39,477 bases of DNA from Salpingoeca rosetta (taxonomy: Eukaryota; Protista; Choanoflagellata): positions 1-39,477 of the forward strand of contig JAWQFM010000004.1 in NCBI GenBank assembly GCA_033442325.1, in the 5' to 3' direction. Both the position numbers and the translations under genes were made by a program. A model generated the notes under the pieces. It had not been told where the DNA came from. It worked only from the letters and a program-made list of their open reading frames with translations, and did no database searches. Shown in pieces: positions 1 through 39,477 of this stretch (positions within the stretch are counted from its first letter, which is position 1; each line of letters starts with the position of its first letter).

Positions 1-25963: not shown

Positions 25964-26859
25964 GCTCACTGTCATGCTGCGACGTGGGCATGCCATCATC
26001 ATCCCCAACACTCATGTCCAGCGAGATGATACCACGCAAGCGGGCTGCTGTGGGGTGTGTGCGTGAAAACCACGTGTGCATGGGGCAGGTGATGAGCACC
26101 TATAGCGTGTATGCCATGTGAACTGACTTGATTGCAAGCTGGGGGATGAATGATGTGTGACCACGAGAGAAGACTGACCGATGTCAGCGCAAATGCTGTG
26201 ATTGCTCGCTCCGGTACCGCTCTGGAGGTGCGTCCCACTCAAAGGTGGCCTTCTGTATTGCTGGTGCCTTGGTCTCCGCCACTCTCACTTGCGGATTCCT
26301 GTCTGTTTGTTGTTTGCGTGGGAGGAAGAGACGATGCATCCGTGAGAACACACGTGCCAACAGCAGCAGCACCAGCAGCAGCAAGACAGCAGCAGTGACA
26401 GCAGGGACTGTGGTTTGGAAATCGGATCACCACCGTGCACTGATACACACACACACACACACACACACGCACAACACACACAGAGCGGAGGTGTGATTGC
26501 ACCCACCTCGCAGGTGGCCGTGAATGACACTGCTTGTCGCTTGCCTTGTGGTATGCGTATATCAGCGGCAAGTGTTGCCAGTGCACTCTCAAGAGCGTCG
26601 TTAGGTTTCTGCAGGCCACTGCCATATCCAACCACAAGAGAACAGCACATGCTCACGTTAGCCAAGCACAACAACGACGACCTGACGACGACGAAACCAC
26701 CACTTTCAGCAGACCCATCCTTGTGCCACAAGATGAAGAAGGAAAGAAGGGAATCCACACCCACAGCCACAACAAGACAGCAACAGCAACAACCGACAGC
26801 ACTGCCACCACAAACAGGACACCGCGTCCCACGTTCACGTACTTGGTTGCGTGACGCAT
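22138..26859 (-). pseudogene. Exostosin-family (GT47) glycosyltransferase, unprocessed pseudogene
   Basis: Minus-strand exon remnants in the expected order: signal-anchor-like MRHATKY...VLFVVAVLSVVAVAVLLWLWV (start 26859, tentative); VYVYPL...IYRAIRTAIRDG/YSTDDPSRACLLVP (24851-24695); EGRNHILFEYSD; VSMPLF...RKYLVTFR; NHLPKLHNGR; ELALETKFGLIVEAFGYHPFR; IMAAGTIPVIVVDHYVL; PYQDLLDWETFSIRIPEHRLLE; LPRILRSIPDEVVETMQR. Several frameshifts, an in-frame TGA at 24773-24771 and two broken splice sites. Both ends are approximate. Confidence 0.85.
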
Positions 26860-26997
26860 GGAGCGAACGAATAGTGCCCAAGAAGAAGAAGAACAAGAAC
26901 AAGAACAAGAACAAGAAGCAGAAGTCGAGGAAGGGACAGCGGGCATGGTGTGTGTTGGCTAACCTGAGGATCGTTGACGTGACGCCTGTTTTGTGTG

Positions 26998-27049
<52 letters not shown>

Positions 27050-27390
27050 AGAGACCTTTCTTCCACATTGGTCTGGTTGGCTGTTGGTGACTGGGTAGCG
27101 ATCACCAACAATCCCCTCTTCCCCTCTCCCACATCTCTCTTCTCCCCCATGCTGCTGTTGCGGTGACTGCCACATCACCCCCTCCTTCCTTCCTTGCCTT
27201 ACCTTCCCTCGTTGTGTGCACTGCACCAAAGAGAACAAGAAGAAGAAGAAGAAGCGTGCAAGCAAGAAGCGAGTTTGGGCTGCCACATCTCCACAGTCGT
27301 CGTGTCATCGACTGATTTCAGCTTTCCCCGTCTTCTGCACAAACACGCACAACAGACGTTTGTCGTGGCTGGTTGCGCGCAATGCACACA

Positions 27391-27524
<134 letters not shown>

Positions 27525-28061
27525 CATTCGCTGCGACGAAAGGAAAGGATGGATGGGGAGGTGCGTGGTGGTGGTGGTGGTTGGCGGTGGTGGTTTGGTC
27601 ACACACTCAGCAACAACAACAACAGCAGCAGCAACCACAACAACAACAGCAGCAGGGAGCAGCAGGGGGGATATTGATGATGATGACAATGACACAAGCA
27701 ATCCATCAATCAATCAATCAAGCAGACGAGCCAGCACACAAGCAAGAAGCAAGCAAGCCAAGGGACATGTATTCATTCACTCCACTTGGACGAGCGACAC
27801 GTCCACCACGTGGTGCGTGCGTGTGTGTTGTACTCACAGCTCTGCTTCCTTCACACTGTTCCTCCCTGCCTCGCAGTCCTCTCTCCCTTTCTTTCCCTTG
27901 CACACCCCTTGCTTTACCTGCTCTCTGCACACCATCTCTTCTCCACTTCTCCCCCCCCCCCCTCACTCACACGTCTCAAGTCACATGCCTCTCACCTCCC
28001 CCTTTGCCTTTGGCTGCAACGCTGTGTGTCTTCATCTCCACCACCACCACCTGTTTTGCAG

Positions 28062-28634
28062 GCTGACGATGAGGATGATGATGGTGGCTTGAATGACAGC
28101 ACCGTGTACTTGAGCGGGTGCCATCACCGTGTGCCACGACAACAAGAGGCACTTCCTTCTCTCTCGCTCTGTCTCGGTATGTGTGGCTGATGGGGTGGGG
28201 GGGGATGTTGCCTGGGATTTCCATTGCACTGCACTGTACCTCAATGCGCTGTGTGACGCGACATGCACACCACAGTTTGCACGCCTTCTTCCCCCACTTA
28301 TCCCCTCAGCACGTCTTTGTTCTTGTCAACCACCTCCCCTCGTCAATCACACCCCACACCCCACACACATACTCTCTCCTTAACCCCTGTCACGATGTGT
28401 GCTTGCTTCAGAGCAGGCCTCTGACATTGTCATCACCGCTGCCATACGGCGGTCGGTGCCATGCACGGGCACGGAGACAGTGAGCCAGCTCGTGGTCTCC
28501 AGCGTGGTGGCTGGGATGTGCACTGAGGTGAAGGATCCCACCACCACACTTCCGCTTCCATGCCGCCATGGCTGACACCACTGGCACTGCTGGTTGACAC
28601 GCACCAGCAGGCATCGCTCCCAGCGCCACACAAG

Positions 28635-28714
<80 letters not shown>

Positions 28715-30981
28715 TTGAATTCATTTGCACTCGTTGCCCCACCCGCATGTCGAAGCAACCACGCACACCGACCACCCCTCGTCAACACAACACCATTCAG
28801 CGCCCCAAATGTGCTGATGCAGGGCTGCACTGGCACGTCGTGCACGACAGCTTCTCATCGTCAGTTCTCCCTTCTCTCCGTTTTTTGTCTTCACACAGGT
28901 CGCATCACCCCCGCCCAGTGGAGCGCCTGCATCTTGCTCCCCACCCTCCCGTTGCACGCGTGCACACACCGATTCCGGCCCAGCGCAGGCTGTGCTGCAG
29001 CAGCCAACCACCCACACACATCGTCGCCGTATCCCCGCATCAACCAACCGCAGCCACCGACAGCCACGGGCATTGCACCTTTGCTGTGATTGAGTGCTGC
29101 CAGCACGTGGCCCCACCTCAACCTGCCACATCATCATCACCATCCCCGACACTGCCATGTGTGTGTGTGTGCGTGTGCATGCATGCGTATTCACGCCATC
29201 GTCAACCACACCACATTGACACAGCAACAGCTGCACTGCTTGCTGTCCTGCGCGGCGTTGTGGCGGTGCACTCAAGGCCCTTTTGCCAGCCGGTTTCCCG
29301 CTGCTGCTAGCTGTGCTTCTCCTGCCCATCTCAATCACCTCAGCTTCAACCACAACTGCTGCTGTTTTCCGCCACCTCATCTTCTGCCAGCGAGGCCTCC
29401 CACCACGGTCATAGCCGTCACTGCACGCTGCCGGTTTCAAGCAGCTCACTGCGTTGGATGCTTTTGGCCCGTGGACCACCACACTGTTGTTGGAAGAGGG
29501 ATTGGCCGTGATTGTGGCGGTTGTTGTGGTGCTGCACGCCATGACATCAACAGCGGCAGTTGACGAGGTGATGGTGTGCTTGCGCTCCTCACTGGTTGCA
29601 GCGGCAGCAAGGAGGCGGCCATCGTGTTTCTGGTTCGCATGCATGTGCTGGCGACGTGGCGCAGGAGCGGTTCAAGGACTACGACAACGATTCTGTGCCG
29701 TTTATGAAGAACATTCTCCAACACGCGAACGACAGGCAGTACCGCATGCTGCGCGGCCTGATGGGCGTGTCTGTCTGCAACGACATGTTTGCGCCGGATG
29801 CACACGACCTCATGCACATTATGTAAGCCAGCGCCGCCCAGATTGAGGAGGAGGATCCACAACCCACGTACATCCACACAAGGTGCGCTCAAGGTCAAGA
29901 GGGCAAGAGTGTGTGTGTGTGTATGTGTGTGTGTGTGTGTGCGTGTGTGTGTGTGTTCATGAACATGTGTGAACATGTCGCTTCGTCGTTTCCCTCCTTT
30001 CTCCACTTTCGGCTTGCCAAGCCTCACCGCCACCCCTTGTCGTCCTGCCGCGTTCAGGCTGTTGAGTCGCTGCTCGCTGTGATCCAGGGTTCCCGGCTCC
30101 CGTGAATCGCCCAACACCAGCGCGACCGAGAACTGCATCTCCGCCTTTGTCAAGGTTGCACACGGCCTCTCAGAGGTGTGTGTGGTTGTGTGTGTGTGTG
30201 TGTGCGTGCGTTGGTACACTCCTTCGCCGTCCTTTTGCGTTGGTTGTTTGCTCTTGTTGTCACTTTTTCGTCGCTTTTTTTTCCTCATCCACCCATCCAC
30301 CATCAACCCTTGCACAGACGAGATGCTGACACATCTGCTTGACTGGCTGTCTATTACAGAAGACGACGATGAAGCAAAGTACATCTTCACATACCTCCTT
30401 CAAAGCGTGAGTGCTACCGCTGTACTTTGTGTGAGTGAGTGTGTGTGTGTGTGCATGGCCTGGTCGTGCTGCATGTGTCCTGTCGTTCTAGTTCCCGACT
30501 AACTCTCCCGTTCCCCCTCCCATTGCTTCCTGTACCTCCCTCGCCTTCCTTTTGTTGTTGCTTCTGTAGGCAAGATCCACGCGAGACCGCGCCTGAGTGC
30601 CCGGTGAAGATTGTGCGGGCGTGTGTTTGTGCAGGTGATTGGCACCCCCGCAGCCGCCGTCGACGAGCCCCACTGCCAGGGCATGTACACAGCCTCATGG
30701 TGCGTGGGTTGTGTTGTGTGTGATTTATGTGATGTGTGTGTGTGTTTGCTGCCTCGAATATGCGCGACTGTCGTGCACTTTGTGTACTTTCCCTCCTCCT
30801 TCCTCCTCCTTCCTCCTCCTTCCTCCTCTTTGCACTCCCCATTCTCACGCCCTCGTGTCGTTTCCTCTCGTAGAACATGCAGGATTCGCCTGCCCACGGT
30901 GTGTTGGGGCAGTTGATGCAGGACCCCGAGGTGCACACCCGCGTGCAGCGCGCTGTTGAGGCACTTAGCTCGTCCGCGTAG
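28062..30981 (+). pseudogene. Importin-5 (karyopherin beta-3)-like unprocessed pseudogene, fragmentary
   Basis: AQERFKDYDNDSVPFMKNILQHANDRQYRMLRG-LMGVSVCNDMFAPDAHDLMHIM*ASAAQIEEEDPQ (TAA at 29824-29826), frameshifted LLAVIQG/SRESPNTSATENCISAFVK, and DEMLTHLLDWLSITEDDDEAKYIFTYL. These resemble IPO5 segments as recalled (LRLLRGKTIECISLIG...EDDDPQ; NATENCISAVGK; WLSWLPLHEDKEEA). The fragments before ~29600 are much more decayed, so the 5' limit is uncertain. Confidence 0.8.
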
Positions 30982-31379
30982 TCGCCATGTTGTGATGTGT
31001 CGTGTCAACTTGTGCACCAGTTGAACGAATGGCTGAATGTCTGTCGATTCCTCTGTCGCATTCCTCTTGTTGCTCTCTTCCCTTGTCTTCTTCTCTTCTC
31101 TTCTCTTCTGTTCTTCCCTTCCTTCACTCTCCCTCTCGCCTGCTTGCTTGCTTGCTTGCTTATGTCACGCCCTTCCTGTGCTTGCCTGTTCTTTTCATTG
31201 TATGGCGCTGTGTACGGCTGAACACGTTCTTGGTGTGTTTGGTGGATGTGTGCTGCTGCTGCTGCCGTGCGTGTTTGATTTTGGCTTGTGACTGCAGGGT
31301 GTTGTTTGATGTGCAGAGGGGTTGGTGTTGTTTGGTTGGCTTGGCTTCCTGTTGCGTATGGGCACTGCTGTGTGTGTGG

Positions 31380-31436
<57 letters not shown>

Positions 31437-31939
31437 GATGTGTTGGGCTGGGAGCGTTGTTTTGGATTGTGTGGCGGACCTGTTCTTTCCTCAGTAAATG
31501 GCTCGATGAAGATGATGAGACCCGCTTGACGGTGGTGATGGTGGAGCGGCGGTGATGTTTGTGGTGTTGATGTGGCTACAGACATTGGTGTGTTGTACCG
31601 ACCAGGCAAGGCCAAGCGAGGAGGGAGCGGCTGTTGTTCCTTTCGGCGACAAAGAGAGTCGGGTTGTTGCTGGCTGGAGGCACTTCATCCTGTTTGTTTG
31701 TTGTGTTCTCGAAGAGATTGTTGACGAACATCTTCCACGGAAGCGCTGCTGTGCGGATAACCTCTGTAAGGTTTTGCGAATCGTCCAGATGGCTGAGTCG
31801 CAAAACAACAACACACACACAACAAAGGAAAACAAAAAGCAGCGCGTTGAGTTGTCGTCGTCCATTTTGTCGTCGTCTTCTTCCAGCCACTCACGAACAC
31901 GTCACAACAAGCCACAAGGAGAAAAGACGACGCGCCGCC

Positions 31940-34900
31940 ATGTCCGAGAAGAGAGCGAGGAGGGAGGTGGAGGCGTTGCTGGCGCAAACGAAGCTGCCTG
32001 CAAAGAAGGAGAAACGGGTGAAGGACAAGATCAGAGCCATCGCCAACAACACGTGTGGGGAGATAGCAGAGTGAGTGCAAAAGCAACCAAAACGACGTGT
32101 TGGAACATGCATGCATGTGTTGGACACACGGACACTTCTTGTGGTTGTGCTTATTCTCCCCTCTCTCTCTGCTTGGCTTGTCCTTGTGTTGCAATGAGCT
32201 TGGTGTGGCTTGCTGTTGGGTGTTTACGTGTGCGCGTCCCCTCGCACCGCCTGGACACACTGTGTGTGTTTGTGGCAGGTTGGGACTGGCACCCTCATGT
32301 TTTTGCTCTCTTCATCCTCAGTCTTCTTGCTCATTGCATGACACACACCATTTGGAATGTTAGCTTGTATGATGCTGGCCTCGGCGTCATTGGGGCGCGT
32401 GCGGTGGCCGAGGCGCTCAAGGACAACACCTGCCTCAAACGACTCTAGTGCGTGGTGATGATGAATCTGCACCGTGTGACATGCATGGTTGATTGGGATG
32501 GCGGTGTTGCATGTTGCACCCCTTTTCTCCTCCCCTGTTTGCGCATGTTTGGCCGTGTGTTCACCTTCGCTCCCCGCGTTTCGTGTGTGCCTGCACAGCC
32601 TGGACAACAATTCCATCGGCGATGAGGGCGCTGTGGCGTTGGCGGAGATGCTGAAGCACAACACGACCCTCAAAGAACTCTTGTGAGTGTACACGCACAC
32701 ACACACACACACATGTGTGCTGCGTCACTGCCTGTTGCACCTTATCACGTGCACACGTGCCCATGTGTGGATTGGTGACTGTGTTGCCACCCACAACAAT
32801 CATCATCACGCACGCACGCACTCACTCTTCCTCACCCATGTGGCATCATCGCCCTGTGTGGCATCCACCATACCGTCTTGACAGCCTGTACAACAACTCC
32901 ATCGGCGATGAGGGCGCCGTGGCGTTGGCGGAGATGTTGAAGCACAACACGACCCTCAAAAGGCTCGAGTGAGTGTGTACACGCACACATGTACATGTAT
33001 GCTGCGTCACTGTCGTTGCACCTTATCACGTGCACATGTGTGGATTGATGACTGTGTTGACACCTACAACAATCATCATCACTCACTCACTCACTCTTTC
33101 TCATCCATGTGGCAACATCGCCCTGCGTGGCATCATACCGTCTTGGCAGCCTGGATGGCAATTCCATCGGTCCTGAGGGCGCTGTGGCGTTGGCGGAGAT
33201 GCTGAAGCACAACACGGCCCTCAAACAACTCCAGTGAGTGGAAGCTCCTCTTTGAAATGTGTGTCTTTAGGCGCTTCTTCTGCAATACCCATGTGCAGAT
33301 GGAGGCACTGCAAGCCACCCACGATGTCCCTGCGACTTGCTTGTTTGACCAACCAACAGATGCTTCCAGCCTTCACCTGTGCCACAAATGCTGCCACATC
33401 TTGTACAACTGGCATTGCCCCCTTTGCTTCCGCCATTGTGACTTCAATGTCGTAGGACCTGATGTGCGAGCGAGTACGCGTGCACGTGATCCATATGCAA
33501 CCCACTTTCATCCATGACACTGACAATTGCTGCTTGTCCACCCGTTCCCCCTGCTCTTCCAACATGCATTTCTTGCCACTTGCAGCTTGACCAAGAACTC
33601 CATCACCCCGGTTGGCGGTGCGGCGCTGGGTGCCGCACTGGACCAGAACCGCACCCTGTCTCGGCTTGAGTACGTCAATTGCGTTGCGCCTGCCTCATGA
33701 ACGCCTGTGTCCTGTTGTGGATTTGTGTGACCAATCGCCACTCTTTTGAGTGCACGCCACACTGTGTGTGTTCCTCTCTGCTTGCTTGCATTTCTCCACA
33801 ACCCTAACCACCAACCCTCCTGACCCACGCACCGCACTTGCTGCCTGTTCCCAACCACACGCTACCACCACGTGTCCTCGTTTAGGATCAACAAGAACTC
33901 CACCGCCACCGCCCGCGCCTTTGGTGCCGCGCTGCCCGTCGACCGAGAACTCTACACAGATTGGTCAGTCAACGCGTGCTTCCACTCTAGTCGCTTGCTC
34001 CCTGCCTTCTCTCTGAATTCTTCACCTCACACACACACACGCTGCGTGGTGCTTGCGCCCAATGTCGCGTGGGATCACAGGAGTGGCGATGATGAGGGCA
34101 AGGCCGCCTTTAACGAAGCACGCGAGGAGAAGAAGCGGCAGCATGAGCAACTGTTTGCCGCCTGCAGGGATGGCGACGCTTCCGTTGTCACCTCCCTCAT
34201 GGAGCAGGACAATGCAGACATCAACCAACAGGACAAGCGGGTATGTTCATCATGTGTGTGTTGTGCTTGTATGTGAACGGCGCTCGCTCATGGTTGCACC
34301 GGCCGTGTGTTCGTTTCCAACAGATCCTCACCACACGTGCCATGCCCCTTCCTGCCCCCCACCCAAACACAGGGCGACACACCGCTGCACGTTGCCTGCA
34401 GGCACAACCAGCCCGCCGTCGTGGAGCTGCTCCTGAAGAAGGGCGCAGACACTGCCGTCAAGAACATCAGGGTACGCGCGCATGTGCCGTGGGTGCGACG
34501 CCTTTATTGCACAACCGCGCCTCTTTTCAATGTGCACTGCTTCTGTGCTCGCTCACTCTGTCCGCATCCAACATCCACAGGGTGGAACACCATTCATGGT
34601 GGCGCAGAAACGCAATTTCCACGCCATCACCAGTATCCCAGGGCTCGACCCAGACAGCAAACCCCAGCAACAACCACAGCAACAACAGCAACAACCAAAG
34701 CAAGAGCAGCAGCAGGCGGACATGACAGCTTCAGACACACCAGATACAGAGCATGTACGTGCACAGGAAACCCATTGTCGTTTGCACTGCTGTACCACTT
34801 CAGACTTTTTTTCCTGTGAACCTCTTGCAACACACGCATCCGCCTTATCGTCTTGTGCGCCGCCATCATCCACCATCATACACCATCATCCATTCATTCC

Positions 34901-35865
34901 CCGCCAACGCCAATGCCCCCGCTGATGTACACAGGTGCACAGAGAGGCGGTGCAGGCGCGCATGATGGACATTGCGGAGCGCTCCGACACGCACATGGCG
35001 GGGCGAGCCAAGATGGGAGTATCTGGCCAGGGCCGCGCGGGCAAGACGACGCTTGTGAACTCGCTCAGGGGTAAGCCGTTCAACAAGCAGCAGCACTCCA
35101 CGCTCGGCGCCACCACCGATGACATGAGAGTCACCGTCCACACCATGGAAGTGTGCGACTGGAAGGTACGTTTAGTTGCGTGTATGTGCACGTGATTGTG
35201 TGTGTGTGTGTGTGATATGTGCATCCACCTTGTACCAACACTTTCCACCATCATTCGATCAATCACCACCTTATGTCATTGTTCACCAACACTCACAAAC
35301 ACCCACCCTTCCACATCTCGTGCAGGAGAGTGACCAGAGCACGTCCGAGTTCATCCGCAGTCTCGTTGGCACGGCGATGGCACGCGAGGCCGGCGTGGAC
35401 GAGGAGCTGAAGCGCGCGTCAGCAAAGGCACAGGCGCAGCACGCCACCCGTGTTAACCAGCACCAGCGCGAGAACGAGGACAAGGATGCCAAGAAGCAGC
35501 GCAAGAAGGGCCGTGACACATCCACAACTTCCACCCCCTCATCCGACAAGGCGTCCACCGCAGCCGTGCCTGCACCTGCTGCAGGTCGTGATGCCTCCAC
35601 AGCAACGCCTGCAGCAAAGGAGCAGCACCCAGCTTCCAGCCACGCCGACGTTGGTGACGACGATGCTGACGTCGTTGCCGTGACCACACCATCCGTTTCG
35701 AAGGAGGAGGTGGAGAAGGCAATCAAGGACATGGACTTTGATGCGACAATTCGCGAAGGCAAGATGCAGGTCTCCTTCAAGATCTTCGACCTGGGCGGCC
35801 AGTCCACCTTCTACGTCTTTCACCCTTTCTTCCTCACCAAGTGAGTCGCTGTGTGTATGCGTGCA

Positions 35866-35957
<92 letters not shown>

Positions 35958-37937
35958 TGTGTGTACGAGTGTGTGTGGTTATGTGTAAAAGAGGAAAGGA
36001 TAGTCAAAAAGAACAAAAAGGAGCCAAGAAAAGAAGGNNNNNNNNNNNNNNNNNNNNNNNNNNNNNNNNNNNNNNNNNNNNNNNNNNNNNNNNNNNNNNN
36101 NNNNNNNNNNNNNNNNNNNNNNNNNNNNNNNNNNNNNAGTGCTACCCCCCCCAAACCCTTACCCTTTCTCATCCCCACCCTTTTACTCCCAACATCCCCC
36201 CAACAGGTACGCGGTGTACCTGCTGGTGTTCTCGATGGAGGACCTGCTGCACCAAGACGAGAGCAAGCGGACAGAGGCGTGGGAGTTTATGGAGCACTGG
36301 TTGTCTTCTCTCCACCTCCACGCCAAGGGTGCACCCGTCCTCATCGTCGGCACCTTCGCTGATGTGGTCAGCAAGAGGAAGCAGCACGAACACATCTCGC
36401 GTGACATCCACAGCCGCCTGCGCCACAACCCAGCCTTCGCTTCTGTTGTGTACAACAGCAAGCACAAGCTGTGGTTCTGGCCCGTCGACAACACCAAGTC
36501 CATCGGCGACCCCATGATCCAGGGCCTGCGCCAGACCATCTCCTCCACAGCACTGGCGCAGGAGTACGTGAGCCAGGAGGTCGCTGTACCCTACCTCCAC
36601 CTCTACGACAAGCTCAACGCCATTGCCCGCGACGAGAAGCGGCCGCTGCTCACGTTTGACGAGGTGGTCCAGATTGCGCGCACCTGTGGGCTGCGCACAC
36701 GTGAGGAGACGAGGGCCTGCCTGCAGTTCCTGCACCTGTACTCCATGGTGCTGTACTACGACAGCGTGCCAGGCATGGAAGACTATGTGATCCTGAGCCC
36801 GCAGTGGGCGGTGGACACGATGACGCGCGTCATCCGCACGTTTGGCCTGCACGACGACGATGTGCAGGGGCCGGAGGTGCGGGCACTCGGCGCCGACGTG
36901 TGGGACGACCTTGTCGACCGCGGCATCCTGCACCGTCGTCTGCTGGAGGTGTTGTGGAGAGACGTGGACAGCGACTTGGTTGACCCGTTCCTGCGCCTCA
37001 TGATGCAATATGGGCTGTGCATTCAATACTCTCCACCCAAGCTGGTGGACAGCCGCAGAGCACTCGCCCGCGCCAACTCCGGCCACGGTGACAACGATGG
37101 TGTGAGCAAGGGCAATGACGCACACCAACGCCAGCAGCACCAGCAGCAGCAATACCTGGTCCCAGCCATTCTGCCAATGACGATTCGCCACAACAACAGC
37201 ACGATGGCATCCGTGTCGCTGAGCACGACGGCAGCACAGCAGGCCAACCCATATCTTGGACACGAGGAGAAGACGGCCTACGTCGCCTTCAGCCTGAAGC
37301 AATTCAAGCGAAGTGCGAGCGTGCGAGCTGAGCATGCACAGCACGCATCGTTCCTGCCAGAGGGGCTGTTCACAGTTGTGCTGGCGCATGTGATGGCGCA
37401 TGCACAGCACGGCGCATCACAGGAGCCGCAGCTGAGCCGCACCCACGCCATCTGCTTCATGGAGTCGACCAAGCTGGAGCTGCAGCTTGTGCCGGCTGTT
37501 GGCGGCATCAAGATGAAGATCACGAGCGCACAGCCACGCGCCATGCTGCACATGCTGCACACCATGATCAGCGAGGCCGCCAGAGAGCGCTATCCTGAGC
37601 TGAAGAGCAGCCTGTTGTTGCCGTACGACGACAAGACGCTGCTGTTCTTTGAGGATGTGCTGCACCACCACAAGAGCAAGCAGGACATGTGGGTGGACGA
37701 GCAGCTGCTGTCACCCGATGACCTGGTCGCCAAGTACGGCCCTCTTCTGCCCGTTCTCGGCCTGCAGGACAAGTACGACGTCTTCATCAGCTACAGGTGA
37801 GACGGTGTGCGTGTGTGTGTGTGTGTGTGTGCGTGCTTATGCGTGCGTGCGTGTGTGTGTACGTGCGTATGTGTACGTGTGTGTGTGTGTGTGTGTGTGT
37901 GTGCAAGTGTGTGTGTATGTGTGTGTGTGCGTGCGTG

Positions 37938-37969
<32 letters not shown>

Positions 37970-39216
37970 CAAGGATGTCTGTCACTTTCACCCAGTAGCC
38001 ACGACTAATGCATGCAGTTTACACTTTTCTCAACACTACCTTTTCAACCCCCCCCCCCCCAGGCAACGCGCCAACAGCGGGCTGGTGATGGCGCTGCATC
38101 CGCGCTTGGAGCAGCGCAACCTGGTGGCGTTCCTGGACGCCAACAACCTGGAGACGGGCCTCAACTTCAAGTTGTCGTTCATGACGGCGATTGGGCTGAG
38201 TCTGGTGGTGTGCCCCATCGCGTCTGCTGCCACCATCATGCAGATGAGGCAGCTGCAGCACAGCGACTACTGCGACAACGTGCTGCTGGAGTGGATGACG
38301 ATGCTGGCGCTGCACGAGTTCCAGCGGGCGCACGAGGAAGATGAGGAGCAGCAACATGCCAAGATCCGCCTTCGCCGTGTCGTGCCCGTGATTGTTGGCA
38401 GCGCGTGGCACAATGTGAACGATAGCAGCAGCATGAGCAGGGCCGAGGTGAGCGAGTACGACTCGTTTGACCGCCTGAAGCGGCTGGCGATGACGTTGCC
38501 TGATGTTGTAAGCAAGGAGACAGCCGTAGCGCTGGACCAGTATTTCACGCAGGTGCTACACTTGCCACCGCCACAGCAGCACAAGAGTGTACGTGAGACT
38601 GTGTTGTCACTGTTTGACATTGACGCGGTGGTTGCTTTGAATGCTGTTGTGGACCGCACGTCACAGCTGCGCGACATTGCAGAGAAGGTGCGCCAGGTTG
38701 CCGTCTCTGCCAGAAGCGACGAACAAACAACGCAGGAAGCAGGCACAGCACGTCGATCCACGCAGGTATGGTATTTTGTGTGTGTGTGTGTATGTGTATG
38801 TGTGTGTGTGTGCGCGCGTCCATGCCTGCAGGCGCATCCCTGGCAGCTTGGCGTTCACACTCTGTTTCACCCACCCCTTTCACCCACATATCCAGCAGTC
38901 CTCCTTGTCGCTCTCGTCCACCACCGCGACAACTCCTGCTCCACCGCCACCCGCCACCCCATCTTCCTCCTCGTCCTCCTCATTGCCATTTGAGCCAGAT
39001 CTCGTTCAATGGCTCAACCGCCACTCGCTGCTGCCGCACGTCGAGTCCGCCCTGGTGGAGCACGGCATCGACTGCCTGGAGGTGCTAGTCGTGTCTGTTC
39101 ATGAGGATTTGCTCACGATGCAAATGTTGAAAGGTGCGGGTGTGAGAGTGGGCCACGCAGTCAAGCTGGTGCGAGAGGCAATGAAGTGTTATGTGGACGC
39201 AAGCTCAGCGTATTAG
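31940..39216 (+). CDS. ROCO-family protein LRR(6)-ankyrin-Roc GTPase-COR-TIR-SAM, ~1473 aa. Exons 31940-32070, 32364-32447, 32599-32682, 32885-32968, 33150-33233, 33586-33669, 33886-33963, 34081-34240, 34373-34471, 34581-34754, 34935-35165, 35326-35840, 36207-37796, 38063-38765, 38896-39216
   Basis: All 14 introns are GT-AG and phases agree, giving 4422 nt of open frame from ATG to TAG (assuming no exon is hidden in gap 36038-36137). Ribonuclease-inhibitor-type LRRs ([23 protein letters not shown]); ankyrin GDTPLHVAC; P-loop GQGRAGKT; [16 protein letters not shown]; VLIVGTFAD; COR motifs [20 protein letters not shown] and YLVPAIL; [12 protein letters not shown]...AFLD...DNVLLEW; SAM DLVQWL...[10 protein letters not shown]...[10 protein letters not shown]. 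Confidence 0.92.
32599..33233 (+). repeat. Tandem duplication of LRR exon plus intron cassettes (three near-identical 84-nt exons, two homologous introns; period 286 and 265 bp)
   Basis: Introns 32683-32884 and 32969-33149 align end to end, sharing gctgcgtcactg, gttgcaccttatcacgtgcaca, catgtgtggattg, caacaatcatcatcac and cataccgtcttg(a/g)cag. Confidence 0.95.
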
Positions 39217-39477
39217 CTCTTGGCCACTTGCCTCGTGGCACGCCCTTTCTTCTCTTTCACCACCGTCCATTTTGTGGCTTCTATTCTCTCCTCCAGTCCT
39301 GTCACCGTGGTGCAGTTGTTACATTTCGTCCATCACCCACTGTTCTGTTACACGCACGCCAGTTGTGGTTTCCTTCCTTGACGCTCGCTTGTGTTCCACT
39401 GCTCTGTGCTACTGCTGCTGCTGCTGCTGCTGCTGCTGTTGTTGTTGTTGTTCTTGTTCTTGTTGTTGTTTAAGTTG

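What the first reader, a model, noticed from the sequence alone, without database searches (positions are those of the whole stretch)
31940..39216. Candidate intracellular immune receptor: LRR-ANK-Roc-COR-TIR-SAM, a ROCO with a TIR effector in place of a kinase
Seen: one intact spliced frame joins an LRR sensor, ankyrins, a Roc-COR GTPase, a TIR and a C-terminal SAM domain. Established: Roc-COR is a nucleotide-dependent dimerisation switch (LRRK2, Dictyostelium Rocos); TIR enzymes are activated by clustering; SAM domains oligomerise. Inference: this follows the sensor-switch-effector logic of NLRs but uses a GTPase rather than a STAND ATPase, in a probable unicellular relative of animals. I cannot confirm that the architecture is unreported.
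Basis: partly seen in the sequence, partly recalled or inferred. Interest (0 to 1): 0.9.

Follow-up and report, generated by a model that had tools for sequence, protein, structure and literature searches.

The report
Choanoflagellate LRR-GTPase-TIR receptor-like gene
This is an intact, already annotated gene of the choanoflagellate Salpingoeca rosetta, one of about 30 recently multiplied paralogs that join a variable leucine-rich-repeat sensor to a Roc-COR GTPase and a TIR enzyme domain; it looks like an immune receptor, but the design and a paralog's TIR activity have already been reported.

Summary
A 15-exon, 14-intron (all GT-AG) frame at 31940-39216 (+) encodes 1473 aa. It is identical to GenBank PTSG_13152, a "hypothetical protein" of Salpingoeca rosetta, so the contig is not human. 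The N gap (36038-36137) lies inside intron 12. The Roc motif runs unbroken across that junction in 28 paralogs.

Domains:
- LRR, ANK, Roc and COR-A are firm.
- TIR is confirmed by fold, and its invariant E1209 aligns with the SARM1 catalytic E642.
- SAM is probable.

S. rosetta has at least 30 paralogs. Twenty-four of the 25 in the tree form one young clade. Each LRR is one 84-nt phase-2 exon, three of them in a recent tandem duplication. Variation concentrates on the xLxLxx surface positions.

It is not unreported. LRR-Roc-COR-TIR genes were described in sea anemones (2016) and Aplysia (2022). A 2026 preprint showed that the TIR of paralog PTSG_12359, 70% identical to this one, makes cADPR.

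Verdict: a new member of a known but functionally unstudied kind. The receptor-like logic is well supported. The immune role is still an inference.

The parts
31940..39216 (+). Whole gene PTSG_13152. 15 exons: 31940-32070, 32364-32447, 32599-32682, 32885-32968, 33150-33233, 33586-33669, 33886-33963, 34081-34240, 34373-34471, 34581-34754, 34935-35165, 35326-35840, 36207-37796, 38063-38765, 38896-39216. Product 1473 aa.
   Evidence: Hand-built model with all GT-AG introns. Identical to P0158 / NCBI PTSG_13152.
32364..33963 (+). LRR sensor region (aa 44-210). Six ribonuclease-inhibitor-type repeats, one per exon: five exons of 84 nt and one of 78 nt, all ending in phase 2.
   Evidence: LRR_6 73.6 bits. 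Exon table. Hypervariable xLxLxx positions.
32595..33240 (+). Recent tandem duplication of an 'LRR exon + intron' unit, covering exons 3, 4 and 5. Period about 265-286 nt, 2.4 copies.
   Evidence: Exons are 82-89% identical and introns 3/4 are 91% identical.
34127..34616 (+). Ankyrin repeats (aa about 226-308). Exon 9 is exactly one 33-codon repeat. A Q-rich linker follows, up to 34754.
   Evidence: Ank 3.9e-10 on exon 9 alone. Ank_2 46.2 bits on the protein.
34986..36498 (+). Roc GTPase domain (aa about 372-700), spread over exons 11-13. P-loop GQGRAGKT at 35025-35048 (K391); DLGGQ (D586-Q590); G4-like TFAD (T652-D655). Interrupted by a 134-aa low-complexity insert (aa 432-565, 35326-35727).
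   Evidence: Roc 56.7 bits and Ras 36 bits. Motifs conserved across paralogs. The insert is the least conserved region, mean 35% identity.
36038..36137 (.). Assembly gap (N x 100) inside intron 12 (35841-36206). It follows a (TG)64 microsatellite at 35850-35977.
   Evidence: The junction FFLTK|YAVYLLVFS is contiguous in 28 paralogs.
36592..37752 (+). COR domain. COR-A is aa 732-883 (36592-37047). Then a variable Q-rich linker. COR-B-like is aa about 961-1118 (37279-37752).
   Evidence: COR-A 66.2 bits against a cutoff of 35.3. COR-B is only 14.3 bits here and 18-22 bits in relatives.
37771..38699 (+). TIR domain (aa 1125-1345), an expanded domain of about 220 aa split by intron 13 (37797-38062). 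The putative catalytic Glu E1209 is encoded at 38289-38291.
   Evidence: AF2 pLDDT 87.6. Foldseek top 50 hits are all TIR, with RUN1 at E 8.9e-6. Family profile against PDB: Roq1 1.3e-10, SARM1 9e-9, with E1209 aligned to SARM1 E642. E1209 is invariant in 47 sequences.
38980..39195 (+). C-terminal SAM-like five-helix domain (aa 1396-1467). A Ser/Pro-rich disordered linker precedes it.
   Evidence: SAM_2 20.2 bits against a cutoff of 20.5 for this copy; 16 of 24 family tails hit SAM_2, best 9.1e-9. AF2 pLDDT 89.9. The best geometric matches are SAM domains, but Foldseek E-values are not significant.

Best explanation
The gene encodes a soluble cytoplasmic multidomain protein: LRR sensor, ankyrin repeats, Roc-COR GTPase, TIR enzyme and SAM domain.

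Proposed mechanism:
- The concave face of the ribonuclease-inhibitor-type LRR arc, perhaps with the ankyrin repeats, binds a ligand or guards a target. (Inferred; the pattern of variation fits.)
- Binding changes the nucleotide state and the dimer or oligomer state of the Roc-COR module. (Inferred from what is established for ROCO proteins; the GTPase motifs are intact.)
- This brings TIR domains together, helped by the C-terminal SAM domain. (Inferred by analogy with SARM1 and plant TIR-NLRs.)
- The clustered TIR converts NAD+ to cADPR as a signal, or consumes NAD+. (The catalytic Glu is present. A TIR 70% identical, from paralog PTSG_12359, makes cADPR in E. coli in a Glu-dependent way.)

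The gene is one of at least 30 S. rosetta paralogs produced by a recent lineage-specific expansion. The family evolves by gain and loss of single-LRR exons and by substitutions on the LRR binding face. That is the evolutionary signature of pathogen or microbe receptors. The most likely role is cell-autonomous detection of bacteria or viruses.
For: Gene and architecture:
- Intact gene, identical to the GenBank model.
- Domain order by Pfam.
- No signal peptide. The only hydrophobic window lies in the TIR core.

GTPase:
- P-loop, DxxGQ and TxxD motifs are conserved across paralogs.

TIR:
- TIR fold; the top matches are NADase-type plant NLR TIRs and SARM1.
- The invariant E1209 aligns with SARM1 E642.
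- Preprint 10.64898/2026.04.20.719644, Table S4 row 33: UniProt F2UB80, 1352 aa, TIR 1034-1255, E1118, 'Active yes, cADPR yes'.
- That protein equals P0163 / PTSG_12359. Its TIR is 69.8% identical to this one.

Family evolution:
- At least 30 paralogs.
- 24 of 25 S. rosetta sequences form one clade with SH-aLRT 100 and short branches.
- LRR motif counts range from 0 to 9.
- Among 39 distinct LRR units, positions 2, 4, 5 and 28 (the x of xLxLxxN) have 3.1-3.5 bits of entropy. Every other position has 1.95 bits or less.
- Against the nearest paralog, PTSG_08722, ANK, TIR and SAM are 98-100% identical. The LRR region is 84% identical, one whole unit is missing there, and the substitutions fall on the xLxLxx positions.

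Effector swapping:
- A PNP_UDP tail in PTSG_02681.
- A PARP tail in PTSG_12997.

Sensor swapping on a conserved Roc-COR-TIR core in other protists:
- FHA, Laminin_G_3, EF-hand and TPR.
Against: - There is no expression, induction, binding, GTPase or knockout data for this gene or any full-length paralog.
- The assayed TIR was an isolated domain of a different paralog, expressed in E. coli.
- Pfam TIR_2, SAM_2 and COR-B all score below their curated cutoffs on this protein. The SAM fold search is not statistically significant.
- The LRR entropy analysis used a motif-anchored set of units. It is not a codon-level test of positive selection.
- Large LRR families can also diversify for reasons other than immunity.
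- How a Roc-COR switch would license a TIR is unknown for any protein.
Confidence: 0.6

Rival explanations
1. The same molecular machine is used for something other than defence. It could perceive the bacterial cues that steer S. rosetta feeding, rosette development or mating. It could also act as a SARM1-like stress, NAD+ or cell-death switch.
For: The sequence-closest solved TIR is SARM1, a metabolic and axon-death sensor, and SAM plus TIR is SARM1's pairing. cADPR is a general second messenger. In the preprint the S. rosetta TIR is flagged for cADPR only, not for NAD+ depletion. Well-studied ROCO proteins (LRRK2, the Dictyostelium Rocos) act mainly in trafficking, cytoskeleton and development (my own knowledge, not checked here).
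Against: About 30 young paralogs, a hypervariable LRR face, single-LRR exon turnover and swapped NAD-using effector tails fit an arms-race receptor family better than a fixed developmental pathway.
Confidence: 0.25
2. The TIR and SAM domains act only as protein-protein adaptor modules, as classically held for animal TLR/MyD88 TIRs. They would recruit other factors without any enzymatic step.
For: Pfam TIR scores are weak. Choanoflagellates have other TIR proteins that could be partners (PMC6040629).
Against: The catalytic Glu is invariant in 47 family sequences and aligns with SARM1 E642. A paralog TIR 70% identical produces cADPR in a Glu-dependent way.
Confidence: 0.1
3. The long frame is an annotation or assembly artefact: two neighbouring genes fused across the gap, or a decaying pseudogene copy of a multigene family.
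For: There is an unsequenced gap inside the locus. Some paralog models are visibly imperfect; for example, PTSG_08722 lacks the P-loop segment.
Against: There is no stop or frameshift in 4422 nt, and all 14 introns are GT-AG. The gap is intronic, and the Roc motif is continuous across it in 28 paralogs. The same composite order occurs in about 20 paralogs and on complete single transcripts of S. infusionum.
Confidence: 0.03

Closest known systems
S. rosetta paralog PTSG_12359 (UniProt F2UB80), assayed in bioRxiv 10.64898/2026.04.20.719644
   Same: Same family and same LRR-ANK-Roc-COR-TIR-SAM order. The TIR is 69.8% identical and has the same LLEW catalytic motif. Its isolated TIR makes cADPR.
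   Different: It belongs to the other of the two S. rosetta subclades. It has a different LRR number and surface. Only the isolated TIR was tested, in E. coli. The window's gene itself is untested.
Cnidarian 'Novel Gene 1' (LRR-Miro/Ras(Roc)-COR-TIR_2; PMC5094078), Aplysia ROCO-TIR proteins (PMC9334734) and Chondrus TPR-ROCO-TIR (PMC11378527)
   Same: A Roc-COR GTPase followed by a TIR, with an N-terminal repeat sensor. All were proposed as immune genes from architecture alone.
   Different: No ANK or C-terminal SAM was reported for them. Orthology with the choanoflagellate family was not tested here, because I held no metazoan sequences. Some Aplysia members carry Death, MBT or EF-hand domains.
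Brown-alga LRR-ROCO candidate immune receptors (Zambounis 2012; Teng 2024, PMC11378527)
   Same: One LRR per exon, all introns in phase 2, exon duplication and shuffling of LRR units, and a lineage-specific expansion.
   Different: The algal exons are 72 nt (24-residue LRRs) and the proteins stop after COR, with no TIR or SAM. Here the exons are 84 nt (28-residue RI-type LRRs).
SARM1
   Same: The closest solved TIR by sequence, including DVFISYR and the catalytic Glu. The TIR is paired with SAM. It is an NAD+-cleaving and cADPR-forming enzyme activated by oligomerisation.
   Different: SARM1 is ARM-SAM-SAM-TIR with no GTPase or LRR. Here SAM follows the TIR, and there is a single SAM.
Plant TIR-NLRs (RUN1, RPP1, Roq1) and STAND NLRs in general
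   Same: The best structural matches of the TIR. LRR sensor, nucleotide switch, TIR effector. A multigene family with a hypervariable LRR face.
   Different: The domain order is reversed: the TIR is C-terminal here. The switch is a Roc-COR GTPase, not an NB-ARC/NACHT ATPase. None was detected.
LRRK1/LRRK2
   Same: ANK-LRR-Roc-COR core; a weak ANK_LRRK2 hit of 21.9 bits.
   Different: No kinase and no WD40 domain. UniProt's automatic name 'non-specific serine/threonine protein kinase' is not borne out.

Membership tests
ROCO proteins | Roc (Ras-of-complex) GTPase domain with G1, G3 and G4 motifs | tested here: met
   Pfam Roc 56.7 bits against a cutoff of 27. [13 protein letters not shown] and TFAD are conserved in paralogs.
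ROCO proteins | COR domain immediately C-terminal to Roc | tested here: met
   COR-A 66.2 bits against a cutoff of 35.3. The COR-B part is weak, at 14.3 bits against a cutoff of 27.
ROCO proteins | GTP binding and hydrolysis coupled to COR-mediated dimerisation | not testable with these tools
   Needs purified protein.
TIR domain (enzymatic, SARM1 / plant-TIR type) | Flavodoxin-like TIR fold | tested here: met
   AF2 pLDDT 87.6. The 50 best Foldseek PDB hits are all TIR domains with probability 0.95-1.0.
TIR domain (enzymatic, SARM1 / plant-TIR type) | Pfam TIR / TIR_2 above the gathering score | tested here: not met
   TIR_2 scores 23.4-25.9 bits against a cutoff of 28. However, the family profile hits PDB TIRs at 1.3e-10.
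TIR domain (enzymatic, SARM1 / plant-TIR type) | Catalytic glutamate in the alpha-C region | tested here: met
   E1209 is invariant in 47 sequences and aligns with SARM1 E642 (numbering checked against Table S4).
TIR domain (enzymatic, SARM1 / plant-TIR type) | NAD+ cleavage or cADPR production | not testable with these tools
   Shown for the paralog PTSG_12359 TIR in a preprint, not for this protein.
SAM domain | Five-helix SAM bundle recognised by SAM profiles | tested here: inconclusive
   SAM_2 20.2 bits against a cutoff of 20.5 for this copy; 16 of 24 family tails hit SAM_2, best 9.1e-9. AF2 gives a five-helix bundle at pLDDT 89.9. SAM domains superpose best (TM 0.6-0.73), but the Foldseek E-value is 2 or worse. 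Relatives P0187 and P0185 have clear SAM_2 after the TIR.
SAM domain | Head-to-tail polymer or ring formation | not tested
   No multimer modelling or experiment was done.
NLR / STAND receptors | NB-ARC or NACHT STAND ATPase as the central switch | tested here: not met
   No such Pfam hit at E <= 0.1 on the full protein. It is analogous to NLRs, not a member.
LRRK-type kinases (UniProt's automatic name) | Protein kinase domain after COR | tested here: not met
   No Pkinase hit. A TIR occupies that position.
SARM1 orthologues | ARM-SAM-SAM-TIR order | tested here: not met
   The order here is LRR-ANK-Roc-COR-TIR-SAM.
Exon-shuffled LRR-ROCO receptors (brown-alga type) | One LRR per exon, with uniform intron phase that allows unit duplication | tested here: met
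   Five 84-nt exons and one 78-nt exon, all phase 2. A tandem exon-plus-intron duplication. A unit is present in this gene and absent in its nearest paralog. The unit length differs: 84 nt here against 72 nt in the algae.

The most novel reading that the evidence does not exclude
[quoted passage not shown] In it a Roc-COR GTPase, instead of a STAND ATPase, gates oligomerisation of a cADPR-producing TIR. That would be a third, independently assembled 'NLR-like' solution, shared with the Roc-COR-TIR proteins of cnidarians, molluscs, cryptophytes and other protists. Its repertoire would be generated by shuffling single-LRR exons.
Probability: 0.35. Interest if true: 0.8.

Novelty: new member of a known kind. 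Interest (0 to 1): 0.45.

Why it matters
ROCO-TIR proteins have been noticed repeatedly in genome surveys, but no full-length member has been studied. Nobody knows what a Roc-COR GTPase does to a TIR.

S. rosetta is culturable and genetically tractable, and one paralog's TIR is already known to make cADPR. This family is therefore a practical place to test two questions. Can a GTPase replace the STAND ATPase in a sensor-switch-effector immune receptor? Did TIR/cADPR signalling of this sort predate animals?

The evolutionary features found here turn a domain cartoon into a testable receptor hypothesis:
- a young expansion to about 30 genes;
- one LRR per exon;
- a hypervariable binding face;
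- alternative PNP_UDP and PARP tails.

They also give concrete alleles to make: K391, E1209 and LRR swaps.

Tried and rejected
- Searches by exon. Split domains scored low this way (TIR_2 16.7 bits, because the first strand YDVFISYR lies in exon 13). This was resolved once the database protein id P0158 was found.
- Profile of the SAM tails against PDB sequences: nothing significant.
- Foldseek of the isolated SAM model: no hit with E below 2.
- PADLOC and NCBIfam: only ankyrin-type hits and one sub-threshold Thoeris ThcB4 TIR hit. The gene matches no bacterial defence system model.
- Bacterial origin of the metagenomic relatives labelled 'GTPase SAR1 family protein'. The one contig I inspected (L002) has eukaryote-type neighbours (SET/zf-CW), so I did not pursue it.
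- A second paralog inside the window: none (tblastn).
- Pfam on ten other long ORFs of the window: no hits.
- Literature searches for choanoflagellate + ROCO + TIR: zero papers. 'Salpingoeca + ROCO' and 'ROCO + NADase' gave only irrelevant hits.
- Metazoan orthologues. Both word-index searches returned almost only S. rosetta proteins. That reflects the tool's word-sharing limit and says nothing about animals.

Full report
**What is there.** The region is eukaryotic. It has short GT-AG introns, (TG)n microsatellites and about 55% G+C.

I joined 15 exons by hand. The result is a 4422-nt open frame of 1473 codons running from the ATG at 31940 to the TAG at 39214-39216. All 14 introns are GT...AG. 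This matches the finding's coordinates and its count of 14 junctions.

The translation is identical in every residue to database protein P0158, which is NCBI 'hypothetical protein PTSG_13152 [Salpingoeca rosetta]'. It lies on scaffold GL832995.1 of assembly GCA_000188695.1. The contig is not human, so that operator rule did not apply. The gene is intact, so nothing had to be read through a stop. I used exon-by-exon references until the database id was available.

**The gap.** The 100 N at 36038-36137 lie inside intron 12 (35841-36206), directly after a (TG)64 array. Exon 12 ends ...[17 protein letters not shown](K) and exon 13 begins [12 protein letters not shown]. This is one continuous Roc switch-II/beta-4 segment. 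In an alignment of 28 S. rosetta paralogs, every sequence reads through this point with no additional residue. No exon is missing and the frame is continuous. The gap is most simply an unassembled intronic repeat.

**Domains.** On the full-length protein:

| Domain | Pfam score | Curated cutoff |
|---|---|---|
| LRR_6 | 73.6 bits | 23.4 |
| Ank / Ank_2 | 44-46 bits | 21.1 / 27.3 |
| Roc | 56.7 bits | 27 |
| COR-A | 66.2 bits | 35.3 |
| COR-B (exon 13 alone) | 14.3 bits | 27 |
| TIR_2 | 23.4-25.9 bits | 28 |
| SAM_2 | 14-20 bits | 20.5 |

There is no kinase, NB-ARC or NACHT domain.

The GTPase motifs are intact and conserved: GQGRAGKT (K391), DLGGQ and TFAD. Roc carries a 134-residue low-complexity insert between strands 2 and 3. 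That insert is the least conserved part of the family.

For the TIR I aligned 47 family TIR(-SAM) segments (A1). Y1126, S1131, R1133, L1207, E1209 and W1210 are invariant. AlphaFold2 on that alignment gave pLDDT 87.6. All 50 best PDB matches are TIR domains, led by the NADase TIRs of plant NLRs (RUN1 at E 8.9e-6, then SNC1, RPS4, L6, RPP1, Roq1) and by SARM1. The family profile finds Roq1 (1.3e-10) and the SARM1 TIR (9e-9) by sequence. In that alignment E1209 falls on the SARM1 catalytic E642.

The C-terminal 80 residues fold as a confident five-helix bundle (pLDDT 89.9). Sixteen of 24 family tails hit SAM_2, best 9.1e-9, and this copy scores 20.2 bits. SAM domains such as CASKIN2, EphA2/SHIP2 and Ste11 give the best superpositions, but the E-values are not significant. 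Relatives from elsewhere have unmistakable SAM_2 after the TIR (P0187 at 52.8 bits, P0185). I regard SAM as probable.

The N-terminus is strongly hydrophilic. The only hydrophobic window is the buried TIR core, so the protein should be cytosolic.

**The family.** An exhaustive HMMER search with exon 13 (Roc C-terminus plus COR) found 1585 relatives. Two word-index searches list at least 30 S. rosetta proteins of this type on many scaffolds. Most have the same LRR-ANK-Roc-COR-TIR-SAM order.

In a tree of the Roc-C/COR/TIR core, 24 of 25 S. rosetta sequences form one clade (SH-aLRT 100) with very short internal branches. This is a recent, lineage-specific expansion. The 25th, PTSG_11865, pairs with an S. 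infusionum transcript that encodes Ras-Roc-COR-TIR-SAM.

The window's gene is 96% identical over this core to PTSG_08722. Between these two, ANK, TIR and SAM are 98-100% identical. The LRR region is only 84% identical, one whole 28-residue unit is absent from the other gene, and the substitutions fall on the xLxLxx positions.

**Gene structure.** Each LRR is one exon: five of 84 nt and one of 78 nt, all in phase 2. Exons 3-5 with their introns are a tandem duplication with a period of about 265-286 nt. The exons are 82-89% identical and the introns 91%.

Among 39 distinct canonical LRR units from the paralogs, positions 2, 4, 5 and 28 (the x of xLxLxxN, the solvent-exposed concave face) have 3.1-3.5 bits of entropy. 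Every other position has 1.95 bits or less, including those my motif did not constrain.

**Swapped parts.** Effector tails vary. PTSG_02681 adds a PNP_UDP phosphorylase-superfamily domain. PTSG_12997 ends in a PARP catalytic domain.

Outside S. rosetta the same Roc-COR-TIR core occurs in S. infusionum, Hartaetosiga, Mylnosiga, the cryptophytes Guillardia and Hanusia, the chrysophyte Mallomonas and many environmental contigs. There it sits behind LRR, ANK, FHA, Laminin_G_3, EF-hand or TPR sensors.

**What is already known.**
- LRR-Roc-(COR)-TIR_2 was described as 'Novel Gene 1' of sea anemones. The same paper noted TIR_2/GTPase combinations in oyster, Trichoplax and bacteria (PMC5094078).
- ROCO-TIR proteins were noted in Aplysia (PMC9334734).
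- TPR-ROCO-TIR was noted in the red alga Chondrus (PMC11378527).
- One-LRR-per-exon, phase-2 shuffling is the hallmark of brown-alga LRR-ROCO candidate receptors (PMC11378527).

[quoted passage not shown] That protein is 1352 aa, with the TIR at 1034-1255 and the catalytic residue E1118, and it is listed as 'Active: yes; cADPR: yes'. The abbreviations in the legend of the preprint's Figure 3 include LRR, Roc and COR.

F2UB80 is P0163 / PTSG_12359, a paralog of the window's gene. Its TIR is 69.8% identical to this one. A Guillardia relative in the same table makes cADPR and depletes NAD+.

I found no paper that discusses the choanoflagellate family as such, its expansion or its LRR evolution. 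Richter et al. 2018 mention only that TIR is found with Ank, Arm and SH2 domains in choanoflagellates.

**How it most likely works.**

| Step | Status |
|---|---|
| Intact gene | Shown |
| Domain order | Shown |
| GTPase motifs present | Shown |
| TIR fold with the catalytic Glu | Shown |
| Young multigene family with a hypervariable LRR face | Shown |
| Enzymatic competence of a close paralog's TIR | Shown by others |
| Ligand binding by the LRR/ANK part | Inferred |
| Nucleotide-dependent change of the Roc-COR dimer | Inferred, from established ROCO biochemistry |
| TIR activation by clustering, helped by SAM | Inferred by analogy with SARM1 and TIR-NLRs |
| A defence role | Inferred |

The main rival is that the same machine serves non-immune sensing of bacterial cues or an NAD+/stress switch. 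A pure adaptor role for the TIR is unlikely. So is an annotation artefact.

**Verdict.** The architecture is not new to science, and one family member has entered the experimental literature. This locus is therefore a new, uncharacterised member of a known but functionally unexplored kind. Interest is moderate. It would be high only if the GTPase-gated receptor function were demonstrated.

Noticed in passing
window 35850-35977, 37805-37969, 38777-38812, 31369-31435: Long (TG)n / (GT)n microsatellites lie in introns 12, 13 and 14 and upstream of the gene. The one in intron 12 abuts the assembly gap and probably caused it.
   Followed up: partly
window 35326-35727 (aa 432-565): A 134-residue low-complexity, charged and Ala/Ser/Thr-rich insert sits inside the Roc domain between strand 2 and the DxxGQ strand. 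All paralogs have it, but it is the least conserved region (mean 35% identity). Its role is unknown.
   Followed up: partly
P0158 and most paralogs (database names): UniProt names these proteins 'non-specific serine/threonine protein kinase', yet no kinase domain is detectable. This is probably an automatic transfer from LRRK-type ROCO rules.
   Followed up: yes
Paralogs P0002 (PTSG_02681) and P0184 (PTSG_12997): Two family members carry a different C-terminal enzyme module after the TIR-like region. These are PNP_UDP_1 (aa 1270-1492) and a PARP catalytic domain (aa 2103-2261). Both are nucleoside- or NAD-handling folds also seen as effector domains in other conflict systems.
   Followed up: partly
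Paralog P0157 (PTSG_08722) against the window gene: The two are 96-100% identical from ANK to SAM, but the GenBank model of P0157 lacks the P-loop segment. That is probably a mis-called exon in that model. Identity among paralogs is mosaic; for example, P0151 is 90% identical in the TIR but 28% in SAM. This suggests recombination or gene conversion between family members.
   Followed up: partly
window 1-31900; gaps at 4902-5001, 8353-8486, 10983-11164: There are three further assembly gaps. Ten long ORFs in the rest of the window gave no Pfam hit. The three annotated upstream genes (window about <21940-25771 on the minus strand, 26239-27288 on the minus strand, 28516-30981 on the plus strand) also have no Pfam family on record.
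   Followed up: partly
L001 17278-26916 (downstream of the window's end): About 9.6 kb without a called gene separates this gene from the next one, a FancD2 homologue. That is unusually long for this compact genome.
   Followed up: no
L002 2957-7438 (JGI metagenome contig Ga0494473_0000327): In an environmental relative, a separate ankyrin-repeat gene sits 40 nt upstream of, and on the same strand as, an intron-less Roc-COR-TIR gene. It could be a split version of the sensor, or a missed intron. The neighbours (SET/zf-CW) look eukaryotic.
   Followed up: no
window 39399-39470: (CTG)14 followed by (TGT)11 trinucleotide repeats lie about 200 nt after the stop codon, at the edge of the window.
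   Followed up: no

Follow-up and report, generated by a model that had tools for sequence, protein, structure and literature searches.

A scaffold-end ROCO gene family of the choanoflagellate Salpingoeca rosetta: 84-nt leucine-rich-repeat exons with a conserved core and variation at the splice junctions

Background

Exons that each encode a single leucine-rich repeat (LRR) have been described in the ROCO genes of the brown algae Ectocarpus and Saccharina, where one LRR is carried per 72-nt exon in phase 2, with exon shuffling and positive selection (PMC3341825, PMC11378527). The initial annotation of the locus studied here had cited the Ectocarpus genes as a precedent, and that precedent does exist in the literature (PMC3341825). 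In the LRR genes of Tetrahymena, described in 2019, equal-length 90-nt LRR exons lie in tandem, more than 96% of the introns are in phase 2, and a "junction amino acid" is common to two exons; these genes have expanded by ectopic recombination and are enriched in subtelomeric and pericentromeric regions (PMC6564038). In the literature searched, we found no description of a one-LRR-per-exon cassette design in choanoflagellates and no published description of 84-bp NLR exons. The variable lymphocyte receptors (VLRs) of lampreys start from an incomplete germline gene, which is completed somatically with cassettes that flank it.

No living group is more closely related to animals than the choanoflagellates, and to our knowledge their ways of recognising microbes or viruses are poorly understood. 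The genome paper of Salpingoeca rosetta describes subtelomeric repeated regions common to most telomeric supercontigs and does not name ROCO genes of the PTSG_13152 type (PMC4054682), which are the subject of this work.

Results

The window (the whole 39,477-nt stretch of DNA analysed here) contains the S. rosetta gene PTSG_13152 at 31940-39216 on the + strand, on which all features given below lie. A spliced model of 15 exons was compared with the public protein; its open frame of 1473 aa is 100% identical to that protein over the full length. Judging by Pfam matches on the exon translations, PTSG_13152 is a ROCO protein with the order LRR, ankyrin repeats (ANK), Roc-COR, TIR and SAM. Exon 1 (31940..32070), which matches the protein at 100%, holds the start codon, N-terminal helices and a first half-strand, and ends in phase 2. 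Behind it come the five LRR cassettes described below and a capping LRR exon of 78 nt (33886..33963, phase 2-2), followed by three ankyrin-repeat exons (34081-34240, 34373-34471 and 34581-34754; Pfam Ank E=3.9e-10), the middle one of which is 99 nt long, in phase 0, and encodes exactly one 33-residue repeat.

The Roc GTPase is encoded by exons 34935-35165, with the P-loop motif GQGRAGKT, and 35326-35840. Pfam Roc gave E=1.4e-5 and 0.012 on two exon fragments, each alone below the cut-off, as the domain extends over more than one exon; the public protein has a precomputed PF08477 match. COR follows directly, in a large exon (36207..37796) that holds the end of Roc, COR-A (E=4.6e-19; 69 bits vs a cut-off of 35) and a weakly matching COR-B, and for which a database search returned 1585 homologues at E<=0.001. 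The TIR-domain exon (38063..38765) begins ...YDVFISYR|Q and scores below the Pfam cut-off as a fragment (TIR_2, E=0.011), and the last exon (38896..39216), with the stop codon, carries a SAM-like domain just below it (SAM_2, E=0.0013). No PTSG_13152 exon had a Pfam match to NACHT, the nucleotide-binding module being Roc-COR, and the ten long ORFs lying upstream in the window gave no match in a Pfam scan. The precomputed Pfam set of the paralogs is the same as that of PTSG_13152 minus SAM_2, with TIR assigned as PF13676. One paralog (L008) carries a PARP end.

The five consecutive cassette exons are each exactly 84 nt long, with an AG acceptor, a GT donor and phase 2 on both sides: A (32364..32447), of a divergent first type; B (32599..32682), which has the family core and matches Pfam LRR_6; C (32885..32968); D (33150..33233); and E (33586..33669), of a conserved type that is penultimate in the paralogs. 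Each encodes one 28-residue LRR of the RI/NLRC3 type. In the numbering L1 x2 x3 L4 x5 L6 x7 x8 N9, the intron falls within the x5 codon, in the middle of the beta-strand; the upstream exon provides x2, x3 and two bases of x5, while the downstream exon provides the last base of x5, x7 and x8. The initial annotation had reported five such exons with the spliced strands KRL-Y-LDNN, KEL-F-LYNN, KRL-D-LDGN, KQL-H-LTKN and SRL-E-INKN, and the exon length, phase and strands that it gave were all reproduced. It had also described exons 3-5 (cassettes B-D) as nearly identical in their central part with multi-base differences at their ends. The end letters that it gave are exact (5' GAC AAC / TAC AAC / GAT GGC; 3' GAA CTC TT / AGG CTC GA / CAA CTC CA), and pairwise comparison of these cassettes found 2-6 of 63 core positions to differ, compared with 6-9 of 21 end positions. 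With their introns, cassettes B-D form a tandem repeat of 265-286 bp (TRF score 870).

The solved structures closest by sequence to the LRR part are those of ribonuclease inhibitor (1dfj, E=4.8e-32) and NOD2 (5irm, E=2e-32), and LRRC34 and NLRP3 match as well; its best relatives outside the choanoflagellates in a database search were RNI-like proteins and animal NLRC3. An AlphaFold (AF2) model of residues 1-215 (pLDDT 81, pTM 0.79) alternates strand and helix with a 28-residue period (R70-L-Y-L-D74 is one such strand) and places the splice-junction residue in the middle of each strand. The LRR domain is accordingly modelled as a beta-alpha horseshoe of the ribonuclease-inhibitor/NLRC3 type, with the features of RI-like LRRs, whose repeats of 28-29 residues follow the consensus LxxLxLxxNxIgdeGaxxLaxxL.

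Paralogs were found by a search with the Roc-COR exon and then by a search with the LRR region of one paralog. The family considered here comprises 11 loci, namely PTSG_13152 and the ten paralogous loci that were fetched. These loci were scanned mechanically for an AG, 84 nt open in phase 2 with the LRR pattern, and a GT or GC. The initial annotation had named a lack of paralogous cassettes as a refuting result; the scan returned 66 cassettes of exactly 84 nt across the 11 loci. Family-type cassettes number 3 to 9 per gene and are spaced 253-301 bp apart in regular arrays; the rest of the 39-kb window yielded no orphan cassettes. In GCA_000188695.1, each of the ten paralogs sits 17-73 kb from a scaffold end and is oriented away from it. 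No TTAGGG telomere repeats were found in the 39,477-nt window.

Across the 50 unique family cassettes, a 21-residue core is nearly invariant, and 19 of 27 codons have an amino-acid entropy no higher than 1.1 bits. Entropy peaks at exon codons 2 (x7, 3.5 bits), 3 (x8, 3.1 bits) and 26 (x3, 3.3 bits). Twelve different dinucleotides end the exon, at x5, and variability is moderate at x2 and x10. The five variable positions (x2, x3, x5, x7 and x8) are the same across all 11 loci, and some strand motifs, TWL|G and SEN among them, turn up in several genes and at differing positions in the array. The initial annotation had proposed that each binding strand is assembled from two exons. Two exons do encode each strand, but 48 of the 50 family cassettes start with C, which leaves the upstream exon alone to determine the junction residue; any two cassettes could therefore be joined with that residue unchanged.

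The equal length and shared phase 2-2 of the cassettes mean that any skip would stay in frame, and the initial annotation had read the array as a possible combinatorial generator working through shuffling or alternative splicing. On the splicing reading, symmetric 84-nt exons would be skipped, repeated or alternatively chosen to give many isoforms per gene, as in Ectocarpus ROCO and Dscam; alternative LRR-exon isoforms have been reported for brown-algal ROCO genes (PMC11378527). We evaluated this with three stranded RNA-seq runs of short reads, which cross-map among paralogs. Reads cover the exons, and the junctions 33669>33886, from cassette E to the capping exon, and 34240>34373 and 34471>34581, between ankyrin exons, were seen. 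No GT..AG joint skipping a whole cassette was present among the 15 joints listed (43 more lie outside these, and rare isoforms are possible), and the public PTSG_13152 model, which was built with RNA-seq, keeps all cassettes. Apparent exon skips ("skip 719-914") and apparent back-joints ("go back 626-628"), the latter considered as back-splicing or circular RNA, were rejected as cross-mapping of paralogs: in the reads tabulated, which account for most of these joints, the exon-end letters are replaced by others of the same length. One such false-joint read matches the last cassette of the L002 gene joined to an E-type exon, and another resembles the L007 gene. Combinatorics at the RNA level thus appears unlikely in these genes, and the alternative-splicing, or "generator", half of the first reading is not supported by the joints listed.

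Many RNA reads match only the cassette core, their exon ends carrying other letters of the same length (for example, the strands LKALSLRW and LKTLFLW), which indicates that several paralogs are expressed. No RNA read agrees with the window at sites 33655 and 34381, although DNA contigs have the window base at 34381; given these two diagnostic sites, PTSG_13152 may be weakly expressed or silent in the three runs. The shares of paralog-specific variants differ among the runs. In parasites and in yeasts, subtelomeric families of contingency genes have variegated or switchable expression, and one could imagine, at long odds, that the scaffold-end ROCO paralogs are likewise expressed in a variegated or switchable manner, so that a clonal population would present different LRR surfaces, with PTSG_13152 as a silent member and cassette donor.

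To compare strand codons with their surroundings, 27 units belonging to six genes were compared in all 351 pairs, without an identity cut. By pairwise counting, as distinct from a phylogenetic or codon site model, with recombination ignored and the variable sites near saturation, the p-distance was 0.095 for introns, 0.108 for fourfold sites of core codons and 0.048 for positions 1+2 of core codons, compared with 0.661 for positions 1+2 of the four most variable codons (x3, x5, x7 and x8). A second comparison used 16 independent nearest-neighbour unit pairs. Intron divergence in these was 4.4%, a figure biased low since the pairs were picked by intron similarity; core pS was 12.5%, core pN 2.4% and variable-codon pN 42% (Fisher p=7e-12 for variable-codon pN vs core synonymous sites). 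The synonymous-site figure and the unfiltered comparison are both free of the intron-selection bias.

These values agree with the elevated nonsynonymous change that the initial annotation had expected at the x positions. A recent tandem exon duplication with relaxed constraint at surface residues, and no adaptive diversification, would suit the simple tandem repeat formed by cassettes B-D and the general tolerance of LRR surface residues to change. It predicts, however, nonsynonymous divergence no higher than neutral, where we observed 0.66 vs ~0.10 for the neutral proxies and 42% vs 4.4-12.5% in the nearest pairs, and it has to contend with the same five positions varying in all 11 loci. The variable codons also directly adjoin introns that are 3 to 10 times less diverged, which rules out relaxed constraint as the explanation of the excess, and the duplication account as a whole strikes us as quite improbable. 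Diversifying selection on the concave face is the simplest account and is well supported by the codon comparisons. Very short conversion tracts from diverged donors could make an extra contribution to the excess at exon ends.

Homology between the cassette introns, of ~190 nt, extends from gene to gene. Of the 52 introns examined, most match 35-38 others by BLAST at 80-100% identity, and divergence is 0.095 within genes vs 0.099 between genes (27 units, six genes). In the window, the intron between cassettes B and C (32683..32884), homologous to ~35 cassette introns elsewhere, has its nearest relative in L007 (97.0%), and the intron between C and D (32969..33149) has its nearest in L004 (97.8%), while the two are ~91% identical to each other. 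Because divergence is the same within and between genes and the nearest relatives are foreign, cassette relationships do not follow genes; the initial annotation had named cassette trees congruent with gene trees as a refuting result. Permissive global alignment of introns was discarded since it gave ~80% identity even for unrelated introns, and BLAST and stricter alignments were used instead.

Single genes also contain recent duplications of several units whose introns match at 97-100%; in L007 and L008 the copies lie at a distance of three units, and in L010 of two to five (L010_1542 vs 2118, 2402 and 2961). At a larger scale, PTSG_13152 shares with L004, L005 and L007 a 5' module of 84-90% identity, which takes in the LRR array and reaches back at least 900 bp from the start codon. 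The upstream region and 5' UTR within it (31001..31939) are common to these paralogs at 84-88% identity over the whole length, and L002 and L008 match upstream only from 31253 and 31583 (~700 and ~350 bp upstream, respectively). The 3' parts of the genes sharing this 5' end are 70-87% identical to PTSG_13152, except in L007 and L008, where they are not alignable. For a given cassette, the upstream and downstream introns usually have their nearest relatives in different genes, which is suggestive of exchange; of 37 cassettes, this test gave a clear answer for only one and was mostly ambiguous, because many introns are about equally related. On the intron and module comparisons as a whole, germline duplication and exchange of cassettes are well supported. 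The evolutionary half of the first reading has thereby come through three of the four refuting checks that the initial annotation listed, namely those on paralogous cassettes, on cassette relationships and on nonsynonymous change at the x positions.

Targeted mutation, or templated short-patch conversion from a cassette reservoir, as the force diversifying exon ends would accommodate the multi-base, clustered end changes, the recurrence of TWL|G and SEN across genes at varied array positions and the differing gene affinities of flanking introns, but it is highly improbable: conversion tracts would repeatedly need to end within a few bases of both exon-intron borders, no separate reservoir was seen in the loci read, and the nearest-neighbour intron test was decisive for that single cassette only.

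Discussion

We consider it probable, with good confidence, that the cassettes form the LRR sensor of one member of a family of ROCO candidate receptors, in which exon-plus-intron units are duplicated and exchanged and the strand codons are under diversifying selection. The family would consist of ROCO-type candidate intracellular receptors near scaffold ends, and its evolutionary unit would be the 84-nt phase-2 exon together with its ~190-nt intron. Units would be gained and lost by unequal recombination, with exchange or homogenisation between paralogs keeping the introns and the helix-encoding exon core ~90% identical across genes, while diversifying selection would push the strand codons that straddle the intron (x2, x3, x5, x7 and x8) almost to saturation. 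The diversity would arise in the germline, over evolutionary time.

Function can be proposed in outline. The variable concave face is a putative ligand-binding surface, and ligand binding may switch Roc-COR and activate the TIR-SAM end; a role of the family in immunity or non-self recognition is likewise putative. The family shows the population-genetic hallmarks of fast-evolving immune receptors, namely a scaffold that is conserved beside a binding face that is hypervariable, differing numbers of repeats, and exchange among scaffold-end paralogs; a Roc-COR switch, in place of NACHT, couples the sensor to effector domains of the TIR, SAM or PARP kind. S. rosetta can be cultured and manipulated in the laboratory, so ligand specificity and function are directly testable. 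In the literature searched, we found no description of the cassettes' combination with Roc-COR and TIR/SAM/PARP ends, of the contrast between an invariant core and a saturated strand, or of the scaffold-end location.

Each of the systems closest to this family shares part of its design. Lamprey VLRs also place hypervariable concave-face residues on a conserved LRR scaffold (see PMC3341825), whereas the germline gene of PTSG_13152 is complete, with an open frame and canonical splice sites. SARM1 likewise has TIR and SAM at its effector end (the PTSG_13152 Pfam scores for these domains are weak on exon fragments); in PTSG_13152, however, TIR precedes SAM, and the sensor is LRR-ANK-Roc-COR where SARM1 has ARM repeats. 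Tetrahymena differs in its 90-nt unit, its other LRR type, its mostly LRR-only genes and its ciliate lineage.

The brown-algal LRR-ROCO genes (Zambounis et al. 2012; Teng et al. 2024) resemble the S. rosetta family in their N-terminal LRR array of fixed-length, one-LRR exons with phase-2 introns, in their variable repeat number and exon duplication and shuffling, and in positive selection on concave-face residues. They differ in unit size, with 72 nt for a 24-residue LRR there and 84 nt for a 28-residue RI/NLRC3-type LRR in S. rosetta, and in being plain LRR-Roc-COR proteins, where S. rosetta adds ANK, a TIR-SAM end (PARP in a paralog) and the scaffold-end position. Alternative splicing is reported for the algal genes, whereas no skip was present among the joints listed for S. 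rosetta.

An animal gene was also checked. In NLRC3 of the lizard Sceloporus undulatus, 13 exons in a row measure 84 nt, and they agree with the S. rosetta cassettes in phase and register, each starting L-x-x-N-x-I-G. The lizard repeats vary along their full length, whereas variation in S. rosetta is confined to the strand and the core is near-invariant; animal NLRs, moreover, have a NACHT ATPase where PTSG_13152 has Roc-COR. Since size, phase and register are shared with lizard NLRC3, the exon design is either inherited or standard for LRRs of the RI/NLRC3 type, and, on this exon comparison, the intron's position within the strand is evidently not a local invention. The same agreement suggests that the 84-nt LRR cassette may predate animals and may have been combined with different switch modules. 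The exon design itself is already known from brown algae, Tetrahymena and animal NLRC3, and the S. rosetta family is a further instance of it.

Sensor module apparently shared among ROCO paralogs

The window gene, PTSG_13152 (31940-39216, forward strand), was compared with ten paralogous ROCO loci (L001-L010) from the GCA_000188695.1 scaffolds. Positions 31001-33240 of the window, comprising the promoter, exon 1 and the LRR module, are 86-88% identical to their counterparts in L007 and L008, while the rest of these two genes, one of which ends in a PARP domain, cannot be aligned to the window gene. The sensor module appears to be common to different effector architectures.

In all ten paralogs the distance to a scaffold end is 17-73 kb and transcription proceeds away from that end, an arrangement that suggests a conserved subtelomeric block. 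In PTSG_13066, cassette blocks recur with 100% identity (L001:3686-6523 and 10082), namely those at 3686/4967, 3958/5239/10082, and 4707/6440; the public protein of this gene also reads through introns. Either several cassettes were duplicated together very recently, or the pattern is an artefact of assembly and annotation. The LRR array at L010:1542-3838 is built from a two-cassette unit repeated about four times, in which a cassette beginning LKSSRIGP alternates with one beginning LDNNDIGS. Its introns are likewise of two alternating types, with 97-99% identity between repeats.

Expression and internal features of the window gene

Window bases 33655 and 34381 were mismatched in all RNA reads across the three runs, and the window base at 34381 is present in DNA contigs. 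The shares of paralog variants were unequal across the three runs. While its paralogs are expressed, the gene in the window may have little or no expression. A low-complexity, glutamine-rich linker (34640-34715; 18 protein letters, not shown) separates the ANK region from the Roc region, and many of the cross-mapping RNA reads end at this linker.

A single 99-nt phase-0 exon (34373-34471) encodes exactly one ankyrin repeat, so the one-repeat-per-exon layout of PTSG_13152 is not confined to LRRs. Two introns of the gene contain long TG microsatellites (35850-35977 and 37810-37970), as does the sequence upstream of it (31369-31435), and a 100-N assembly gap (36039-36138) falls inside the intron preceding the COR exon.

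Comparison with animal NLRC3

The NLRC3 locus of the lizard Sceloporus undulatus (L011) carries 13 consecutive 84-nt LRR exons, whose intron phase and repeat register are those of the choanoflagellate cassettes. This match in length, phase, and register points to a pre-animal origin of the cassette structure, or to convergence.

What the first reader, a model, noticed from the sequence alone, without database searches (positions are those of the whole stretch)
37771..38320. SARM1-like TIR domain retains the putative NADase catalytic glutamate
Seen: [39 protein letters not shown]...[17 protein letters not shown], with the Glu codon at 38289-38291. Established: enzymatic TIRs (SARM1, plant TNLs, bacterial ThsB) need a Glu in helix alphaC; in SARM1 the context, as recalled, is DVFISYRR...VFIDVEKLEAG...KDWVHKEIVTAL. 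Inference: the spacing matches, so the output may be NAD+ depletion or cyclic-ADPR-type signalling rather than adaptor scaffolding.
Basis: partly seen in the sequence, partly recalled or inferred. Interest (0 to 1): 0.75.

Follow-up and report, generated by a model that had tools for sequence, protein, structure and literature searches.

The report
Catalytic-type TIR in choanoflagellate ROCO gene

Summary
The window carries a spliced eukaryotic gene: (LRR)-Ank-Roc-COR-TIR-SAM. The TIR is split by a 266-base GT-AG intron (37797-38062) right after "..DVFISY" plus AG of the Arg codon. GAG at 38289-38291 is residue 76 of the TIR exon.

Evidence that Glu76 is the catalytic glutamate:
- It lies in the first turns of a confidently modelled helix alphaC, in a TIR fold (VIA Z 13.3 to plant RPV1/RUN1 TIRs, about 10 to human SARM1 TIR).
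- A weak family-profile match aligns it with SARM1 E642.
- It sits in the only nine-residue invariant block (CDNVLLEWM) of 18 aligned, full-length paralogous TIR exons.
- Of 42 copies in the genome, 36 keep Glu. The six that lost it are truncated or degenerate.

bioRxiv 10.64898/2026.04.20.719644 tested the TIR of paralogue F2UB80, which is locus L021 here (67% identical). It assigned the same column (E1118) as catalytic by structure and detected canonical cADPR in E. coli, with no NAD+ depletion flagged.

"SARM1-like" is only loosely true: there is no ARM domain, a single SAM follows the TIR, and the residues at W638 and H640 differ. The scan has also noted ROCO-TIR genes elsewhere in this genome.

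The parts
31940..33669 (+). LRR exon cassettes at the N-terminal (sensor) end of the same gene
   Evidence: Taken from earlier scan notes s1-431380 and s1-431386. Not re-tested here: one 31-residue exon piece gave no Pfam hit.
34082..34754 (+). Three ankyrin-repeat exons (about 34082-34240, 34373-34471, 34581-34754)
   Evidence: Pfam Ank 39.9 bits, E 3.9e-10, for 34373-34471, and a weak Ank hit for 34082-34240. GT/AG junctions were read from the sequence.
34935..35840 (+). Roc GTPase exons 1 and 2 (34935-35165 with the P-loop GQGRAGKT; 35326-35840 with DLGGQ)
   Evidence: The Pfam Roc profile is matched in consecutive pieces: positions 2-46 (25.7 bits) and 49-77 (16.3 bits).
36038..36137 (.). 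Run of 100 N inside the Roc intron (35841-36206)
   Evidence: The gap lies between the donor AA|GTGAGT and the acceptor CAG|G, so no coding sequence appears to be lost.
36207..37796 (+). Exon holding the last part of Roc, COR-A, COR-B and the first TIR strand (betaA, ..KYDVFISY + AG)
   Evidence: Pfam COR-A 69 bits, E 5.3e-19. COR-B is weak at 14.2 bits. The exon end was read from the sequence.
37797..38062 (+). Phase-2 GT-AG intron that splits the Arg codon of S-Y-R inside the TIR domain
   Evidence: same position in 30/30 paralogues, with lengths of 99-337 bases.
38063..38765 (+). TIR exon (alphaA to alphaE plus a long C-terminal helix), 234 codons from 38064
   Evidence: Pfam TIR_2 E 0.011. 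AF2 mean pLDDT 84, pTM 0.83. VIA Z 13.3 to the RPV1 TIR and 9.8-10.3 to SARM1 TIR residues 570-700.
38136..38171 (+). BB-loop region D25-K36 ([12 protein letters not shown])
   Evidence: D25, N27, N28, L29, E30, G32, N34, F35 and K36 are invariant in 18 paralogues. The region aligns to SARM1 D594..G601..F603. The model is poor here (pLDDT below 50 at residues 28-31) because betaA is absent from the folded piece.
38271..38297 (+). Invariant block C-D-N-V-L-L-E-W-M at the start of helix alphaC
   Evidence: Residues C70-M78 are invariant in 18 full-length paralogues. The block is kept in 34 of the 42 copies tabulated.
38289..38291 (+). GAG codon of Glu76, the putative catalytic glutamate
   Evidence: It is the same column as E1118 of F2UB80 in the preprint's Table S4.
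38766..38895 (+). GT-AG intron between the TIR and SAM exons (phase 0)
   Evidence: Read from the sequence. The acceptor could also lie 3 bases later (cagcag); this was not resolved.
38896..39216 (+). Last exon: Ser/Pro-rich linker, then a SAM-like five-helix domain (38983-39213) and the stop codon at 39214-39216
   Evidence: Pfam SAM_2 19.2 bits against a cutoff of 20.5. AF2 pLDDT 91 with five helices. Foldseek TMq 0.73 to the CASKIN2 SAM, with other SAM domains also listed. A homologous exon follows the TIR exon in at least 24 loci.

Best explanation
Glu76 of the TIR exon (GAG 38289-38291) is the counterpart of the alphaC catalytic glutamate of NAD-cleaving TIR domains. This TIR is most likely an enzyme that converts NAD+ mainly into canonical cyclic ADP-ribose once several TIRs are brought together.

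Shown here:
- The fold is a TIR.
- The Glu sits early in alphaC, inside the most conserved block of a family of at least 36 copies.
- The other columns matching SARM1 residues needed for activity or assembly (Y568, R569, D594, G601, F603) are kept.
- A sister copy with the same motifs has published cADPR-synthase activity.

Inferred, not shown: in the full protein, the LRR/Ank end senses a ligand. The Roc-COR GTPase acts as the switch and dimerisation device. The C-terminal SAM domain helps to cluster TIRs, so that the BB loop of one TIR completes the active site of the next. The nucleotide product, or a local NAD+ loss, is then the output.
For: Sequence and splice structure.

Fold. All of the top 35 structural matches are TIR domains, and catalytic TIRs rank above the adaptors TRIF (Z 7.8) and MyD88 (Z 7.3).

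Alignment to SARM1: one search pairs E76 with E642, D25 with D594, G32 with G601, and F35 with F603.

Conservation. Glu is kept in 36 of 42 copies, and all six losses are in truncated or degenerate copies. Synonymous changes occur in the flanking codons.

Experiment on a paralogue: bioRxiv 10.64898/2026.04.20.719644, Table S4 row 33. F2UB80_1 has its TIR at 1034-1255 and catalytic residue 1118, and is marked active, with cADPR yes. By eye, its exon-2 part is identical to locus L021, which is 67% identical to the window exon. None of the 85 differences touch Q1, R2, N4, G6, D25, N27-G32, N34-K36 or C70-M78. Counting from K1034, E1118 is exon residue 76.

Preprint text: cADPR production depended on the glutamate in all cases.

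TIR-SAM pairing is conserved in at least 24 loci.
Against: - No assay exists for this copy, and 33% of its TIR-exon residues differ from the tested one.
- The profile match to SARM1 is not significant on its own (E 1.2).
- The TIR_2 Pfam score of the exon alone (16.7 bits) is below the 28-bit cutoff.
- The folded piece lacks strand betaA, which lies in the previous exon. Strand betaB and the BB loop are therefore poorly modelled, and I could not check that the Glu side chain points into a formed pocket.
- The column of SARM1 W638 holds Asn, and W638A cuts SARM1 kcat 100- to 400-fold (PMC8266388).
- The preprint notes that some TIRs with the Glu (TLR2, IL-1R9/10) are inactive.
- An oomycete TIR with a similar D-N-L-L-L-E-Y motif is not marked active in Table S4.
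- I have no evidence that this particular copy, which lies at a contig end, is expressed.
Confidence: 0.75

Rival explanations
1. The TIR is an NAD+-depleting executioner like SARM1. The biologically relevant output is loss of NAD+ and cell death or dormancy, and cADPR is only a by-product.
For: SARM1 is the best PDB sequence match and shares betaA (D-V-F-I-S-Y-R) and the BB-loop residues. A SAM domain is attached, as in SARM1. The related Guillardia theta TIR (D-H-V-L-M-E-W motif) both made cADPR and depleted NAD+.
Against: For the S. rosetta paralogue, the NAD+-depletion column of Table S4 is empty. The preprint states that most cADPR-producing TIRs did not deplete NAD+, even after overnight expression. 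However, isolated TIRs in E. coli lack the SAM domain and the rest of the protein, so the full enzyme could be much faster.
Confidence: 0.2
2. The TIR acts only as a protein-protein adaptor, and the Glu is kept for structural reasons.
For: Some animal TIRs keep the Glu yet show no activity (preprint discussion). Several SARM1 active-site or assembly residues (W638, H640) are not kept.
Against: A 67%-identical paralogue with identical motifs is catalytically active. The fold ranks closer to catalytic TIRs than to MyD88 or TRIF. No MyD88-like partner is known in choanoflagellates (PMC6040629).
Confidence: 0.05
3. This particular copy is a silent or decaying contig-end duplicate. The sequence still looks intact, but it is not expressed or not functional, and the function resides in other family members.
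For: The window is the first 39.5 kb of contig C4. The family has many copies, including fragments and pseudogenes. A 99%-identical twin exists on contig C26. There is a 100-N gap in the gene. No exact public protein for this copy turned up in the one word search run.
Against: All exons examined from Ank to SAM are open, with canonical GT-AG junctions. The N run lies in an intron. All catalytic and BB-loop motifs are intact. The word search could only see proteins of 129-410 residues, so its blank says nothing about a full-length model.
Confidence: 0.12
4. The TIR makes a different product or uses a different substrate: 2'cADPR or 3'cADPR, ADPR-linked signals, or 2',3'-cNMP from nucleic acids as reported for plant TIRs.
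For: The best structural matches are plant NLR TIRs (RPV1/RUN1, Z 13, 150 residues aligned). A Cys (C70) is invariant six residues before the Glu. The residue at the W638 column differs, and I recall (not checked here) that it lies near the bound nucleotide in other TIRs.
Against: For the paralogue, only canonical cADPR is ticked in Table S4 and the 2' and 3' isomer columns are empty. The motifs are identical between the two copies.
Confidence: 0.08

Closest known systems
S. rosetta F2UB80 TIR domain (preprint id F2UB80_1; locus L021 = G000:C13:1705970-1706641, minus strand)
   Same: It belongs to the same gene family and genome. It has the same intron position, the same C-D-N-V-L-L-E-W-M and D-A-N-N-L-E-T-G motifs, and the same TIR-then-SAM order. 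The TIR exon is 67% identical, and the catalytic residue E1118 is the same column as Glu76.
   Different: There are 85 differences over 234 aligned exon positions (substitutions plus gaps), mostly in alphaA, alphaB, the loop after alphaC and the tail. F2UB80 has been assayed (cADPR in E. coli); the window copy has not.
Human SARM1 TIR domain (PDB 6O0Q and others; catalytic E642)
   Same: Both have the TIR fold (Z 9.8-10.3, 131 of about 140 residues aligned). The betaA strand D-V-F-I-S-Y-R is identical. Aligned D594, L598, E599, G601, F603, D634, D637, V639 and E642 are conserved. Both have an attached SAM domain, and both make cADPR.
   Different: Sequence identity is only 15-18%. W638, H640 and K641 are replaced by N, L and L. 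The window TIR has about 90 extra residues (alphaD insertions and a long C-terminal helix). Its architecture is LRR-Ank-Roc-COR-TIR-SAM rather than ARM-SAM-SAM-TIR. The preprint lists a different representative domain for SARM1.
Plant NLR TIR domains (RPV1 5KU7, RUN1 7S2Z/7RX1, RPS4, L6)
   Same: These are the best structural matches (Z 11.9-13.3, 146-153 residues, rmsd 2.7-3.0). They share the extended alphaD region and are catalytic, Glu-dependent NADases attached to an LRR-bearing switch protein.
   Different: Identity is 12-14%. Plants use an NB-ARC ATPase switch, not Roc-COR. Plant TIRs carry S-x-W-C-x-x-E-L, whereas here the sequence is C-D-N-V-L-L-E-W. In Table S4 the plant control BdTIR makes mainly 2'cADPR, whereas the paralogue here makes canonical cADPR.
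Guillardia theta L1IYH1 TIR (preprint row 34) and the choanoflagellate TLR-type TIR at L035
   Same: They share the motif style around the Glu (D-H-V-L-M-E-W and D-N-V-L-L-E-Y), the S-Y-R-Q start and the long C-terminal extension. The Guillardia TIR makes cADPR.
   Different: They are distant in sequence: L035 is about 29-35% identical over the core. The Guillardia TIR also depleted NAD+. L035 is a transmembrane LRR receptor with a Gly-rich insertion in its TIR.
ROCO proteins (LRRK2, DAPK1, MFHAS1; brown-algal LRR-ROCOs, PMC11378527)
   Same: They share the Roc-COR tandem, here with LRR and Ank repeats upstream. Like the brown-algal ROCOs (paper title), this family is proposed as a set of candidate immune receptors with shuffled LRR exons (earlier scan notes).
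   Different: The output domain here is TIR plus SAM rather than a kinase or nothing.

Membership tests
TIR domain (Pfam TIR_2 PF13676 / TIR fold) | Profile match at the Pfam gathering score | tested here: inconclusive
   Exon 2 alone scores 16.7 bits (E 0.011) against a cutoff of 28. Strand betaA lies in the previous exon. P0005, which has betaA but stops before alphaC, scores 20.3 bits. The joined protein was not searched, under the rule on spliced models. The distant paralogue L035, which has no intron, passes at 35.4 bits.
TIR domain (Pfam TIR_2 PF13676 / TIR fold) | Flavodoxin-like alpha/beta fold superposable on solved TIR domains | tested here: met
   The AF2 model has pLDDT 84. The top 35 VIA matches are all TIR domains, with Z up to 13.3 (150 residues, 2.7 A).
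Catalytic (NAD+-cleaving) TIR domains | Glutamate on helix alphaC at the catalytic position | tested here: met
   E76 lies in helix 72-89, in a block with mean pLDDT 92. It aligns with SARM1 E642. It is the same column as E1118 of F2UB80, which the preprint assigned by the criterion of C-alpha within 3 A of ThsB E85. I could not do a residue-level superposition of my own model.
Catalytic (NAD+-cleaving) TIR domains | BB loop with conserved Asp and Gly needed for assembly of the composite active site | tested here: met
   D25 and G32 align with SARM1 D594 and G601 and are invariant in 18 paralogues. D594A and G601P reduce SARM1 activity (PMC8266388).
Catalytic (NAD+-cleaving) TIR domains | Aromatic residue four positions before the Glu (W-x-x-x-E) | tested here: not met
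   The column of SARM1 W638 holds N72, which is invariant in the family. The active paralogue has the same Asn, so this feature is not required in this subfamily.
Catalytic (NAD+-cleaving) TIR domains | Measured Glu-dependent NAD+ turnover | not testable with these tools
   Reported for paralogue F2UB80_1 only.
SARM1 orthologues | ARM - SAM - SAM - TIR architecture | tested here: not met
   The gene is (LRR)-Ank-Roc-COR-TIR-SAM, with no ARM domain and a single SAM after the TIR. Choanoflagellates are reported to have separate SARM1 homologues (PMC6040629).
ROCO proteins | Roc GTPase followed directly by a COR domain | tested here: met
   The Roc profile is matched in consecutive exon pieces (25.7 and 16.3 bits, each below the 27-bit cutoff because the domain is split). 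COR-A scores 69 bits against a cutoff of 35.3.
SAM domain | Profile match and five-helix SAM fold | tested here: inconclusive
   SAM_2 scores 19.2 bits against a cutoff of 20.5. The AF2 model has five helices at pLDDT 91. Foldseek TMq is 0.73 to the CASKIN2 SAM and 0.65 to the EphB2 SAM, but E-values are above 1. The profile search against PDB sequences was blank. One source names paralogue P0002 a 'SAM domain-containing protein'.

The most novel reading that the evidence does not exclude
The 36 or more LRR-Ank-Roc-COR-TIR-SAM genes of S. rosetta form a GTPase-switched innate immune receptor repertoire, an NLR analogue built on ROCO. On activation, they use SAM- and COR-driven clustering to switch on TIR cADPR/ADPR synthesis. 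That nucleotide then acts through a resident sensor, for instance the ADPR-gated TRPM2 channel-enzyme known in this species (PMC6461439). If so, a TIR-to-calcium immune pathway would already exist in the closest unicellular relatives of animals.
Probability: 0.2. Interest if true: 0.8.

Novelty: new member of a known kind. Interest (0 to 1): 0.3.

Why it matters
A conserved catalytic glutamate in a choanoflagellate TIR bears on whether enzymatic TIR signalling predates animals. An April 2026 preprint has already made that point experimentally, using a sister copy of this very gene family.

This window adds context rather than a new principle:
- The catalytic motif is held invariant across a large, fast-diversifying family, some of whose copies lie near contig ends.
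- It is lost only in decayed copies.
- The TIR is always followed by a SAM-like domain and preceded by a Roc-COR switch.

This makes the family a good system for asking how a GTPase switch gates a TIR enzyme, and what reads the cADPR signal in a unicellular relative of animals.

Tried and rejected
- Searching the single TIR exon against PDB sequences gave nothing. Only the family profile reached SARM1, and weakly.
- I first suspected that the Glu was out of register. Counting W-x-x-x-E from Tyr69 puts a Val at the catalytic position, with the Glu three residues later. I rejected this for three reasons. Tyr69 is variable in the family (Y/T/V/K/A). The invariant block starts at C70. The profile alignment and the preprint's structural assignment both put the Glu itself at the catalytic column.
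- The intron-free TLR-type TIR (L035) was searched against the PDB in the hope of a cleaner alignment. Its Gly-rich insert attracted only low-complexity hits.
- Foldseek E-values for the TIR model were weak (best 5e-3), probably because betaA is missing and the domain is about 90 residues longer than solved TIRs. VIA-align gave clear Z-scores.
- The SAM family profile against the PDB was blank.
- The spliced (joined) protein was not built, searched or folded.
- The large representative-protein search was not run, because the claim does not rest on absence of relatives.
- Seven long ORFs in the first 25 kb of the window gave no Pfam hit.
- The window start shows no telomere repeat, so I do not call the locus subtelomeric on my own evidence.
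Full report
WHAT IS IN THE SEQUENCE. The region is part of a spliced eukaryotic gene on the + strand.
- The long open frame 36139-37797 ends with ..[11 protein letters not shown] plus AG, followed by GTGAGA.
- After 266 bases rich in (TG)n and a C12 tract, CAG|G completes an AGG Arg codon.
- The frame then runs for 234 codons (38064-38765) and ends at CAG|GTATGG.
- A third exon (38896-39216) ends with a stop.

The same phase-2 intron is found after ..F-I-S-Y in 30 of 30 paralogues, with lengths of 99-337 bases. Public gene models of paralogues use the same junction (P0005 = PTSG_11392; F2UB80).

GENE AND ORGANISM. Exon by exon:
- Pfam finds ankyrin repeats (39.9 bits).
- It finds consecutive pieces of the Roc GTPase profile (positions 2-46 and 49-77).
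- It finds COR-A (69 bits), weak COR-B, weak TIR_2 (16.7 bits; betaA is in the previous exon) and borderline SAM_2 (19.2 against a cutoff of 20.5).
- Earlier scan notes place LRR exon cassettes upstream at 31940-33669. I did not re-test those.
- A run of 100 N (36038-36137) lies within a Roc intron.

The only named relatives found by the word search are Salpingoeca rosetta proteins. One locus of the same assembly encodes, residue for residue, the exon-2 part of the published S. rosetta F2UB80 TIR. The genome is therefore S. rosetta. It is not human, so the restriction on human contigs does not apply. The window is the first 39.5 kb of contig C4, and no telomere repeat is visible at its start.

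A rule I followed: the spliced protein was not joined, searched or folded. Each exon was handled by reference. The TIR model therefore lacks strand betaA.

IS IT A TIR, AND WHERE IS THE GLU?
- An AlphaFold2 model of the 234-residue exon, built with 21 relatives, has mean pLDDT 84 and pTM 0.83.
- VIA-align ranks only TIR domains in the first 35 places:
  - plant RPV1/RUN1, Z 13.2-13.3 (150-153 residues, 2.7-3.0 A);
  - human SARM1 TIR, Z 9.8-10.3 (131 residues, chain 570-700);
  - C. elegans TIR-1, Z 9.7;
  - the SPARTA TIR, and AbTir at Z 9.1.
- The adaptors TRIF (7.8) and MyD88 (7.3) fall lower.
- Glu76 lies in helix 72-89 (alphaC), in a block with mean pLDDT 92.
- A profile of 18 paralogous exons hits only one TIR family in the PDB, SARM1. 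The hit is weak (E 1.2). Its alignment pairs D25 with D594, G32 with G601, F35 with F603, D71 with D637, V73 with V639 and E76 with E642.
- I had suspected a register shift, because Y69 + 4 is a Val. But Y69 is variable, whereas C70-M78 is the only nine-residue invariant block in the 18 aligned full-length paralogues.
- The column of SARM1 W638 holds an invariant Asn.

FAMILY EVIDENCE.
- The genome holds 46 matches to this exon.
- Of 42 copies that span the motif, 36 have Glu (always GAG).
- The six exceptions are Lys x3, Gln, Met and one scrambled frame. All six are truncated fragments, lack the BB-loop motif, or carry stops.
- Flanking codons vary synonymously (D71 GAC/GAT 29/11; L74 and L75 use three or four Leu codons each). 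The block is therefore held by selection, not merely by recent copying.
- Glu76 is one of 11 invariant columns when a 27%-identical family member (L034) and a TLR-type TIR (L035, D-N-V-L-L-E-Y) are added.
- At least 24 loci carry a homologous SAM-like exon after the TIR exon.
- The SAM exon folds into five helices (pLDDT 91). Its best geometric matches are SAM domains (CASKIN2 TMq 0.73; EphB2, Shank2, Ste11), with weak E-values.

WHAT IS ALREADY KNOWN. Richter et al. 2018 (PMC6040629) reported that choanoflagellate SARM1 homologues keep the catalytic Glu, and that TIR occurs with Ank and other domains.

[quoted passage not shown] It tested 154 eukaryotic TIRs in E. coli.
- Table S4 row 33 is F2UB80_1 from S. 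rosetta: protein length 1352, TIR at 1034-1255, catalytic residue 1118.
- It is marked Active = yes and cADPR = yes. [quoted passage not shown]
- Its exon-2 part is that of my locus L021, which is 67% identical to the window exon.
- Counting from K1034, E1118 is exon residue 76.
- The authors called a Glu catalytic if its C-alpha lay within 3 A of ThsB E85 after TM-align. They clustered TIRs at 40% identity, so the window TIR falls well within that identity threshold.
- They state that cADPR production was abolished by mutating the Glu in all cases. They name S. rosetta among protists with cADPR-producing TIRs. The figure legend lists LRR, Roc and COR among the architectures.
- None of the 85 differences between the window TIR exon and F2UB80 fall in Q1, R2, N4, G6, D25, N27-G32, N34-K36 or C70-M78.

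MECHANISM.
- Shown: a TIR fold with the catalytic-position Glu and BB-loop residues under purifying selection, and enzyme activity in a close paralogue.
- Inferred from established knowledge of TIR NADases (SARM1, plant TNL resistosomes, AbTir filaments): activity needs TIR-TIR assembly, because the BB loop of one subunit completes the neighbour's site.
- In this protein, the likely assembly devices are COR-mediated dimerisation of the ROCO core, under control of the Roc nucleotide state, and the C-terminal SAM-like domain. The LRR/Ank end would act as the ligand sensor.
- Whether the output in vivo is a cADPR signal or NAD+ loss is open. The paralogue data favour signal production, but they come from an isolated TIR in bacteria.
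- A possible reader of ADPR-type products in this species is the ADPR-gated TRPM2 channel-enzyme (PMC6461439). This is an idea only and was not tested.

LIMITS.
- There is no assay and no expression evidence for this copy.
- The pocket could not be inspected, because betaA is missing from the model and the BB loop is poorly predicted (pLDDT below 50 at residues 28-31).
- The SARM1 alignment is not statistically significant by itself.
- W638A lowers SARM1 kcat 100- to 400-fold (PMC8266388), and this family has Asn at that column. This shows that the site is not SARM1-like in detail.
- An oomycete TIR with a similar motif is not marked active in Table S4.

VERDICT. The finding is a new member of a known kind. 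Interest is modest (0.3). The remaining value lies in the family-wide conservation pattern and the conserved Roc-COR-TIR-SAM layout.

Noticed in passing
L002 (G000:C26:1046451-1047152, minus strand): A near-twin of this gene's 3' end lies on another contig. Its TIR exon is 99% identical and its SAM exon 100% identical at the protein level, but the intron is a different length (327 against 266 bases). This looks like a recent duplication or gene conversion.
   Followed up: partly
L040 (G000:C25:1025653-1026417) and L041 (G000:C31:785086-785298): These are truncated TIR-exon fragments, two of them in tandem and annotated publicly as PTSG_10932 (P0001). The motif has become C-D-D-V-L-L-K-W, with Glu changed to Lys and Asn to Asp. 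They are decayed copies that lost the catalytic residue.
   Followed up: partly
L034 (G000:C4:943997-947377): This family member's upstream exon ends with the same 18 residues as the window gene (..[18 protein letters not shown]). Its TIR exon is only 27% identical and lacks the D-A-N-N-L-E-T-G loop, yet keeps L-L-L-E-W. The mosaic pattern suggests exon-level exchange.
   Followed up: no
L035 (G000:C17:945324-948548): This is an intron-free TLR-like gene (LRRs, EGF-like Cys pattern, TM helix, TIR). Its TIR passes Pfam TIR_2 (35.4 bits), keeps D-N-V-L-L-E-Y-E, and carries a long Gly-rich insertion after betaD.
   Followed up: partly
window 36038-36137: A run of exactly 100 N (assembly gap or withheld stretch) lies inside the intron between the second and third Roc exons. 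It follows a long (TG)n tract.
   Followed up: yes
window 37797-37960, 38766-38815, 38050-38061: (TG)n microsatellites start directly after both donor sites flanking the TIR exon, and a C12 tract precedes the TIR-exon acceptor. An earlier scan note (s1-436690) describes the same polarity elsewhere in this genome.
   Followed up: no
window 39410-39470: (CTG)n followed by (GTT)n trinucleotide repeats lie about 200 bases after the stop codon, in the presumed 3' UTR.
   Followed up: no
window 2097-24452: Seven ORFs of 375-699 codons on both strands in the first 25 kb gave no Pfam match at E <= 0.01. I did not determine whether they are real exons, repeats or chance frames in GC-rich DNA.
   Followed up: partly
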